From NCBI GenBank assembly GCA_903860915.1, contig CAIOSJ010000008.1, positions 36,573 to 100,572 of the forward strand: a stretch of 64,000 nucleotides of DNA, written 5' to 3'. A program made the position numbers and the translations under genes. Origin of the DNA: an uncultured Actinomycetes bacterium (GTDB lineage Bacteria; Actinomycetota; Acidimicrobiia; Acidimicrobiales; RAAP-2). The notes under the pieces were generated by a model. It searched no databases. It saw nothing but the letters and a program-made list of their open reading frames with translations, and was not told the DNA's origin. Shown one piece after another: positions 1 through 64,000 of the stretch (its first letter is position 1; the number at the start of each line of letters is the position of its first letter).

Positions 1-2928
1 GTCGAGCACCGAGGAGAATTCGCCGTTCGCGGAGGCATTATTGACGTGTGGTCGGCTCACGCGGATGAGCCCCAACGTATTGACCTCTTCGGGGACGAAA
101 TTGAGCGACTGACGACCTTTGACATTTCGGATCAACGCTCGTTGCGTGAGGTAGAGACGGTGGAAATCTTCGCCGCCCGCGAATGGATTCTCGACGGCGC
201 GGAACGCGAGCGGGCGGAAGCCCTCTCGTCCTTTCACTCATGGGGCCGCGAGATCTTTCAGCGTCTCGCCGATGGAGTGGCCTTCGACGGCATGGAGGGT
301 TGGTTGCCCTGGTTGTCGACCGACGCCCACTGTCTTTTGGCCGACTACGAAAGCCCGCCCACTCTCATCGTCCTCGAAAAGAACAGCGTTGAGGGCCGTA
401 GTCGCGACGTGCGTGAAGAAGAGTCAGAATTAGCCCTCGCCGTCGGGGCCACCTGGGGGGTAGACCTCGCGGTACCCCTCTTGCACCTGGAACTCGACGA
501 GGTCATCACCGCCCCCTGGGACCTGATGATTAATTCCCTGCCGACCTCGTCCTCGTCGGTCGTCCTCGACGTCACCTCACCGCCGGTCGTTCAAGGTGAC
601 CCCACGCGCATCGCCACGCACGTTCGTGACTGGTCGCCGCAGCGTCGTGGGGTGATTGTCACGGGAACCAGCGCCGCCGCCGAACGAGTGGCGACCATGC
701 TGCGCCAGGAGGGCGTCGACGTCACCACGAATCCGGCCGCGGTGCTCGACGTTCGAATCAGTGTGGTGGCCGCCCCCCTGCCGCAAGGTTTTTCCTTCGA
801 TAATCCGGAGCTAGTGGTCTGGAGTGAGAGTGACCTCACCGGTCGACGCAGCGTGCACCGCGCCCCTCGAGCACGAACTCGTAATGTCGATGGTTTTTTC
901 AACGGACTCGCCATTGGTAGTTACGTCGTGCACCGCCAGCACGGGGTGGCTCGCTTCACGGGATCGACGACCAGAGACATCAACGGCACGACGCGCGACT
1001 ACCTAATTTTGGAATTCAAGGACGGTCGCAGTTACTGGCCGACGGAGCAAATCGAGGCCCTGACGCCCTATTCGGGTAGCGACGCTCCGACCTTGTCGAA
1101 GATGGGCTCCGAACAGTGGCAGAAGACCCGAGCCAAGGCGCGCGCCGCCGCCTACCTGGTGGCCCAAGAACTCGTCGAGCTCTACCGCCAGCGCATCACC
1201 GCTCCGGGTCACGCCTTTAGTCCCGACACCCCCTGGCAACACGAGATGGAGTCGCTCTTCGCCTTCACCGAGACCCCCGACCAGATGCGGGCCATCGAGG
1301 AAGTGAAGGCCGACATGGAGATGGATCGCCCCATGGACCGATTGGTCTGTGCGGACGTGGGCTTTGGTAAGACCGAAATTGCGGTGCGGGCTGTTTTCAA
1401 GGCCGTTCAGGACAACAAGCAGGCCGCCATTCTCGTGCCGACCACCCTGCTCGCTAGTCAGCACTTAGCGACCATGACCGATCGTTTCGCCGGATTCCCG
1501 GTGAAGGTGGCCCTCCTCAGTCGCTTCGTCGACGCCCACGAGGTCGCCCAGACCATCGCCGGACTGAAGGATGGGACGATTGACGTCGTCGTCGGAACGC
1601 ACCGCCTGCTCGACGAAAAAATTGTATTCAAAGATCTCGGTCTGCTCGTGGTCGACGAGGAGCAACGCTTTGGCGTGAACCACAAGGAAGCAATCAAGAA
1701 GCGCGCCGTGGGCGTGGATATTTTGACGCTCAGTGCCAGCCCCATTCCCCGCACCCTCGAAATGGCCTTCGCCGGTATTCGTGAACTTTCAATGGTCCAA
1801 ACCCCACCCAGCGAACGACGGCCCATTATGACCCACGTGGGTGAGTACGACGAAGCCGCCGTGGTCGAAGCCCTGCGCCGTGAGCTCCTGCGCGAGGGGC
1901 AAGCTTTTTTTGTGCACAATCGTGTCTCGGACATTGATGAAGTGGCCAAGCGCCTCGGCCGTCTAGTTCCCGACGCCCGCATTGCCGTGGCCCACGGTCA
2001 GATGGACGAGGGAACGCTGGAACGAATCGTGCTCGACTTTTGGGAGCGGCGCTACGACGTCTTGGTGTGTACCACGATCGTTGAATCCGGTATCGACATG
2101 CCCTCGGTGAATACGCTGATTGTCGACCGCGCCGACGCCCTGGGTCTCGGTCAACTCCACCAGCTGCGTGGTCGCGTGGGTCGCGGTGGCGCTCGAGCCT
2201 ACGCCTACTTGTTCTACCCTCAGGATCGTGTTTTGTCAGAAACGGCTTACGAGCGCCTGCGCACCATTGGCGACAATACGGCGCTCGGCAGTGGTTTTAA
2301 AATTGCCATGCGGGACCTCGAAATTCGGGGCGCGGGAAACCTACTCGGTCACCACCAGTCCGGACCGGTTTCGGCCGTCGGCTACGACCTCTACGTTCAG
2401 TTGGTCGCTGAGGCCGTGGCCGACGCCAAGGGCATAGTTCCGAGCGACGTCGCGACCGTCACCATTGATGTCCCGGGGGCCGCCCACTTGCCCGAGCACT
2501 ACGTCGCGGCCGACGACGATCGCCTCGAGGCCTACCGGCGACTCTCCACCGTTCGCACGATGGCTGATCTCGACGACGTCCGCGACGAATGGCTGGATCG
2601 CTACGGCCCGTTGCCAGCCCCGGCCCAAGGCCTGCTGGCCCTCAGTGAGGTTCGCGTCGAGTGCCTGCGCACCGGCGTGAGCGAGGCCGCCCTCCTACCG
2701 GCCAAGGTGGGCATACGATCACGAGCTCTGGTTCGTATGTCGCCGGTGGTACTCGGCCCCTCGGCCCAGATGCGCTGCCGCCGCCTCTACGGGTCGTCGG
2801 CCTACGACGAAGTTCTCCGGCAATTGAAGATAGAACTCCCTGGACCAACGGGCACCCCCGCCGACCTGGTGGCCATTCTTCGAGAATTCCTGCCGGCAGC
2901 AAGCGAAGCGGACGAACTCACTCGGTAG
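1..2928 (+). CDS. mfd: Transcription-repair coupling factor Mfd (5'-partial; frame open from base 1)
   Basis: Frame from base 1 reads VEHRGEFAVRGGIIDVW; CarD-like domain VVHRQHGVARF; helicase motifs ADVGFGKTEIA, VVDEEQRFG, SASPIPRTL, QLRGRVGR, DLEIRGAGNLLG; C-terminal TRCF domain. Confidence 0.97.
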   Translation, partial: VEHRGEFAVRGGIIDVWSAHADEPQRIDLFGDEIERLTTFDISDQRSLREVETVEIFAAREWILDGAERERAEALSSFHSWGREIFQRLADGVAFDGMEGWLPWLSTDAHCLLADYESPPTLIVLEKNSVEGRSRDVREEESELALAVGATWGVDLAVPLLHLELDEVITAPWDLMINSLPTSSSSVVLDVTSPPVVQGDPTRIATHVRDWSPQRRGVIVTGTSAAAERVATMLRQEGVDVTTNPAAVLDVRISVVAAPLPQGFSFDNPELVVWSESDLTGRRSVHRAPRARTRNVDGFFNGLAIGSYVVHRQHGVARFTGSTTRDINGTTRDYLILEFKDGRSYWPTEQIEALTPYSGSDAPTLSKMGSEQWQKTRAKARAAAYLVAQELVELYRQRITAPGHAFSPDTPWQHEMESLFAFTETPDQMRAIEEVKADMEMDRPMDRLVCADVGFGKTEIAVRAVFKAVQDNKQAAILVPTTLLASQHLATMTDRFAGFPVKVALLSRFVDAHEVAQTIAGLKDGTIDVVVGTHRLLDEKIVFKDLGLLVVDEEQRFGVNHKEAIKKRAVGVDILTLSASPIPRTLEMAFAGIRELSMVQTPPSERRPIMTHVGEYDEAAVVEALRRELLREGQAFFVHNRVSDIDEVAKRLGRLVPDARIAVAHGQMDEGTLERIVLDFWERRYDVLVCTTIVESGIDMPSVNTLIVDRADALGLGQLHQLRGRVGRGGARAYAYLFYPQDRVLSETAYERLRTIGDNTALGSGFKIAMRDLEIRGAGNLLGHHQSGPVSAVGYDLYVQLVAEAVADAKGIVPSDVATVTIDVPGAAHLPEHYVAADDDRLEAYRRLSTVRTMADLDDVRDEWLDRYGPLPAPAQGLLALSEVRVECLRTGVSEAALLPAKVGIRSRALVRMSPVVLGPSAQMRCRRLYGSSAYDEVLRQLKIELPGPTGTPADLVAILREFLPAASEADELTR

Positions 2929-2937
2929 AATCAGAAG

Positions 2938-3996
2938 GTGCGTCGAATTGTCCTTGTCCTGATCATTTCTCTCGTCGGTGCTGGGTGGGCCGGTCACTCG
3001 CTGGCCAACACCGCGCTTCGGGTGGACGGCACCACTGTCTCTGAAGGAACCCTCCGCGCCGAACTCAGTGCCATCGCCGGCTCCCCGAGCTACCAGTGCT
3101 ATTTTTCGCCCCTCTTCGGATCAGCCTTTCAGACGGCCGCGGGCAGCGCTCCGAGCGCGGCGGCGGCCGCCGCGTGGACGAATATGCGCGTCGAAGGTGT
3201 CGCTATTGAAAATTACGTGGTGAAGAACTATCACTTCCAACCCAGCGCCTCAGTGCTCGCCGCCAGCGAAGTTTCCCTCCTGAGCGAAATGAACTCCGCC
3301 GCTGCGACGGCCTCGCTGCACTGCCCAGCGAGTGAAATGGCCTTGAGATCACTCGGTGCGGCCGTCGTCCACGAGCAGGTCTACGCTCACGCCGCCTCGA
3401 TGGAACTACTGCGACACCTACCACCGGAATTATCCTCAACCCTGGCTGGCCAGCAGGCCTACTTCGCTCAGCACAGTCAGGACTACGACCGGGTGTGCGT
3501 CAGCATCGCCCTCATTCCCGCTGGTGCGCAGAGTCAGTTCGCGGCCCAAGCCGCCGCCGGGGTCAGTGTGGCAACTCTGGCTAAGTCCTTCTCGGCTGAT
3601 CCCTCGGCCACTTCGGGTGGCGCCTACGGCTGTTACGGACCCGCCGACAGCGCGTACCCGACCGTACGAGGCCTCGTCAGCGGTGTAGCTCTTGATAAGT
3701 TCAACACCACGCCGCGCGTCCAAACCTATAGCGGAGCGACCTACCTGCTCTACGTGGCTCCGACCTCGCGGACGACCTCAGCCTTCGCCAGCGTGGCGTC
3801 CTTGGTGCTCAGCGATATTCAAAAGTACAACGCCACATCGGCGGGGCTCATTCAGCAAGCGCTGATTTACCACTCCTCCATCGCGGTCGATTCGGGCTTG
3901 GGTATCTGGGGGGCATCTAATAACGCCATCGGCGTGTACCCCGTCGCTCAACCCAACACCAGCTTCGTCCCCGCACCGCTCGGGACCGGTAAGTAG
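2938..3996 (+). CDS. Exported PrsA/SurA-like foldase with degenerate parvulin domain
   Basis: N-terminal signal/TM segment; ALRVDGTTVS SurA-like start; parvulin-like LAKSFSADPSATSGGAYG; position between mfd and mazG is conserved in actinobacteria. Confidence 0.7.
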   Translation: MRRIVLVLIISLVGAGWAGHSLANTALRVDGTTVSEGTLRAELSAIAGSPSYQCYFSPLFGSAFQTAAGSAPSAAAAAAWTNMRVEGVAIENYVVKNYHFQPSASVLAASEVSLLSEMNSAAATASLHCPASEMALRSLGAAVVHEQVYAHAASMELLRHLPPELSSTLAGQQAYFAQHSQDYDRVCVSIALIPAGAQSQFAAQAAAGVSVATLAKSFSADPSATSGGAYGCYGPADSAYPTVRGLVSGVALDKFNTTPRVQTYSGATYLLYVAPTSRTTSAFASVASLVLSDIQKYNATSAGLIQQALIYHSSIAVDSGLGIWGASNNAIGVYPVAQPNTSFVPAPLGTGK

Positions 3997-5390
3997 TGGC
4001 CCTAGCGAGGGTCACCGTCGTCGGATTAGGTCCCGGCGACGAAGGGTTTTTGACGACCAGAACTCGTGATGTTCTCGCGGGGGCCACGGTCGCTCGCCTG
4101 CGGACGGCTCAGCACCCCGCCGCTGCGGCCTTCGCCCACGTCCCAAGCTACGACCAGCTGTATGAAGCGGCCGAGTCCTTTGAAGCCCTCTACCTAGCCA
4201 TCGTGGACGACCTCGTTGAGTTGGCCCAGCGCTCGCCCGAACACCACGTGGTCTACGCCGTTCCGGGCAGTCCCGTGGTGGCGGAACACACCGTCGAGCT
4301 CCTCCTGGCTCGTAGCGATGTCACCGTAACGCTCGAGCCGGCTCTCTCGGTGATTGAAGTGGCGGTGTCGGCCCTCGGGCGCGACCCCATGACCCAACAG
4401 CTCCGCATCGTGGACGCTCTGGGGGGTACGGAGCCCCTCCGCGGACCCGGACCGCTACTGGTGCTTCAGACCTATAACGTCGAAGTGCTCGCGACGGTGG
4501 CTGATCGCCTACCCCCCGAAACCCTGGTCGAAGTGCTCTATCACTTGGGTCTACCCGAACAGGAAATCACTAGCCTCCACGCCCGTGAATTGACCTCGTT
4601 TCACCGCGCCGACCACTTGACCTCGCTATGGGTGCCGGAGCTGCGCACCGCAGGTGTGGCCATGGACGACCTCATTGCCCTCATGGAGCGACTTCGCCGT
4701 GAGTGCCCCTGGGACGAGGAGCAGACCCACGCCTCGCTGAGCCGACACCTCCTGGAGGAGGCCTACGAGGTCATCGACGCGCTCGAGGCCTACGTCGAGC
4801 GCGACGATAGGGGGTCGGCCGTGGACCTCGAGGAAGAGCTCGGTGACGTTTTGTTCCAGATTGTCTTTCACGCCCAGTTGGGGAGTGAGGACGGACGATT
4901 TAGTTTCGCCAGCCTCGCCGACGGCGTGCGCGAGAAGATGATTGCCCGCCACCCCCACGTCTTTGGCGACGTGAACGTGGCGACCTCGGACGACGTGGCC
5001 GAACAGTGGGAAGTGCTCAAACGCAGTGAGAAGAGCCGCGAGAGCATCGTGGATGGAATTCCACGTCAACTACCGGCCCTGACCTACTACGCCAAACTTC
5101 GCCGTAAGGCCCAGGCCGTCGGCATTGACCCACTCGACCCCGGCCGGGCAATGGGAGTGGCGCTGCGTCAGCTGGCGGATCTGGTTGTTCCCCTCGTCCC
5201 GGTCACCGACGCTACCGTGAGCACAGAATCAGATGATGCGTGGGGTGACGTACTCGCGAGCATTAGTGACCTAGCCCGGGTGGCGGGGGTGGACCTCGAG
5301 TCGGCGCTGCGTCGACGGGCGCTCGTGTTGGCCAGTGATATTCGCTCGCGCGAATCAGAGAAACGTGGCGCTGCGGAGCCCGAGGAGTAA
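3996..5390 (+). CDS. mazG: YabN-type tetrapyrrole methylase-like / MazG nucleoside triphosphate pyrophosphohydrolase fusion
   Basis: N-terminal VVGLGPGD and YAVPGSP; MazG domain LRRECPWDEEQT...LLEEAYEV...EELGDVLFQIVFHAQ...IARHPHVF. Confidence 0.92.
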   Translation: MALARVTVVGLGPGDEGFLTTRTRDVLAGATVARLRTAQHPAAAAFAHVPSYDQLYEAAESFEALYLAIVDDLVELAQRSPEHHVVYAVPGSPVVAEHTVELLLARSDVTVTLEPALSVIEVAVSALGRDPMTQQLRIVDALGGTEPLRGPGPLLVLQTYNVEVLATVADRLPPETLVEVLYHLGLPEQEITSLHARELTSFHRADHLTSLWVPELRTAGVAMDDLIALMERLRRECPWDEEQTHASLSRHLLEEAYEVIDALEAYVERDDRGSAVDLEEELGDVLFQIVFHAQLGSEDGRFSFASLADGVREKMIARHPHVFGDVNVATSDDVAEQWEVLKRSEKSRESIVDGIPRQLPALTYYAKLRRKAQAVGIDPLDPGRAMGVALRQLADLVVPLVPVTDATVSTESDDAWGDVLASISDLARVAGVDLESALRRRALVLASDIRSRESEKRGAAEPEE

Positions 5391-5418
5391 CCTCGTAACA
5401 ACGCCTCGCCCCTACTAA

Positions 5419-7174
<1,756 letters not shown>

Positions 7175-7178
<4 letters not shown>

Positions 7179-7657
7179 CGGGTTTTCGCGACGCCTCCAC
7201 TGCAGATAGTGAGGCCGTGGCCCTCCTCGTTGGTCGGCCCATGTCGGGCCGTTTTGCCGTGGTGGTCCGCCGGGTGGGCGGTGAGCCCGTCGTGATTGAA
7301 AACGAACCGCACTTACGCGACGGTACCCCCATGCCCACGCTGCTGTGGCTGGTTGATCCGCAACTCACTAGTGCCGTGAGTCAGCTCGAGAGCTCCGGTG
7401 GAGTACACCGTTTCGAAGAGCTGGTCGATCCCGACGAACTCCAGAGCACTCACGACGACTACGCGAAGCGACGCGCGGCGGCGACGCAACGACACGATCT
7501 TGTGGCCCCCAGTGGCGGGGTCGGGGGGACGCGCACGGGGCTGAAGTGCTTGCACGCGCACCTGGCTAACTATCTCGCGGGTTATAGGGACCCGGTGGGT
7601 GAGCTGGTGGCGTCGACGGTGGAAATCCCCGAGTTGCGCCGTGAGCTGATTCGGTGA
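7175..7657 (+). CDS. DUF501 family protein (Rv1025-like)
   Basis: PMPTLLWL, VSQLESSG and GVGG...KCLHAHLA motifs; eno-ftsB-DUF501-ppx synteny; TTG start overlaps the upstream stop (TTGA). Confidence 0.88.
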
Positions 7658-8583
7658 GTTTCGCGGCCCTCGACTGCGGTTCCAACTCGACGCGCCTCTT
7701 GATCATTGACGACCAGGGTTGCAGTCTGGCCCGCGAAATGAGAATCACTCGTCTCGGTGAGGGTGTTGACGCCACCGGCCGACTTGGCGACCAAGCCGTG
7801 GAGCGTTGCTACGCCACTTTACGCGAGTACCGCACCCTGATGGACCAACATGGGGTCACCCGTTCGGCTTTGGTGGCAACCTCGGCCGCCCGCGACGCCA
7901 CCAACGGAGAGAAATTTCTCTCCGCGGCTGCCGCCATCACCGGAGCCGATGTCGCTCTTCTGAGTGGGAACGAGGAGGCCCGGCTCTCTTTTCTTGGCGC
8001 CACCGCCGACCTTCCTTCATCGTCACTGCCGACGATGATTCTGGATATTGGGGGTGGGTCGAGCGAACTAGCCGTGGAGGTGGCGGGTGGTCTCGCAACG
8101 CACTCCATGCAGCTGGGCTGTGTGCGGGTGGCCGAACGAGTGCTTGGTCACGGCGTGGTGAATAACGAATCACGAGCGGCGACGCTGGCCCTGATCGAAA
8201 GTGAACTCGACCACCTCTTTGACAGTGAACCTCGCTTTACTTCCGTCCTTGGTGCCGTGCGTCTGGTGGGTCTGGCCGGAACGGTGGCCACGCTGGCGCA
8301 GTTGGACGCCGGAACCAGCCTCTACGACCGAGCGCTCGTTCACCACCGCCTACTCAGTCGAGCACTGGTGAACCAATGGCGCGATCGTTTGGCCTCAGAA
8401 ACCCCAGCCCAGCGTCTCACTCACCCGGGCATGGTGGTGGGTCGTGAGGATGTTTTAGCGGCGGGTCTGTTCATCTTGAGTGCGGTGATGGAACGATTCG
8501 AGGTCTCCGAACTCATAAGTTCGGAGAACGACATCCTCGACGGTGTCGCGGCGACATTGCGTGACAATCAACAAATCATCTAG
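7654..8583 (+). CDS. ppx: Ppx/GppA family exopolyphosphatase
   Basis: AALDCGSNSTRLLI, ATSAARDATN, SGNEEARLSFLGA, DIGGGSSE, SENDILDG. Confidence 0.93.
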   Translation: MSFAALDCGSNSTRLLIIDDQGCSLAREMRITRLGEGVDATGRLGDQAVERCYATLREYRTLMDQHGVTRSALVATSAARDATNGEKFLSAAAAITGADVALLSGNEEARLSFLGATADLPSSSLPTMILDIGGGSSELAVEVAGGLATHSMQLGCVRVAERVLGHGVVNNESRAATLALIESELDHLFDSEPRFTSVLGAVRLVGLAGTVATLAQLDAGTSLYDRALVHHRLLSRALVNQWRDRLASETPAQRLTHPGMVVGREDVLAAGLFILSAVMERFEVSELISSENDILDGVAATLRDNQQII

Positions 8584-8611
8584 CGTCGTGCAACGTGAAG
8601 CGAATGATGAA

Positions 8612-9238
8612 ATGGCGAGTCGGGTGAGTCCCAGCGCCGCACTCGTTTTGCACGGTCGTCGCATCCTTTTACGCACTCTCTCCGACGCCGACTACGACCA
8701 GTGGTTCGAAGTGAGAAATCGTTGCCACGACTGGCTCCTGCGCTGGGAGCCACGGCCGGCTAATGCCACGCACCTGGCTGAAGATCGACGGAGTTTCGCT
8801 AGTCGTTGCGCTATTCGAGATCGGGAACGACAGCTCGGCTCGGCCTACGGCTTCGGAATTTTCACCACTAATCGTCTGGTGGGAGAGCTCACCTTGTCGT
8901 CCATCCAGCGCGGACCCCTCCAGTCAGCTTTTATTGGCTACTGGGTCGATGAAAAGTTCGCTGGACAGGGCCTCGTTCCCGAGGCCGTGGTGACCGCCTT
9001 GCAGTTCGCCTTCGATTCGCTCCGACTTCACCGTATCGAAATCAACATCATCCCGCGTAACGATCCGTCGCTACGCGTGGTGACGAAACTCGGGTTGCGG
9101 GCCGAAGGGGTGGCTGAGCGCTACCTCGAAATTGACGGGGCGTGGGAGGACCACGCGCGTTTTGCTATTACCGCCGAGGAGTGGGCCGAGCGCTCACCCG
9201 AGTTAGTCGCGAGCTGGCTGCTACCGCGGGCTAACTAA
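8612..9238 (+). CDS. RimJ/RimL family GNAT N-acetyltransferase
   Basis: LLRWEP, GELTLSSIQRGPLQSAFIGYWVD, LHRIEINIIPRNDPSLRVVTKLG, IDGAWEDH; ATG 8612 chosen to avoid overlap with ppx. Confidence 0.9.
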   Translation: MASRVSPSAALVLHGRRILLRTLSDADYDQWFEVRNRCHDWLLRWEPRPANATHLAEDRRSFASRCAIRDRERQLGSAYGFGIFTTNRLVGELTLSSIQRGPLQSAFIGYWVDEKFAGQGLVPEAVVTALQFAFDSLRLHRIEINIIPRNDPSLRVVTKLGLRAEGVAERYLEIDGAWEDHARFAITAEEWAERSPELVASWLLPRAN

Positions 9239-10161
9239 ACGGCCACGAGGGTGCGTCCACGCAGTTCAGATGGTCGCGCCACGCCCATCTGACCGTGGAG
9301 GGCCGAGGCAATCTCGAGCGCCCCGAGCGCGCTGTCTCGCGGGACGAGTATCCATGAATTATTGGGGGAAGAGGCGATCACCAGTCCTTGAATGCGCGCG
9401 GCGCGCGCGGCCGCACCCACGGCCTCGGCGGTGACCAGACCCTCAACGCGTATCACCGGACACTCGCGTGGCGTGCGAGCGACCCCGGCGATGTCACGCA
9501 TCATGCGCAGTGAGTCGCGTCCGACGCGAACCGTTGAGCCGGCCACGTCGTCCCAGGTAACCCCAACGGGCTCGACCACGAGGCCAATTTCGTGGGCGAC
9601 GTAGAGCATTTCGGCGTCAAAAGCGAAGCCGTCGATGAGACCGTAGAGCGCGAGAACTCTGGCCGCCGGTAAACGAAAAGCCTTGCATCCGCACTGCGTG
9701 TCGCGCAGGGTGGTGGGAATGCGCGCGCGGACGTAGGCGTTAAAGGCCCATCCCGCTACGGACCGTAGAACCGAGTTGTAGTGGATGCTTCCGGTGAGTG
9801 AGCGCGATCCCGCAGCCAGGTCACAGTGTTCGAGAGCGGTGTTGAGCGCGGGCAACTGACGAGGGTGAATGGCCATGTCGGCGTCGCAGGTAAAAACGTG
9901 GTCGCCACTGGCGGCGGCGATACCGAGGCGAATGGCCGCTCCCTTGCCGTGATTGGACTCGCGGCGAATCACCATGGAGTGGGGGAGATCGCGCAGAATC
10001 TGAGCCGCTACGACGCCGGTGCCGTCAGAAGATCCGTCGTCGATGAGAATGACTTCGCAGTCATCGCGACCTAATAAGTCAAGCCCAACCTTGAGTCGTT
10101 CGCTGCTATCGCCGAGGCGTTCGGCTTCGTTGTGCGCCGGAATAATGATGGAGTATTTCAC
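9235..10161 (-). CDS. GT2 polyprenol/dolichyl-phosphate sugar synthase-like glycosyltransferase
   Basis: SIIIPAHNE, DDGSSDGT, NHGKGAAIRLG, DADM, DTQCGCKAFR, GFAFDAEML (ALG5/DPM1/Ppm1-type motifs), plus a short extra C-terminal segment. Confidence 0.85.
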   Translation of the reverse strand: MKYSIIIPAHNEAERLGDSSERLKVGLDLLGRDDCEVILIDDGSSDGTGVVAAQILRDLPHSMVIRRESNHGKGAAIRLGIAAASGDHVFTCDADMAIHPRQLPALNTALEHCDLAAGSRSLTGSIHYNSVLRSVAGWAFNAYVRARIPTTLRDTQCGCKAFRLPAARVLALYGLIDGFAFDAEMLYVAHEIGLVVEPVGVTWDDVAGSTVRVGRDSLRMMRDIAGVARTPRECPVIRVEGLVTAEAVGAAARAARIQGLVIASSPNNSWILVPRDSALGALEIASALHGQMGVARPSELRGRTLVAV

Positions 10162-10170
10162 GCAGTGGCC

Positions 10171-11343
10171 CTAGGGTCGCGCCGCGCCGTAGAGGCCAAA
10201 GGTGAAAATTGGGGTGACGCTAATGCTAGTTCCGGTGTGTGCGGCGGAGATGATCCAGTTCACCCCCGCACTCTGCCCGGCGTACATGACGACGTGGTCA
10301 ATCTGGTGGTCTCCGTCCAGGTTGTAATAAAACAAGAGATCTCCCGGCTGGAGGGCGGTGAGAGAGACCTTGCGCATGGCGTGATACTGGTCGGCGGCAG
10401 TTCGAGGGATGCGGTAGCCAGCGTAACTCCAGGCCCACTGCGTGAGTCCCGAGCAGTCAAAACCTCGCCCCACGGTCTCGCCGCCCCACACGTAGGGGAC
10501 GCCGATTTGGCTCTTCGCGGCGTTGAGAGCGGCCAGGCCAGATGCCGAGGTGGCGGGTGCCTGGTTGATGGCCCCCGGTCCCGTGATTTGCGATACGGCG
10601 AGCAGGATGCGGTTCGCTGCTGTAGTCCCACAGACGGCGTTGACGACCTGCACCGCCCCATTGACGCAGGCCACTTTGTGTTGTTTGGCACAACTAATGG
10701 CCACCGACATTTCGTAGGAGTAGACCTGGCTTTGATACTGGCGCTTGAGGCTGGTGAGGAGTCGATTGGTCTGAACTTCGTTGGCGGCGTTCTGCGCGAG
10801 AACACTGCGAATGTTCGATGCCGTTCGCGCGGCGTCGGCGCGCTGAACTGCCTCGAGGGCAAGGGTGCTCTGCAGGGACCGCTCCTGGGCCTGGTAGGAC
10901 TGTTGGAGGCCGAGCAGATTGCCGAGCACTTGGTTTTCGTACAGCGTCCGCGCGTCGGATCTCGAGACATCCTGCTTCAGCACGGCCAGAATCTGACCGT
11001 CGGCTGCGCCGTAGACGTAGGAGAACACGACCGCCCGAGAGAGGGATGAAGTTGTGGCGTTGATCTGAGTTTGGGTCGTGGCGGCTCGACCGCGGAGACC
11101 AGCCAGGACTCCGTCAATGCCGGCCAGGGCACTCGTTGCCTTGTTGTACTGCTCGGCTAAAACTTCGCTCTGGCGCTGTTCTGCGGCCAACTGGCTGGTA
11201 AGGCTTGCGATGGAGGCTCGAATATCCCCGGTGCTGGTCGCGCGGGCCCCACTCAGGGGAAGGAGGGAACTCAGCAGTGTCACGAGGCCGAGGGTGCCGG
11301 CGAGACTTCGCCGCCGGATGCTCGCGTGATACATCCCTACCAT
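10171..11343 (-). CDS. Secreted NlpC/P60 peptidoglycan endopeptidase with N-terminal coiled coil
   Basis: Signal peptide; long coiled coil; QIGVPYVWGG, GFDCSGLTQWAW, LQPGDLLFY, DHVVMYAG (Cys/His catalytic residues). Confidence 0.92.
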   Translation of the reverse strand: MVGMYHASIRRRSLAGTLGLVTLLSSLLPLSGARATSTGDIRASIASLTSQLAAEQRQSEVLAEQYNKATSALAGIDGVLAGLRGRAATTQTQINATTSSLSRAVVFSYVYGAADGQILAVLKQDVSRSDARTLYENQVLGNLLGLQQSYQAQERSLQSTLALEAVQRADAARTASNIRSVLAQNAANEVQTNRLLTSLKRQYQSQVYSYEMSVAISCAKQHKVACVNGAVQVVNAVCGTTAANRILLAVSQITGPGAINQAPATSASGLAALNAAKSQIGVPYVWGGETVGRGFDCSGLTQWAWSYAGYRIPRTAADQYHAMRKVSLTALQPGDLLFYYNLDGDHQIDHVVMYAGQSAGVNWIISAAHTGTSISVTPIFTFGLYGAARP

Positions 11344-11429
11344 GAGACCAGCCTACCGAGGACTAGGCGCACGGTGGCTCCGAATTCACTTATATTCTCG
11401 AACAGAGTACGGTACTAATGCTCACGCGT

Positions 11430-11503
11430 GGGGGCGTAGCCCAATTGGCAGAGGCAGGGCGCTTAAACCGCCTCCAGTGAGGGTTCGAGTCCCTTCGCCC
11501 CTA
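11430..11503 (+). tRNA. tRNA-Leu(UAA), 74 nt, short variable loop, CCA not encoded
   Basis: Cloverleaf folded by hand: acceptor GGGGGCG/CGCCCCT, D arm GCC...GGC, anticodon stem GGGCG/CGCCT with loop CT-TAA-AC, T arm GAGGG-TTCGAGT-CCCTT, A73, A15-U48. Confidence 0.93.
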
Positions 11504-11531
11504 CGTGTGAGAATCACTCGCCAATTTTTAG

Positions 11532-11537
11532 TAGCGT
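11532..11537 (+). promoter_or_regulatory. Putative -10 box (TAGCGT) of a leaderless transcript
   Basis: TANNNT 6 nt before GTG 11544; no SD sequence. Confidence 0.5.
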
Positions 11538-11543
11538 AGCGAC

Positions 11544-12422
11544 GTGGCAAACAGCTCTACAGGTAAATGGGTCAGTCGCGTCGGTTCTTCCGGCGGCGGT
11601 AAGAGCTATAAAAAATCACGACCGGGGAACTACTACGGAGTCGTTGGAATTATCTGCGTCCTCGGATTGATCTCCGTTCTGTATTCGCGTTATGAGTATC
11701 AGCACCCCGTCGCCCCCGTCGTCGCGCAGCCGGCCATGGGAACCACGACCTACGCCGCTTTGGCGGTGGATGCGTGCGGTCAAATTCTCGGTGGCATGCC
11801 AACGGACATTCAACTTCCCGTTGGCTTCCAAGTCCAGGCGTCCAACGTCCTAAAGATCAGCCCTTCCAAGCCCGCCGAAGCTGGTCCTAATGCCACGGTC
11901 GCGAAGTTCCTTAGTGAATACAAGGCGATGACCTTTACGCCGAAGTCCTTCATGGCACCGCAGGCCTTCGGTGTGGCGACCTCGAAGTTCGCTTTTAAGA
12001 ATGGTCAGTTGTGTCCCGCGGGGTCGAAGTACGCCGGACGACCGGGTCGAGCAATCATTGCCTACTGGAAGACCATTGCCTCGAAGCCGATTCTGACGAC
12101 GAACGCAGCCTCGTTACACCTGTCCAGTCGTGTTCTGATCACCTTTGCCTTCGAACCCATTGGCGTCATTCCTCAGCAGCCCACGGCGGCGACGGTGCAG
12201 GCAATGCTGCAAGCCGCCAACTCCTCGGCTGCGCCTACGACGTCAATTCCCGTTACCTCATCCACCGTGAGTAGCCCGACGTCGACGCTGCCCTCCACGA
12301 CGTCCACCACGGTGCACACCACCACGACGACCTCGCGTCCGACCACCACGACGACCTTGCGTCCGACCACCACCACGCTTCCCCCCGCTACGACAACGAC
12401 AACGCTTCGTCTCCCTGGATAG
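11544..12422 (+). CDS. Membrane-anchored exported protein with Ser/Thr/Pro-rich C-terminal tail
   Basis: Basic N-terminus, one TM (YYGVVGIICVLGLISVLY), Cys-containing domain, mucin-like tail TTTTTSRPTTTTTLRPTTTTLPPATTTTT. Confidence 0.75.
   Translation: MANSSTGKWVSRVGSSGGGKSYKKSRPGNYYGVVGIICVLGLISVLYSRYEYQHPVAPVVAQPAMGTTTYAALAVDACGQILGGMPTDIQLPVGFQVQASNVLKISPSKPAEAGPNATVAKFLSEYKAMTFTPKSFMAPQAFGVATSKFAFKNGQLCPAGSKYAGRPGRAIIAYWKTIASKPILTTNAASLHLSSRVLITFAFEPIGVIPQQPTAATVQAMLQAANSSAAPTTSIPVTSSTVSSPTSTLPSTTSTTVHTTTTTSRPTTTTTLRPTTTTLPPATTTTTLRLPG
12321..12368 (+). repeat. 24-bp tandem duplication encoding the Thr-rich tail
   Basis: accacgacgacctcgcgtccgacc / accacgacgaccttgcgtccgacc (1 mismatch). 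Confidence 0.85.
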
Positions 12423-12424
12423 CC

Positions 12425-13453
12425 GTGAAGGCAATTATTCTTGTGGGGGGTGAAGGTACGCGCCTTCGACCCCTGACCTACTTCAGCCCCAAGCAGATGT
12501 TGCCCATCGTGGGTACGCCCATGTTGGAAAGGGTTCTGAGTAATCTCGCTCGCCACGGCGTCAGTGAAGTGGTTCTCTCTATGGGTTATTTGCCCGACAA
12601 GTTCCTAGAGGCCTACCCCGGTGGGGAAGTGGTCGGCATGAAGATCTCCTACGCGGTGGAGCCCGAACGCCTCGATACCGCGGGCGCCATCCGTTTTGCG
12701 GCCAACTTTTTCTCCATCAACGAGACCTTCATCGTCATCAACGGCGACGTCATCACTGACCTCGACGTCACCGCCCTCGTGACGCTCCACCGAGAGCGAG
12801 GGGCCCAGGCAACAATTGCCCTCCACCCGGTGGACGACCCGTCGCGCTTCGGAGTCGTGCCCACACACCCGGACAATCGAGTTATTGCTTTCGTGGAAAA
12901 GCCTCCCCGCGGCGAGGCGCCGACCAATGAAATCAACGCTGGCACTTACGTCATGGAGCCGTCGGTGCTCGATTTCATCGAAGCCGACAAGCCGGTGAGC
13001 GTCGAACGTGTCGTGTTTCCCGAGCTCGCCGAGCGTGAGACACTTTTCGCGCTCTCGGACGACTCCTACTGGCTCGATACCGGCACACCCGAGGCCTACC
13101 TCCAAGCCCACCGGGATATCCTTTCTGGACGTCGGGTGGTGGACCTTTCACCGCCGGCAGCGAAGGAAAACTGGATTCACCCGTCGGCCACGGTGAGCCC
13201 CAGTGCGCTGTTGCACTTGGTAACCGTGGACCGGGACGTGGTTATTGGCGAAGGCGCCATTTTGAATGACGTTGTCTTGATGCCCGGCTGCGTGGTCGCG
13301 CCCGGGGCTCGGCTCACCTCGTGCATTATTGGTCCGGGCGCGCGCATTGGCGAAGGTAGTGACTTGGGCCCCACCTGCGTCATTGGCCGTAACGAAGTAA
13401 TTGCGCCCGCCACCCAACTAGCGGGGGACGCTCGGGTTGGCGGACCTCAGTGA
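12425..13453 (+). CDS. manC: Mannose-1-phosphate guanylyltransferase (NDP-sugar synthase with LbH C-terminus)
   Basis: KAIILVGGEGTRLRPLT, PKQML, VINGDVITD, FVEKP, INAGTY, YWLDTGTP; hexapeptide repeats at the C-terminus. Confidence 0.85.
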   Translation: MKAIILVGGEGTRLRPLTYFSPKQMLPIVGTPMLERVLSNLARHGVSEVVLSMGYLPDKFLEAYPGGEVVGMKISYAVEPERLDTAGAIRFAANFFSINETFIVINGDVITDLDVTALVTLHRERGAQATIALHPVDDPSRFGVVPTHPDNRVIAFVEKPPRGEAPTNEINAGTYVMEPSVLDFIEADKPVSVERVVFPELAERETLFALSDDSYWLDTGTPEAYLQAHRDILSGRRVVDLSPPAAKENWIHPSATVSPSALLHLVTVDRDVVIGEGAILNDVVLMPGCVVAPGARLTSCIIGPGARIGEGSDLGPTCVIGRNEVIAPATQLAGDARVGGPQ

Positions 13454-14409
13454 GAATCCTCGTGACGGGGGTTGCGGGTTTCATTGGTTCGAATACGGCC
13501 ACGCTGCTGGTCGCTCGCGGGGACAGTGTCGTCGGGGTCGACAATCTCTCGTCGGGACTCGCGAGCAACGTGCCGGCGGGGGTGGAATTCGTAGAAGGCG
13601 ATATCGCTGACTACGAGCTCATTCGATCCCTGGGGATTTTTGACGCGTGCATTCACTTCGCCGGTTTCATTGCCTCGGGCGAATCGATGGAAATTCCCGA
13701 GGTCTACTTTGCCAACAACGTGGCCGCCACTCTCGAAATGTTGCGCGCGCTGGTCGACGGCGGAACGGGGAAGGTCGTGTTTTCCAGTTCGGCCGGTGTC
13801 TACGGCGATGTCGCAACGCTGCCCATCGAGGAAGACGCGCCGACGACGCCGACGAGCCCCTACGGGGAAAGCAAACTCATGATTGAACAAGCGCTGCGCT
13901 GGTTCGCTCAACAAGGTCGCCTACGGGCCGCCGCCCTGCGCTACTTCAACGCGGCCGGTGGGACGTCGGCCCACCCCGAGCACCACAGCCAGGAGACTCA
14001 CTTAATTCCCTTGGCTCTGGCGTACGCCAACGGTGATCGGGACGCCTTTGTACTCTTCGGTGATGATTACCCGACGTCGGATGGGACCTGTATTCGTGAT
14101 TACGTGCACGTGCTCGACCTGGCTCGCGCTCACATCTTGGCCATTGACGCCCTCGACAATCACAATTACCTAGTCTGCAATCTGGGGACGGGCCGGGGTT
14201 TTTCTAATCGCGAAGTACTCGACGCCGTGGCTCGAGTGACGGGACTGACTCGCCAGGTGGCCACTGCTGATCGGCGACCCGGCGACCCGGCGGTTCTCGT
14301 GGCGTCGACGGCGAGAGCAGAACGGGTTCTGGGCTGGACGGCGCAGCACACACAACTCGACGGCATCGTCGCAGATGCGTGGACCGCGTATCAGGCCCTA
14401 GCGAAATAG
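13450..14409 (+). CDS. galE: UDP-glucose 4-epimerase
   Basis: VTGVAGFIGS, HFAG..ASGES, FSSSAGVYG, SPYGESK, LRYFNAAG, DGTCIRDYVHVLDLARAH. Confidence 0.92.
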   Translation: MRILVTGVAGFIGSNTATLLVARGDSVVGVDNLSSGLASNVPAGVEFVEGDIADYELIRSLGIFDACIHFAGFIASGESMEIPEVYFANNVAATLEMLRALVDGGTGKVVFSSSAGVYGDVATLPIEEDAPTTPTSPYGESKLMIEQALRWFAQQGRLRAAALRYFNAAGGTSAHPEHHSQETHLIPLALAYANGDRDAFVLFGDDYPTSDGTCIRDYVHVLDLARAHILAIDALDNHNYLVCNLGTGRGFSNREVLDAVARVTGLTRQVATADRRPGDPAVLVASTARAERVLGWTAQHTQLDGIVADAWTAYQALAK

Positions 14410-15108
14410 GTCGTTACTAGCTCGACGGAGGAGGTTCTCTCTGACGCTGCCGCTACCAAAAAACTCGGGCCGAAGCCCGCGAAAGACGGCGAAGGGCAAA
14501 CCCGTGGACTTACCGAGTACCAGATCAGCCGCTCCGGCAATTTCGTCGACAATCGCGACCTCGGTTGCCTCCAGGATGCGGCCATTCGCATCGGGAGTTC
14601 CACGGAGGTCCAGCACGGGGGTGAGGCCGGCCACGCCAATGGCCACGTCCGTGACCCCTTCACGCCAGACGCGACCGAATGTGTCGGTAATGAGAACGGC
14701 GATGTTGCGTCCGGTGGCGCGCTCAATATCCCCACGAAACCGACGGGCGGAACGATCGGGATCAGTGGGGAGCAGTACCGCCGTGCCGTCGTTGGTATTC
14801 GATAGATCGATACCGGCGTTGGCGCAGACGAATCCATGGTGCGTCTCCACGATACGCAAGCTGCCCCGGCGCCGAAGGGTTCGACGTGATTCTTGATCGA
14901 TGAGTTGGTCCTTGTGCTGCTCCGTCCCGTCGAAGTCCACCACGCGGCCCTCGGCCTTAGCGACAATCTTGCTCGTTACGGTCACGACGTCGTTCTCGAG
15001 TAGTTCGTCCCCCTGCGCGGCGAGGGCGGCGAGAAAAATATTCGCGAGATCATCTCCGGGACCAATGGGTCCGACGCCGGTCACCGGAAATATATGCAGT
15101 CCACTCAC
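14398..15108 (-). CDS. cofE: Coenzyme F420-0:L-glutamate ligase (stand-alone, no nitroreductase domain)
   Basis: PGDDLA, VTSKIVAKAEG, GFVCANAGIDLSN, LPTDPDRSA, ITDTFGRVWREGVTDVAIG, DEIAGAADL. Confidence 0.95.
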   Translation of the reverse strand: MSGLHIFPVTGVGPIGPGDDLANIFLAALAAQGDELLENDVVTVTSKIVAKAEGRVVDFDGTEQHKDQLIDQESRRTLRRRGSLRIVETHHGFVCANAGIDLSNTNDGTAVLLPTDPDRSARRFRGDIERATGRNIAVLITDTFGRVWREGVTDVAIGVAGLTPVLDLRGTPDANGRILEATEVAIVDEIAGAADLVLGKSTGLPFAVFRGLRPEFFGSGSVRENLLRRASNDLFR

Positions 15109-16019
15109 CGCAGCACCGCCGCCGCGAGCGCTCGCGCGTGATCGGGATCGCTCATAATGGTGGGGCTCACGATCACTTCCATGCCGAGTTCACGAATGGC
15201 ACTCTCGTGGTGTGCGTCGGCGACGTCGATGATCATGGTTCCGACGAGATCGCGGTAGTAGCGGGCAACTCCGACGCAGCTGACCTCGTGTCCGAGTTCG
15301 CCCAGTAGCCGGTCGGCGGGACCCTTGATGGCCGCTCCGTTGATGATGGGTGACACGGCCACGACCTCGGATCGACGGGTCGTGAGGATGTCCCGCACAT
15401 CAGCTACGGCGAGGATGGGCGCGATGGAGATCAGGGGATTGGACGGAGCAATCACGATTCTTTCGCTCGTCAATAGCGCGTGGCGCGACTCGTCACTCAG
15501 TCGCGCCACGGCGGCGCCGGAGAACTGGATGTCAGTCACGGCAACCTCGTGGTGGTGGCGAACGAAATACTCCTGAAAACTGAGGCGTCCGAGTTCGGTC
15601 GAAAATTCCGTCGAAATGGGGTCATTGCTCACGGGCAAGATGGTCATGTCGAGGCCCCAGTGGCGCGTCAGTTCGGCCGTGACCATGGATTTAGTCGCCC
15701 CGGCGGCCAGACGCTGCGAGCGGTAGAGGTGTGTCGCGAGGTCGCGGTCGCCCAGGGCGAACCACGCCTCACCGCCGAGCTCGTTGAGCTCTTTCATAAC
15801 GCGCCAACTTTCGCCGGCGAGCCCCCAACCCAATTCCGTGTTGTTCAGGCCGGCCAGCGTGTACGAAATGGTGTCGAGGTCGGGGCAAATGGTGAGGCCG
15901 TGCATGACGAGATCGTCCCCGACATTGACGACGGCGTGCAGATCACTGGCCGTGACGACCTTGGCGAGGGCCGACAGGAGCCGCGCCGCACCGACACCTC
16001 CACTGAGAACACAAATCAC
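15105..16019 (-). CDS. cofD: 2-phospho-L-lactate/PEP transferase CofD (FbiA)
   Basis: LSGGVGAAR, VNVGDD, ICPDLDT, WFALGDRDLATH, FQEYFV, IAPSNPLISIAPIL, KGPADRL. Confidence 0.96.
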   Translation of the reverse strand: MICVLSGGVGAARLLSALAKVVTASDLHAVVNVGDDLVMHGLTICPDLDTISYTLAGLNNTELGWGLAGESWRVMKELNELGGEAWFALGDRDLATHLYRSQRLAAGATKSMVTAELTRHWGLDMTILPVSNDPISTEFSTELGRLSFQEYFVRHHHEVAVTDIQFSGAAVARLSDESRHALLTSERIVIAPSNPLISIAPILAVADVRDILTTRRSEVVAVSPIINGAAIKGPADRLLGELGHEVSCVGVARYYRDLVGTMIIDVADAHHESAIRELGMEVIVSPTIMSDPDHARALAAAVLR

Positions 16020-16026
16020 AACCTAG

Positions 16027-16032
16027 ACCTTA
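16027..16032 (-). promoter_or_regulatory. Putative -10 box (TAAGGT) of leaderless cofD-cofE transcript
   Basis: TANNNT 7 nt before the cofD GTG; no SD sequence. Confidence 0.5.
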
Positions 16033-16050
16033 GGCCGAGCTTCACTAGGC

Positions 16051-16869
16051 TTGAGTGCTGTGAGCGTCCATTTCGATTTGGCCGACTGGCCTGGCGAACC
16101 GGCCGCCGTAGTGGTGGCGCTGCGGGCCGATGGTCCAGAAAAACTGGCACAATGGGGTCCCTTGGATCAACCTCGCGAGTGGGCTTCCGTATCGAAACTC
16201 GCGGTGGCCTACGCGGCGGCGTGTGCGGTGAGCCGTGGCGACATCCGCCTAAGCGTTGCGGCCGGCCCACCGGGGTCGAGTTTGGAGCACCTGCTCGCCC
16301 ACGCCAGTGGTCTGGGGTTGGAGGAGTCCAGCGCTACGAGCCCCGTCGGGAGTCGTCGGGTCTATTCCAACGTCGGCATTGATATCGCCGCGGCAACCTG
16401 CGCTGGTACCGAGGCAGTGGGGGAGTGGCTGAACGAAGGTGTCTTTGCCCCCTTGGCCATGGCTGCGTCACTTCGGGGGCGAGCGTCCTCGGGGGTCGTC
16501 GGTAGCGTGGATGACTTAGTTCTGCTGGGGCTCGCTTGGCTACGCGCTACGGGTCTGACGCCGAGTGTGCACCAAGGTTTCACCACCCCCGCCTTTGCGT
16601 CCCTCGACGGTGTGGTGCCGGGTTGGGGCCGGTGGTCACCCTGTGAGTGGGGACTGGGTCCGGAAATTAAGGGAAGCAAGACTCACTGGATGGGGACCCT
16701 CGCGAGTCCCTTGAGTTACGGACATTTTGGTATGTCGGGAGCCCTCCTGCTTATCGATCCGCTGCGCTCCGTCCTCGTGGCGGCGACTTCCACGGTTGAT
16801 TTCGGACCCTGGGCTCGGAAGCTGTGGTCGCAGTGGATTGATCAGGCGATTGTTCTGGCGGACGCGTGA
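16051..16869 (+). CDS. Serine hydrolase, beta-lactamase class C-like family
   Basis: SxxK (WASVSK), LLAHASG, YSN (RVYSNVG), YGHFGMSG; start may be GTG 16060. Confidence 0.85.
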   Translation: MSAVSVHFDLADWPGEPAAVVVALRADGPEKLAQWGPLDQPREWASVSKLAVAYAAACAVSRGDIRLSVAAGPPGSSLEHLLAHASGLGLEESSATSPVGSRRVYSNVGIDIAAATCAGTEAVGEWLNEGVFAPLAMAASLRGRASSGVVGSVDDLVLLGLAWLRATGLTPSVHQGFTTPAFASLDGVVPGWGRWSPCEWGLGPEIKGSKTHWMGTLASPLSYGHFGMSGALLLIDPLRSVLVAATSTVDFGPWARKLWSQWIDQAIVLADA

Positions 16870-17882
16870 ACAGCGGCACTCTCCGTGTGGGCTGCGACCT
16901 CAGTGGGTCGCTAGAGCCCATGGGTGATTCCATGGTGGATCTCGTCAGTGAACTTCGGCGGCGCCAAGAAGTCGAAGTTGTCGCGTTTCGAACGGCCAGT
17001 GGCGCCGGCGACGTCGACGCGCGCCTGGCGCTGCGCGCTCTGTGGGCACCACTGTGGAGGAGGTCGCGGGGTCGTCGCATCGATCGCCTGCTGCCCCCGG
17101 TGGACGTCATCCACCTTGCGGGGCTCCTTACCCCACCGTCGCGGGATATTCCCCTCCTCGTCTCACTCGACGACCTGCGACCGCTGCGCAACGCCACGGC
17201 TGATCGGCAACGAATTGCCCAACTGCGCCGTGCGGTCCAAAGTGGGGTCCACCTGGTGGCCTCGTCGCACAGCGCACGACAGGAAATCCAAGATCGACTG
17301 GGCCTTAGACGGGAGAGCGTTGAGGTAGTTTTCCCGGCCGTGCCCGCACCCGCGATCGTCGACGGCGGCAGCAACCTGCTCGTGAACGTGACGGGCCGAG
17401 TGGAGCAGTTTCTCCCTCTCTGGCCCATCCTCGAGAAGATAGCTAGTGGCGGGGGTGGTCGCCTCGTGGTCCTCGCATCAGCGGCCGGCGAAGCGCGATT
17501 ACGCGCGGCCGGGGTGCGCGCCATCCTTCGCCCGCGACGTGACGCCGCGCGTGAACTGGCGGACGCGCGTTTAGTCCTTCACATCTCCGACGGTGCCCGT
17601 TTCCCTTCGCTGGCGGTCGCCGCCCTCGGCGCCGGGGTGCCGACGGTAGCAACCTCGACGCGCGTGAATCGCGAATTACTGGGTGGCGCCTCACTCCTCG
17701 TTGATGGGGACGACGATACCGACATGATTGAGGGGGCTCGGGCCCTGTGGACTGATGAACCTCGCCGAGCCCTGCTGCGGGCTGCGGGTTTGACGCGGTC
17801 TGGCGATTTTGCCCCCTCCCTGGCGGCGGCTCGCTACGAAACGCTCTATGCGAATACGCACTATCAATGGCGACGACGATGA
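16866..17882 (+). CDS. GT4-like glycosyltransferase with degenerate catalytic motif
   Basis: GT4 N-domain (DVIHLAG, VSLDDL); EX7E region reads SDGARFPSLAVAALGAGVP, with no Glu. Confidence 0.65.
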   Translation: MNSGTLRVGCDLSGSLEPMGDSMVDLVSELRRRQEVEVVAFRTASGAGDVDARLALRALWAPLWRRSRGRRIDRLLPPVDVIHLAGLLTPPSRDIPLLVSLDDLRPLRNATADRQRIAQLRRAVQSGVHLVASSHSARQEIQDRLGLRRESVEVVFPAVPAPAIVDGGSNLLVNVTGRVEQFLPLWPILEKIASGGGGRLVVLASAAGEARLRAAGVRAILRPRRDAARELADARLVLHISDGARFPSLAVAALGAGVPTVATSTRVNRELLGGASLLVDGDDDTDMIEGARALWTDEPRRALLRAAGLTRSGDFAPSLAAARYETLYANTHYQWRRR

Positions 17883-18958
17883 CTCGTTCAATTGTTATTT
17901 CCGTGGACCAGTGGTCGCGACCTCAGCCTGGGGGTATCGGGCGCTACGTGACGGGTCTGCTCACGGGACTCGAGCTGGTTGGCGGCAGTGAGCGCGTCGT
18001 CGCCCTCGGGCCCCGTGGCACCGTGGCGCCGGCGGGAATGCGGACCGTGGTCGAGGCACTACCGCTCCCGATAAGCGCCCTCACTCGACTGTGGGCCCAC
18101 TTTCCGTTGGGCGTACCTCGTTCAGCGGATGTGGTGCACGCCACGTCCATGTCCGGACCCTTCGGCGGTGGGCGCTCCGACGCGGTCCGTAGTATTTTGT
18201 TCCACGACCTATTGTGGCGGCGCTACCCCGAACAATGGACCGCGAGGGGAGTGGCTTTTCACGAGCGAGCCCTTGAGAAAGTCATCGCCACTACAGATAT
18301 TCGCGTGCTGGTTACCTCACCAGTCACGGCGAGCGAGATCGAAGCGGCGGGCGTAGCCAGTGAGCGAATCCATCTCGTACGCCTCGGAAGCACGCCGACG
18401 CCGCCCGGGGCGCATTTCGACCTAGCGGAATTCCTCCAGCGTCGCCAACTGCCCGCCGAGCTCGCCGAGGGTTTCACGGTCGCCGTCGGGACGCGGGAGC
18501 CCCGGAAAAATCTGACGCGCCTCGTTAACGCCCACGCGCGAGCTCGCCTGAGCGCACCTGATCTTGGACCCCTGGTGCTAGTGGGACCCGAAGGCTGGGG
18601 CCAGCTCGATACGAAGGACGCCCTGGTGTTGGGTGACCTCGCTCAGGGCGACCTCGATACCATCGTGGCGCACGCCCGCGTTGCCGCCTACGTCCCCATC
18701 GAAGAAGGTTGGGGTCTGCCACCCGTTGAGTACCTACGTGCAGGTCGACCCTGCGTGGTCTCGCGCAATGTGCCCAGCGTGAGTGAGAATACTGAAGTGG
18801 TATTGGTTAATCCACTAGAAGAAGACGATATTGCGGCGGGACTGCTGCGTGCGCTGAAGGCTTCCGATGATGAGCCGAGTCGCCTTCGCCGGCAACTTTC
18901 GGTAGCGGATCACACCTGGGAACGCTGCGCTCTCGATCACCTGGCCGCGTGGCGATGA
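17879..18958 (+). CDS. GT4 family glycosyltransferase
   Basis: PGGIGRYV, VGTREPRKNL, EEGWGLPPVE; ATGA coupling to the upstream stop. Confidence 0.88.
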   Translation: MTRSIVISVDQWSRPQPGGIGRYVTGLLTGLELVGGSERVVALGPRGTVAPAGMRTVVEALPLPISALTRLWAHFPLGVPRSADVVHATSMSGPFGGGRSDAVRSILFHDLLWRRYPEQWTARGVAFHERALEKVIATTDIRVLVTSPVTASEIEAAGVASERIHLVRLGSTPTPPGAHFDLAEFLQRRQLPAELAEGFTVAVGTREPRKNLTRLVNAHARARLSAPDLGPLVLVGPEGWGQLDTKDALVLGDLAQGDLDTIVAHARVAAYVPIEEGWGLPPVEYLRAGRPCVVSRNVPSVSENTEVVLVNPLEEDDIAAGLLRALKASDDEPSRLRRQLSVADHTWERCALDHLAAWR

Positions 18959-20061
18959 GGATCGCGCTCGACGTTTCAGCGGTCCCCGAGCGTCCCGCGG
19001 GCGCGGGTCGCTACGTCAGCGAAATTTCTCGCCGCTTGCCGAGCCAGGGTATTGATACCACGCTGGTTACTCGTCGCAATGATGCCGAGCGTTGGACCGC
19101 GTGGTCTCCAGCGGCGCGGGTGGTGTCGCCGGTACCGAGTGCCCGCCTTGCGCGCCTCGTCTACGAGGCCGTCGCCTTGGGTCGTGCGAGCGACGTCGAC
19201 CTCTGGCACGGCCCGCATTACACGATGCCGAGGCGCTCGAAGTTGCCGATTGTGGTGACCATCTGTGACCTCACCTTTTTCACCAACCCGGAGTGGCACG
19301 AAGCGCGCAAGGTACCCTTCTTCCGCCAAGCCATTCGTTACGCGGCTCAGCACGCCGATACGCTGATATCGATTAGCCACTACACGACGCAATTGCTCAA
19401 TGAAATATGCCAGCCGAGTGCTCCCATCATCACGGCTCCGCTGGGCGTGGACCTCGAACGCTTCTCGAGGAATGACCAGAACGACGAGACCCTTCTGCGC
19501 GCGGCTGAACTGCCCGTCGGCGTCGGCTTCATCTTGTTTGTTGGGACTATTGAACCCCGCAAGGGTTTAGACGTCTTGCTGCACGCCTTCGCGGAACTGG
19601 CGAGCGAGGATAACGACCTAGAACTGTGGATTGTTGGACAAGCGGGCTGGGGGGTTGACGACAACTTCGCCGCGCACCCCTTCGCGTCACGCATCCGACG
19701 TATTGGCTACGTGCTGGATGAACTGCTGCCCGCCCTCATGCGTCAGGCGCGAGTAGTGGCCTACCCCTCGCGTGGTGAAGGTTTCGGACTTCCGGTGCTC
19801 GAGGCGCTGGCCTGCGGTGCGCTGGTGGTGACGACTGCTAACACGGTGATGGAAGAGGTGGCCGGTACGGTGGCGACGCTGAGCAAGGTCGGTGACACCC
19901 TCGGCCTCGCCACTGCGCTACGCAGCGAACTCGCACTCGACCGCGTCCAACGCGAAGTGCGCGCCGAGAGCGCTCGGCGCCGTAGTGAGATATTCACCTG
20001 GGACGCGACCATGGCGGGACACGTGGCGGCCTATGAACTCGCACTGAGTCGGGGGCACTGA
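18955..20061 (+). CDS. GT4 family glycosyltransferase (mannosyl/rhamnosyltransferase-like)
   Basis: AGAGRYV, LWHGPHYTMP, VGTIEPRKG, PSRGEGFGLPVLEALACG; ATGA coupling. Confidence 0.9.
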   Translation: MRIALDVSAVPERPAGAGRYVSEISRRLPSQGIDTTLVTRRNDAERWTAWSPAARVVSPVPSARLARLVYEAVALGRASDVDLWHGPHYTMPRRSKLPIVVTICDLTFFTNPEWHEARKVPFFRQAIRYAAQHADTLISISHYTTQLLNEICQPSAPIITAPLGVDLERFSRNDQNDETLLRAAELPVGVGFILFVGTIEPRKGLDVLLHAFAELASEDNDLELWIVGQAGWGVDDNFAAHPFASRIRRIGYVLDELLPALMRQARVVAYPSRGEGFGLPVLEALACGALVVTTANTVMEEVAGTVATLSKVGDTLGLATALRSELALDRVQREVRAESARRRSEIFTWDATMAGHVAAYELALSRGH

Positions 20062-20063
20062 CC

Positions 20064-20069
20064 TAGTGT
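20064..20069 (+). promoter_or_regulatory. Putative -10 box (TAGTGT) of a leaderless transcript
   Basis: TANNNT 7 nt before ATG 20077; no SD sequence. Confidence 0.45.
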
Positions 20070-20076
20070 TGCTGTT

Positions 20077-20961
20077 ATGAAGGCGCTCATTACCGGTGGC
20101 AATGGATTCGTTGGTCGGCACTTAGCTGAGCACCTCATGGCGCTCGGCGATCAGGTCACCAGCGTTGACGTCGAGTGCGACGTGGCCGATACTCAGGCCA
20201 TGCAATCGGTGGTCGCCGCCGCTCAGCCCGACGTTATTTATCATCTCGCGGCCCTGAGCCACGTTGGTACGTCGTGGAGCAATCCCTCAGAAGTATTGCG
20301 CGTTAACGTCATCGGCACCGCCTCGGTCCTCGCGGCCAGTCGAGCCACGGCGCCGGACGCTATGACCGTGGTGATCTCCTCAGCCGAGGTCTACGGGGTG
20401 GTTCAGCCGTCGCAGATGCCACTTAACGAAGGAGCGGCCATTCGCCCCGTAACTCCGTACGCGGCCAGCAAGGCGGCGGCTGAACTCGTGACCCTGCAGG
20501 CGGTCCTCGGTTACAACCAGCGGGCCATCACGGTTCGGCCTTTTAATCATTTCGGTCCCGGACAATCCACGAACTTTTTCATTCCCGCGATGGCGAACCG
20601 TCTGTTGCGTGCTGAGGAGCAGGGCTTGACGAGCATTGCGGTGGGGACACTCACGACGCGCCGAGACTTTACCGACGTGCGTGACGTGGTGCGGGCGTAT
20701 CGGCTGCTCGGCGAACACGGGACGTCGGGGGAGACCTACGTGGTGGCCAGTGGGGTTGATCGATCGATGCAGGAAATCGCCGACGAGCTACGCAGGGTGG
20801 TCCATTCTTCGGTGACCTTCGCCGAGGACCCCGAACTGCTTCGCCCCGCTGACATTCCCTTGTTACGTGGTGACAGTCAGAAACTTTACGACGCAACGGG
20901 TTGGTGTCCGACAATCGACTTTACGACGTCGCTCGAAGATACCGTAGCGGCTCTGCGTTAG
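20077..20961 (+). CDS. GDP-sugar reductase/dehydratase, most like GDP-4-keto-6-deoxy-D-mannose reductase (Rmd)
   Basis: LITGGNGFVG, YHLAALSHV, SSAEVYG, TPYAASK, RPFNHFGPGQS, RRDFTDVRDVVRAY, LRPADIP. Confidence 0.75.
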   Translation: MKALITGGNGFVGRHLAEHLMALGDQVTSVDVECDVADTQAMQSVVAAAQPDVIYHLAALSHVGTSWSNPSEVLRVNVIGTASVLAASRATAPDAMTVVISSAEVYGVVQPSQMPLNEGAAIRPVTPYAASKAAAELVTLQAVLGYNQRAITVRPFNHFGPGQSTNFFIPAMANRLLRAEEQGLTSIAVGTLTTRRDFTDVRDVVRAYRLLGEHGTSGETYVVASGVDRSMQEIADELRRVVHSSVTFAEDPELLRPADIPLLRGDSQKLYDATGWCPTIDFTTSLEDTVAALR

Positions 20962-21470
20962 GCGCTCGGAGTTTCCTCGGCGGAAAGATCGCTGACGGCA
21001 TCGTCGGCGGAAAGATCGCTGACGGCATCGTCGGCCTGAGTGACTTTTGACTTCACTAGTCCGTGAGCCTCGTTCGCGATTGACCGCGCCTTGGCGGAAA
21101 CATTTCGGAGCGAGTGGGGCAACTTCTCCTCGTAGGGGGCGATGAGAAAATCCACGGCGGTCACGACGTTGTCGAAGCGCTCGCTGACCCGTTCAGCAAC
21201 GTTCCTCAGGGTGGCGACACCGTCGGTGGCTGACTTCTTGGCGTTACCGACGACCTGCTGAGTTCTTTCGTCGACCGTGTTCGCGAGGTCGCTGTCGGTG
21301 ACCTTATGGGTGGCGATGTTGATCTTCTGAACACTCATGACGCCGAGGCCGACAATGGTGTAGACCGCGTCCTTGGCGCGGTGGGCCACGGGGCTGGTTT
21401 CAGCGAAGCTACGAAGCTGGTCGGAGGCGTCACGGCCCAGGGTGGTGGCGAGAGTGGTGAAATCAGTCAT
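20958..21470 (-). CDS. Hypothetical amphipathic-helical protein (phasin/HBHA-like pattern)
   Basis: RBS AAGGAG; AKDAVYTIVGLGVMSVQK segment followed by Ala/Lys/Asp-rich helices; acidic repeated tail. Confidence 0.6.
   Translation of the reverse strand: MTDFTTLATTLGRDASDQLRSFAETSPVAHRAKDAVYTIVGLGVMSVQKINIATHKVTDSDLANTVDERTQQVVGNAKKSATDGVATLRNVAERVSERFDNVVTAVDFLIAPYEEKLPHSLRNVSAKARSIANEAHGLVKSKVTQADDAVSDLSADDAVSDLSAEETPSA
20977..21035. repeat. Perfect 27-bp tandem repeat (2 copies + 5 nt) encoding ADDAVSDLS x2
   Basis: tcggcggaaagatcgctgacggcatcg at 20977-21003 and 21004-21030, then tcggc. Confidence 0.92.
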
Positions 21471-21536
21471 GGGGTCTCCTTGATAGTGCTAACTGTAGTA
21501 TAGCAGACTGTTAACAATAGTTTGCGCTACCCACTA

Positions 21537-24500
21537 ATGACGGTGAAGCGAACTAACGTTAATGACCTGATGGACTCTCGAGCACCAGCGGTCGTTGCCG
21601 TAGTTATTACGACAGGCCCGGCGCCTGGCCTGGAGGCCACTTTGACCTCCCTGGTGGAGCAGGATTACGACGCGCTCAGTATTTTGGTTCTCGCGAATGA
21701 CGCCGGCGAGGACATTGCCGCGCGAGTCGCCGAACGAGCTCCGCAGGCCTTCGTGAAGGTTCTCGAGGAGAACCGAGGCTTCGCTGCGGCCTGCAACGAA
21801 GGCGCCCTGAGCGTCCAGGGTGCGGATTTCATGCTGTTTTGCCACGACGATATTCGAGCCGACCCTGCTCTCGTTACTGAATTGGTGGCGGCGGCGTACC
21901 GGACGAATGCGGGGATAGTCACTCCCAAGGTGGTCGATTATCTCGATCGCATGACCTTGCTACACGTGGGTCAAGTCGTTGACCGCTTCGGCGCGGTGAG
22001 CGAGCGGGTGGAACTGGGCGAAATTGATCACGGACAGCAGGACCTGGAGCGTGACGTCTTCGTGGCGCCGGGTGGGGCCACCCTCGTACGAGTCGACCTC
22101 TTCGAGACGCTACGGGGCTTTGACCCCTTGATTACTGGACTTGGCGAAGATTTAGACCTCTGCTGGCGTGCTCAGATCGCGGGAGCTCGGGTCGTGGTGG
22201 CTCCGGCGGCCGTTCTGGCCCATCGTCAAACCATTGCCTCGGATGAACGAGAAATCTCATCCCTCGGCACCAAGACCTCCTCGCGGCAGTCCCTTCAACG
22301 TCGGCACCAACTCGCGACAGTGATGACCTGCTGGTCTCGCCGTAGCCTCCTTGGTGTAGTGCCCGTTTTAATCCTTCTCGACGTGGTGGAGCTCATTATT
22401 GCCATCGTGGGCCGAGATGGCGACCGGGTCGCGGCCATCGTGGGCTCGTGGCGCTGGGTCTTTCGTCGACGCCGCAATATCCTGACTCGACGCAGTGAAG
22501 TACGCGCTCAGCGGGTTTTGTCAGATGACGAAATTCGTCGATTGCAAGTGGGCGGCGCTAGTCGCGCCCGGGTATTTCTGGCCGCCCTGTTTCAAGATGG
22601 CTACGACTCGGCGCGAGGGATTCTGGCCCCTGAAGTTCTACGTGAAATTGGTCCGGACGAGGGTGTGGGCTTCGGAGCCGCCTTCTCGGAAGAAGAATCC
22701 TTCGACGAAATTCCCAACTTTGACGGTATGGATTCGACCCGACTGCTGCGCATCCTCACCTCCTTTCGCTCCCAGGTCGTTGCGGCGTCGATTCTGGCCT
22801 TAGCGTGGTTTTTTGGTGTTCGTAACCTCATCGGTAACCACCTGCCCATTGTCGGAAGGCTGGCCCCGCTGGACTCCTGGTGGTCTACCTGGCGACACTT
22901 CTTTGCGTCGTGGTCACCTAATGGGGTGGGTACCGGCGCACCCGGCATGCCGGGCTACGGAGTTCTAGCCTTCTTCGGAACTTTTGTCTTCGGTCGCATG
23001 GGAGCGCTCCCGAGGGCCGCGCTGATTTTTGCGGTCCCACTCGGGGCCTGGGGCGTGTGGCAGTTACTGCGTGGGGTGGTCTCCAACCGTGCACGTCTGC
23101 TTGGGGCGGGTTCCTATCTCGCATTTCCGGTTGGTATCAATCTCATAAGCCGCGGGCGTATCGATGTTCTCGTGGTCGTGGCACTGCTGCCGTTCACCCT
23201 GCGTCACCTTTTGACTCTGCTCAACGTTCCGGGGTTCCGCCCCGCCCCCTACCCCCTACCGGTGCGTTTTGGCCGTCGGACGTGGTCGAGTACACGCTCG
23301 GGTCGCAGCGCACTGGTGATGATCCAAGTTGCGGCCATGACGGCCATGGCTCCGGCCACCCTCATCGTGATCATTCTCCTAGTGATCGGTCTCGTCGTCA
23401 GCACCCGACTGTTGGTGGATGAAGCGACGTCCCTCGATCGCCCGTGGCAGGAATTGGGCCGACTCGTGGTAGGGGTGGCCCTGCTCTTGCTGCCGATGAC
23501 CTGCGACACTTTTCTCGCGGGTCGTCGGGGACTCGAAGTATTTGGCTTAGCTCAGGCCCCCTGGTCGGGACTGGGTTTCGGTCACCTTCTCCGCGGAGCG
23601 AACGGCCCCTACGGAATGAGTTGGAGTGGCTGGATGCTGCCATGCGCGGCCCTGGCTTCGGTGGCGATTGCTCGTGGGACTCGACGTCGGCTGGCGACCT
23701 CTTTTCTCACCGTGATGTCGCTCACCCTCTTCGTCGCCACCCTCGTCGGGCGCCACTGGAGCGGTCGCTTCGCCCCCGACGTCGACGTTCTGCTCGTCCT
23801 GGTGGCGGTGAGTATCGCGGTCCTCGTGGCGGTGAGTGTGAACGCCATTGAGGTGGACTTGAGAGAAGTGAACTTTGGTTGGCACCAGTTACTGGCCGCC
23901 GTGGCCGTTCTTTTTCTCGTGGGATCCTTCGGAACTTTTCTCGGGCACTCCAGCAGCGGTCGTTTTGCGTTGCCCCTAACGGGTGCTCCGGAGGCCATGG
24001 GCTCGCTCGCTCCAGCGACGCTCGGGGGTTACAGAATCCTGTGGCTGGGTAACCCGGCGGTACTGCCGCTCGCCGGTTGGTCCATTGCTCCAGGTCTGGC
24101 CGGGGCGACATCGACCAACGGTGTGCCGAGCGGCTCGGAACTCTTTGCGCCTCCGGTCACCGGAGCTGCTGACGACCTACTCAATGCCGTGCATAGCGCG
24201 GTAGTCGGTGGCACGGTGCACTTAGGGCAGCTCCTCGCACCGAGTGGAGTTGCTTCCATTGTTGTCATGAATGCTGCCGCCCCAACGATTGAAGGTTTCC
24301 AGTCGTCCACGAGCACGCCGACGCCTTCGGCGCTTGTTACAAGCCTTGAGCGCCAGAGTGATCTCGCGCTCATCGCTCAGACTGGCGGCGTCTACGTTTT
24401 TCAGAATCTTCGTTTCCACGGGATTCTGGCGTCGCGCGCGGCGCCCGTCGGGGCTGGTGAGAGTACGTCGTCATCTGACAGCGTGGCGGACTGGCATCCA

Positions 24501-24830
24501 GTCCTCGACTTTGGCTATCGCAGCGGATCCCTACCCGGCGGAACTGTCGTGGCGGGAATGTCACCGGCCACCGCCTTCGCTCTGCACGTGAAGGGCGTCG
24601 CGGTGCCGCGCAGCGGTCGGCTGGGTTGGGCGGCGACCTACGAAACTTCGCCGGGAGTGGGTTCTTTGGTGCTGCATCAATTCCCGCTGAACGGACTGCT
24701 GGCGCTCGTCACCCTCGGGCTCTGGGTATCGTTCGCTTCAGGTTTTGGGACGATTGAGATGTACGAAATTGTGACCGGCGGCCGCCGCAAACGGGGTCGC
24801 CCCGCGACTAGTTCGGTGGCGGTCGAATGA
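21537..24830 (+). CDS. GT2 glycosyltransferase fused to a large multi-TM (GT-C/AftD-like) region
   Basis: ENRGFAAACN, FCHDD, PGGATLVR, GEDLDLCWR in the first ~300 aa; then many TM segments and a soluble domain; adjacent to DUF5719 as in other actinobacteria; start could be ATG 21570. Confidence 0.8.
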   Translation: MTVKRTNVNDLMDSRAPAVVAVVITTGPAPGLEATLTSLVEQDYDALSILVLANDAGEDIAARVAERAPQAFVKVLEENRGFAAACNEGALSVQGADFMLFCHDDIRADPALVTELVAAAYRTNAGIVTPKVVDYLDRMTLLHVGQVVDRFGAVSERVELGEIDHGQQDLERDVFVAPGGATLVRVDLFETLRGFDPLITGLGEDLDLCWRAQIAGARVVVAPAAVLAHRQTIASDEREISSLGTKTSSRQSLQRRHQLATVMTCWSRRSLLGVVPVLILLDVVELIIAIVGRDGDRVAAIVGSWRWVFRRRRNILTRRSEVRAQRVLSDDEIRRLQVGGASRARVFLAALFQDGYDSARGILAPEVLREIGPDEGVGFGAAFSEEESFDEIPNFDGMDSTRLLRILTSFRSQVVAASILALAWFFGVRNLIGNHLPIVGRLAPLDSWWSTWRHFFASWSPNGVGTGAPGMPGYGVLAFFGTFVFGRMGALPRAALIFAVPLGAWGVWQLLRGVVSNRARLLGAGSYLAFPVGINLISRGRIDVLVVVALLPFTLRHLLTLLNVPGFRPAPYPLPVRFGRRTWSSTRSGRSALVMIQVAAMTAMAPATLIVIILLVIGLVVSTRLLVDEATSLDRPWQELGRLVVGVALLLLPMTCDTFLAGRRGLEVFGLAQAPWSGLGFGHLLRGANGPYGMSWSGWMLPCAALASVAIARGTRRRLATSFLTVMSLTLFVATLVGRHWSGRFAPDVDVLLVLVAVSIAVLVAVSVNAIEVDLREVNFGWHQLLAAVAVLFLVGSFGTFLGHSSSGRFALPLTGAPEAMGSLAPATLGGYRILWLGNPAVLPLAGWSIAPGLAGATSTNGVPSGSELFAPPVTGAADDLLNAVHSAVVGGTVHLGQLLAPSGVASIVVMNAAAPTIEGFQSSTSTPTPSALVTSLERQSDLALIAQTGGVYVFQNLRFHGILASRAAPVGAGESTSSSDSVADWHPVLDFGYRSGSLPGGTVVAGMSPATAFALHVKGVAVPRSGRLGWAATYETSPGVGSLVLHQFPLNGLLALVTLGLWVSFASGFGTIEMYEIVTGGRRKRGRPATSSVAVE

Positions 24831-26185
24831 AACTCGTGGGAGTGCATCGTCGGCTCGAGTGGGTGCTCCTGGTCATTTTTCTGCTCGGTGCCGTCATCAG
24901 CTACGCCGGACACGGTAGCAATGCGACTGGTGTGCCAGTTGGCCTGGACGTCTCCTCGAGCGCGGAATCCACTGCCATCTACTGCACGGGCTTATCGAGC
25001 GGCCAGTTCGGCTGGCCGGGAGAAATTCAGATTGCCAATACCTCGGGTGCGACTCGCCACATCACAATCCTGGTGACGACGGTTTCTGGCACAGTCGAAC
25101 AGCAAACGCAGGTCCTGAGCGCGCACGCGCTGCTGCTTTTTTCACCGACTAACGGTCCGAGTTTGCTCCCCACGTGGTCGGCGCAGATAACGGTGGATGG
25201 TTCCGGTGTCGTGGCGCAGGAAATAGAGTCAGCGCAGCCGGCAGTGAGCAGCCCGTGCGTGAATGCACCTAGCGCAAACTGGTACGCGACGGGCTTCAGC
25301 ACGCTTTCTCACAACACGGCGTACCTCTCGCTCTACAACCCCACCGGCACCCCCGCAGTCGTGAATATTCAAGCGTGGACGTCGGCGGGATTGGTTGCCA
25401 CCGCACCCTTCGAAGGCGTCGTCATCGCCCCTCAATCGATGCAGGTCTTCAATCTGGGATCCCAGATCATTGACGCCAGCGCCGTAGTTCTTCGGGTGCA
25501 AGCGCTACGAGGACTCGTCGTGGCCACGGGAACGCAAATCACCGGGACGGTCGCGCCGACCTATTCGCTCATCGCCGGCACCACTGCCCTCGTGACGAGC
25601 GCCCTGGTGCCCCAGGTCGCCACGCGGGACGGCGCAGTGGCTCAACTCGTGGTCGGCAACCCCCTCACGGTCACCGCCCACGTCACCATCGCCGTTGAGC
25701 TTGGAAAGTACTCGATTGCCCCCTTCGTCATCGACGTGGCCGCGGGTTCGGTGTACGTGCTGAACGTCGTGCCCGACTCTCGCGTACCCGCGTCGGACTA
25801 CGCGACCCTCGATATTCGCTCCAGCCAGCCAGCGTCACTCTCGCTCGTGTCCGGTTCTCCTAGTGCGGCCTGGATCCGGTCCCTCGATACACCCACCAAA
25901 ACGCTGGTCCTCGTCGACGGACTGGGTCATGGTTACGACGGGTCGGCAGTTCTCAGTAACGCCACCGCGTCGCCAGCCCAGGTTCATTTTCGCGTGGTGT
26001 CGCCTCACGGCGTGCAACACGGGGAGTTTGTGGTTGCGCCCCATGCGCTGCGCAGAGTGCCGGTAGCACCCGTTGACGGGATGATAGTTCTGAGTTCCAG
26101 TATTCCACTGAGCGTGACGGCAACGAGTCGAACAACGACCGTACCGGTCGGCTCAATTCAGTTCGGCGCAGTACCGGCTAGTTAG
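24827..26185 (+). CDS. DUF5719-like exported beta-rich protein
   Basis: N-terminal TM; Cys pair (YCTG...SPCVNAPSANWY); LSLYNP..TPAVV and VGNP repeats; ATGA-coupled to GT2. Confidence 0.7.
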   Translation: MKLVGVHRRLEWVLLVIFLLGAVISYAGHGSNATGVPVGLDVSSSAESTAIYCTGLSSGQFGWPGEIQIANTSGATRHITILVTTVSGTVEQQTQVLSAHALLLFSPTNGPSLLPTWSAQITVDGSGVVAQEIESAQPAVSSPCVNAPSANWYATGFSTLSHNTAYLSLYNPTGTPAVVNIQAWTSAGLVATAPFEGVVIAPQSMQVFNLGSQIIDASAVVLRVQALRGLVVATGTQITGTVAPTYSLIAGTTALVTSALVPQVATRDGAVAQLVVGNPLTVTAHVTIAVELGKYSIAPFVIDVAAGSVYVLNVVPDSRVPASDYATLDIRSSQPASLSLVSGSPSAAWIRSLDTPTKTLVLVDGLGHGYDGSAVLSNATASPAQVHFRVVSPHGVQHGEFVVAPHALRRVPVAPVDGMIVLSSSIPLSVTATSRTTTVPVGSIQFGAVPAS

Positions 26186-28136
26186 AGTCGCTGGGGGCTT
26201 CGGACACTGGGGGCGCTGGTGTACTGAGCGTACTGACCGTCTTGGTTCCTGGAGCGTGGACGGCTTCGCCGAAGGCTTCATCAATGAGCCGAGCTGCCGT
26301 TTCCCCGTCGAGCGTTTCGTGCTCGCAGAGAGCCTCGGCCAGCGCGGTGAGTCCTCGTCGGTGGGTGGTCAGCACTTCAATTGCTCGGGCTTCCTGCTCG
26401 CGCAAAATCCGACCAACTTCCGCGTCGATAATTTTGGCCGTCCGTTCCGAGTAATCCCTCGTATGCATGAGGTCTTCCCCTAAAAAGACTTGGTTGTTAG
26501 AACCCCAGGCCATGGGTCCAATGACCTTGGACATGCCCCACTCGCGAACCATGCGTCGCGCTAATTCAGTGTTGCGTTGTAGGTCGTCGGACGCTCCCGT
26601 GGAGAGGTCGCCGTACACCAGTAGTTCGGCCACACGACCGCCCATACGCATGCAGAGGGAATCTTCGAGGTGGTCACGCGACATGATGTGGCGATCTTCC
26701 TCCGGCAGAGTCATGGTGACCCCGAGCGCCATCCCGCGGGGAATGATGGTTATTTTGTGCAAGGGGTCAGACTTTTCTAAGACGTAGGCCAGGAGGGCGT
26801 GCCCGCTCTCGTGGTACGCAATGCGATTGCGCTCATCGTCCCGCAGCACCATAGTGTCGCGCTCTTGGCCCATGAGCACGCGGTCGCGCGCCGACTCGAA
26901 GTCGATCATGGCGATAACGGACTGGTTTCGACGCACGGCGTGCAGGGCGGCTTCGTTCACCAGATTGGCCAAGTCGGCGCCACTCATGCCCGGGGTGCCA
27001 CGAGCCACCATGGGCAGCGACACGTCCGGGCCTAAGGGCTTGTTCTTGGAGTGGACTTCCAAGATGGGAAGTCGCTCGTCGAGGTCGGGGAGCGGGACAA
27101 CGATCTGTCGGTCGAAGCGGCCGGGTCGCAGGAGTGCGGCGTCCAATACGTCGGGGCGGTTGGTGGCGGCGATCATGACGACACCCTCGGCGGAGTCGAA
27201 GCCGTCCATCTCTGAGAGCATTTGGTTCAAAGTCTGCTCTCGTTCGTCGTGCCCACCGCCGACGCCCGCGCCACGCTTACGGCCAATGGAGTCGATCTCG
27301 TCCACGAAGACAATTGCGGGCGCCTGCTTGCGAGCGGTCGCGAAGAGATCGCGCACCCGGCTCGCACCAACGCCGACGAACATCTCCATGAAATCAGATC
27401 CCGATACGGAAAAGAAGGGAACGCCGGCTTCGCCAGCGACGGCCCGAGCCAGCATGGTCTTTCCGGTTCCGGGGGGGCCAACGAGCAAGATGCCCTTGGG
27501 GATGGTCGCCCCAATCTCGCTGTAGCGCGACGGGTTCTTTAGGAATTCGACGACTTCTGATATTTCCTGCTTGACGCCCAGGTACCCGGCCACGTCGGCG
27601 AAGGTCGTCGTGGGTCGGTCTTCGTTGAACTGCTTGGCCTTGGAACGGGTGATGGACATCATGCCGTTCATTTGGCTGCGAGCTTGGCGGCTGGCGAAGA
27701 ACATGAAACCGCCAAAAATGAGGATCCATATGAGGTAGGGAGCCCAGGTCGAGGCGAATCCCGAGGGGTTGGAGAACTTGACGTCAATGTTGTCTTGTTT
27801 GCGCAGGGTTTGGACGTCGCTGGCGATCACGGGGTTGGGTCCGGTGACCGTGTACTTAGCCCCGCTTTCGAGCTGACCGCTGATGTTGCCGGTGGCGTTG
27901 TCGACGGTGACGGTGCGGACGCCTTGACTCGAGGCCTGCTGTAAAAATGAGCTGTAGGAAATCGTGACGGCGTTGTTCGTCTTAGTCAACGAGGGCAGGA
28001 TGAACAGGGCGAGGCCGAGACCGATGAGCGCCGAGGTCAGAAGTCGCCGACGAAGGTCGGGCTTCGATGGCGTAGCGCCGCTCTTGGGTGTCGACTTTTT
28101 CTTCCAGCGCTGTGGGGTGTCATTCTTTTTGGTCAT
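26178..28136 (-). CDS. ftsH: ATP-dependent zinc metalloprotease FtsH
   Basis: Two TMs; [47 protein letters not shown] zinc site. Confidence 0.97.
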
Positions 28137-28203
28137 TGGCTCTCATGTTACGACGCGCGGGTGGTCGATAAATCCGCGTAACTGTGGAGAGGACGGGTTT
28201 TGT

Positions 28204-28209
28204 TAGCCT
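28204..28209 (+). promoter_or_regulatory. Putative -10 box (TAGCCT) of a leaderless transcript
   Basis: TANNNT 7 nt before in-frame GTG 28217. Confidence 0.4.
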
Positions 28210-28216
28210 TCGCAGA

Positions 28217-28978
28217 GTGACGAGTGATTTGGTTGTGGATAACTCCCCGTGGCAATTGCCCGCTCGGCAGGGTGCGTTCGTGCTGGCCGCCGCCGTGGGG
28301 GGCTTTATTGGTGGCCAATTTCTAGCGCTGGTCCTCGTGGCGACGGTCCGGGTGCTCAGTGGAACTCCCGAATCGCTCAGGAGCCTCGAACAGGGGACTT
28401 CGCTGAAGTGGTGGGTGACGGCGTCGGGATTACTTGGTATTTGGGGTGGTTTGTTGGCAGCCGTGGGACTGTCGCGTCGGAAATATCCGCTCCTACCCTC
28501 CCGCTTGGGCGGTTTTCGTCGCGGCGATCTCCGCTTCGCACTCCTGGGCGCTGGGCTCCAAGTCGCCGTTATTCTGGCCTACGCCCCCTTTCACGTGCGC
28601 GGTCTCGACGGGCCCGTCCAGAAGATTTTCGGCCAGACCTCGGCGTTGGAAATGGTAATACTATGCCTGATGACGGCTCTCGGAGCGCCGCTCGTTGAAG
28701 AAATTTTCTTTCGTGGAATGCTGCTGCCGGCGCTTCTGGCGACTCGCCCCGCAATCTGGAGACCGGGTCGGACCTACCTGCCAGTGGCGATTGTGTTGAA
28801 CGGTATTTTGTTCGGGGCGGCGCACGGGGAACTTTTACAGTTGCCGGCCATTGCGTTGACTGGCATGGTCTTTGCCTACCTGTACGTGCGCACTCAACGA
28901 CTTATCCCGTGCATCATTGCCCACGCCTCATTTAACTCGGTGTCAGTGGCGATACTAATTGTTCATCGGATTCACTGA
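28217..28978 (+). CDS. CPBP (Abi/CAAX protease-like) intramembrane glutamic endopeptidase
   Basis: APLVEEIFFRG, LFGAAHG, CIIAHASFN; multiple TMs. Confidence 0.9.
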   Translation: MTSDLVVDNSPWQLPARQGAFVLAAAVGGFIGGQFLALVLVATVRVLSGTPESLRSLEQGTSLKWWVTASGLLGIWGGLLAAVGLSRRKYPLLPSRLGGFRRGDLRFALLGAGLQVAVILAYAPFHVRGLDGPVQKIFGQTSALEMVILCLMTALGAPLVEEIFFRGMLLPALLATRPAIWRPGRTYLPVAIVLNGILFGAAHGELLQLPAIALTGMVFAYLYVRTQRLIPCIIAHASFNSVSVAILIVHRIH

Positions 28979-31278
28979 TGAAGATGCCGCGCTGGACCCC
29001 CCAATCTTGGGCGAATTTCTTCGCCGTGGCGGCCGTGGTCTACGTAGTGCTGTGGTCGGTGCACCCAAATTTGCTCTTCTCCGGCTCGACGGTTACCGGT
29101 GGTGATACCGGCGCCCACGTGGCTACGGCCCGCTTCCTACGTGATCATTTGAGCACCGGTCTTACAAGTTGGTATCCGGGCTGGTTCGCCGGTACTCCGC
29201 TCTATACCTATTACTTTGTTCTACCTGACCTTCTGGCTGCGGTCGCGAGCTACGTCACTGGTTTCGCGGTTGCTTTCAAGGTGGCGACCATCTTGGGCTC
29301 GGTGCTCATGCCCCTATGCGCCTTCGTGATGGCGCGACTCTTTCGCGCCCGTGATCCCATACCCGCGATGTGCGCGCTCGCAACACTGCCCTTTCTTTTC
29401 GACAGCTCATTTACTATTGATGGCGGAAATCTCTTCTCCACCCTCGCCGGAGAGTACGCGTTCTCACTTTCGTTGGCCTTGAGCCTGCTCGTGATTGGCC
29501 TCGTGGCGAGGGGTCTGCGAACAGGTTGTGGAGTCTGGCTGAGTGGTGTCGCCCTCGCGCTCACCCTCTCTTCGCACGTTTTGCCGATGATGTTCGCCCT
29601 CGTCATGCTGCTGCTGCTCTGGTTTATGGAAGTGCTGAACGCCACCGGGTCCACGGACGCGACGGCCCCCGCGCGACGGCGCGGCGATATTCGACGGGCT
29701 AGCTCGTTTCTGTTGCGCGCCAGTGCCCTGGGCGCGGGATTATCGGCTTGGTGGTGGTTGCCCTTTGTTACTAGTCAGACAATGACCAACCCCATGGGCT
29801 ACAACAATGTTCCCGTGGGTACGATGCACGAAGTCTTTACCGCCCTCGGATGGTTTAACGCTTCGGGTGGTGCCGGCGGCGACCGCTGGGTCATCCTACT
29901 GACCGGGGTGGCACTTCTCGCTTCGATTTTCTGGCGAGATCGGCTGGGCATCTTGCTCACTATGGGGGCGGTGTGCTCGCTGGTCATCTTCGTCATCGAC
30001 CCCCAGGGTGAAATTTTCAACGAGCGACTCGTACCGTTCTGGTATCTCACCACGCACCTCGCCGTCGGTTGGTTGGTCGGCGCAATCGTTCTTAGAATTC
30101 CTCGACGACTCGTGCCGGACGATAAGGCGCCGGTTGAGCCATTGCTCGAGTACCGAGAAGGTCGGCGCATCGTGCGGTCGATATACCTGGGCATTATTTT
30201 CTTCGTCGGGGTAGTAGTAGCTCCGCAGCTCGGCCCCATCGCAACGGCTCTACACCTCCACCCGGGTGCCAACGAAGTGACGGGGTGGTCTCAGTGGAAC
30301 TATTCGGGATACGAGGCCAAGACCGCTTGGCCCGAGTACCACCAGATCATGATCGAAATGTCGCGAGTGGGCCAGAGCCACGGCTGCGGCCGAGCCATGT
30401 GGGAGTACTCCTCGGACCAGAGCAGGTTCGGTACACCCATGGGGCTCATGCTGTTGCCCTACTGGACGAACAACTGTATTGATTCGATGGAGGGTCTTCT
30501 CTTTGAATCCTCGGCGACGACGCCGTACCACTTTTTAGATCAGGCGGAATTGAGCGCTAGCCCCAGCAATCCTCAGACGGGTCTGCCCTACGGAAACTTT
30601 GACGACGCTCTCGGTATCCAGCATCTTCAGATGTTGGGGGTGAAGTACTACCTGGCCTTTTCTTCCGAAGCGGTGAGTGCGGCTAAGGCGAACAAATCAC
30701 TTCGTGACATTACGCCACCTCGGCCCACGACGAGCCCCGCTTCAGCGTGGCGAATTTACGAAATATTGTCGTCGCCACTGGTCGAAGGGGTTCGGCTCAG
30801 TCCGCTGGTGAATCCCCACCTGGCTAGTCGCAGTGCCTGGCTCGCAGCCAACACGCAGTGGTGGCTGCGTAACTCGAATCAGGACCAGATGCTGGCCAGC
30901 AGTGGACCGGCGGAGTGGCCTCGTGTGGGTCAGATTGCCAGAAGCTATCCGAGGGTTACGGTGTCGAACGTCACGACGTCGGAGTCGAAAATTAGTTTTT
31001 CGGTCGACAAGATTGGCGTTCCCATACTCGTTAAGGTCTCGTACTTTCCCCGCTGGAACGCCTCGGGGGCCAGCGGTCCCTGGCGAGTCTCGCCCAACCT
31101 CATGGTCGTAGTGCCACAGACGCGCCACGTCTCCTTGACGTACGGCACGACCACGGCGATGTACCTAGGACAGGGTCTCACCCTGCTCACGATTCTTCTC
31201 GGACTGCGCAACGCCTACCTGAGGCGTCGCTGGCGACGACCCCGTGATTTTTACAGTGTGAGTTCTGAGCGAATTTGA
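28978..31278 (+). CDS. Multi-TM membrane protein, 6-pyruvoyl-tetrahydropterin synthase-related/YfhO-like (probable GT-C fold)
   Basis: TGGDTGAHV, WYPGWFAGTPLYTYY in the first outer loop; about 12 TMs; C-terminal soluble domain (KVSYFPRW) and final TM. Confidence 0.72.
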   Translation: MKMPRWTPQSWANFFAVAAVVYVVLWSVHPNLLFSGSTVTGGDTGAHVATARFLRDHLSTGLTSWYPGWFAGTPLYTYYFVLPDLLAAVASYVTGFAVAFKVATILGSVLMPLCAFVMARLFRARDPIPAMCALATLPFLFDSSFTIDGGNLFSTLAGEYAFSLSLALSLLVIGLVARGLRTGCGVWLSGVALALTLSSHVLPMMFALVMLLLLWFMEVLNATGSTDATAPARRRGDIRRASSFLLRASALGAGLSAWWWLPFVTSQTMTNPMGYNNVPVGTMHEVFTALGWFNASGGAGGDRWVILLTGVALLASIFWRDRLGILLTMGAVCSLVIFVIDPQGEIFNERLVPFWYLTTHLAVGWLVGAIVLRIPRRLVPDDKAPVEPLLEYREGRRIVRSIYLGIIFFVGVVVAPQLGPIATALHLHPGANEVTGWSQWNYSGYEAKTAWPEYHQIMIEMSRVGQSHGCGRAMWEYSSDQSRFGTPMGLMLLPYWTNNCIDSMEGLLFESSATTPYHFLDQAELSASPSNPQTGLPYGNFDDALGIQHLQMLGVKYYLAFSSEAVSAAKANKSLRDITPPRPTTSPASAWRIYEILSSPLVEGVRLSPLVNPHLASRSAWLAANTQWWLRNSNQDQMLASSGPAEWPRVGQIARSYPRVTVSNVTTSESKISFSVDKIGVPILVKVSYFPRWNASGASGPWRVSPNLMVVVPQTRHVSLTYGTTTAMYLGQGLTLLTILLGLRNAYLRRRWRRPRDFYSVSSERI

Positions 31279-31778
31279 AAGAGTAATTCGGTGGTAGTCG
31301 CACCGACTGTGGAAATGGTGACGTCAGGATTTTCTGGTTCTTCGTAGGGGTCGCTCACGCCAGTCATATGACTCGTGGCACCGGAACGTGCCGTGGCGTA
31401 GAGAGCCTTAGCGTCCCGTGATTCGCAGACGTCAAGGGGCGTTGCCACGTAGACCTCGAAAAACCTAAGACCATCACTGTGGTGCGCGCTACGAACGCCG
31501 CGCCGCGCCTCAGCTCTCGGAGAAATCAAGGACACGACGGCAACGCAGCCCTGCGTATTAAGGAGTTGGGCGATCGCTCCGGCCCGCCGAACACTCTCAT
31601 CGCGGTCGCTCGCTGAGTAGCCCAAATCGGCCGACAAGTGGCGGCGCAGGGCGTCACCATCTAGCAGGATGGCGAGCCGCCCCTCGGCGCGTAGTTCTTC
31701 CACGAGGGCCGCTGCGGTTGTTGTCTTTCCTGCGCCGGAGAGACCGGTAAACCACACCGTGAGGCCTTGAGAACTCAT
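31251..31778 (-). CDS. cysC: Adenylyl-sulfate (APS) kinase
   Basis: VWFTGLSGAGKTT, LDGDALR, DLGYS..DRDE, SLISP, EVYVATPLDVCESRDAKALY, TGVSDPYEEP. Confidence 0.95.
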   Translation of the reverse strand: MSSQGLTVWFTGLSGAGKTTTAAALVEELRAEGRLAILLDGDALRRHLSADLGYSASDRDESVRRAGAIAQLLNTQGCVAVVSLISPRAEARRGVRSAHHSDGLRFFEVYVATPLDVCESRDAKALYATARSGATSHMTGVSDPYEEPENPDVTISTVGATTTELLFQIRSELTL

Positions 31779-31784
31779 GGGTCT

Positions 31785-31848
31785 ACCGTACTTGACTCGA
31801 CCCGACGCCGTGCGCCCACCGGGTTGCGGGCGCGGGTAACGGTAGGCT
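31785..31848. promoter_or_regulatory. Back-to-back leaderless promoters for cysC (-10 TACGGT, minus 31785-31790) and the phosphomannomutase gene (-10 TAGGCT, plus 31843-31848)
   Basis: Each TANNNT lies exactly 6 nt before its start codon; no SD sequences. Confidence 0.6.
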
Positions 31849-31854
31849 CTGCAC

Positions 31855-33210
31855 GTGAATACTCGCGACGTGTTTAAGGCCTACGACATTCGAGGTACCT
31901 ACCCTGATCAGTTGAACGAGCAACTCCTGCGCGCCATCGGTTCGGCCTTCGCCACCTTCGCCGCCGTTCCCCACATTGTCATTGCTCGCGATATGCGTCC
32001 TTCGGGCGTCACCCTCGCTACCGCTTTTGCTGAAGGGGCTCGGGCGGTGGGCGTCGCGGTGACTGATTTAGGGCTCGCGTCCACGGATTTTTTGTACTTC
32101 GCCGCTGGCCATCTCGACATGCCGGGCGCCATGTTCACGGCTTCGCATAATCCGGCGCAGTACAACGGGATTAAGTTGTGCTTGTCGGGCGCGCGTCCAG
32201 TGGGCGTCGATACTGGACTCTCAGAAATTGAACGCCTGACTCAGCATTTTTACGAAGTACCCGCCTCCGGACCGCTGGCAGATTTCGATGAGCTGAATTT
32301 ACTCACCGAGTGGGTGGACCACGTTCGTTCCTTCGTTGACGTCACATCTCTGCGGCCGTTGCGCGTCGTGGCGGACACCGCCAATGGAATGGGTGGCTTC
32401 GTAGCCCCGTTGGTTTTTGACGGCCTCGGCTTGGACCTAGAGATTCTCTATCCGGAACTCGACGGCACCTTTCCCAATCACCCCGCCGACCCCATCCAGC
32501 CGGAAAATTTGCGCGACTTGCAACAGCGCGTGTTGGAAACGGCAGCCGATGTGGGCTTAGCCTTCGACGGGGACGCTGATCGAGTCTTTTTAATAAACGA
32601 AAAAGCGGAGCCCGTTTCCGGGTCGACCACCACGGCCATGGTGGCCGCCGCCATGCTGCGCCGTCACCCCGGGGCGACAATTCTTCACAATCTCATTTGC
32701 TCTAAGGCCGTCCCTGAGGTGATCGCCGAAGGTGGGGGTACCGCGGTTCGCACCCGGGTGGGGCATAGCTACATCAAGCAGTTGATGGCAGAGACGGGAG
32801 CAGTCTTTGGCGGTGAGCACTCGGGGCACTACTACTTTCGAGATAATTACCGAGCCGATTCGGGCATTATTACCGCCCTGGTTGTTTTGGAGCTACTCAG
32901 CGATTCGGGAGGCACCCTTTCCGAACTCGCCGCACCCTTCGAGCGCTATCGCGCGTCGGGCGAAATAAATACTGAGGTTCCCGACCCCAGCGCTTCGGTG
33001 AACGCGGTAGCTGCCCTCTTGACATCCCGGGGGGTAAGCGTTGACCGCCTCGATGGCTTGACGGCCACCTACGACACCTGGTGGTTCAATTTGCGCCCCT
33101 CCAATACCGAGCCCCTCCTACGACTGAATGTCGAAGCGTCAACGGACGAGGAACTCGCCCGACGTATCGAAGAAATTTCTCGGCTCATTGCCTCAACGAA
33201 AGGAAAATAA
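31855..33210 (+). CDS. manB: Phosphomannomutase/phosphoglucomutase
   Basis: FKAYDIRG, FTASHNP, DGTFPNHPADP, FDGDADR, GGEHSGHYYF, RPSNTEPLLRLNVE. Confidence 0.95.
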   Translation: MNTRDVFKAYDIRGTYPDQLNEQLLRAIGSAFATFAAVPHIVIARDMRPSGVTLATAFAEGARAVGVAVTDLGLASTDFLYFAAGHLDMPGAMFTASHNPAQYNGIKLCLSGARPVGVDTGLSEIERLTQHFYEVPASGPLADFDELNLLTEWVDHVRSFVDVTSLRPLRVVADTANGMGGFVAPLVFDGLGLDLEILYPELDGTFPNHPADPIQPENLRDLQQRVLETAADVGLAFDGDADRVFLINEKAEPVSGSTTTAMVAAAMLRRHPGATILHNLICSKAVPEVIAEGGGTAVRTRVGHSYIKQLMAETGAVFGGEHSGHYYFRDNYRADSGIITALVVLELLSDSGGTLSELAAPFERYRASGEINTEVPDPSASVNAVAALLTSRGVSVDRLDGLTATYDTWWFNLRPSNTEPLLRLNVEASTDEELARRIEEISRLIASTKGK

Positions 33211-33211
33211 C

Positions 33212-33415
33212 GTGCCCCTGGACAGTTTTTTACTGAGTGTGATCGTTGACCCCATTGACCACGGTCCCTTGACCTACGTCGAAGTCGATTCGATCTTGTA
33301 CAACCCGCGTCGGCACGTGATCTACGTGGTGCGTGACTCCATTCCCGTTCTCCTGCCCGGAGAGGCGCGTGACGCTTCGGCCGAGGAAATTGAACGATAC
33401 GGCGCTCTGGCTTGA
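33212..33415 (+). CDS. Trm112/UPF0434 family protein
   Basis: LLSVIVDPIDHGPL...YVVRDSIPVLLPGEAR; RBS AAGGA; conserved position after manB. Confidence 0.85.
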   Translation: MPLDSFLLSVIVDPIDHGPLTYVEVDSILYNPRRHVIYVVRDSIPVLLPGEARDASAEEIERYGALA

Positions 33416-33460
33416 TTGTGAGTTTGGCTAGCGGCGACGCGGGACAAGCAACGCGATTGG

Positions 33461-33482
33461 CTCTGTCATTAGGATGTTAGAG
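33461..33482 (+). promoter_or_regulatory. Imperfect inverted repeat around a -10 box (TAGGAT), candidate TetR operator
   Basis: CTCTgtCAT-TAGG-ATGttAGAG (7 of 9 pairs); TANNNT at 33470-33475; RBS GAGGAG before ATG 33499. Confidence 0.4.
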
Positions 33483-33498
33483 AGGAAAATGAGGAGCT

Positions 33499-34236
33499 AT
33501 GAGCCGTCGTATCGCCCTGCTTAACGATGCACGACACTACGTCGGCCCCGAACTGGCCCGAGCCTTCGCTCGCCGTAACCATGATCTAGTGATTGGCGAG
33601 GCATCGGATGAACTCGTTGGTGAGTTAGAGAACCTGGGCGCCCGCGTCGTTAATGTACAGGGTGTGAGCAACCTCACTGAGCCGCAGGCTGCACCACTGC
33701 TGGTCGAATCAGCGCTGGCGGAATTTGGACGCTTCGATGCCGCCGTCGCCTTTTCTGGTCAGATCATTCCCGGTCGTTTTCTCGATTCCAGTATCGAGGA
33801 CTTGAGGTCTATTGTTTCGGGCTGCCTCGAAGGCCCCTACCATTTTCTCAAGGCGGTTGCGCCACCACTCGTGGCCCAGGGTGCGGGCCAGATAGTTCTC
33901 ATCACCAGTGCGGCGGGTGCGCGACCGACCAAGGGAGCGGCGCTCTATTCTTCGGTACGAGCGGCCGCGTCGATGATGGCGCGAAATTTAGCGGCAGATA
34001 TCGCACCGCACGGCGTGCAGGTTAACGCCATCGGGACCAACTTCATGGATTTCCCAGAATTTCATGCGGCTTCGGGTACTAATGATCCCGTCCGCCGTGC
34101 GGCTCTTGAGGCCCGTGTGCCGCTGCGACGAATGGGTGGCCTGGAAGAATTCGCCAACTTCTCTATGGCCTTTTTGGATGGCAGCAGTGGCTTCACGACT
34201 GGTCAGTTTGTGGCCTACGCCGGCGGCTGGGCGTAG
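33499..34236 (+). CDS. hheG: Halohydrin dehalogenase, G-type (HheG-like) SDR
   Basis: No TGxxxGxG; N9-X4-Y14-X-G16 instead; triad S137-X12-Y150-X3-R154 (Arg, not Lys); GVQVNAIGTNFMDFP, VPLRRMG, LDGSSGFTTGQF, GGW as recalled for HheG. Confidence 0.85.
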   Translation: MSRRIALLNDARHYVGPELARAFARRNHDLVIGEASDELVGELENLGARVVNVQGVSNLTEPQAAPLLVESALAEFGRFDAAVAFSGQIIPGRFLDSSIEDLRSIVSGCLEGPYHFLKAVAPPLVAQGAGQIVLITSAAGARPTKGAALYSSVRAAASMMARNLAADIAPHGVQVNAIGTNFMDFPEFHAASGTNDPVRRAALEARVPLRRMGGLEEFANFSMAFLDGSSGFTTGQFVAYAGGWA

Positions 34237-34238
34237 TC

Positions 34239-34835
34239 GTGAAGGAAGATGCAGTCCTGAGCAAAACCGATGGTCGCGTCCATCGCCGTATCGAGAACCG
34301 TGACCGCGTACTGATGTCTGCGGTACGCCTCTTTTCACAAGGCGTGTGGCCGACGCACGAAGAGGTATCGACCGCTAGCGGCCTTTCCTTGCGTTCAATT
34401 TACCGTTATTTTGAAACGACCGACCAGCTCATCCTTGTGGCCATTCACCGCAGTTACGCTGTTTTATCGTCTTTCAATCAGATCCCCAATTTAGGACGAG
34501 GAGACCTCGATTCACGAATTGTCGCTTTCGTAGACCTTCGCCTGGACGTGTACAAGCGTTTTGGGACAACCTATCGAATGGTGCGACAGATGCAAGACCG
34601 CCACACGGCCTTACCAGGCGAACTACTTAAGGGTCGCCTACAACATCGGCTCCAGACGCAGGCTCACTTCGCAGAAGAAATCAAGGCCGGTGTGGATACA
34701 ACTGCGCTCGACATTCTCGTCACACCGGAGAGTTTGGACTACTTCACTATGACGCTGGGGCTCACACTCGATGAAACGAAGATCACCATTGTCAAGACTT
34801 TTCGACAAATACTACGGATACCGGAGAAATTGTGA
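34239..34835 (+). CDS. TetR/AcrR family transcriptional regulator
   Basis: DGRVHRRIENRDRVL..A..LF, PTHEEVSTASGLSLRSIYRYF helix-turn-helix. Confidence 0.88.
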   Translation: MKEDAVLSKTDGRVHRRIENRDRVLMSAVRLFSQGVWPTHEEVSTASGLSLRSIYRYFETTDQLILVAIHRSYAVLSSFNQIPNLGRGDLDSRIVAFVDLRLDVYKRFGTTYRMVRQMQDRHTALPGELLKGRLQHRLQTQAHFAEEIKAGVDTTALDILVTPESLDYFTMTLGLTLDETKITIVKTFRQILRIPEKL

Positions 34836-35644
34836 GCCCTCGTTACGAACAGCCCAGTCCCCGTTACGGGGCCATTGACTACGACTACGCCAGTACGATG
34901 GCGTCCCTCGATCCGGCAGATGACGGTCCGGTCTGGATGGTCAATCTGATGAAGTACCGCGAGCGAGCTGAGTACAGCGATGGGCGCAAAACTAACTTCA
35001 CCGGCGCCGAAGCTGATGACCTCTACGCCCCGCTCGAAATTCTCGCGGAACTCGGTGCCGAAGTTGCTTTTTTCGGGACGGTCCAGTCACAGATTGTGGG
35101 TGAGTCCCCCCAGTGGGACCGGGTGGGCGTGGTCAAGTACCCCACGCGTGCATCCTTTATCGCAATGCAGACGCGACCCGACTTTATGGCGAAGCACCAC
35201 CATAAGGAAGCCGGTATGGAATTCACCATCATCGTCGGTAGCACGCCGCCGCCAACAACGACCACGCTCGGGGAACTTCCTTCGTGGACCGAGGTGGAGT
35301 TTCCCGCCGTGCGACCAGATTTCCCGGTCGTCGTGCTCCACTTGTCGAGTACGCCACTGCAAGTTTTTCGTCCCGAGGACGTCAATGCGCGCGTGGCTCT
35401 CCGTCACGGCCTACGACCCGGTGGAACGTGGCCCGTCGAGGGCACCATCATTGGCGACGATCGTCGTTGGAGCGAAGTGCGTTGGGACGCCTATCCTTCA
35501 CGGGCGGCCTTTGACGCCGTGGCCTACGACCCCGAACGATTGGCCGCCGTGGCGACGAGCGAACCATCTGAAGGGCGCGATGAATACGTACTCGTCGTGC
35601 GGCCCTTTATTGACACCATTACTAAATCACTCCACAAGAACTAG
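34832..35644 (+). CDS. Tandem DUF1330-like (dimeric alpha/beta barrel) protein
   Basis: DGPVWMVNLMKYRERAEY, WDRVGVVKYPTRASF; second degenerate copy WSEVRWDAYPSRAAF; GTGA coupling to TetR. Confidence 0.7.
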   Translation: MSPRYEQPSPRYGAIDYDYASTMASLDPADDGPVWMVNLMKYRERAEYSDGRKTNFTGAEADDLYAPLEILAELGAEVAFFGTVQSQIVGESPQWDRVGVVKYPTRASFIAMQTRPDFMAKHHHKEAGMEFTIIVGSTPPPTTTTLGELPSWTEVEFPAVRPDFPVVVLHLSSTPLQVFRPEDVNARVALRHGLRPGGTWPVEGTIIGDDRRWSEVRWDAYPSRAAFDAVAYDPERLAAVATSEPSEGRDEYVLVVRPFIDTITKSLHKN

Positions 35645-35664
35645 AGAAAGAAGTAGGGCGGAAT

Positions 35665-37920
35665 ATGAAACAGTACGAAAAGTTTGAGGGAAAAATCGGT
35701 CGCACCTTTGCGGAATCGACCCCCTGGTGGCCAACACCCGTGCACCCCGGACCGGACGCCCCCAACGTCGTCGTTATTCTCATTGACGACCTGGGCTTCT
35801 CCCACTTCAATTGCTTCGGCTCCGACCTCGACACTCCGAACATCGATCGCTTGGCGGCCGGCGGACTGCGGTACTCCAATTTTCACGTAACCCCGTTGTG
35901 TTCGCCCACGCGTGCGGCCCTCTTGACGGGTCGCAACCACCACTCGGTGGGCATGCGCGGAATCTCGAACTGGAATAGTGGCTTCCCGCACATGCGCGGA
36001 GTGGTGTCGAACCACGCCGCCACTATGGGCGAAGTCTTCAAAGAAGCGGGCTACACCACCTTCGCCATCGGCAAGTGGCACTTGACCCAAATGGAAAATG
36101 CTTCGTCGGCCGGCCCCTTCGATCACTGGCCCCTGTCGCGAGGATTCGACCGCTACTACGGCTTCCTCGACGGTGAGACGGACCAGTTCGCTCCCGACCT
36201 CGTGTACGACAACCACCGCGTGGACCCGTCGAAGACGGCGGAGGAGGGCTATCACCTCAGTGAAGACCTCGTCGATCACGCGATTGGCTTTATTCACGAT
36301 ACGAAGTCGATCCGCCCCGACCGCCCCTTCTTTACCTACTTCGCATTTGGCGCCATGCACGCGCCGCACCAGGCTCCTCGGGCCTACCTCGACAAGCACA
36401 AGGGACGTTACGACGAAGGCTGGGACGTTGCGCGTGAGAAGTGGTTCGCCAAGCAAAAGACCCTTGGGCTGGTGACAGCGGACACTCAATTAGCCCCACG
36501 TAATTTTGGCGTGGAGGCGTGGGACGACCTGCCGGAAGACCAACGAAAGTTGGCCTGCCGTCTGCAGGAAGCCTTCGCCGCTTTCCTAGAGCACACGGAC
36601 GCTCAAATTGGTCGGCTCGTAGACGAGTTGGAAGCCCTGGGCGAGCTCGACAACACGATCATCATGCTGATGAGTGACAACGGAGCGAGTCAGGAGGGCG
36701 GGCCCTTTGGCATCTTGCACGAAATGAAGTTCTTCAATTTCGTTTTGGAAAGTCCGGACGAAGCGGTGGAGCACCTCGATGAAATCGGTGGACCCCACAG
36801 CCACTCGAACTACCCCTGGGGTTGGGCCCAGGCCGGAAATACCCCCTTTAAGTGGTACAAGCAAAATACCCACGAGGGCGGGGTCCACGTCCCGCTGATT
36901 GTGCACTGGCCAAAGGGCATCTCCGACCAGGGCGGGATCCGTCGGCAGTGGGCCTACGTCACAGACATCTCGGCCACCGTCTACGACGTCGCAGGGGTCA
37001 GCGTGCCCGATACGGTGAAGGGCTTTGAGCAGATGCCCATGGCCGGAGTATCGCTGAAGTCGACCTTCGCCGCGGACCGCGACGGGACTCTTCCGCGTAC
37101 TCAGTACTTCGAAATGGGCGGGCACCGCGCCATCTACCGTGATGGTTGGAAGGCCGTGACGCGTCACACGCCGACCGTGGCCTTTGATAATGACAAGTGG
37201 GAGCTGTACCACGTCGAAGAAGATTTGTCAGAGTTCAACGATCTCGCCAGTGCTGAGCCCGAACGCTTGGCCGAAATGGTTGCACTCTGGTGGGCCGAGG
37301 CCGAAGAGTACGGAGTGTTGCCGCTGGACGACCGAGGTTTAGAACTCTTCGGGGCACGATTCCGTGATAATTCTCCCCACCCCCTCAGTCGTCACTACAC
37401 CTACCTGCCGCCCGTGAGTGCCATCCCGGCCCAAGTAGCGGCCGGTGTGGGCGGACGCAGTTGGGACCTTGACGCCTCGATTACTCGGGTGGCCGGGCAG
37501 AACGGTGTGATGTGCGCCTTCGGTACGGAGAATGCTGGACTCGGTTTCTTTCTAAAGAATGATCACCTGTACTTCGACTACAACGTTTTTGGTGAGCACC
37601 ACATGATCGTTTCGGATCGGGTGGTCCCGGAGGGTAAGTCCAGCGTCGGCGTGCGTTTTCGCCGTCTCGATGAGGGCGGATCAGCCAGCATCGTAATCAA
37701 TGGTGAGGACGCTGGAAGCATGGAGTTTCCCTTCGTAATGAGAATTATTTCCAGCATTGGCATGTCGGTAGGAGAAGACAAGGGGTCGCCGGTGTCCTTG
37801 GAGTATCACGGCCCCTTCCCCTTCGAAGGCACACTTCACCAACTCGATATTCAACTAGTGTCGCCTCGCGATGCGGCGGCGGCGGAGGCTGATGCTCGAG
37901 AAGGAATGGCGCGCCAGTAG
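35665..37920 (+). CDS. Cys-type arylsulfatase (AtsA-like) with C-terminal lectin/LamG-like domain
   Basis: PNVVVILIDDLG, CSPTRAALLTGRNHH (CxPxR FGly motif), IGKWHL, MSDNGAS, HEGGVHVP, WELYH..EDLSE; no signal peptide seen. Confidence 0.95.
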   Translation: MKQYEKFEGKIGRTFAESTPWWPTPVHPGPDAPNVVVILIDDLGFSHFNCFGSDLDTPNIDRLAAGGLRYSNFHVTPLCSPTRAALLTGRNHHSVGMRGISNWNSGFPHMRGVVSNHAATMGEVFKEAGYTTFAIGKWHLTQMENASSAGPFDHWPLSRGFDRYYGFLDGETDQFAPDLVYDNHRVDPSKTAEEGYHLSEDLVDHAIGFIHDTKSIRPDRPFFTYFAFGAMHAPHQAPRAYLDKHKGRYDEGWDVAREKWFAKQKTLGLVTADTQLAPRNFGVEAWDDLPEDQRKLACRLQEAFAAFLEHTDAQIGRLVDELEALGELDNTIIMLMSDNGASQEGGPFGILHEMKFFNFVLESPDEAVEHLDEIGGPHSHSNYPWGWAQAGNTPFKWYKQNTHEGGVHVPLIVHWPKGISDQGGIRRQWAYVTDISATVYDVAGVSVPDTVKGFEQMPMAGVSLKSTFAADRDGTLPRTQYFEMGGHRAIYRDGWKAVTRHTPTVAFDNDKWELYHVEEDLSEFNDLASAEPERLAEMVALWWAEAEEYGVLPLDDRGLELFGARFRDNSPHPLSRHYTYLPPVSAIPAQVAAGVGGRSWDLDASITRVAGQNGVMCAFGTENAGLGFFLKNDHLYFDYNVFGEHHMIVSDRVVPEGKSSVGVRFRRLDEGGSASIVINGEDAGSMEFPFVMRIISSIGMSVGEDKGSPVSLEYHGPFPFEGTLHQLDIQLVSPRDAAAAEADAREGMARQ

Positions 37921-39009
37921 TTACAGCTGGGTCACTACGTAGCCCGTGGCCGGATCAATAGAACCTTCCAGCACGGCGCGATACGCGGCCATGCTGGCCT
38001 CGTCATCGGTCACGGGGAGAATGACGAGCCAATTCTTAACCCACTCAACGAAGTAATCCCACGCTACGGAAATCTTGTCTTCGAAGCCGTCGCGACCCCA
38101 GTCGGTGCGGCGCTTCGCTATTTGGACGGGGGCGAAGAGGAATTCCGGCTTAGGCCCGGCCAGATCGCCGCTGATCTCGTCGTGGTTGTCCCAGTGAGTG
38201 TCACCGACGATCATGGAATACTTCAAATTATTCCCGAAGTGGGCGTGGAGGGTAAAGGTGACGTCGCGGCGACCGGCGACGTCAACGTAGACCGACGGCG
38301 TAAGAGGTAATTCCCCAACCTGGTCGTAGGTGAGTACTTCGTCGTAGCAAGCTAGGGATTGGCAGAACTCGAGATTCCCGGGCGAGGTCAGTCCCACGAT
38401 GCGCAGGTCTGATCCGTGCGTCTGACGGAGTCCAACGACGCTTCCGAGGGAGGTTTTGGCGGAGGCGCTGGAAACGATAATCGTCGTTGCTCCGAAGAAG
38501 TCGTGGTCGACGAGGAAGTCGTTCATCACAAACGAGGTGGTGAAGAGGGGTCGCAATAAGAGTATGTAGGGTTCATTCTCGACGCTGTACTGCTTGTCAG
38601 TGCTGGTGTAGGCGTAACGGTTGTAGACGGTGGGGAGCTTCTGTCGATGGGGGGCCATGTCATTGAAACCGCTGTCATCAAATCGGCCCGGCTCCACGAT
38701 TAATTCGGAACCGAAGGGAAAGTAGCCAAAGACGCGAGTGCCCACGGCTAGGGCTGAGTTCTTGCTTTCCACCACGTCGGCGAAGCCCCAGACGGGCATG
38801 ACGCCCCATTCGCCCCGGTCGGCTTCGATGCGGGTGGGGAAGAATTCCCAGTACTGCATCATGTCGCCAAAAACGGCGTAGGTGATGTTGTTGGCGGTGA
38901 TGCCGTAGGTCGAGATGGCGAAGCGAGCTTGCCCGACTTCGAGGTCGCGCGCCACTGGTTCGCTACAGCGAATGGTGTGGAGATCGGTTCGATTGATTTG
39001 CATTTCCAT
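37921..39009 (-). CDS. DUF2855 family protein (MDR-like fold)
   Basis: YGITANNITYAVFGD...YWEFFP, PVWGFADVVES, GYFP, LRPLFTTSF, SSASAKT, GLTSPGN. Confidence 0.82.
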   Translation of the reverse strand: MEMQINRTDLHTIRCSEPVARDLEVGQARFAISTYGITANNITYAVFGDMMQYWEFFPTRIEADRGEWGVMPVWGFADVVESKNSALAVGTRVFGYFPFGSELIVEPGRFDDSGFNDMAPHRQKLPTVYNRYAYTSTDKQYSVENEPYILLLRPLFTTSFVMNDFLVDHDFFGATTIIVSSASAKTSLGSVVGLRQTHGSDLRIVGLTSPGNLEFCQSLACYDEVLTYDQVGELPLTPSVYVDVAGRRDVTFTLHAHFGNNLKYSMIVGDTHWDNHDEISGDLAGPKPEFLFAPVQIAKRRTDWGRDGFEDKISVAWDYFVEWVKNWLVILPVTDDEASMAAYRAVLEGSIDPATGYVVTQL

Positions 39010-39216
39010 GAGTGGACGCCCTTCGCGATAGATGCTGCGGATTTACACTAACAACCTTGACACCCCGTAATGGGAAACACTGCTGTACCGCAACCACCTA
39101 CCCACCACGACCTCGAGGCCCTGAGCGCCTCGAGCCGTCTCTAATCCCCATGTCACAACGAATTGCGATGATGAATTGATTCTGGGGTGACTACGAATAG
39201 TGACTCAGGTCTGATG

Positions 39217-39246
39217 TTGACAGATGTAATACAAATGTATTACAAT
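39217..39246 (+). promoter_or_regulatory. Sigma-A type promoter with overlapping perfect palindromic operator
   Basis: TTGACA (39217-22), 18 nt, TACAAT (39241-46), ATG 5 nt later; TGTAATAC-AAAT-GTATTACA inverted repeat at 39225-39244. Confidence 0.85.
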
Positions 39247-39251
39247 AAAGT

Positions 39252-39473
39252 ATGGCCCCTCCATCAAAACCGAAAGTAGTCCAGCCGTCGCAGATGTTCG
39301 CGGCGACCTCGAGAAGTAAATCGGCACCATCGAGCCAGCTCGTGAGTGTTCGACTCCCCGTTGAATTACTTGAACGTTTGGCCGATGTTGGCAACGTTCA
39401 AGGTCTCGCTATGAGCGACACCATCCGTCTCGTTCTCGAACGGGGCTTATCCGCCAAAAAGAAAGGGAAGTAA
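39252..39473 (+). CDS. Ribbon-helix-helix (CopG/MetJ/Arc) DNA-binding protein
   Basis: SQLVSVRLP (beta strand), VELLERLADVG (helix A), MSDTIRLVLERGL (helix B); basic tail. Confidence 0.82.
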   Translation: MAPPSKPKVVQPSQMFAATSRSKSAPSSQLVSVRLPVELLERLADVGNVQGLAMSDTIRLVLERGLSAKKKGK

Positions 39474-39475
39474 TC

Positions 39476-40159
39476 ATGACCACTTCAACCACCCGCAACA
39501 CCCACATATATTTTGTGCTTGACCGATCGGGCTCGATGCAGACCATCGTCAGCGACGTCATTGGGGGCTTCAACAGTTACATCGCCCAACAGGCTCTGGA
39601 GGGCTCCGACGCACTGATTACCTTCATTCAGTTCGACTCTCAGGACAGCCATCACGTCGTTTTTTCGGCACTTCCCGTAACCGAGGTGCGAGAATTGACT
39701 AGTAGTTCCTTTCGGCCTCGTGGCGCTACGCCTCTGTACGACGCGATGGGCCACGCCATCGCTTCAGCGACGATCCGTGCCGAGCAGGTTAAGAACCAGA
39801 CGACGGGCGAAGACATCGTCTTTGTCACCTTCACGGATGGGGAAGAAAATGACTCCATCGAATACGACCGTAAGAAGATTTTCACGCTCATCAAGAAGCG
39901 GGAGAAGTTGGGTTGGACCTTTGTGTATCTCGGCGCCAACCAGGACGCCTACGGGGAAGCTGACCTTGCCGGTTTCGACAAGGCGAACGTCTCGAATTTT
40001 GTGGCCGACGCCGCGGGTACGCAAACAGCATTTGATTCGCTGAGTAAGGCTACGTCCATGCGCCGTGCTCGCCAGACGAGCGGCCAGAAGTTCTCCTCCA
40101 TGGACTTCTTCGAAGGCGACAAGGCCGCTGACCTCGACGCCGAACAACGAGCGAAGTAG
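39476..40159 (+). CDS. Stand-alone von Willebrand factor A (vWA) domain protein
   Basis: Intact MIDAS: FVLDRSGSM, RGATPLYDA, FTDGEEN; GWTFVYLGANQDA; starts 2 nt after the RHH stop. Confidence 0.92.
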   Translation: MTTSTTRNTHIYFVLDRSGSMQTIVSDVIGGFNSYIAQQALEGSDALITFIQFDSQDSHHVVFSALPVTEVRELTSSSFRPRGATPLYDAMGHAIASATIRAEQVKNQTTGEDIVFVTFTDGEENDSIEYDRKKIFTLIKKREKLGWTFVYLGANQDAYGEADLAGFDKANVSNFVADAAGTQTAFDSLSKATSMRRARQTSGQKFSSMDFFEGDKAADLDAEQRAK

Positions 40160-40167
40160 TAGCGCTG

Positions 40168-40287
40168 CTACTTATCGCCCTTGAGGCCGTTCTTGGAGCT
40201 CCTCTTATCGATTTTGGCTGTGCGCTTTTCTTTCAGGGTCTTGCCAACTTTTTTGCTGGATTTACTCTGAGGTGACTTTTCGGCCAT
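40168..40287 (-). CDS. 39-aa Lys-rich small protein (MAEKSPQSKSSKKVGKTLKEKR...)
   Basis: SD GAAAGG 7 nt before ATG; own -10 TACGGT at 40355-60; resembles a recurring actinobacterial small basic protein (MADKSP...GKSLKEKR). Confidence 0.7.
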   Translation of the reverse strand: MAEKSPQSKSSKKVGKTLKEKRTAKIDKRSSKNGLKGDK

Positions 40288-40422
40288 GGTGAAACCTTTC
40301 GTAGCAACTTCATCATCGTCGAGCTTTTGCGTAACGAAGGTAAGTTGCTCTTCCACCGTACCTCGTGGAGCCCCGTTACACAGCGGAGCAGCAGGTGCGA
40401 GCACCGGAACGCACAAAGAAAC

Positions 40423-40463
40423 AGAAAGACCGCCGTTCGTCAGTGACGAACGGCGGTCTTTCT
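40423..40463 (-). terminator. Intrinsic terminator hairpin downstream of the thiolase
   Basis: Perfect 19-bp inverted repeat agaaagaccgccgttcgtc / gacgaacggcggtctttct, 3-nt loop, U-rich tail on the minus strand; 9 nt after the stop. Confidence 0.9.
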
Positions 40464-40472
40464 TGAAAGTAT

Positions 40473-41681
40473 TTAGTTCAGTCGCTCAACAATCATCGAC
40501 ATGCCCTGGCCACCACCGACGCACATGGACTCCATGCCGTAGGTCTTGCCAGTGTCTTCGAGAGCGTTCAGCAGCGTCGTCATGATACGGGCTCCGGTCA
40601 TTCCGAAGGGGTGGCCGAGTGCGATGCCGCCACCCATGATGTTCAGCTTTTCCCACGAGATACCGAGGTGTTTGGCCGAGGGGATTACCTGAGCGGCGAA
40701 GGCTTCGTTGATTTCAACGAGGTCAATGTCGTCAATGGTGAGGTTCGCGCGACGCAGCGCCTGACGACAGGCTTCGATCGGTCCCAGACCCATGATTTCG
40801 GGGTTGAGGCCACTAACGCCGGACGAGACTATGCGAGCCAGTGGGGTGATGCCCAGCTGCTTGGCCTTGGTGTCACTCATGACCACCACGGCGGCTGCTC
40901 CATCGTTCAGGGGGCAGGCGTTTCCGGCCGTAATTGAACCACCGGGGCGAAAGACGGGCTGCAGGGTGGCGAGCTTTTCAACCGTGGTACCGGCGCGGGG
41001 ACCGTCGTCCTTGCTCACGACGGTTCCGTCGGCCAAGGTGACGGGGATGATTTCGCGGTCGAAGAAGCCATTTTCCTGGCTGGCCACGGCGCGACTCTGA
41101 GAGAGGGCAGCGAACTCGTCCATTTCCTGGCGCGACACGTTCTCGTACTCCGCAACGTTCTCGGCGGTTTGGCCCATGGCGATGTAGATGTCGGGTAGTC
41201 CCGTTGGGGGAGTCCAAGCGCCGTGACCACCTTCGGCGCGCTGGGTGGTACGTGCGTAGGCGTCAGCGAAGATGGGGTTAGCCGCGTTGCCTGAGTCCGA
41301 AGCACCCGCGCCGTAGCGTGAGACGGTTTCTACACCGGCGGCGATGAAGACGTCACCCTCTCCAGCGCGAATAGCGTGAGCGGCCATGCGTATGGTCTGC
41401 AGCGAACTCGAGCAGTAACGATTGACCGTAACCCCTGGAACGTCGTCTAAACCAGCGAGGATGGCGGCGACGCGCGCAATGTTAAAGCCGGACTCGCCGG
41501 AGGGCTGTCCACAGCCCAACATGAGATCTTCGACACTGTTGGGGTTCAACTGGGGTACCTTTGCGAGGACCTCGCGCACGACGAGTGCGGTGAGATCGTC
41601 GGGTCGCATAGTACTGAGTGACCCCTTGAAGGCACGGCCGATGGCAGTGCGTCCGGTGGCAACAATTACGGCTTCGGGCAT
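40473..41681 (-). CDS. Acetyl-CoA C-acyltransferase (thiolase)
   Basis: MPEAVIVATGRTAIG, TVNRYCSSSLQ, NACPLNDGAA, EINEAFAAQ, GIALGHPFGMTG, MCVGGGQG; RBS AAGGAGG. Confidence 0.95.
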   Translation of the reverse strand: MPEAVIVATGRTAIGRAFKGSLSTMRPDDLTALVVREVLAKVPQLNPNSVEDLMLGCGQPSGESGFNIARVAAILAGLDDVPGVTVNRYCSSSLQTIRMAAHAIRAGEGDVFIAAGVETVSRYGAGASDSGNAANPIFADAYARTTQRAEGGHGAWTPPTGLPDIYIAMGQTAENVAEYENVSRQEMDEFAALSQSRAVASQENGFFDREIIPVTLADGTVVSKDDGPRAGTTVEKLATLQPVFRPGGSITAGNACPLNDGAAAVVVMSDTKAKQLGITPLARIVSSGVSGLNPEIMGLGPIEACRQALRRANLTIDDIDLVEINEAFAAQVIPSAKHLGISWEKLNIMGGGIALGHPFGMTGARIMTTLLNALEDTGKTYGMESMCVGGGQGMSMIVERLN

Positions 41682-41748
41682 TTTTCCTCCTTGGGGGTTA
41701 CTCCGTGGTAACTCTGTCACTATATCGAGAACTGGATTGGCTCTTTGG

Positions 41749-42873
41749 TTATAGGGCGATGAGTCCGAGAGCAGCTCCGACGACGAGGGCCACCGTATTT
41801 GGAAGGCACCGCGAGAGGATTCCGATCCCGAGGGCGCCTACGCAGAGCCACTGCCAGGGGTGCGAGAACGAAGATGTGACCAAGACGGCGGTAGCGCCAA
41901 TAAGTCCAATGGCGGCGGGGGTTGCTCCTTCGAGGAAGGCCAGAGCCACGGGGCTGGTGCGGAGTCGCTGAAAGTGGGGCGCGAGGACGTTCACGAAGAT
42001 GAATGAGGGGCCGAAGGCGAGAAGAGAAGCGAGGCCCGCGCCGGACCATCCGCCGAGAACGTAGCCAATTCCGGCAATCGTGGCGACAACGGGACCGGGG
42101 GTGAGTTGGCCAACGGCAACCAGGGCTACGAAGAGGCTTCCGGCCATCCAGTGGTAGTGCGAGACCACATCGGCCCGCATCATGGGCACAATCACAAAAC
42201 CGCCCCCAAAGCTGAGGGCGCCAACTTTGAGAGCCAGCACGCTGAGCGAAGGCAGAGCGTGCGTGCTCGACCCCGCGACCACCAGCAAGGAACCACGGGT
42301 TGGCCGGTGACGAATGGCGGTCATGACGAGTCCGGCTGCCAGCAGGACGAAGAAGGGGTTGAGGTTGCGGGGAAAGAGACCCGCCACACTGGCTGTGATC
42401 AGCCACGCGACATAGACGCGCTGTGCTCGTGGGGGGTGGGGGGACTTCGCCCACGTCGAGCGATGGCCGCGCATTAATTCCACTGCTGCCGCGATGGCGA
42501 TTCCGGGGACGGCCAACGATGCTCCCATGGCGGCGTGGGCGAACTGCTCCGAAAGTGCACCACCACGACACATCTGGCTGGCAATCAGCGACACCATCAC
42601 GACAGAGGGAGAGATGAAGAGAGCTCCCGCGACGAGGGTGCCACGCCACCCTTTCAGGCGCCAGCCAATCCACAGCGCCATCTGGGTGGATGCCGGCCCG
42701 GGCAACATCGACACGGCGGCGTAGGCGTCGGAGAATTCCGCCGGGGCAATGAGATCTGTGTCCACCCAGGTACGTCGCATCTGGGTGATGTGGGCCATCG
42801 GACCGCCAAAGGCGGTGAGACCCAGGGTGAGAAAACGCCGAGTCAATGTTCCCCACGTGAGAGCCCTGTTCAC
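41749..42873 (-). CDS. chrA: Chromate ion transporter (long-chain CHR family)
   Basis: LGLTAFGGPMAHI, LPGPASTQ; second repeat VGALSFGGG, GQLTPGP. Confidence 0.92.
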   Translation of the reverse strand: MNRALTWGTLTRRFLTLGLTAFGGPMAHITQMRRTWVDTDLIAPAEFSDAYAAVSMLPGPASTQMALWIGWRLKGWRGTLVAGALFISPSVVMVSLIASQMCRGGALSEQFAHAAMGASLAVPGIAIAAAVELMRGHRSTWAKSPHPPRAQRVYVAWLITASVAGLFPRNLNPFFVLLAAGLVMTAIRHRPTRGSLLVVAGSSTHALPSLSVLALKVGALSFGGGFVIVPMMRADVVSHYHWMAGSLFVALVAVGQLTPGPVVATIAGIGYVLGGWSGAGLASLLAFGPSFIFVNVLAPHFQRLRTSPVALAFLEGATPAAIGLIGATAVLVTSSFSHPWQWLCVGALGIGILSRCLPNTVALVVGAALGLIAL

Positions 42874-42879
42874 GCTCGC

Positions 42880-42885
42880 AGCCTA
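42880..42885 (-). promoter_or_regulatory. Putative -10 box (TAGGCT) of leaderless chrA transcript
   Basis: TANNNT 6 nt before GTG 42873. Confidence 0.55.
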
Positions 42886-42890
42886 AAGGT

Positions 42891-44498
42891 CTAGTTCAAA
42901 GTTGCGAGCCAGTCTTTGGCTTCCCTGAGGTGACGCGCGTAGTCCATTTTCCCGTTCACGGCGCGGCCAACAGTGTCGACCACGCGAATGTGGCGTGGCG
43001 CTTTGTACGACGCCAGTCGCGTCTTCACGTAAGCGATGAGATCACTCTCGCTGGCTGCAGCCCCAGGGTGGAATTCGACTGCGGCGGTGATCTGCTCACC
43101 ATAGGTTTCGTGGGGGGTGCCCACGACGCAGGCGTCAGCCACGGCTTCGTGCGTCTTCAACGCTTCTTCAACTTCTTCGGGGAATACTTTTTCTCCGGCG
43201 GTGTTGATGCACTGGGAGCCCCGGCCCAAGAGGTGGATGCTCCCGTCGGCGTTCACCATGGCCATGTCGCCGGGGACGCTGTAGCGAACACCGTCGTGCA
43301 CCTGGAAGGTGGCGTCCGTCTTTTTCTGGTCCTTGTAATAGCCGAGGGGTATGCGTCCACCCAAAATCAAGCGACCCACCTGGTCGGATCCAGGCACGAC
43401 ATCTTTGCCGTCGTCGCCGATGACCCGGACGTCGTCGCCTAAGGAAAATTCGGCCGTTTTCTTCGCACTGGATCCAGAGGAGACTGAGGCACCTAAGCCC
43501 ACTGCCTCAGACGAACTGAAGGCGTCAATGAGCATCATGTCGTGGTGGGCGAGGAGGCCAGACTTTATCTCGGCACTCCACATCGCACCGGAACTCAACA
43601 TCGCAAAGAGCGAGGTGAGTGAATAGCGGCCGGGGTTCGCATCCAACACCCGCAGGAGGGGGCGTGCGAAGGGGTCACCCACGATGACGGCCACAGCGAC
43701 TTGCTGGGCGTCGATTTGCTCGGCCATTTCGACGGGGTCGAAACTTCGCGAGGGGAGCAAAATAACTCGCCCGCCAGTGGACAGAGAGCCGATGGCCGAA
43801 AAGAGTCCAGTGCCGTGCATCAGCGGGGGGGCCGCGAGGGTGGCGTACGAGGGGCCCTCGGCCTTGATCACGTCGGCGACGTCGGCCGCGGTGGCGGTCT
43901 CGGGGAAGCGTCGGAAGCTTGATGCATTGAGGCGCTGGAAGAGATCGTCATTGCGCCACATCACGCCCTTGGGCATGCCGGTGGTGCCACCGGTGTAGAG
44001 AAAAACGAGATCGTCCGGTGAGCCCTCGGGTAGCTCGCCAATGGGGCTACTGATGAATTCCTCGTAGGGCGTAGCCCACTCGGGGCAGGTGGTGGTGCCG
44101 TCATCAACGAAGAGGCAGTAGCGCAGGGTTGGTACCTGCGCACGGACTTCTGCAATTTTCTCGGTGAAAATCCCGTGAAAAATAACGACTTCGGCGTCCG
44201 CATTGGTAAAGAGGTACACCAGTTCGTCGACGCCGTAGCGGTAGTTGGTGTTGACTGGTACGCAGCGGGCCGTCAGCGCCGCCGTGAAACCTTCGAGGTA
44301 TTCAGCGCAGTTGTACATGTAGAGGGCAATCTTCGCCCCCTCGGGAATGCTGTGTTCTCGTAACCACGTAGCACCGGATTCGGAGCGGTCTATGAAGCTG
44401 CGCCACGTCACCACTCGGTCGCCCTGGACGATAGCTGGTGCGTCCGGCTGAGCCCGACCAATGGCGCGCCACACATTTGAAAGATTCCACGTCGACAT
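42891..44498 (-). CDS. Acyl-CoA synthetase (FadD19-like)
   Basis: PVNTNYRY, LYTGGTTGMPKGVMW, APPLMHG, FSSSE, YSVPGDMA, CINTAGEKVFPEEVE, YKAPR, GKMDY. Confidence 0.88.
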   Translation of the reverse strand: MSTWNLSNVWRAIGRAQPDAPAIVQGDRVVTWRSFIDRSESGATWLREHSIPEGAKIALYMYNCAEYLEGFTAALTARCVPVNTNYRYGVDELVYLFTNADAEVVIFHGIFTEKIAEVRAQVPTLRYCLFVDDGTTTCPEWATPYEEFISSPIGELPEGSPDDLVFLYTGGTTGMPKGVMWRNDDLFQRLNASSFRRFPETATAADVADVIKAEGPSYATLAAPPLMHGTGLFSAIGSLSTGGRVILLPSRSFDPVEMAEQIDAQQVAVAVIVGDPFARPLLRVLDANPGRYSLTSLFAMLSSGAMWSAEIKSGLLAHHDMMLIDAFSSSEAVGLGASVSSGSSAKKTAEFSLGDDVRVIGDDGKDVVPGSDQVGRLILGGRIPLGYYKDQKKTDATFQVHDGVRYSVPGDMAMVNADGSIHLLGRGSQCINTAGEKVFPEEVEEALKTHEAVADACVVGTPHETYGEQITAAVEFHPGAAASESDLIAYVKTRLASYKAPRHIRVVDTVGRAVNGKMDYARHLREAKDWLATLN

Positions 44499-44592
44499 TT
44501 CTTACCCCCGTAGCAGGTGAGGTTAGCCAATCCCGAGGTCGCCGCGGTGGTGGGCTAGGTTTACTTCACAGGCAGTAAATAAGGGGGGTCTT

Positions 44593-46716
44593 ATGAAATA
44601 TCGTTCCTGGTCCACGGCAGCTGCGGCTGCTTCACTATTGGCGACAACCCTCGCCGTGGTGACGCCGTCACTTTCCTTTGCCGGAACCCCGGCCATGCCC
44701 GACGCGGCGGTCGCGAGCTGCGACGCGCTCGTCACGACCCCGGTCAACCACAGTTGCCTTCTACCCTGGCCGAATAACGCATTTACAATTCCGGCCAAGA
44801 CCAATACTGGTCGACAGATTCACATTTCGGCGACGTCAACGCCCGCCAATAAAAGCGGCGTACACATCAACCCGACCTATCAGAACCGCAATGACGGATT
44901 CTCACCCGGCTCGGTGATCATGATTAACGTCCCCAACCTTTCCACCTCGGCCACAGGCATTGCGCCTTCGACCAACATTGGCCAGTCTCTACCGAGCAGC
45001 GACACGTCGCCGATTGTCCTGCTCGACACGGTGACCCACCAGCACGTTCCGTACTTCGCCGAACTTGACGGACAAAACACCGATGCCAGTACGCAACTGC
45101 TCCTGATTCACCCGGCCATTAACTTCTTGGAGACGCACCGCATTGTGGTGGTACTACGCAATCTCAAAGATGCCAACAACGCCGCTATTGCTCAGTTGCC
45201 CGGGGAAACCACTGCATTGAAGGCAGCCAAGCCCACGACCCGGCAAGCGCACTTGAAGTGGATTGTGCAAAATGACCTCAAGGGACTGAACACCAGCAGT
45301 CTCTACGCCGCATGGGACTTTACGGTTATTTCCGGTGCGGGAAGCTCGACGAGCAAGTTCACCCAAGGTTCTCTCGCGGACGCGGGCCTCACCATGCGTG
45401 ATCAGGCCTTTAAGTCCGTCGGGACCAAGGCTCCGGTATTCCGAGTGACCAACGTCTCGGACAACACCCTGGTACACGAAGTCCACGGTAGTTTTCTCGT
45501 GCCGACTTTCTTAAAAGCCTGCCCGACCACGCAGACCGCCGAATACCAGAGTACGAATACTTCCAATTGCTCATCGATGAACCTCGACAAAAATGGTTTA
45601 CCCCTCCTGGTTCCGGATGCGACTCGTCAAATTTGGGCCAACTTTATCTGTGTCATGCCCGAGACTCTGTCGAGCACCCAGGGAGCAGCTCTCCCCACGC
45701 TTTACGGTCACGGTCTCCTCGGTAGTGCTCACGAAGTGGCGGGTGGTTCTTTCGCTCACGGGGTGCAGGACAACATGATGGGCTGTGCCACGGACTGGTC
45801 CGGAATGTCGGGTTCGGACCTCCTGTTGGTAGCGGCGTCACTGGGGGACATGAGTTACTTCCACGTACTGACTGATCACATGCTGCAGGGTTTTGTGAAC
45901 TTCCAGTTCCTCGGTCGTCTGATCAACTCGGCTCAGGGCTTCGCCAAGGATCCGGCCTTCCAACAGAGCGGGGCTGCACGCTTCCTCGTGGGCAAGTGTG
46001 GCTACATGGGCTACTCGCAGGGTGGCATCATGGGCGGGGCGCTGTCGGCCCTTTCGACGCAATGGAGCAAAGTGATCTTGGGGGTTCCGGGTCTTAACTA
46101 CGGTGGACTGCTGCTGAACCGCTCCACCGACTGGCTGGAGTTTGCTTCGGTCTACAACCCCGCTTACCCCAACTCCACCGACCAACAAGTGGGTCTGCAA
46201 TTGGCTCAACTCCTCTGGGATCGTGGCGAAAATGATGGTTACACCCAACACATCACGGCTAACCCCTACGAGGGCACCAAGGTCAAGCAGGTCTTTCTCA
46301 TTGAAAACTATGGCGACCACCAGGTAACCAACGCTTCGGCGGAAGTCCTGGCTCGATCCATTGGAGCGGTGGACCACAAGCCCGTCTTCAACCCAGTCTT
46401 TACCGATCTCACCAACCCCAGTCACCCGGTGGTGGGTACGGCTCGCAGTAACGTGCCCGTCGTAATGCATTGGGGGATTACTGCCGCTGATCAGACCAAG
46501 GTCAACAAGGCCACACTGGTTCTGTGGGACTACGGCACACCGACCCCGCCGACGGATAACCGTGCACCAGTGAACACCAGCATTTATGGAAATGACCCCC
46601 ACGGTTACGGTCGACGCACGGACGCTCTACTCAGCCAAGTGACAACTTTTATGAAGACCGGACTAGTTCCGGATCTCTGTAATGCCGCCGCTTGTCAAGG
46701 TATTCCGGGCTCGTGA
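44593..46716 (+). CDS. Secreted alpha/beta hydrolase (lipase-like) with N-terminal Ig-like region
   Basis: Sec signal (SFA/G); LLPWPNN and RNDGFSPGS N-terminal motifs; YGHGLLG; nucleophile GYSQG; YGDHQV; NDPHG. Confidence 0.72.
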   Translation: MKYRSWSTAAAAASLLATTLAVVTPSLSFAGTPAMPDAAVASCDALVTTPVNHSCLLPWPNNAFTIPAKTNTGRQIHISATSTPANKSGVHINPTYQNRNDGFSPGSVIMINVPNLSTSATGIAPSTNIGQSLPSSDTSPIVLLDTVTHQHVPYFAELDGQNTDASTQLLLIHPAINFLETHRIVVVLRNLKDANNAAIAQLPGETTALKAAKPTTRQAHLKWIVQNDLKGLNTSSLYAAWDFTVISGAGSSTSKFTQGSLADAGLTMRDQAFKSVGTKAPVFRVTNVSDNTLVHEVHGSFLVPTFLKACPTTQTAEYQSTNTSNCSSMNLDKNGLPLLVPDATRQIWANFICVMPETLSSTQGAALPTLYGHGLLGSAHEVAGGSFAHGVQDNMMGCATDWSGMSGSDLLLVAASLGDMSYFHVLTDHMLQGFVNFQFLGRLINSAQGFAKDPAFQQSGAARFLVGKCGYMGYSQGGIMGGALSALSTQWSKVILGVPGLNYGGLLLNRSTDWLEFASVYNPAYPNSTDQQVGLQLAQLLWDRGENDGYTQHITANPYEGTKVKQVFLIENYGDHQVTNASAEVLARSIGAVDHKPVFNPVFTDLTNPSHPVVGTARSNVPVVMHWGITAADQTKVNKATLVLWDYGTPTPPTDNRAPVNTSIYGNDPHGYGRRTDALLSQVTTFMKTGLVPDLCNAAACQGIPGS

Positions 46717-47885
46717 GTGAGGGACGCGGCCTCCTCGCCCCGCTGGGGCCATCGGCAACGGTGGGTCTTGCGGACGAGGGGGATCCGCGTCGCTTGGAGA
46801 TTCGCGACTGGCTCGCGGAGCACCCGTCGGCCTCGTGGCGTGAGCTGGCTCACGACGGACTCGTGGCGCCACACCTGCCGCGACCCTGGGGTCGTGACGC
46901 TGACGTGGAATCGCAACTCGTCATTGAAGAAGAATTGCGCCGAGCCGGCGTAAGTCGGCCCATCAACCCCATTGGTATTGGCTGGGCCGGTCCCACGCTG
47001 ATTCACGCCGGTACGGCCGAGCAGCAACAACGTTGGTTGCCCCGTTTGATGTCGGGTGAGGATTTTTGGTGCCAACTCTTTAGCGAGCCCAATGCCGGAA
47101 GTGATTTAGCCTCACTATCAACGACGGCCGTGCGTGACGGTGACGAATGGGTCATCACGGGTCAAAAGGTGTGGACCTCGTACGCCCACATTGCGGCCTA
47201 CGGCATCCTGCTCGCCCGAACATCAAGTGAGGGGGCGCCCCAGCAGGGCATTAGCTACTTCGTCTGCCCTATGAATCTCCCGGGCATTACGGTGCGACCT
47301 CTGATTGATATGACCGGCGATCACGCCTTTAACGAGGTCTTCCTGGACGAAGTTCGCCTCCCAGCCGATCACCTCATTGGCGCAGTCAATGACGGGTGGC
47401 GCCTAGCCAAGGTGACCCTCGGTAACGAGCGCGTTTCGCTCTCCGGGGAGGGCGCTCTGTGGGGACGAGGCCCGACGGCCCTCGATCTCGTAAGGGCAGC
47501 GGCCAGTCTCGGGAAAGTACCGGCTCTCGTTCGCGACAACCTGGTTCGTTGCTGGTCGCATGGCGAAATTCTGCGCCTCCTCCGTCTGCGACTGCTCTCT
47601 TCGGCCATTCGGGGACGCGAACCCGGTCCGGAAGCCAGCGTGCGCAAGGCCCTCGCGGATGATCACGGTCAGGAAATAATGGGCCTTGCTCAAGATCTGG
47701 CTGGTATGGCCGCTCAACTCAGTGGTCGAGGCCCCGGTGGCGTCGCCGGTGAAGTCGGAGCCATGTGGAGTCACGGATTTCTCTACGCCCAAGCTCTGAC
47801 CATTGGTGGCGGCACCTCAGTGGTGCAACGTAACATCATCGCCGAGCGCGTCCTGGGTCTCCCCAAGGAAATAGCCAATAACTAG
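46713..47885 (+). CDS. Acyl-CoA dehydrogenase (FadE family)
   Basis: WCQLFSEPNAGSDLASL, GQKVWTS, FNEVFLDEV, LGNERV, TIGGGTSVVQRNIIAERVLGLP; GTGA coupling to the hydrolase. Confidence 0.93.
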   Translation: MSEGRGLLAPLGPSATVGLADEGDPRRLEIRDWLAEHPSASWRELAHDGLVAPHLPRPWGRDADVESQLVIEEELRRAGVSRPINPIGIGWAGPTLIHAGTAEQQQRWLPRLMSGEDFWCQLFSEPNAGSDLASLSTTAVRDGDEWVITGQKVWTSYAHIAAYGILLARTSSEGAPQQGISYFVCPMNLPGITVRPLIDMTGDHAFNEVFLDEVRLPADHLIGAVNDGWRLAKVTLGNERVSLSGEGALWGRGPTALDLVRAAASLGKVPALVRDNLVRCWSHGEILRLLRLRLLSSAIRGREPGPEASVRKALADDHGQEIMGLAQDLAGMAAQLSGRGPGGVAGEVGAMWSHGFLYAQALTIGGGTSVVQRNIIAERVLGLPKEIANN

Positions 47886-48391
47886 ATTTTCAGCGGTCCC
47901 GCGTCGGCGAATCCCTGACGAATTCCCATACCGGCGCGTTGACTGAGTTCCTCGGGGTCAAAGAGCATCCAGTAGGCGTTACGCGCGTGCGAGCGGGAGC
48001 GATTTTCAAAAACACTCGCGAGAACGATGGGGTCTTCGGCTTCGTCTTCATGGACGAAGACTTCCAAGATGGGAATTCCGGTGAGGACTTGGGCCAGCAT
48101 GATACCCAGCGCAGCTTCGTGGGCGCACTGTTTGTCAATGGCCGCACTACCGGGCATGCCCAGCGCTACGACAATGGAGCACTGCTCTTTTTCGATGAGG
48201 TTCTTCGCGGCTACTGCAAGGTCCTTGAAACCAGGTACGGTTCGGGCAATGGTGGTGAAAGTCTCGCCGTATCCGGGGCACTCGGCCAACTCGCCGAGGG
48301 CCGCCGCGCCCATGTTGAATCGAGCAAACATGGTATCCACCACGCCGATACGCACAATTTTGCTCGATACGCTTGTTTTCTTTTTTCCCAC
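47882..48391 (-). CDS. ribC: Archaeal-type (lumazine synthase-fold) riboflavin synthase
   Basis: IGVVDTMFAR, RTVPGFKDL, ALGMPG..AIDKQCAHEA..GIMLAQ, ILEVFVHEDEA, AGMGIRQGFADAGP match archaeal RibC motifs; RBS GGAGGA. Confidence 0.92.
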   Translation of the reverse strand: MGKKKTSVSSKIVRIGVVDTMFARFNMGAAALGELAECPGYGETFTTIARTVPGFKDLAVAAKNLIEKEQCSIVVALGMPGSAAIDKQCAHEAALGIMLAQVLTGIPILEVFVHEDEAEDPIVLASVFENRSRSHARNAYWMLFDPEELSQRAGMGIRQGFADAGPLKI

Positions 48392-48504
48392 GGATCCTCC
48401 AATGGTCGTAGGTTGAAGTCTAGGGCTCGATTAGATAAGCGTTCTCTCAGGTTCGTGACTTGGCGTCGACGTCGTGACCTCCGCCGACCGTCAAAATTGA
48501 CCTC

Positions 48505-50301
48505 GTGCCCGCTACTCACGAAGAAGCTAGGCGTTGGAGCTGGCGCCCTGTTGTACTCATCGTGTTGTCGTACACGGCACTCGCGAGCTTTTACTTTTGG
48601 CATCTTGGGCTGCTGAGCAACAGTCAAATTGTGAACTCCAATTCTGGAGATTCAGTGCAACAAGTCTGGTTCCTGGCCTGGGCGTCGGCGGCGATTCTGC
48701 ACGGACACAACATATTTGTGACGCACGCCATGAATTACCCCGATGGGGTGAACCTATTCTCGAATACTTCGATGCTGCTGCTCGGCGTTCTCGCAGCCCC
48801 GCTCACGTGGTTGGTCGGCCCGGTCGCAAGTTTTGGCGCACTGCTACGACTTGGTTTCGTCGCCTCCGCTCTGAGCGCCGCTTCGGCGACGCGTCGTCTC
48901 GGGAAATCATGGTCGTCGTCGTGGCTCGTCGGTTTACTGTTCGGGTTTGGATCGTACCGAACGTCGGTCGGAATGACGCACGTTTTTGCGGCCGTGGACG
49001 TCACTACGCCGTGGCTCCTGTTTACCCTGATACGCCTGTCCCAGTCTCGTTGGTCGCTGCGGCGTTCCGGCGTGATGCTGGGTCTGTTAATTGGTCTGGG
49101 CGGTTTGATCTCCTTGGAACGATCAGTGATTTACGTCGTCGTCGTGGCGGCCTGCGGGCTGGTGGCCTTGATACGAGGTCGCAGTCGAGCAACCTTGCAG
49201 AGCCTGGGCGAAACCGGTGGCTGGCTGACAGTGGTGGCTGTTTCAATTCTGGCCCTACCCACCTATTTTTATTTATGGGGTCCCCAGGCGCTACACAAGA
49301 ATCCGCACTCCAGCGATTTTTTCGCTAGTTTCACGACAACATGGCGTGATGTATTGCAGCCGGGACCAAGTCATTTATGGTCTCCAGTGGGGCACCAGGG
49401 GCTGGATGTCGCTGCGATTTCTGGAGTGTGGAGCAATCCCTCCTACCTGGGAATCCCCTTGATTGTGGCGGCGGGTATCGGCGCATATCGACGGAGGCAT
49501 GAACCCCTGACGCGCGCGGCCGTGGGTCTGAGCACTCTGCTTGTAATGATCAGCATGGGGAGAAATCTTCCCATGCTCGGGAATGTTTCTCTGCTGAACA
49601 CTCCGTCGTGGGTGCTGGGCCACGTGCCGCTGGTGGGGAGTATCACCCCGGACCGCTATATGAATACGGGCACGCTCGTCATTAGTTTTCTCGCAGTTGG
49701 GGCCTTCGACGGGGCTCGCCGTTGGCGACAACATCTAGTTCGCTCCGGCCTCGCTGCACTTGTGGCCCTCGCCCTCGTTGTGTCTATTCTCCCCGCGGCT
49801 AGTTACCCAGTGGTAGCAACGGGTGAGTGCACGTGGTTATCCAGTCCGGAAGCGCACAGCGTCATCACCCAGAATGCGGTTGTTGTGGCTTACCCCTACC
49901 CCATGGGTGTCTTTAATCAGGGCATGCTTGATCAGGCGCAGTCGGGTATCTACTACCGATTAGTGGGAGGCTACGCCATTGTCCCCAACGCCCACAGTGT
50001 CCTGAGCGGGGTGGCTCCGTTACGGCCCTACCAGGTCTTTGACACCTTGACCAGGGCCTACCTCGGCCCCCTGTCCGGGCCCTCGAGTACCTATCCTTTC
50101 AAACTCGGCGAGATTCCACCCTACGGTGCCGCAACGGCCGGGGTTTTTAGGAAATTCGTGAGGATGCACCATGTGAATTTTGTGGTCTATCAAAATGTTG
50201 GTGCGTACCCCGAACTGGCGCGCCTCTATCTCGGTCGGGCATTTGGCGCGGGGCGAGTTTTCGACCACGGCCAGGTCGTCGTATGGAAGGTGTCAAAGTA
50301 A
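48505..50301 (+). CDS. Multi-TM membrane protein, probable GT-C (YfhO-like)
   Basis: First TM followed by GDSVQQVWFLAW and NYPDGVNLFSNTS loop; about 11 TMs; YLG motif; C-terminal soluble domain. Confidence 0.65.
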   Translation: MPATHEEARRWSWRPVVLIVLSYTALASFYFWHLGLLSNSQIVNSNSGDSVQQVWFLAWASAAILHGHNIFVTHAMNYPDGVNLFSNTSMLLLGVLAAPLTWLVGPVASFGALLRLGFVASALSAASATRRLGKSWSSSWLVGLLFGFGSYRTSVGMTHVFAAVDVTTPWLLFTLIRLSQSRWSLRRSGVMLGLLIGLGGLISLERSVIYVVVVAACGLVALIRGRSRATLQSLGETGGWLTVVAVSILALPTYFYLWGPQALHKNPHSSDFFASFTTTWRDVLQPGPSHLWSPVGHQGLDVAAISGVWSNPSYLGIPLIVAAGIGAYRRRHEPLTRAAVGLSTLLVMISMGRNLPMLGNVSLLNTPSWVLGHVPLVGSITPDRYMNTGTLVISFLAVGAFDGARRWRQHLVRSGLAALVALALVVSILPAASYPVVATGECTWLSSPEAHSVITQNAVVVAYPYPMGVFNQGMLDQAQSGIYYRLVGGYAIVPNAHSVLSGVAPLRPYQVFDTLTRAYLGPLSGPSSTYPFKLGEIPPYGAATAGVFRKFVRMHHVNFVVYQNVGAYPELARLYLGRAFGAGRVFDHGQVVVWKVSK

Positions 50302-50350
50302 TTTCGCCGTCTCCTCGAGGCTCTAGTCTGAAAGCAACAAAGGAGCGAAG

Positions 50351-51655
50351 ATGGCTTGGGATTTTGAAACTGAACCGGAGTTTGCAGCACAGCTGGACTG
50401 GATGCGGGATTTCGTCAAGCGAGAGGTATTTCCACTGGAAACTCTGCACCTTTCGTACGACAGGGTGAGAGAAATTATCAAACCACTACAGGAAGAGGTC
50501 AAGGCTCGCGGTCTCTGGGCGGCGCACCTGCCCGCGGAAATGGGGGGCATGGGTTTCGGTCAAGTGCGCCTTGGTCTCATGCACGAAATTTTGGGACAGA
50601 GCCCCTACGGCCCGGTGGTTTTTGGAAACAACGCGCCCGACAGCGGTAACGCCGAACTTCTCGCCGCCGGCATGGAAATGACGGGACGTCACGACATTCG
50701 AGAGCGCTGGATGCAGCCGCTACTCGACGGTAAGATTCGCTCCGGCTTCTCAATGACCGAGCCCCACACCGCCGGAAGTGACCCCCGTCTGCTGGCGACG
50801 ACCGCGACGAAAGATGGTGACCAGTGGGTCATTAACGGACGGAAGTGGTACACCACCAATGGATCAGTCGCCGACATCTTGATCGTGATGGCCGTGAGCA
50901 ATCCCGACGTACACCCCTATCAGGGCTCCTCGATGTTCGTGGTGCCCGTCACCACCCCGGGTCTCACGATTTTACGTGACGTCGGGGCTATGGACGATCC
51001 GCAAGTGACCTACGGACGCTTTGGCAATCACGCCGAAATTCTCTACGAAGACGTGCGCATTCCAGCCGACCACTTGATTGGTCACGAGGGATCAGGCTTC
51101 CTCCTAGCCCAGGCCCGACTCGGCCCGGGCCGCATCCACCACTGCATGCGGTGGCTGGGCCAGAGTCAGCGCGCCTTCGACATGATGTGCGAGCGCGCCC
51201 TGAGCCGCTTCACCCACGGGTCCTTGCTCAGTGAGAAGCAGACGATTCAAAATTGGATTGCCGACTCGCAAGCCGAGATGCACGCGGCCCGACTCATGAC
51301 CCTGCACGCCGCGTGGAAGATGGATCAGGTGGGTGCGTCGGCCTCGCGTAACGAAATCGCGATGATCAAGTACTACGGCGCCACGGTGCTGCACAACGTG
51401 ATCGACCGTGCGATTCAAACCTACGGATCGCTGGGCTACTCGGCTGACATGCCGCTCGAGGCGATGTACCGCGCCGCGCGCGCAGCTCGTATTTACGACG
51501 GACCCGACGAAGTGCACCGTCAGACGGTGGCGCGCCGCGCTCTGAAGAATTACACCCCGAGCGACATCCCGACTGATCACATTCCCACGCGAGCTGCGGC
51601 CGCGAGAGAGAAGTACGCCGACATTCTCGAGTTCTGGGAATCTGCGGAAGCCTAA
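50351..51655 (+). CDS. Acyl-CoA dehydrogenase (ACAD10/11, FadE2-like)
   Basis: MAWDFETEPEF, FGNNAPDSGNAE, FSMTEP..AGSDP, AQARLGPGRIHHCMR, ARIYDGPDEVH; RBS AAGGAG. Confidence 0.93.
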   Translation: MAWDFETEPEFAAQLDWMRDFVKREVFPLETLHLSYDRVREIIKPLQEEVKARGLWAAHLPAEMGGMGFGQVRLGLMHEILGQSPYGPVVFGNNAPDSGNAELLAAGMEMTGRHDIRERWMQPLLDGKIRSGFSMTEPHTAGSDPRLLATTATKDGDQWVINGRKWYTTNGSVADILIVMAVSNPDVHPYQGSSMFVVPVTTPGLTILRDVGAMDDPQVTYGRFGNHAEILYEDVRIPADHLIGHEGSGFLLAQARLGPGRIHHCMRWLGQSQRAFDMMCERALSRFTHGSLLSEKQTIQNWIADSQAEMHAARLMTLHAAWKMDQVGASASRNEIAMIKYYGATVLHNVIDRAIQTYGSLGYSADMPLEAMYRAARAARIYDGPDEVHRQTVARRALKNYTPSDIPTDHIPTRAAAAREKYADILEFWESAEA

Positions 51656-52605
51656 AAACCGAGGTCCGCGAGTCGTTGGTCGAGCCAGTCCACGAGGAGT
51701 TGCTCATCATGAAGTGCGTCGTCGGAGCGCGTGGACCTGAGGCGATGCACCGGGCGCTCGACCCGGTCGAGCCATAGGCCACCACCCGGCGCTGGGGGCG
51801 TAACCGTGGCGAGCCAGAGAGCCCCGTCAACTCCCTGCAGAGCTGTTCGCAGCAAGGGGGAGGCGAGGCGATTGAAGAGCGGCAAACTGGTGGCCACACC
51901 CGGTGTCGCAGCCCAACCTGGGTGTACGGCGTAGAACAGACGCCCCGTGGGAGGCTCTCGGCGCTGTAGTGCGGCGCAAAGAACGACCTGAGCGCGTTTA
52001 ACTCGGGCGTAGGCGACGGAACCACGGTAGCCCTCGGATGACGCCTCGAGCGTGTCGAGGGTGAAGGGCTGCGTGTACATGCCTCCTGATGTCATGAAGA
52101 TAATTCTCTGACGCATCTGCGTTACGGGGGTACCCATGGCTCGGGTGATGAGATAGGGCGCGAGCAGATGCACCGCCAGGGTCTGTTCCACTCCGTCGGC
52201 ACTTTGACCGTAGGAGAGTGCGAGGGCACCAGCGTTGTGCACGAGCGCGTCAATGGGACCACGTGCGCTGAGTCGCTGGGCGAGTTCGTGCGCCTCGGTG
52301 AGAGAACTGAGGTCGTAGCGCCAGGCTTCGCCCCGAGATCCCCAGGATTCTTGGAGTTCCGCGAGGGCGGTTTCATTGCGCCCGACCGCAATGACGTGGG
52401 CTCCCCGCTCGATAAGTACTTGAGCTCCCGCCCGTCCGAGTCCGGAGGTGGCACCCGTCACGACCACGACCCGCCCATCGAGACGAGGAATATCCGGCCA
52501 GGACTGAAGAGGTCGGCGAACGAGGGGCCCGAGTCGCGAAAAGCTGCCGATGACACTCGCCTCCAGGATCCGATCAATCCCCTCGCGAGCCGGGATTATT
52601 CTCAC
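51652..52605 (-). CDS. Short-chain dehydrogenase/reductase (DHRS12-like)
   Basis: VTGATSGLG, LVHNAG, MTSGGMYTQ, YARVKR (YxxxK), HPGWAATPGV. Confidence 0.88.
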   Translation of the reverse strand: MRIIPAREGIDRILEASVIGSFSRLGPLVRRPLQSWPDIPRLDGRVVVVTGATSGLGRAGAQVLIERGAHVIAVGRNETALAELQESWGSRGEAWRYDLSSLTEAHELAQRLSARGPIDALVHNAGALALSYGQSADGVEQTLAVHLLAPYLITRAMGTPVTQMRQRIIFMTSGGMYTQPFTLDTLEASSEGYRGSVAYARVKRAQVVLCAALQRREPPTGRLFYAVHPGWAATPGVATSLPLFNRLASPLLRTALQGVDGALWLATVTPPAPGGGLWLDRVERPVHRLRSTRSDDALHDEQLLVDWLDQRLADLGF

Positions 52606-53558
52606 GATTGAGGTGCGAGCCCCTCAATGGCGTCACCGAGGTCAACCCCGATGGGGATGACGGCCAGCGTGGGAATATCGACACCACCGTCGATGTAACG
52701 CTGGACGTGGGCTCGACACTGGTCGAAGGAGCCGTGGATAATGAGCTCGTCGACGACTTCGTCGGAAATAAGCGTGTTGGCGGCCTTGCGGTCACCTGCG
52801 GCCCAGGCGTCCCACATGGGTTGCAGGGCGTCGCCGCGTCCAAGCCAGCGGTGAAATTCGGCGTAGGCGTGAACCGTGAGGTAGGAGGAAATCATGCGTC
52901 GCGCCACCATACGAGCGAGGTCGGCGTCTTCGGTGGGAATAACAAAAAGTCGAGCGGCGATGGTCTTGTCCGCACCCACTTCGGCCCGGCACTGGGCGAC
53001 GTCGGCCGCGGAAAGCCAATTCAAGATTGCCCCGTCAGCTTCACGACCCGCCAAACGCAGCATCCCTGGGCGTAAGGCTCCGAGGAGAATCGGCGGCCGT
53101 GCGGCCACTGGTCGGGCGAGTTTGAATCCGTGGACTTCGACGGTCGGGAAGACTTCGTCGATCTTCTCGCCATCCAAAGCTCTCTTTACAAAGCGCAAGA
53201 CGTCGCGGGTCTTGGCGTAGGGATCTTTGTACTCAATCCCATTCCAGCGCTGTACGACGGGCAGAGAGGAGGCGCCGAGTCCCATCGTGAAACGACCCGG
53301 GGCCGCTTCGGCCATAGCTGCAATACTCATAGCCATAAGGCCCACGCCGCGGGTGTACACGGGGGTGACGGCCACACCTAATTGAAGGCGGGGTTCCCAA
53401 GCGGCGGCTAATGCCAGTGGGGTGAAGCCGTCGGTGCCGTCAACTTCGGCGGACCAGACGTCGGTGTAACCCAGGTTGGCAATGCGGTGGAACCACTCGC
53501 GATGTTCCGCCAAAGTTATGCCATCGAAGGGAATAGTGAGGCCGTAGCGCTGAGTCAT
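52602..53558 (-). CDS. F420-dependent luciferase-like oxidoreductase (Rv3093c/TIGR03841-like)
   Basis: YGLTIP, LGYTDVWSAEVDGTDGFTPLALAA, PVYTRG, GALRPGML, YAEFHRWLGR; cofD/cofE are in the same window. Confidence 0.85.
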   Translation of the reverse strand: MTQRYGLTIPFDGITLAEHREWFHRIANLGYTDVWSAEVDGTDGFTPLALAAAWEPRLQLGVAVTPVYTRGVGLMAMSIAAMAEAAPGRFTMGLGASSLPVVQRWNGIEYKDPYAKTRDVLRFVKRALDGEKIDEVFPTVEVHGFKLARPVAARPPILLGALRPGMLRLAGREADGAILNWLSAADVAQCRAEVGADKTIAARLFVIPTEDADLARMVARRMISSYLTVHAYAEFHRWLGRGDALQPMWDAWAAGDRKAANTLISDEVVDELIIHGSFDQCRAHVQRYIDGGVDIPTLAVIPIGVDLGDAIEGLAPQS

Positions 53559-53614
53559 ACCTCTAGTGTTTCAGAGTTTTCAAGCGACGGGCGGATTCGA
53601 AAGGCCTGCCTCGT

Positions 53615-54517
53615 TTAGAGGTGGTCGCGCAGGGCGTCGACCGCGCGCTGCATCGCCGTCACGGCACCGGGAATGACCTGGGGGAAAGCGAAGAAGCCGT
53701 GCATCTGGTCGTCGTGGCGGTCCAGAGAAACGGAAACATCCATTTCGCGCAAGCGCTCCGCGTAGGCCAAGCCCTCGTCGCGCAGGGGGTCAAATTCGGC
53801 GACGACGAAGTGCGCCCGCGCCGTGGCGGCGATAGTCGCCTCGTCCGCGAGTAGGGGGCTCACGCGAGGGTCGGTGCGTTGCCCCGGGGTGGTGTACATG
53901 TCTGCAAACCAGTGCATTACCGCGGCCGAAAGTAGGTAGCCCTCGCCGAAAGTGGCGTACGAGTCGCTGTCGCCCGCAATATTGGTAATGGGGTAGACCA
54001 ACAACTGAGTGGCAATGGCTGATCCAAATTTCTGGGCTACGGCCGCGGCGAGGTTGCCGCCGGCGGAGTCTCCACCCACCGAAATTCTCGCAGCGTCAAT
54101 GCCGTACTGTTCGGCGTTCACCTGCATCCACCGTACCGACGTTTCGGCGTCGTCGTGGGCGGCAGGGAAGGGGTGCTCAGGAGCCAAGCGGTAGTCGACG
54201 GAAAGCAGGTGGCAACCGAGAGCAGCGGCGAGGGCGTCAGTATGGCCGAGGGACTGCTGGACCGATCCAATGACCCATCCGCCACCGTGGAACCAGATCA
54301 TCACCGCTGATGAAGCATTAGGCGGCGACATCAAGACGGCGGGAACTCCTTCGAGGTCGAGGTCTCGGTGGGAGCAGAGAAATTCGCTGGGCGGAAGCGC
54401 GGTGTCCAACATGGCCATTCCGGCTCGCAGGGCGACGTGGTCGAACCCGCCCTTTACTGCACCGGAGGAACCGACGACGAGGTCGTTGAGGAATTGCGAG
54501 GCGGGATCTAATGGCAT
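53615..54517 (-). CDS. HSL-family esterase/lipase
   Basis: HGGGW, VDYRLAPEHPFPAA, GDSAGG, FDPLRDEG, HGF; RBS AAGGAG. Confidence 0.93.
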   Translation of the reverse strand: MPLDPASQFLNDLVVGSSGAVKGGFDHVALRAGMAMLDTALPPSEFLCSHRDLDLEGVPAVLMSPPNASSAVMIWFHGGGWVIGSVQQSLGHTDALAAALGCHLLSVDYRLAPEHPFPAAHDDAETSVRWMQVNAEQYGIDAARISVGGDSAGGNLAAAVAQKFGSAIATQLLVYPITNIAGDSDSYATFGEGYLLSAAVMHWFADMYTTPGQRTDPRVSPLLADEATIAATARAHFVVAEFDPLRDEGLAYAERLREMDVSVSLDRHDDQMHGFFAFPQVIPGAVTAMQRAVDALRDHL

Positions 54518-54544
54518 GATGCTCCTTTGACGGGTGACTGAATC

Positions 54545-55318
54545 CTAGGACCGGGCGCCGAAGTTGGGTGAGCGTTTGGCGGAAAAAGCCGCCAGCCCCT
54601 CCGTGAGGTCGGCCGAATCGAGTGAGGCGAGTTCGAGGGCGGCTCCGAGTTCGCTGACGTCACGAGCCTCCACTAAGTGATTTAGTACGGCCTTAGCGGC
54701 GCTCTGCGAGAAGGCTGAACGCGAGATCAGGGTTGTGAGTAGTTGGTCAATCGCGAGGTCGAGATCTTCGTGCACGGAATTAATGAGGCCCCAGTTCAGA
54801 GCAGTCGAGGCGTCGAAGATGTCGGCGAGAAAGAGAATCTCTCGCGATGTCGCGGTGCCGACGGTAGCGACGAGTCGCTGTAGGGCGGCCGCGGGGTAGG
54901 CAATGCCGAGCCGAGCGGGCGTGACGCCAAACTGGGCCGTGGTGCTGGCGACACGTAGGTCACAGGCCAGGGCAATTTGCACGCCACCCCCGACGCAGAA
55001 CCCTTCGATGGCGGCAATGGTCGGGAAAGGGAGCGAGGCTATGGCGTGTTCGGCCGCGGCATTGACGGCTCGGTAATTCGACCCATCGTGATCGGCCGCC
55101 AGTGTGCGTCCGAGGTTGGCGATGTCGGCGCCGGACGAAAAGTGACCACCTCGTCCGCGAATGACAAGAACTCGGATTTCGCCGTTGGCGCGCGCCACCT
55201 CGGATAGTTCATTAAGTTTCTTCCACATGTCGAGGGAGATGGCGTTGCGGCTCTCCACTCGGTCGAGCCACCAGGTGGCCACTCGTCCGTCGGCGCTGAG
55301 CTCGCTCGTAATGCTCAC
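54545..55318 (-). CDS. Enoyl-CoA hydratase/isomerase family protein
   Basis: NAISLDMW, FSSGADI, AIEGFCVGGG, CDLRVA, FGVTPARLG, EGLAAFSAKRSPNF. Confidence 0.9.
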   Translation of the reverse strand: MSITSELSADGRVATWWLDRVESRNAISLDMWKKLNELSEVARANGEIRVLVIRGRGGHFSSGADIANLGRTLAADHDGSNYRAVNAAAEHAIASLPFPTIAAIEGFCVGGGVQIALACDLRVASTTAQFGVTPARLGIAYPAAALQRLVATVGTATSREILFLADIFDASTALNWGLINSVHEDLDLAIDQLLTTLISRSAFSQSAAKAVLNHLVEARDVSELGAALELASLDSADLTEGLAAFSAKRSPNFGARS

Positions 55319-56394
55319 GTCGCTTCTCCGTCTAACCCGACGGCCCGACGGGCTACTCGGATGCTCTCGAGCCAGCCGCGACCACGAATGGAGTCCGGCT
55401 CGAGGTAGTTACCCTCAGCCCACTCATTCCAGCTCTTCACGACAACCATTTGCTGATCCTTCGGGCGCCGTAGTTCGTCGGCCAATGCTTCTTCGAGGTG
55501 CTGGGCAAACTTGGTGGGGGCGGCGTCGATGATGACCGATCCGCGCCGTTGACTTCGCGGCGTATTGTCCCAATTCGGCTGCACGCTGGCGTGGACCACA
55601 CCTTCGATTTTGCTGACGGGACGAGGGAGTCGGATCGCGTAGCGGTACCGGGCCGGACCGAAGTGCTCTGACCATCCACGGAGGCGGTCGCGCAGGCGAG
55701 TGAGCGGTGTGTGCTGGAAGGGGAACTGAACGTACAGACCCGCGTCGAAGCCGTCGGCGTGGTGCGAGGTGTACTCCACGCCCCAGGGCTTTCCTTCAAT
55801 CCACGCCACCAGGTAGAGGCCCGCTAGCCCGGCCTCACGAGCCATTGTCTGCCACATCGTGACGAAATCGGCAGGGTTGGGGAGGTCAGTCGGTCGGAAT
55901 ATGAGTAAGACCGGGCGACCATCGCGAGTGACGTAACGCCTGTCTTTGAACGCGGGCAGCAGCCGGTCGAAATGCTCCTGGTGGTCGCTTCGACCCGGGT
56001 AGGTCTGCTCAATCAGGATGCGATCGGGGGCTCCGTGCCAGACGCCGGACCAGGTTTGATTCGCCCAGCCGACAAAGAAGGGGAAGTCGGGTTCTCCGCT
56101 GGCGAGCACCTCATCGAGGGGCTGTTCGAGTAGTTCTCGCCCCGCGAACCAGTAGTGCCAATAACAAAATGAGGTCACGCCGTATTCGCGAGCGAGGGCC
56201 GCCTGAGCCGAACGGGTGGTGGGTTCGAGGAGTGAGTAGTAGCCCAGTTCACCTGGTTGAATGGGCTGATGGTGGCGTCGGAAGAGTGACCGAGCTTTGC
56301 GGACATTTGTCCATTCGGTAAAACCCTCACCCCACCAGGCGTTGTTCTCAGCTATGGGATGAAACTGTGGAAGGTAGAGGGCCGAGAGTTCCAC
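55315..56394 (-). CDS. WbsX / glycoside hydrolase family 99-like protein
   Basis: YLPQFHPIAENNAWWGEGFTEWTNV, FCYWHYWF, WANQTW, PNWDNTPR, SWNEWAEGNYLEPD; GTG 56394 chosen. Confidence 0.9.
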   Translation of the reverse strand: MELSALYLPQFHPIAENNAWWGEGFTEWTNVRKARSLFRRHHQPIQPGELGYYSLLEPTTRSAQAALAREYGVTSFCYWHYWFAGRELLEQPLDEVLASGEPDFPFFVGWANQTWSGVWHGAPDRILIEQTYPGRSDHQEHFDRLLPAFKDRRYVTRDGRPVLLIFRPTDLPNPADFVTMWQTMAREAGLAGLYLVAWIEGKPWGVEYTSHHADGFDAGLYVQFPFQHTPLTRLRDRLRGWSEHFGPARYRYAIRLPRPVSKIEGVVHASVQPNWDNTPRSQRRGSVIIDAAPTKFAQHLEEALADELRRPKDQQMVVVKSWNEWAEGNYLEPDSIRGRGWLESIRVARRAVGLDGEAT

Positions 56395-56404
56395 GATGAC
56401 GACG

Positions 56405-57328
56405 TTAGTGAGACCGTGCTGGTGGGTCAATTGGCTCGTAGTTAGCGACGAAGTCAGCGAGCGGCATCTTGCAGCCGGGCTCATCTGAGTAGAGCGCCGT
56501 CATGGTGTAGCGGGTGAGTATTTCGAGACCACTGCGGCGATGATTTTTGTCAATATCGCTCCATGAAGTCGGCCCGAAAGCACTGCTGTCACGAAAGTTG
56601 GTCGACGACGGCCGCGTCACGTCAATTGCCATCGAGTTCAGCTTTCGCCAGGTGGGGTGTATGGCCATGGCGTAGGTTCCAATGGCCGCCAGTTGCCCTT
56701 TGGCGTCATTGAGAAGTTCTTCGTAGGCAACGAAGTGAACATTCTGATCGCGCAGAGATAAGAAAACAGAGTGGTGTCGCTGGCACCATTGTTCAACCTC
56801 GTCGAGAAAGGGGTTCTTGGAAGCGGGGTCGTACCAACCCAAGGCCACGACCGAACGGGCTATTTCGAAGGGGTGCCGCGTGAGAACGATCACGGGATTG
56901 TGGGGCCGGTAGCGACGAACTTCAGCGGCAATAGCCATAGCTCGGACGTCCTTCACCACGGTTCGTCGCACCAGGTGGGCCGTATTCAACTGGTCAATCC
57001 AGGCGCCGTGAAATGCCGCGCCACCCTGGAGCGCGCGGATGACCTCGAGGGTGGCGGGGTGGGCACCTTCGGGAAGGGGCGTCGTAGCGGCCTGCTCACC
57101 GGTCACCACTCCTTCACTGACGTTGGCTGGTTCGTACATCAGTCGAGTGCCGGGTGGCGACACGAGCATTTCGGCGAGCCACGTAGAACCGCTTCGTTGC
57201 CACGAAGTGATCCACAGCGTGCGTCGCGGATTGGGTCGCAGGACCAAGATCCACGAGCGAGACTTTGTCCGCCAACGTTTTTTGAGGTAGCGCCCCTTCC
57301 AGCGCAGGCGAAGGAGAACGGAGATCAC
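56405..57328 (-). CDS. PAPS-dependent sulfotransferase
   Basis: 5'-PSB loop SWQRSGSTWL; YEP; VKD; 3'-PB LTRHPFEIARS; VAYEEL. Confidence 0.82.
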   Translation of the reverse strand: MISVLLRLRWKGRYLKKRWRTKSRSWILVLRPNPRRTLWITSWQRSGSTWLAEMLVSPPGTRLMYEPANVSEGVVTGEQAATTPLPEGAHPATLEVIRALQGGAAFHGAWIDQLNTAHLVRRTVVKDVRAMAIAAEVRRYRPHNPVIVLTRHPFEIARSVVALGWYDPASKNPFLDEVEQWCQRHHSVFLSLRDQNVHFVAYEELLNDAKGQLAAIGTYAMAIHPTWRKLNSMAIDVTRPSSTNFRDSSAFGPTSWSDIDKNHRRSGLEILTRYTMTALYSDEPGCKMPLADFVANYEPIDPPARSH

Positions 57329-57364
57329 CTTGTCATTGTGTCAGACGGAGCCCACGACCTTGCT

Positions 57365-57853
57365 CTACCGCAGTTCACGGCTGAGCATTGCGGTCACCAG
57401 GCCGCTGCGGTGGGCTAGGTAATCGATAACTACAAAGCCGAGGCGCTGGTGAAAGTTGAGTGAGACGAGGTTCGGAGGCTCGTGGTTCACTTCGCAGACC
57501 ACTCTTTGGTGCAACTGAGCTAGTTCAGCCAGGTACTGATGTAAGAGTGCGCCCCAGCCCTGACCGCGAAAGGGTGCCGCCACAACCAGACGGTCGAGAT
57601 AGAGGAAATCTTCGTAGCGTTCTTCAAACCAGGCGTAATTGGCACTGTCGTAAGCAGTGCCAGGGGCGATGATGACGGCGTAGGCCACCACCTCGTCTCC
57701 GATGACTCCGACGAGGGATTCGGCGGCCAGCGCGTGGATCCAGGTCAATCGGTCCAAGGTGAGCGGGCTTAAGAATTCAACGTTGGCAGCGTTGAGTTCG
57801 AGGATGGTGGGATAATCGCGTGGTTCCATACGTCGCACGTCGCGGCTGGTCAT
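57365..57853 (-). CDS. GNAT acetyltransferase (COG3818-like)
   Basis: YDSANYAWF, FLYLDRLVV, RGQGWG, CEVNHEPPN..SLNFHQRLGF. Confidence 0.85.
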   Translation of the reverse strand: MTSRDVRRMEPRDYPTILELNAANVEFLSPLTLDRLTWIHALAAESLVGVIGDEVVAYAVIIAPGTAYDSANYAWFEERYEDFLYLDRLVVAAPFRGQGWGALLHQYLAELAQLHQRVVCEVNHEPPNLVSLNFHQRLGFVVIDYLAHRSGLVTAMLSRELR

Positions 57854-57882
57854 TGGATCAATCCGTTCGAATTCTCGCCACT

Positions 57883-59643
57883 ATGGCCTTAGTTAAACAA
57901 ACTCACGCTAGTAGCATGAATTTAATGTTGCGAGCCAAAAACATTTACAGTTCGCCACGTTGTCGTCAAGCAATTCTCGTAGCGATCATGGCGGCAGTGC
58001 TCCTCCTGCCGATCCCGCGTCTTCTTCGTTCGCCGGCCACCTCGATGGAAGAGGGATCCCTGGTCCAGTACTCGACCATGGTCATGAACGGCAGTGTGCC
58101 GACCAAAACCTTCTGGTCGGAGTACGGTCCACTCAATTCCTACGTTCCGGCGGCTGTGTTTTCGGTGACCGGCCCGTCTTTGCTGGTCGAACGCTTAGTC
58201 GGACTGGCTTATCGACTCCTCCTCCTCGTCGGCCTCTATCGACTACTACGCCCTCACTCCCGTCGGGGCGCCTACCTCGGTGTAGCGATAGCTTGGATTC
58301 TGCTCGCCCCCTGGGGGGCCATGGCCTACGCCTGGATCGGTGGGCTGGGCTGTGTGCTCGCTGGTTTGAGTTTCATTAGTGAATGTATTGACGAAACCCC
58401 GTCTAGCTTCCGCGACCGCCGTCTTCTTCTCGCCGGCCTCCTTCTAGGTCTAGGACTTAGTTTTCGGCCCGACATGATTCTCTTGGTCGCTGCGCCAAGC
58501 GCCGTTTTGCTCTGGCGCCGCCGCCGCGACCTCTATCGCTGCCTCGCGGGTGCCGCAATTGGGCTGCTTCCCCTTCTCTACCTCGTCCTAACGGCTGGTT
58601 TGGCTAACGCCTTTCGTAACTTAGTGACGGACCCCGTCATTCATTTACGCGCCGGACGGGGCCTGCCAGTACCGCCCAATCCGCACTACGCGGCTGAATT
58701 CTTCACGAGGGTTAAGGCCTACTTGAACGTCGTTCTCGGACAGCAACAGTGGGGCGGGCCGCTGTCGTTGCAAGTAGCGGAACTCTTCTGGCTGCTCATC
58801 TTTGCCGCCGTCATTGCAGTGGCGTCCGTTCTTGGGCGACGCGGCATTCGTGATCGTCGTTGGCTGACCGTCGTTCTTGTCAATGTGATTATTTTGACCA
58901 ATCTCCTTCAGCGTGCTGACGTGTCCCACATGCGTCTCGTGGGCGTGGTCGTCTTGGCGACCACCCCGACGGCGCTGGCGTACCTCTTTCGACGACAGAT
59001 TCAGCGCACGGAGGTTTTCGTCACGCTGTCAGCAGCTCTGACTGCCATCATCGTCCTGCAAGCTGCCCCCGATATTATCGGTGCTCCCTACGCAAACTTG
59101 TTGTCCGTCCGTGGCATGTTCGTCTCGAGTCCCTCCACGACTCTGACTAATGACCATCGCAGCATCATCACCAATAGCAATGTCGAAACCCTCGAAATGA
59201 AAGTTGCGTTGAACTTAGTCTCCACTCATTCGCACCCGGGACAGCGCCTCTTTGAAGGTCCGACGGATCTACGATTTACCAACGACAACGAGCCCTGGTT
59301 CTATTGGCTGAGTCCAAAATTAGTGCCGGCTAGCTATTATCTCGAAATGAATCCGGGCATTGCCAACACGCCTTGGTCGGGACTTGAGAGAGAGATTGAT
59401 CACGCCGACGTTCTGGTGCTGTCGAATCGTTTCGCGGGCTTCAGCGAACCAAACGCCAGTCGGATACCGGGTTTCAATGGGCCCAATCTGATCGTCGAAC
59501 ATAATTTTTGTGTGGTTGGCCACGACGCCTGGTACGTTGTTTTGCGGCACTTCAGCCAGGGCGTCACAGCTAACCCCCAACTCCTGCCCCAGCACAAAAC
59601 CATGGTGGTGGGTAACCACCGGGAAGTTTTCTGCCAGAAGTAA
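57883..59643 (+). CDS. Multi-TM membrane protein, probable GT-C glycosyltransferase
   Basis: After TM1, MEEG...MNGSVPTKTFWSEYGPL (the DEG...YGPL pattern of ArnT/PMT-like GT-C); many TMs; start uncertain (57883 or 57916). Confidence 0.65.
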   Translation: MALVKQTHASSMNLMLRAKNIYSSPRCRQAILVAIMAAVLLLPIPRLLRSPATSMEEGSLVQYSTMVMNGSVPTKTFWSEYGPLNSYVPAAVFSVTGPSLLVERLVGLAYRLLLLVGLYRLLRPHSRRGAYLGVAIAWILLAPWGAMAYAWIGGLGCVLAGLSFISECIDETPSSFRDRRLLLAGLLLGLGLSFRPDMILLVAAPSAVLLWRRRRDLYRCLAGAAIGLLPLLYLVLTAGLANAFRNLVTDPVIHLRAGRGLPVPPNPHYAAEFFTRVKAYLNVVLGQQQWGGPLSLQVAELFWLLIFAAVIAVASVLGRRGIRDRRWLTVVLVNVIILTNLLQRADVSHMRLVGVVVLATTPTALAYLFRRQIQRTEVFVTLSAALTAIIVLQAAPDIIGAPYANLLSVRGMFVSSPSTTLTNDHRSIITNSNVETLEMKVALNLVSTHSHPGQRLFEGPTDLRFTNDNEPWFYWLSPKLVPASYYLEMNPGIANTPWSGLEREIDHADVLVLSNRFAGFSEPNASRIPGFNGPNLIVEHNFCVVGHDAWYVVLRHFSQGVTANPQLLPQHKTMVVGNHREVFCQK

Positions 59644-61284
59644 TTACCGGTGCAGGTCGAGTCCGGGCACGGTGAGCAGAAGCGCTTCCGTATTCGGCGC
59701 AGTGAAGTGCGGCCCCGAAGGTTTCCAACCCCAGGTCGTGAGGAAATTGTAATTGCGGGTGTGGATAAGGTCGTCTGAATGCCCGGGACGCTGGAAGCCG
59801 TCGGGGCTAATTGTCACTCCGACGTACCAAATTCGTCGGAACTTTGTGCCCAGCGTGAACAGACTAGACCAGGTGCTGTCGCCGAAGTAATACTCCTGGG
59901 AGATGACGACTCGAGGGTCGAGACTAACTACGTGAAATCCCTGTGACCAGGGAAACATCGCATTTTCAAATGAGACCTTCGTAGGGGAGAGGTCGTCGAG
60001 GGCCCAAGTGAAGGTGACCCAGGGGTCCACCACGATGACGTCACCTGGCTGGACTGAACTCCTCATCTCTGCGACCACTGAGCGGAGATTGAGGACGGGG
60101 TAACGAGCGTGATTCTCTACGCCGCTCCACAGGAGACAGGACGTCAGGATAATCGTGATGGCGATCAGGGCGCGTGGTCCCACCCGGTCAACAAGGCGCT
60201 GGCGAATGCGTCCAAAGAGCCCAGCGAGCAAGATTAGGACCGCGGGGTAAACAACTTCATCTGTTCGTCCACCACCGAAGGGGCTAACGCCAACAAAGGC
60301 CAGAAGGACGGACGTGACCAGGATTACGGCGGGAACGAGGAGGGGCCGCACGCTGCGTCCCCGAGTTCGTACGGACTCCCAGATTGACGGGACGAGAAGT
60401 ACGGCGAGAGTAAGGACACCCACGAGGGCCATGAAGGTACCCATGGATGTGATGCTTTTATCTGGGTCGGGTGGGTGTCCCGTAGGCAGGGCGAGCAGAT
60501 AATGGAAAAACGACGAGAACATCACTTGCAGGGAGAAGCAGAACCAGTGGAAAACATCAGTTCTGAGCATGAAGCCACGGTTGGTCCAGCCGCGAAAGAG
60601 GCTGGATGACAGGTGTGATAGCCACACCGCGTATTCGAGGGCAAACACGCCTAAAGCTCCGATGATGATGACGGCACTGGATCGTCGCCGTGCCTTGTCG
60701 TAGAAGGCAAGAATTCCGACGACGCCCATAATGGGCAAGGTGACCACGATGGTGGTGGCTGAAATGAGTGGCGCCACCGCGCCCGCGAGGAGGAGCCGAC
60801 GCGACGTCACCGTGTTGGCCTCTCGGCGCCAAGCCTCAAAGAGCCACAGCAGTAGGCAGGCCAACAAAATATCGCCGTTGTACTGTTTTACGCGAGTGGA
60901 ATAATCAACGGCGACTGGGGACACGGCCAATGCAAGAGCCACCAATTGCGCGATGCCCCGTCGAATCTCAAAATATATTGTCAATCGATAGATTGCGATA
61001 ATGCTCGCCACGCCGAGGATGAAGGCTGGAAGTTGACCCCACCACGTGAGGTTGGGAAAGAGAGCTATCCAGCTCCGCATAAACAAGGTGTACAACGGTG
61101 TACTTGCCGCCATGTGTACTGCACTGCCAATTCCCACTCGGGCTGGCAGCGCAGCCCACGCGTCGTCGAACCAGAGATCTCCATGGGTGAATCCTGTTGC
61201 TCGCGTGACGACCGCAATGAGAACAATCACAATTAGGACGACTTTGCTACTTCGCCCCGCGGCGTTCGCTGGTGAATCAGTCAC
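59644..61284 (-). CDS. GT39/PMT-like (GT-C) membrane glycosyltransferase
   Basis: After TM1, DLWFDDAW; TPLY; YSTRVKQY; about 11 TMs; GGGRTD; C-terminal soluble domain. Confidence 0.72.
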   Translation of the reverse strand: MTDSPANAAGRSSKVVLIVIVLIAVVTRATGFTHGDLWFDDAWAALPARVGIGSAVHMAASTPLYTLFMRSWIALFPNLTWWGQLPAFILGVASIIAIYRLTIYFEIRRGIAQLVALALAVSPVAVDYSTRVKQYNGDILLACLLLWLFEAWRREANTVTSRRLLLAGAVAPLISATTIVVTLPIMGVVGILAFYDKARRRSSAVIIIGALGVFALEYAVWLSHLSSSLFRGWTNRGFMLRTDVFHWFCFSLQVMFSSFFHYLLALPTGHPPDPDKSITSMGTFMALVGVLTLAVLLVPSIWESVRTRGRSVRPLLVPAVILVTSVLLAFVGVSPFGGGRTDEVVYPAVLILLAGLFGRIRQRLVDRVGPRALIAITIILTSCLLWSGVENHARYPVLNLRSVVAEMRSSVQPGDVIVVDPWVTFTWALDDLSPTKVSFENAMFPWSQGFHVVSLDPRVVISQEYYFGDSTWSSLFTLGTKFRRIWYVGVTISPDGFQRPGHSDDLIHTRNYNFLTTWGWKPSGPHFTAPNTEALLLTVPGLDLHR

Positions 61285-61290
61285 CTCGCC

Positions 61291-61296
61291 AACTTA
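61291..61296 (-). promoter_or_regulatory. Putative -10 box (TAAGTT) of a leaderless transcript
   Basis: TANNNT 6 nt before GTG 61284. Confidence 0.55.
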
Positions 61297-61306
61297 GTAT
61301 GGCTGA

Positions 61307-61678
61307 TCATTTCGGGGCGCCCACTTTACAGGGAGCTCGCTGGGTAGTCCCGGTCTTGGCGCAGCACCGGGCAGCTTCAGCGGCGGCACGGGGGAGCAGA
61401 ACTGGGGCGGTTTGAAACTGAATGCGAGCTTGTCGGGAAGTTACACCGCCTCGCTGTCGTCCTCGTCGCCGTACGTCTCCTTCTCCACCAACATGCGGGC
61501 CAGTATAAATATCGGAACCTGGTACCTCAATACCCACTGTGACTCAGGCTGGGTTTGGGTACATTGCCACACTGATTCTGGCTACAACTGGTCGAGCACG
61601 TCCATTGGGGTCTCGATGGACTCTTCCGGAAATGTTTCTGGTAACTGGAATGGCTGGGGTTTTAGCCTGCACCTCTAG
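61307..61678 (+). pseudogene. Probable 5'-truncated remnant: C-terminus of a beta-rich exported protein
   Basis: Frame open from TGA 61304-06 to TAG 61676-78; protein-like Ser/Gly/Trp pattern with a Cys pair; no credible start, SD or signal peptide. Confidence 0.45.
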
Positions 61679-61752
61679 GAGTTTTCCTCAGCAAGGAGGT
61701 CAGTCCGTCGCGGGAGAGTGGGCGCAGTGATGCGGCCTTGAAGATCTTGGCT

Positions 61753-62844
61753 CTACTTAGTGCTGAGTGCGACGCGCAGGGCTTGCCACGCGGGCTTTGG
61801 ATTGAGATGTGCATCGAGCGGAGTGCCAGCACCATAGCCCGTAAAGAATCCGGGAATCCAAGAGTACTGGTCCTCGAAACCCCAGATGTTAAAGGTCCGA
61901 CAATTAGTAGCCGCGAGGCACGTACTCAGGAGGTCGCTAAAGTAATTGGCCTCGGCGACAAGGGCGGTGGTGTTGACGGGCAGGGCGATGGCGTAATCCA
62001 CCTCAGTCATAGCCACACTGAGTCGAGCTGCGGCCGCAGTAGCCATCTGCTGCGAAAGAAAAGCACTGCGGGCTGGGCTTTGGATGGAATGAAGTTGAAG
62101 GCCCACTCCATCAATGGGAACGCCCGCTCGACGCAAGCTCACGGCGAGTGAGACCAGCGACCGAGTTCTTACCCCATTGCCGTTGAAGTCGTAGTCATTG
62201 AGATACAGCCGAGCGTTCGGGTCAGCCCGGTGGGCGTAGGTGAAGGCTAGGTTGATGTAGCTTGGGCCAATCCACTTCAACCAGGGGCTGGGGGCCAGTC
62301 CGGTACCGCTGGGCCCAATGGGCTCATTGACCACGTCCCACTGGCTGCACTTAGATCGGAAGTGCCCCACCACCTTGGCGATGTGATTCGAAAGTGCGGC
62401 TAGGGCCTGTTGTTTCGTGAAGGTGGCGGAAGTGAGCCAGTTGGGGTTGAAGAGATTCCACACCAGATTGTGGCATCGCACACTTTGGTGGTGCAACTTT
62501 GCGAAGGCCACGATGACGTCGGCTCTGGTGAAGTCAAAGACGCCCGGCGCGGGCTCGGTAGCCGCGAACTTCATAGAGTTTTCCGGCTCCACCATGTTGA
62601 ATTCTGTTCCGAGTACGCAGGCGTAGGCGGGGTCCGTCGCCAGAGCGCTGTCATTTACTGCACTGCCCACCAGCACGCCTCGAGCAGTCGCAAGTTTTCC
62701 AAGAGGTGGCGTTCCGAGCACGCTACTGGGCGTACAGGTGGGACTCGTAAGCTTCGCTTGCTGACCACGTGATGCACTTATGGGGGTCAACGCCGTCACG
62801 ATGAGGGCGGTGGTCACTAGGCGAACAGTGCGGTTCACGATCAT
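61753..62844 (-). CDS. Secreted GH10 endo-1,4-beta-xylanase
   Basis: Signal peptide; EPENSMK, HNLVW, WDVVNEP (acid/base), LYLNDY, GVGLQLH, TEVD (nucleophile), WGFED. Confidence 0.9.
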   Translation of the reverse strand: MIVNRTVRLVTTALIVTALTPISASRGQQAKLTSPTCTPSSVLGTPPLGKLATARGVLVGSAVNDSALATDPAYACVLGTEFNMVEPENSMKFAATEPAPGVFDFTRADVIVAFAKLHHQSVRCHNLVWNLFNPNWLTSATFTKQQALAALSNHIAKVVGHFRSKCSQWDVVNEPIGPSGTGLAPSPWLKWIGPSYINLAFTYAHRADPNARLYLNDYDFNGNGVRTRSLVSLAVSLRRAGVPIDGVGLQLHSIQSPARSAFLSQQMATAAAARLSVAMTEVDYAIALPVNTTALVAEANYFSDLLSTCLAATNCRTFNIWGFEDQYSWIPGFFTGYGAGTPLDAHLNPKPAWQALRVALSTK

Positions 62845-62850
62845 GGTGAA

Positions 62851-62969
62851 AGATTAACTCCCGCCCTCGGCGAGCATCAGGGCAAGACTCTTTTGCAGGG
62901 CCTGATTAACGAACATCTGGTCGTACGCGCCTCGAGAAATCACCGGAAGGTACTACTGCCACCTAGGCT
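62851..62969. promoter_or_regulatory. Divergent leaderless promoters for GH10 (-10 TAATCT, minus 62851-56) and xth (-10 TAGGCT, plus 62964-69)
   Basis: Each TANNNT is exactly 6 nt from its ATG. Confidence 0.6.
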
Positions 62970-62975
62970 AAACCC

Positions 62976-63779
62976 ATGTCTTTGAAACTCGCCTCGTGGA
63001 ACGTCAATGGAATTAGAGCAGTGCACGGCAAGGGGCTCTTCACGTCATTTTTAGACGAAGTCGACCCCGACATCATTTGTCTCCAGGAAATAAAAGCTCA
63101 GGAGTCACAGTCGCCGCTCGAACTCGTTGGCTACCACGAATTTTGGAATTCCGCGGACAAGCCCGGATACTCGGGCACCGCCATTTTTTCCAAGGTGAAG
63201 CCCATCGCAGTGACGCACGGACTACCCAAGCGACTCGAAACGAAACACCAGTTGCACGACGACAGCTTCGGGAATACCAACCAGGAAGGACGAGTCCTGA
63301 CGGCCGAGTTCGAGGATTTCTACCTCGTCACTTGTTACACCCCCAACGTGAAAGATGATCTCAGCCGACTGAGCGTACGACACCAGAAGTGGGACCCCGC
63401 TTTTTTAGATCACGTCTCAGCTCTGGCTAAGAACAAGCCGGTGGCTTTTTGTGGTGACTTGAACGTAGCCCACACGGATGACGATCTTGCGCGGCCCAAG
63501 CCCAACCACGGAAAAGCGGGCTGCACCGACGAAGAGCGCTCGGGCTTCGTCGCACTTCTGGCCGCGGGATTCGTTGACACCTTTCGCATGTTTACTCAGG
63601 GCAACGGTCACTACACGTGGTGGTCGTATCGCGGTGGGGCCCGTACGGGGAACGTGGGATGGCGTATCGACTATTTTCTGGTGTCGTCCGAGCTCGCGGA
63701 CAAGGTTGTGGCCGCCGAGATCCACGATCAAGCGATGGGGAGCGATCACTGCCCCGTCAGCATCACGCTCGACATGTAG
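62976..63779 (+). CDS. xth: Exodeoxyribonuclease III
   Basis: SWNVNGIRA, LQEIK, GYSGTA, EGRV, YTPN, CGDLNVAH, YTWWSYR, GWRIDYF, GSDHCP. Confidence 0.96.
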   Translation: MSLKLASWNVNGIRAVHGKGLFTSFLDEVDPDIICLQEIKAQESQSPLELVGYHEFWNSADKPGYSGTAIFSKVKPIAVTHGLPKRLETKHQLHDDSFGNTNQEGRVLTAEFEDFYLVTCYTPNVKDDLSRLSVRHQKWDPAFLDHVSALAKNKPVAFCGDLNVAHTDDDLARPKPNHGKAGCTDEERSGFVALLAAGFVDTFRMFTQGNGHYTWWSYRGGARTGNVGWRIDYFLVSSELADKVVAAEIHDQAMGSDHCPVSITLDM

Positions 63780-64000
63780 GTACTCCCAATCGGGGTCCAG
63801 CTGTTCCTCTCGCAAATGTAGATTAGCCACTGATGCTTCTGCCGTCACACGAACGGCGCTGTGGTAACTGACAGTGGCCGCTGCCTCAGCAACCCTGAGA
63901 CTATAAATTCCACGCCGATATCTTCGTCTGGCTATGAATCGCGTGCTACGCCAATGGTCGCTAGTGATTCCCCCTATGGGATCGAAGTCCCGGTGATGGC

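Follow-up and report, generated by a model that had tools for sequence, protein, structure and literature searches.

Halohydrin dehalogenases (HHDHs) are widely used biocatalysts, and the pathways known to contain them handle man-made chemicals. The HheA, HheB, and HheC routes act on small xenobiotic halohydrins, with an epoxide hydrolase as the partner of the lyase. One sequence motif of the family, motif 1 (T-X4-[F/Y]-X-G), lines the anion pocket and is used as a mining motif; classical short-chain dehydrogenases/reductases (SDRs) carry TGxxxGxG in its place. Among the G-type enzymes, HheG, HheG2, and HheG3 come from Ilumatobacter coccineus, I. nonamiensis, and relatives (5O30), whereas 7WKQ and AbHheG (8H8Y/8HQP) were crystallised from Acidimicrobiia metagenome bins. 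A flexible loop of 12–15 aa after strand 2 has been described as unique to HheG/HheG2/HheG3, and the G-type enzymes characterised hardly dehalogenate the small β-chloroalcohols tested and are chiefly known for opening epoxide rings (PMC10099379). Sterically demanding internal epoxides are favoured by G-type enzymes (PMC11536340). The literature searched yielded no discussion of what G-type enzymes act on in nature or of the reasons for their retention by hundreds of uncultured Acidimicrobiia species, nor any prior description that links HHDHs with sulfatases or sulfate esters.

The window analysed here, a stretch of 64,000 nucleotides, comes from a freshwater-type actinobacterium of the class Acidimicrobiia and holds an HHDH gene in a cluster that ends with a sulfatase gene, SulfA (Table 1). 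The four plus-strand reading frames follow one another at spacings of 2, −4, and 20 nt, and an ORF check reproduced the co-orientation, the coordinates, and all three gaps of the initial annotation. The p270 start overlaps the TetR stop through GTGA, and this GTG start at 34832 is supported by the conserved N-terminal RYGxIDxDY. A GAGGAG Shine-Dalgarno sequence lies 3–9 nt ahead of the HHDH ATG, and a Shine-Dalgarno sequence also precedes the p270 start. The DUF2855 gene is convergent with SulfA, and the two stops abut. Consensus scans for promoters and terminators between 32800 and 39500 gave counts at shuffle level, and the region upstream of the HHDH gene yielded neither an inverted repeat nor a candidate operator. 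A gene for APS kinase is located 1.7 kb upstream in the window. The tight packing expected of a four-gene operon is present, but the exact four-gene set is confined to the window's genome.

Table 1. Genes of the HHDH–sulfatase cluster and its convergent neighbour (positions counted from the first nucleotide of the window).
Feature	Coordinates	Strand	Remarks
Halohydrin dehalogenase (HHDH), AbHheG/7WKQ-like short-loop G-type branch	33499..34236	+	245 aa
Probable divergent TetR-family regulator	34239..34835	+	198 aa; GTG start, 2 nt past HHDH stop
p270, tandem ferredoxin-like (dimeric α+β barrel), DUF1330-like	34832..35644	+	270 aa
SulfA, cytoplasmic type I (formylglycine) sulfatase	35665..37920	+	751 aa
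DUF2855 protein, putative NAD(P)-dependent MDR-fold reductase	37921..39009	−	362 aa

Judged by its sequence, the 245-aa SDR-fold protein is a genuine halohydrin dehalogenase of the AbHheG/7WKQ branch of the G-type enzymes. Pfam recognises the SDR fold (PF13561, 6.7e-31; PF00106, 8.8e-23), and the best PDB matches are 7wkq (1.2e-96), AbHheG 8h8y (1.1e-95), and HheG 5o30 (7e-55), whereas other HHDH types and NAD-dependent SDRs reach about 1e-21 at best. G-type structures score 190–326 bits against the window HHDH, compared with 64–78 bits for HheA, HheB, HheC, and HheD-type structures. In the tree, the protein falls into a 117-row clade with both crystallised enzymes (support 100/98). The G-type assignment of the initial annotation is upheld by this ranking and placement. 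The signature S137-X12-Y150-X3-R154 reported at the outset was confirmed, and the triad is invariant among 25 homologues. The reported absence of an NAD-binding glycine motif agrees with the motif-1 region, which reads N9-D-A-R-H-Y14-V-G16 and lacks both nucleotide-binding glycines. Relative to motif 1, the aromatic residue and the glycine are kept and invariant, whereas the first position, which is variable within the clade, is Asn rather than Thr. Alignment with the Ilumatobacter-type homologue L119 leaves a 12-aa gap where the flexible loop is missing. Because the loop is also missing in 7WKQ and AbHheG, the enzyme is assigned to their short-loop branch and not to HheG sensu stricto. At E<1e-30 this branch numbers over 2,300 sequences, with 542 representatives at species level.

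SulfA matches PF00884 (9.1e-65) and contains the formylglycine motif C79-S-P-T-R83, and no signal peptide was found in its sequence, in agreement with the cytoplasmic sulfatase first proposed. Residues 32–552 form a core like that of the Pseudomonas aeruginosa arylsulfatase PAS/AtsA, followed by a C-terminal domain of ~200 aa that has no Pfam match and no PDB match. The core is typed as an arylsulfatase, which counts against an alkyl-sulfate reading. An assignment as phosphonate-monoester hydrolase was rejected, as SulfA scores far lower with the PehA model than with those for arylsulfatases. The window's genome encodes only five sulfatases in 1.67 Mb. No match to the formylglycine-generating enzyme (FGE, PF03781) was found in this genome, which at 93% completeness does not prove absence, and no anaerobic sulfatase maturase exceeds the cut-off in it (TIGR03942, 32 bits; cut-off 349). 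As a location for FGE, the ~950-nt stretch separating SulfA from HHDH in the largest clade was considered, but an ordinary NAD-dependent SDR occupies it.

The linkage of HHDH and sulfatase genes was surveyed in an even class-wide sample of 401 Acidimicrobiia genomes, 74 of them HHDH-positive, using tblastn with defined queries because greedy ORF calling was noisy in high-GC loci (shadow ORFs). A sulfatase gene occurs no more than 4.5 kb from the HHDH gene in at least 28 of the 74 genomes and in 56 of 121 fetched loci, counts that overstate independent events since related genomes are not independent. The linkage thus recurs in relatives, contrary to the refuting outcome named in the initial annotation, and is not universal (about 40% of HHDH-positive genomes). 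When sulfatases were counted within 7 kb of the HHDH gene in the 47 loci whose flanks both extend for 5 kb or more, a SulfA orthologue was present in 30 and a second type, a sulfatase-DJ-1/PfpI fusion, in five; a third type (SulfC16b-like) adjoins the HHDH gene in four further loci. At least 10 arrangements involving three sulfatase subfamilies are distributed across numerous clades of the HHDH tree, and the spacing is often immediate or overlapping (+3, −34, 10, 46, and 64–82 nt). Counts of sulfatase genes per 1.5-kb bin moving away from the HHDH gene are 27, 4, 7, 2, 1, and 3. In the nearest relative, a member of the same genus with a 73% identical HHDH, the locus consists of HHDH-TetR-DUF2855 only, with no sulfatase and no p270 found there and no SulfA-family match at E<1e-180 genome-wide. 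The classical Ilumatobacter HheG clade has glycosyltransferase, NUDIX, and GroEL genes as neighbours and shows no sulfatase link.

Hitch-hiking on a genomic island could also bring these genes together, with the sulfatase serving sulfur scavenging, as does Pseudomonas PAS/AtsA, and the dehalogenases being unrelated accessories. The patchy occurrence of HHDH, which is found in 3 of 13 genomes of the window's own genus, the very variable gene content around it, the far greater frequency of SulfA-family genes in the sample (173/401 vs. 74/401), and the nearby APS kinase gene all agree with such an origin. However, it is an unlikely one given that HHDH-sulfatase adjacency persists through many rearrangements, that sulfatase counts decay steeply with distance, and that two mechanistically unrelated dehalogenase families take part.

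The second of these families is that of the haloalkane dehalogenases (HLDs). Among 20 SulfA loci from HHDH-less genomes, 14 have an HLD gene within 1.5 kb of the SulfA orthologue, and the gap within the window's own genus is 13–38 nt. The partner is identified as an HLD by its match to PDB 5esr (9e-105) and by NF002043 (389 bits, above cut-off). Cross-reading of the surveys places the SulfA-HLD pair in at least 30 genomes. In Ilumatobacter HheG-type genomes the pair is located away from the HHDH gene; sulfatase, HLD, and HHDH occur together in five loci. No description of an HLD and sulfatase gene cluster was found in the literature. The replacement of HHDH by HLD beside the same SulfA suggests carbon-halogen cleavage as the common theme. 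The presence of one sulfatase beside two unrelated dehalogenases across the class points to an undescribed route for the breakdown of natural compounds bearing both chlorine and sulfate groups.

This pairing also bears on a variant raised in the initial annotation, in which an HHDH-like enzyme would convert a vicinal hydroxy-sulfate into an epoxide with sulfate as the leaving group and the sulfatase would have a parallel or salvage role. The case for it consists of the linkage itself and the fact that the anion pocket of HHDHs tolerates several small anions (PMC10099379), and nothing further in its favour emerged here. An adjoining hydrolytic sulfatase would be redundant in such a scheme, and the SulfA-HLD pairing indicates that halide, not sulfate, leaves in the partner enzyme, making the variant very improbable. 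To our knowledge, no HHDH accepts sulfate, which is a larger dianion.

The remaining genes of the locus are less closely tied to described families. The TetR regulator scores 18.4 bits (E=0.0019) with the Pfam TetR_N model, under the 24-bit cut-off, but all 25 of its weak PDB matches at E<1 are TetR-family proteins, so that it is probably a divergent member. A TetR homologue lies within 300 nt of the HHDH gene in 20/121 loci, so this neighbour named in the initial annotation recurs as well. The p270 protein was annotated as tandem DUF1330. Its tandem nature is supported by an AF2 model (pLDDT 92) with two β-α-β-β-α-β domains, each resembling the RPA0582 fold in Foldseek (PDB 3hhl/3dca, TMt 0.80–0.83), and the N-terminal half matches RPA0582 in sequence (PDB 3dca, 6.8e-14). 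However, neither the whole protein nor either half has a Pfam match at E≤10, DUF1330 (PF07045) included, or an NCBIfam match; about 10% of the p270 homologues listed have a precomputed PF07045 match. On its predicted structure, p270 is at best a DUF1330-like tandem ferredoxin-like α+β protein. No functional meaning is attached to a weak two-domain similarity to chlorite dismutase and coproheme decarboxylase in the fold search (TM 0.35–0.46, rmsd 8–10 Å). A p270-like gene adjoins the SulfA orthologue in 6 of the 20 loci without HHDH, and its association is with the sulfatase, not with the HHDH gene.

The DUF2855 protein (PF11017, 1.8e-98, 331 bits; AF2 pLDDT 93) gave no match in a PDB sequence search and was matched only by fold search. 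Its best Foldseek matches are PTGR1/LTB4 12-HD and plant and bacterial double-bond reductases (E~1e-13, TM 0.56–0.66), and the model accordingly suggests an MDR-type fold like that of NADP-dependent double-bond reductases and a putative reductase function. The DUF2855 gene recurs beside HHDH or SulfA. In 15 of the 121 loci, the HHDH gene is directly followed by a DinB-fold gene whose product weakly resembles mycothiol transferase (NF047843, 2e-8).

Taken together, the HHDH-TetR-p270-SulfA cluster can be read as a local form of a gene set, reshuffled among Acidimicrobiia, for the catabolism of aliphatic compounds bearing both a sulfate ester and a halogen, a reading to which an even chance is assigned. 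Binding of the substrate or an intermediate would cause the TetR repressor to leave the operon. The cytoplasmic formylglycine sulfatase would, as its family suggests, cleave the sulfate ester to give a free hydroxyl. If this hydroxyl is vicinal to C-Cl or C-Br, Ser137-Tyr150-Arg154 of the HHDH would deprotonate it without a cofactor, and its oxygen would displace the halide intramolecularly to form an epoxide, the mechanism established for the family. The epoxide, or carbonyl or enone products derived from it, may then pass to accessory genes that vary by genome, namely the MDR-fold DUF2855 reductase and the tandem ferredoxin-like protein here and a DinB/mycothiol-transferase-like protein, an NAD-dependent SDR, or an HLD elsewhere. 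No transporter and no epoxide hydrolase were found in the window cluster, which counts against this scheme.

It is also conceivable that the HHDH runs in the ring-opening direction, using chloride, nitrite, or some other small anion to detoxify or convert epoxides (e.g., those arising in alkene or lipid oxidation), and that it has no substrate in common with the sulfatase, both belonging to a joint stress or detoxification regulon. G-type enzymes are nearly inactive on the β-chloroalcohols tested and efficient on cyclic epoxides with many anions (PMC10099379), the DinB-fold gene after HHDH fits electrophile detoxification, and many genomes have HHDH without sulfatase. Ring opening nevertheless leaves unexplained both the recruitment of three sulfatase subfamilies beside HHDH and the pairing of SulfA with a hydrolytic HLD in HHDH-less genomes, and it appears rather unlikely.

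For the catabolic reading, the chlorosulfolipids made by chrysophytes and other microalgae offer a candidate substrate class. These lipids carry mid-chain secondary sulfates with flanking chlorines, and G-type HHDHs have a preference for bulky internal substrates. Chlorosulfolipids originate from freshwater chrysophytes and are now detected widely in seawater, and some natural organochlorine lipids are implicated in shellfish poisoning (PMC13413282). A widespread undescribed pathway of chlorosulfolipid-type degradation, in which mid-chain chlorohydrins unmasked by the sulfatase would be the long-sought native substrates of G-type enzymes and HLD, DUF2855, DUF1330-like, and DinB-like proteins would complete the route, is a tentative and somewhat doubtful extension. 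More broadly, the recurrent sulfatase link and the presence of HLD at the same sulfatase locus suggest a concrete substrate class, halogenated sulfate esters, and a microbial sink for natural organochlorine lipids. They would also provide first functional contexts for DUF2855, tandem DUF1330-like proteins, and the sulfatase-DJ-1 fusion. For enzyme discovery, the short-loop HheG branch is a large resource, and its variant motif 1 may escape strict motif mining.

Compared with described systems, the window HHDH is closest to 7WKQ and AbHheG, with which it aligns at full length and without gaps (60–61% identity) and shares the Ser-Tyr-Arg triad, a short loop following strand 2, and ...YAGGWA at the C-terminus; the first residue of motif 1 is Asn in the window HHDH and Gly or Ser in 7WKQ/AbHheG. 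Locus L068, with SulfA upstream, encodes an HHDH whose sequence is identical to that of 7WKQ, and AbHheG is sister to the HHDH of locus L069, where SulfA sits 71 nt upstream. The sulfatase is divergent in both loci, whereas the window HHDH shares its orientation with TetR, p270, and the sulfatase and is translationally coupled to them. HheG, HheG2, and HheG3 share the family, the subtype label, and the triad; the Ilumatobacter-type homologue L119 is 42% identical to the window HHDH, and, unlike the latter, Ilumatobacter-type HheG genes have no adjoining sulfatase. The core of SulfA aligns with the whole 536-aa PAS/AtsA (1HDH, E=8e-85), and both are cytoplasmic Cys-type enzymes with the CxPxR motif, but SulfA has the additional C-terminal domain, and its gene is associated with dehalogenase genes instead of sulfate-starvation genes. 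The SulfA-partner HLD matches the subfamily-I enzymes DccA (5ESR), 6F9O, and DmrA (4MJ3) at 1e-95 to 1e-105; HLD is missing from the window cluster, and the one homologue in the window's genome (44% identity) stands alone on another contig. HheA, HheB, and HheC of Agrobacterium, Arthrobacter, and Corynebacterium are distant (E about 1e-17 to 1e-21), yet their epichlorohydrin and 1,3-dichloro-2-propanol routes likewise employ a cofactor-free, SDR-derived lyase that converts a vicinal halohydrin into an epoxide. The window HHDH is instead accompanied by a sulfatase, a TetR regulator, a DUF2855 protein, and a ferredoxin-like protein, and the bacteria concerned are widespread, aquatic, and uncultured.

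The 245-aa product of the first gene in the cluster has an SDR fold (Pfam) and carries NDARHYVG at the site of the TGxxxGxG motif of NAD-dependent SDRs, together with S137, Y150, and R154, which are invariant in 25 homologues. Its best matches in a PDB search were the crystallized G-type enzymes 7wkq (1.2e-96) and AbHheG (8h8y and 8hqp, ~1e-95), followed by HheG of the Ilumatobacter type (5o30 and 6i9u, ~1e-55), with HheA, HheB, HheC, and HheD-type enzymes and true dehydrogenases matching at 1e-21 or weaker. Judged by sequence, the protein is a halohydrin dehalogenase (HHDH), and the G-type assignment made in the initial annotation is borne out by this ranking and phylogeny. Alignment with 7WKQ and AbHheG is gap-free at 60-61% global identity, and that with the Ilumatobacter-type HheG homologue of locus L119 gives 42% identity and opens a gap of 12 residues following strand 2. 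This gap falls at the position of the flexible loop described as unique to HheG, HheG2, and HheG3 (PMC10099379). A maximum-likelihood tree built from the 121 loci and the two PDB sequences places the protein with both crystallized enzymes in a 117-row clade (support 100/98), to which the Ilumatobacter-type sequences are the sister group. Identity, loop gap, and tree position thus mark it as a predicted new member of the short-loop AbHheG/7WKQ branch. The family is large, with over 2,374 cluster representatives at E<1e-30 and members in 542 species representatives among GTDB genomes. Its distribution is patchy: members occur in 74 of the 401 Acidimicrobiia genomes sampled and in 40 of 177 genera, and within the window's genus in 3 of the 13 other genomes.

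The ORF coordinates confirm four co-oriented genes with gaps of 2, -4, and 20 nt, and this spacing suggests that they may be co-transcribed. A Shine-Dalgarno sequence, GAGGAG, precedes the HHDH ATG, and GGAG lies 7 nt ahead of the start of the third gene, p270, whose upstream GTG start, and with it the 4-nt overlap, is supported by the conserved N-terminal RYGxIDxDY. Consensus scans of the region for promoters and terminators gave counts no better than chance, a search for an inverted repeat upstream of HHDH found none, and the GC content of 0.57-0.59 across the region is not odd. Further upstream, an APS kinase-like gene (P-loop GLSGAGKTT) lies 1.7 kb from HHDH on the opposite strand and adjoins a phosphomannomutase gene; the kinase-like gene is not conserved beside HHDH in the related loci searched. 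A Trm112-like ORF (Pfam E=1.7e-4, slightly below cut-off; start as predicted) overlaps the phosphomannomutase 3' end by 83 nt and stops 83 nt before the HHDH start.

Genes and features of the HHDH-sulfatase region (window coordinates)
Feature	Position	Strand	Remarks
APS kinase-like gene	31251-31778	-	
Trm112-like ORF	33128-33415	+	95 aa
HHDH	33499-34236	+	245 aa, ATG start
TetR	34239-34835	+	198 aa, GTG start
p270	34832-35644	+	270 aa, GTG start within GTGA overlap
p270, second ferredoxin-like domain	35261-35644	+	
SulfA sulfatase	35665-37920	+	751 aa
DUF2855 gene	37921-39009	-	end abuts sulfatase stop directly

The fourth gene encodes a predicted Cys-type sulfatase (SulfA; PF00884, 9e-65) with CSPTR at residues 79-83 and no signal peptide. 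A Pseudomonas arylsulfatase aligns over its whole length with SulfA residues 32-552 (8e-85), and the last ~200 residues had no match in Pfam or PDB. In the window's genome (93% complete), no FGE (PF03781) was found, nor any anaerobic sulfatase maturase above cut-off. The second gene is predicted to encode a divergent TetR protein; its Pfam TetR_N score is under cut-off, and its weak PDB matches are all TetR proteins. For p270, the earlier description as a tandem DUF1330 protein is fair as to fold class, since the confident AlphaFold model (pLDDT 92) contains two ferredoxin-like alpha+beta domains, but is not supported as to family membership, since p270 has no match in Pfam or NCBIfam. Both modeled domains superpose on the structural-genomics protein RPA0582 (3dca/3hhl; TMt 0.80-0.83), which the N-terminal half also resembles in sequence (7e-14), and a precomputed DUF1330 match is present on about one-tenth of the p270 homologues listed. 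The second domain is more diverged than in homologues: it lacks ~10 residues past strand one and differs at several positions that are nearly invariant elsewhere, e.g., F200 and F218 (consensus numbering). The DUF2855 product (Pfam, 1.8e-98) is confidently modeled with a medium-chain dehydrogenase/reductase fold (pLDDT 93), nearest to NADP-dependent alkenal/enone double-bond reductases.

Linkage of HHDH to a sulfatase recurs in relatives, and the initial annotation of the cluster was essentially right. Eighty loci around the closest HHDH homologues were searched with the window's proteins, and 47 of these had at least 5 kb on each flank. A SulfA orthologue (55-73% identity) lies within 7 kb of HHDH in 30 of the 47, and SulfB, a ~900-aa sulfatase with a DJ-1/PfpI domain, in five more, leaving 12 with no sulfatase within that distance. 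A class-wide sample of 401 evenly drawn Acidimicrobiia genomes was also searched with HHDH and SulfA, from which 40 HHDH loci without a nearby SulfA were added. At least 28 of the 74 HHDH-positive genomes have a sulfatase within 4.5 kb (cross-read searches), a count of related and so not independent genomes that takes in three loci (L092, L097, and L098) whose nearest sulfatase belongs to a third, SulfC16b-like subfamily of ~530 aa. Counted over the 69 loci whose 9-kb flanks are complete, sulfatase genes number 27, 4, 7, 2, 1, and 3 per successive 1.5-kb distance bin from HHDH. With only five sulfatases in the small (1.67-Mb) genome of the window, adjacency would be expected by chance at a rate of a few percent. 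The sulfatase can lie downstream of HHDH in the same orientation (TetR present or absent), upstream in the same orientation with the gene ends overlapping, divergent from it across 65-190 nt or across an NAD-dependent SDR or lipoprotein gene, or convergent to it, and these arrangements are dispersed across the HHDH tree. About 60% of HHDH-positive genomes lack the linkage, as do the window's nearest relative and the classical HheG clade, where the neighbors are glycosyltransferases, a NUDIX protein, and GroEL.

Other features were seen at these loci. The sulfatase-DJ-1/PfpI fusion (~880-940 aa, Cys-type, CVPSR, DJ-1/PfpI domain at the C terminus; L004:3785-6610, homologues in L001, L005-L008, L010, L013, and L014) lies directly upstream of HHDH and co-oriented with it in one clade. 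A conserved 424-aa protein with no Pfam match, C10, adjoins SulfA in 26 loci, and in the L019-L054 clade lies ~3.2 kb upstream of HHDH; a copy with 46% identity lies on another contig of the window's genome (C25:297941-299167). Four GenBank MAG records named 'Bifidobacterium breve' (L010, L012, L034, and L075) and one Solirubrobacteraceae record (L059) hold typical Acidimicrobiia HHDH loci, and their organism labels look wrong.

The exact four-gene string is unique to the window's genome among the loci compared. In the nearest relative (L081, same genus, 73% identity), HHDH and TetR face DUF2855 with neither p270 nor a sulfatase in the locus; L002 and L003 have HHDH, TetR, and SulfA in one orientation against DUF2855, and L015 has SulfA and HHDH against DUF2855. 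Among the 121 loci, 20 have a TetR homologue no more than 300 nt from HHDH, 7 have DUF2855 no more than 1 kb away, and 11 have p270 no more than 5 kb away; p270 also stands divergently beside SulfA in 6 of 20 SulfA loci from genomes without HHDH. From these partial gene sets and counts, the string looks like two fused modules, HHDH-TetR and p270-SulfA, bounded by DUF2855.

Of the same 20 genomes, which carry a SulfA orthologue and lack HHDH (loci L121-L140, e.g., L121:6085-9300), 14 have a subfamily-I haloalkane dehalogenase (HLD) gene no more than 1.5 kb from SulfA, and four members of the window's genus have it 13-38 nt after SulfA. The sulfatase-DJ-1 fusion also occurs in four of these 20 loci. 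Matches to PDB 5esr (9e-105) and to NCBIfam NF002043 (389 bits, over cut-off) mark the product as a bona fide haloalkane dehalogenase. HLD was found in 225 of the 401 class-sample genomes, mostly with one match each, and SulfA and HLD lie within 2.5 kb in at least 30 genomes (cross-read searches), including Ilumatobacter-like ones with an HheG-type gene at another locus. Sulfatase, HLD, and HHDH are all present at five loci; the window's genome has a single HLD homologue, alone on another contig. The strongest argument for a shared substrate bearing both halogen and sulfate is the occurrence of two mechanistically unrelated carbon-halogen-cleaving enzymes at one sulfatase orthologue.

A pathway can be proposed as a hypothesis. 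The sulfatase would remove the sulfate to expose a hydroxyl, which, where a halogen is vicinal, the HHDH triad would deprotonate so that its oxygen displaces the halide and an epoxide forms; HLD, in genomes that have it, would remove isolated halogens by hydrolysis. Later steps would differ between genomes, involving the DUF2855 reductase and p270 in the window, whose cluster includes no transporter or epoxide hydrolase, and elsewhere a DinB-fold protein (15 loci) or, in the largest clade, an NAD-dependent SDR. The DinB-fold gene (~190 aa, PF12867) directly follows HHDH, at a distance of less than 150 nt, in 15 of the 121 loci (L001, L022, L048, L051, L058, L062, L065, L072, L088, L092, L103, L104, L107, L108, and L110), and no homologue was detected in the window's genome at the thresholds used. 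Its product is weakly similar to mycothiol transferase (NF047843, 2e-8) and may be a thiol transferase with the epoxide as its substrate. Chlorosulfolipids, which carry a secondary sulfate with chlorines on either side, are a candidate substrate that would fit the chemistry, the enzyme preference, and the habitat. G-type enzymes prefer bulky internal substrates (PMC11536340). Chlorosulfolipids, first obtained from freshwater chrysophytes, have since been detected widely (PMC13413282), and, judging by their record titles, many related bins seem to be lake-derived. However, G-type enzymes hardly dehalogenate the small chloroalcohols tried to date (PMC10099379).

The sulfatase and HLD context of HHDH is real and recurrent and, as far as could be found, unpublished: a literature search found no paper naming both halohydrin dehalogenase and sulfatase, and for papers naming haloalkane dehalogenase and sulfatase, no such gene cluster was apparent from titles and abstracts. 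The HHDH of L068 (10001-10732), a Lake Baikal bin (MAG; Acidimicrobiia bacterium Baikal-deep-G22) in which SulfA, an NAD-dependent SDR, and C10 lie upstream of HHDH on the other strand, has the same sequence as crystallized 7WKQ (residues 5-248 as printed), and the HHDH of L069, the sister of AbHheG, has SulfA 71 nt upstream.

Follow-up and report, generated by a model that had tools for sequence, protein, structure and literature searches.

Genomic locus of ribC

The window (the whole 64,000-nt stretch of DNA analysed) belongs to contig C8 of a draft genome of 1.67 Mb (33 contigs, 93% complete, 59% GC) from the order Acidimicrobiales. The gene ribC occupies positions 47882..48391 on the minus strand and is a 169-aa open reading frame with a GTG start, assigned to the archaeal-type riboflavin synthases with the lumazine-synthase fold. 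The initial annotation credited it with its own Shine-Dalgarno sequence; GGAGG is indeed read directly from the sequence at 48396..48400 (minus strand), 4 nt upstream of the GTG codon (the reverse complement of 48392-48401 is TGGAGGATCC). Neither a sigma-70-like promoter nor a terminator was revealed in the 113-nt intergenic region by ribC with a consensus promoter scan and a terminator scan.

The gene is located mid-way in the 102-kb contig and is flanked by typical actinobacterial genes. The lipid-gene setting noticed earlier is formed by acyl-CoA dehydrogenases, a thiolase, an acyl-CoA synthetase and an esterase. One acyl-CoA dehydrogenase (50351..51655, plus strand, identified by NCBIfam matches) is divergent from ribC and is described here as context, with no functional link implied; the same status of context is given to the F420-dependent LLM-class oxidoreductase at 52602..53558 (minus strand; TIGR03841, 282.6 bits at a cut-off of 213.65). 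The acetyl-CoA C-acetyltransferase (thiolase) gene is found on the minus strand at 40473..41720 (NF005890, 686 bits), with about 6 kb of other genes between it and ribC.

The neighbourhood was compared with that of the 80 closest ribC loci in species-representative genomes. All of them belong to Acidimicrobiales/Acidimicrobiaceae and come from MAGs of peat (palsa, bog, fen), Danish soils and acid mine drainage, with closed chromosomes of 2.4-3.0 Mb that keep the conserved synteny among them. Within 4 kb of ribC, the thiolase is present in 53 of the 80 genomes, an acyl-CoA dehydrogenase homologue in 47 and the LLM oxidoreductase, one or two genes off, in 46. The commonest order is F420-LLM(+) acyl-CoA dehydrogenase(-) ribC(+) thiolase(+), observed in 30 genomes and followed by LLM(+) ribC(+) thiolase(+) in 12; in these arrangements, and so in most relatives, the thiolase is directly 3' of ribC on the same strand. 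The window keeps these four genes in the order of its relatives and carries in addition a set of inserted genes (a 598-aa membrane protein, an SDR, a second acyl-CoA dehydrogenase, a 707-aa protein and the acyl-CoA synthetase). The composition of ribC (GC 56.9%, GC3 65%) is inside the range of its neighbours. Together with the family-wise grouping in the gene tree (see below), the synteny and the composition point to an old acquisition that has been inherited vertically since. A comparison with RibE-bearing relatives provided no demonstrable insertion site, the synteny around the thiolase not being kept there.

Identity and predicted fold of the protein

ORF 47882-48391 encodes a protein of the archaeal pentameric riboflavin synthase family, as the initial annotation had recognized from its motifs, all of which are found (VDTMFAR, TVPGFKDL, LGMPG, CAHEA, EVFVHEDEA and GIRQGFADAGP). 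The equivalog model TIGR01506 (ribC_arch, NCBIfam) matches the protein with 170.5 bits at a curated cut-off of 100.55 over model positions 2-151 of 151, against 25 bits for the lumazine synthase model TIGR00114, which is under its cut-off of 84.6; the comparison of the two models proposed as a check is thus decided in favour of the synthase. The sole Pfam domain is PF00885 (DMRL_synthase, 49 bits), i.e. the shared fold family. The best PDB match by phmmer is the riboflavin synthase of M. jannaschii (2b98, E = 1.2e-47, residues 14-167), while lumazine synthases appear at E >= 0.003 (the best at 0.0033). With the M. jannaschii enzyme the protein shares 53-57% identity in a full-length comparison, as against 16-25% with lumazine synthases.

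All family-invariant columns of the 26-sequence and 50-sequence family alignments are retained in the protein, e.g. Asp19, Thr20, Phe22, Thr51, Pro53, Gly54, Lys56, Gly81, Asp86, His114, Glu117, Arg131, His135, Asn138, Arg158, Gln159 and Gly160. The AlphaFold monomer model, built with the 50-sequence alignment, has a mean pLDDT of 92.4. In a Foldseek search of the PDB the first match of this model is 2b98_C with TM 0.96 (target-normalised), rmsd 1.1 Å and 53% identity; its superposition on lumazine synthases gives TM of about 0.76 and rmsd above 3 Å. The N-terminal extension of 12 residues is Lys-rich and is modelled with low confidence. Dismutation of 6,7-dimethyl-8-ribityllumazine to riboflavin is the activity predicted for the protein, with indirect support from its being the sole candidate for this step in the genome and from a distribution complementary to that of RibE; its assembly into a pentamer is likewise expected, the model at hand being that of the monomer.

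Riboflavin pathway of the host

The remaining genes of the pathway are found on another contig, C16, in agreement with the earlier remark that ribC stands away from any rib operon. They read in the order rpe, ribD, ribBA, ribH on one strand, with ribD at 33103-34083, ribBA at 31889-33103 and ribH from 31357. All three rib genes score above the curated cut-offs (306 bits for RibD and 146.8 bits for RibH). The stop codon of ribD overlaps the start of ribBA, and so there is no room for ribE, the gene of the trimeric bacterial riboflavin synthase, in this operon. Nor was a match to RibE (TIGR00187) detected anywhere in the host genome at E <= 0.001. As the assembly is 93% complete, this absence by itself is no proof, and the argument is carried by the 36 genomes of the same genus, in which no retained bacterial riboflavin synthase was found either. 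An FMN riboswitch, the absence of which had been claimed for the locus, was found nowhere in the assembly. In a genome which possesses ribD, ribBA and ribH and in which no RibE was found, the product of ribC is the sole candidate for the riboflavin synthase step and very probably carries it out.

The same order ribD-ribBA-ribH is observed in one genome from each of the families f1, f8, f122, f143 and f144, with gaps of 2 to about 200 nt from ribD to ribBA. In four RibE-bearing families the operon keeps this order with ribE in the second place, i.e. ribD-ribE-ribBA-ribH. This comparison indicates that the ribE slot was cleanly removed in the lineages with the archaeal-type gene.

Distribution of the two synthase types

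Within the genus, the archaeal-type synthase is present in 31 genomes out of 36 and RibE in none; five congeners have neither enzyme. When the other families of the order were represented by one genome each, RibE was found in 22 of 24, and f8, the single family with the archaeal type, was without RibE. An even draw of 301 genomes from the order includes 38 with the archaeal type and 218 with RibE, the archaeal type being distributed over the families f1, f8, f109, f110, f120, f122, f132, f136, f143, f144, f145 and f154, of which f109 contains both states; as these genomes are related to each other, all counts given here describe a pattern and do not constitute a statistical test. About 47 genomes of this draw have neither enzyme. 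These are incomplete assemblies or possible auxotrophs, and some of these lineages may indeed be auxotrophic or make use of something unrecognised.

RibE is absent from 36 of the 38 genomes with the archaeal type, the overlap being confined to G559 and G607. What counts as "RibE" in these two is the N-terminal half of an atypical RibE-RibB fusion of 410-434 aa encoded outside the rib operon (in G559, beside phosphate-transport and NADH dehydrogenase genes). It was therefore rejected as a retained operon ribE.

Throughout the phylum the archaeal type is rare: of 401 Actinomycetota genomes drawn evenly (248 genera), two have it, both of this genus and one of them the genome of the window, and hence the family is not routine in Actinomycetota. 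Whether the RibC-bearing families make up one clade of the species tree was approached with a ranking by RpoB identity, in which the mostly RibC-bearing families f144, f132, f143, f109 and f8 come just after the genus and f145 and f136 rank low, with values that are flat throughout (68-75%). About 12 families of Acidimicrobiales share the archaeal-type gene as an old trait.

Evolutionary origin of ribC

The family comprises 240 clusters at 50% identity among 1.84 billion representatives, i.e. it is compact and conserved. In the maximum likelihood gene tree (75 rows, 161 columns) the Acidimicrobiales sequences form one clade with support of 94/86, and the groups inside it follow families. Its sister clade (support 95/98) includes proteins labelled by NCBI as Rhizomicrobium sp. 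and Caulobacteraceae bacterium; for one member of this clade the gene was traced to a contig of bacterial origin, where it runs divergently to an HTH-RibBA gene. Together the two groups make up a bacterial clade supported at 95/96. It shares a polytomy with clades of clearly archaeal contigs, as judged by the ribosomal proteins S17e and L21e, Rpb4, EF-2 and A-type ATPase subunit D, the domain being assigned for part of the neighbouring clades. The archaeal contigs nearest to the bacterial clade contain a ribB-ribL-ribC-ribH cluster. Named Thermoplasmata sequences and M. jannaschii are further away. A third clade, long-branched (P0168, P0169 and P0181), has bacterial-looking neighbours, namely a wax-ester synthase, MerR and a ribH-ribC tandem.

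In the tree rooted with RibH, the bacterial clade is several nodes deep among archaeal sequences, the root being insecure because of the very long outgroup branch (4.75 changes per column). In the same run the Alphaproteobacteria-labelled clade is moved inside the Acidimicrobiales polytomy. In the phylogeny that had been suggested as a check, the bacterial clade thus takes a nested position among archaeal sequences. As the family is widespread in archaea and restricted in bacteria, transfer from archaea to bacteria, the inter-domain event proposed in the initial annotation, is the best reading of the gene tree. The donor lineage is placed among Thermoplasmata-like archaeal sequences and no finer.

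Discussion

We consider it highly probable that ribC encodes the only riboflavin synthase of the cell, that this enzyme of the archaeal pentameric type was acquired from an archaeon and that ribE was lost afterwards. The family membership and the fold of the protein, together with its placement in the tree, are joined here by the absence of RibE from the genome and its 36 congeners, by the operon without ribE and by the complementary distribution of the two synthases; the latter three bear out the non-orthologous displacement proposed earlier. Five RibC subunits would form a ring with an active site at each subunit interface, and each site would bind two molecules of 6,7-dimethyl-8-ribityllumazine, the product of RibH. 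Their dismutation would yield riboflavin and 5-amino-6-ribitylamino-2,4(1H,3H)-pyrimidinedione, the latter being reused by RibH. As to the order of events, an archaeal gene would have entered the ancestor of a group of Acidimicrobiales families, become lodged between lipid-catabolism genes and assumed the final reaction of the pathway, after which ribE would have been deleted from the ribD-ribE-ribBA-ribH operon.

It is a bolder and rather improbable version of this reading that the replacement was not neutral, i.e. that the pentameric enzyme has been kept for an advantage which the trimeric enzyme cannot give to Acidimicrobiales of peat, soil and acid mine drainage. This advantage might be an insensitivity to natural RibE-directed inhibitors or flavin antimetabolites, or a partnership with the F420-dependent LLM oxidoreductase, which is found beside ribC in over half of the relatives. 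The same version includes a wider spread in bacteria: at least three bacterial-looking clades were seen, and textbooks may understate how widely archaeal-type riboflavin synthases are spreading among bacteria.

Less probable still is the proposal that ribC was kept for the supply of F0 and F420 through the regenerated ribitylaminopyrimidinedione, or to work with the neighbouring F420-dependent oxidoreductase. The initial annotation tied the gene to F420 flux, and cofD (15105-16019), cofE (14398-15108), both on the minus strand, and the F420 enzyme that it reported are indeed all present in the window, the LLM gene directly adjoining ribC in about 12 of the relatives. However, the two cof genes are 32 kb away from ribC, and in none of the 80 relatives does a rib or cof gene come within 4 kb of ribC. 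CofG and CofH were not found in the host assembly, which probably reflects an assembly gap, as 35 of 36 congeners possess the F0 synthase FbiC. Of 25 genera sampled from the order, mostly users of RibE, 23 likewise have FbiC, and so do nearly all RibE-bearing families; its presence whichever synthase is used means that F420 synthesis does not track the synthase type. Moreover, both types regenerate the same ribitylaminopyrimidinedione (PMC13151069). As for the oxidoreductase, its gene is separated from ribC in the commonest arrangement by an acyl-CoA dehydrogenase gene of opposite orientation, hence the two do not form one operon, and the conservation of the LLM gene as a neighbour is equally well explained by inherited synteny. 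The tie to F420 flux is accordingly abandoned.

A slightly smaller probability is given to an auxiliary role of ribC in making a specialised flavin product, with housekeeping synthesis performed by an unrecognised enzyme or replaced by uptake. The position of ribC outside the rib operon would agree with such a role, as would the sole bacterial precedent described, RibE2, which is an extra copy in a secondary-metabolite cluster (PMC11039241). However, there is no RibE in the genome or in the 36 congeners to which ribC could be auxiliary, no flavin-modifying genes were found near ribC, its neighbours being of the beta-oxidation type, and the gene is kept in nearly all genomes of a streamlined genus (1.3-3.6 Mb). 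A diverged paralogue of lumazine synthase (RibH2-like) is a very unlikely identity for the protein: the fold and the Pfam family are shared, but the two family models, the two ranges of sequence identity and the canonical RibH already encoded in the genome all speak for a riboflavin synthase. Finally, an assembly or binning artefact that brought archaeal DNA into an actinobacterial MAG, conceivable for a 33-contig draft, is effectively refuted: ribC lies halfway along a 102-kb contig with typical actinobacterial genes on both sides, its composition matches theirs, and 80 independent Acidimicrobiales assemblies, closed chromosomes included, have this gene together with these neighbours.

The earlier interpretation is thus partly supported: the displacement and the inter-domain origin hold, and the link with F420 does not. 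Its claim of novelty was overstated, given that the gene is an old trait of about a dozen families and that public records already call its products riboflavin synthase; homologues with 77-82% identity are named "riboflavin synthase [Acidimicrobiales bacterium]" or "[Actinomycetota bacterium]" at NCBI. This name is correct, an archaeal-type precedent is known from Streptomyces, and it is the host that is unusual and not the enzyme family, which is a known one; no new enzyme, mechanism or system is revealed. The significance of the case is that a whole block of bacterial families relies, under the preferred reading of displacement by an archaeal gene, on the pentameric type as its only riboflavin synthase, downstream of fully bacterial RibD, RibBA and RibH. 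These families would represent a lineage-wide natural experiment in non-orthologous gene displacement across domains and a mesophilic bacterial source of the pentameric enzyme for biochemistry. There is also a practical consequence: pathway tools which seek RibE alone would miscall these abundant peat and soil bacteria as riboflavin auxotrophs.

Comparison with known systems

Pentameric riboflavin synthases are reviewed as a class "of Archaea" and have been characterised only from M. jannaschii and M. thermautotrophicus (PMC5397151, PMC13151069). No mention of riboflavin synthase together with Acidimicrobiia was found in the literature searched.

The trimeric RibE of bacteria and eukaryotes (TIGR00187, PF00677), displaced here, catalyses the same overall reaction at the same place in the pathway. 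It differs in its unrelated two-barrel fold and its trimeric assembly, and its pentacyclic intermediate has stereochemistry opposite to that of the pentameric type (PMC13151069). RibH (TIGR00114, PF00885), on the other hand, has a paralogous fold with a pentameric building block and belongs to the same Pfam family as RibC. It catalyses the preceding step, and the host has its own RibH encoded in the rib operon.

The closest actinobacterial parallel is RibE2 of Streptomyces davaonensis and S. berlinensis, an archaeal-like riboflavin synthase of the roseoflavin (rosB) cluster for which horizontal transfer has been invoked (PMC11039241, citing Jankowitsch et al. 2012). As in the window, an archaeal-type synthase is found here in an actinobacterium. 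RibE2, however, is an additional copy beside a normal RibE, placed in a secondary-metabolite cluster and restricted to few species, whereas the type found in the window is the sole synthase, with loss of the bacterial gene, and extends over about 12 families. A gene of the RibE2 kind would be accompanied by a housekeeping RibE and a flavin-antibiotic cluster; ribC of the window is accompanied by lipid-catabolism genes, with no RibE.

The RibC of Methanocaldococcus jannaschii (MJ1184; PDB 2B98/2B99) shares with the window protein the family model TIGR01506, the motifs and a full-length alignment, and the predicted fold superposes on it with rmsd of 1.1 Å; the reaction is presumed to be the same. 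Unlike its archaeal counterpart, ribC of the window is found in a bacterial host, encodes the 12-residue Lys-rich N-terminal extension and has RibD, RibBA and RibH of bacterial type upstream in the pathway. It stands alone among lipid-catabolism genes, whereas in its nearest archaeal relatives the gene is part of the ribB-ribL-ribC-ribH cluster.

Genes flanking ribC

The archaeal-type riboflavin synthase gene ribC is flanked by two plus-strand genes, one encoding a protein of 707 aa whose N-terminus resembles a signal peptide (window 44593–46716) and the other a 598-aa multi-pass membrane protein (48505–50301). Neither protein has a match in NCBIfam, and each is found close to ribC in just one of the 80 related Acidimicrobiales loci. 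Both genes look like lineage-specific insertions in the conserved locus formed by the F420-dependent oxidoreductase, acyl-CoA dehydrogenase, ribC and thiolase genes.

F420 synthesis genes

The genome contains both cofE and cofD (window 14398–16019). None of CofG, CofH and FbiC (F0 synthase) turned up anywhere in the assembly, which is 93% complete. Since FbiC of ~756 aa is present in 35 of 36 congeners, the missing F0 synthase is probably accounted for by an assembly gap rather than by F0 scavenging.

Riboflavin synthase genes elsewhere

Two Acidimicrobiales genomes with archaeal-type ribC, G559 and G607, also carry an ORF of 410–434 aa (L140 5123–6355, minus strand, family f144, in G559; L139 in G607) with an N-terminal domain resembling RibE, the usual bacterial trimeric enzyme, and a C-terminal domain resembling DHBP synthase (RibB). 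The fusion gene lies apart from the rib operon and adjoins genes for a phosphate ABC transporter and NADH dehydrogenase. Natural fusions occur in the archaeal-type family as well: in P0145, P0146, P0151, P0154, P0170, P0173 and P0191 (~290–330 aa) the riboflavin synthase domain is followed by a lumazine synthase domain, and P0181 has the opposite domain order.

Locus L128 belongs to the sister bacterial clade, which holds proteins labelled Rhizomicrobium and Caulobacteraceae by NCBI. At this locus the archaeal-type ribC (8001–8525, plus strand) is divergent from a RibBA gene (6342–7883, minus strand) whose product bears an N-terminal HTH_17 DNA-binding domain; this RibBA could be self-regulating. 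The archaeal-type synthases P0168 and P0169, from a third, long-branched clade, are encoded on short contigs (L131, L132) whose neighbouring genes look bacterial: they encode a wax-ester synthase (WS/DGAT) and MerR, and ribH lies in tandem with ribC. This clade may represent a further transfer into bacteria.

N-terminal extension of RibC

Residues 1–13 of RibC form a Lys-rich N-terminal extension (MGKKKTSVSSKIV; window 48353–48391, minus strand), which is modelled with low confidence (pLDDT ~56). Comparable extensions (MAKKK...) are carried by close relatives. In contrast, RibC of M. jannaschii lacks this Lys-rich extension.
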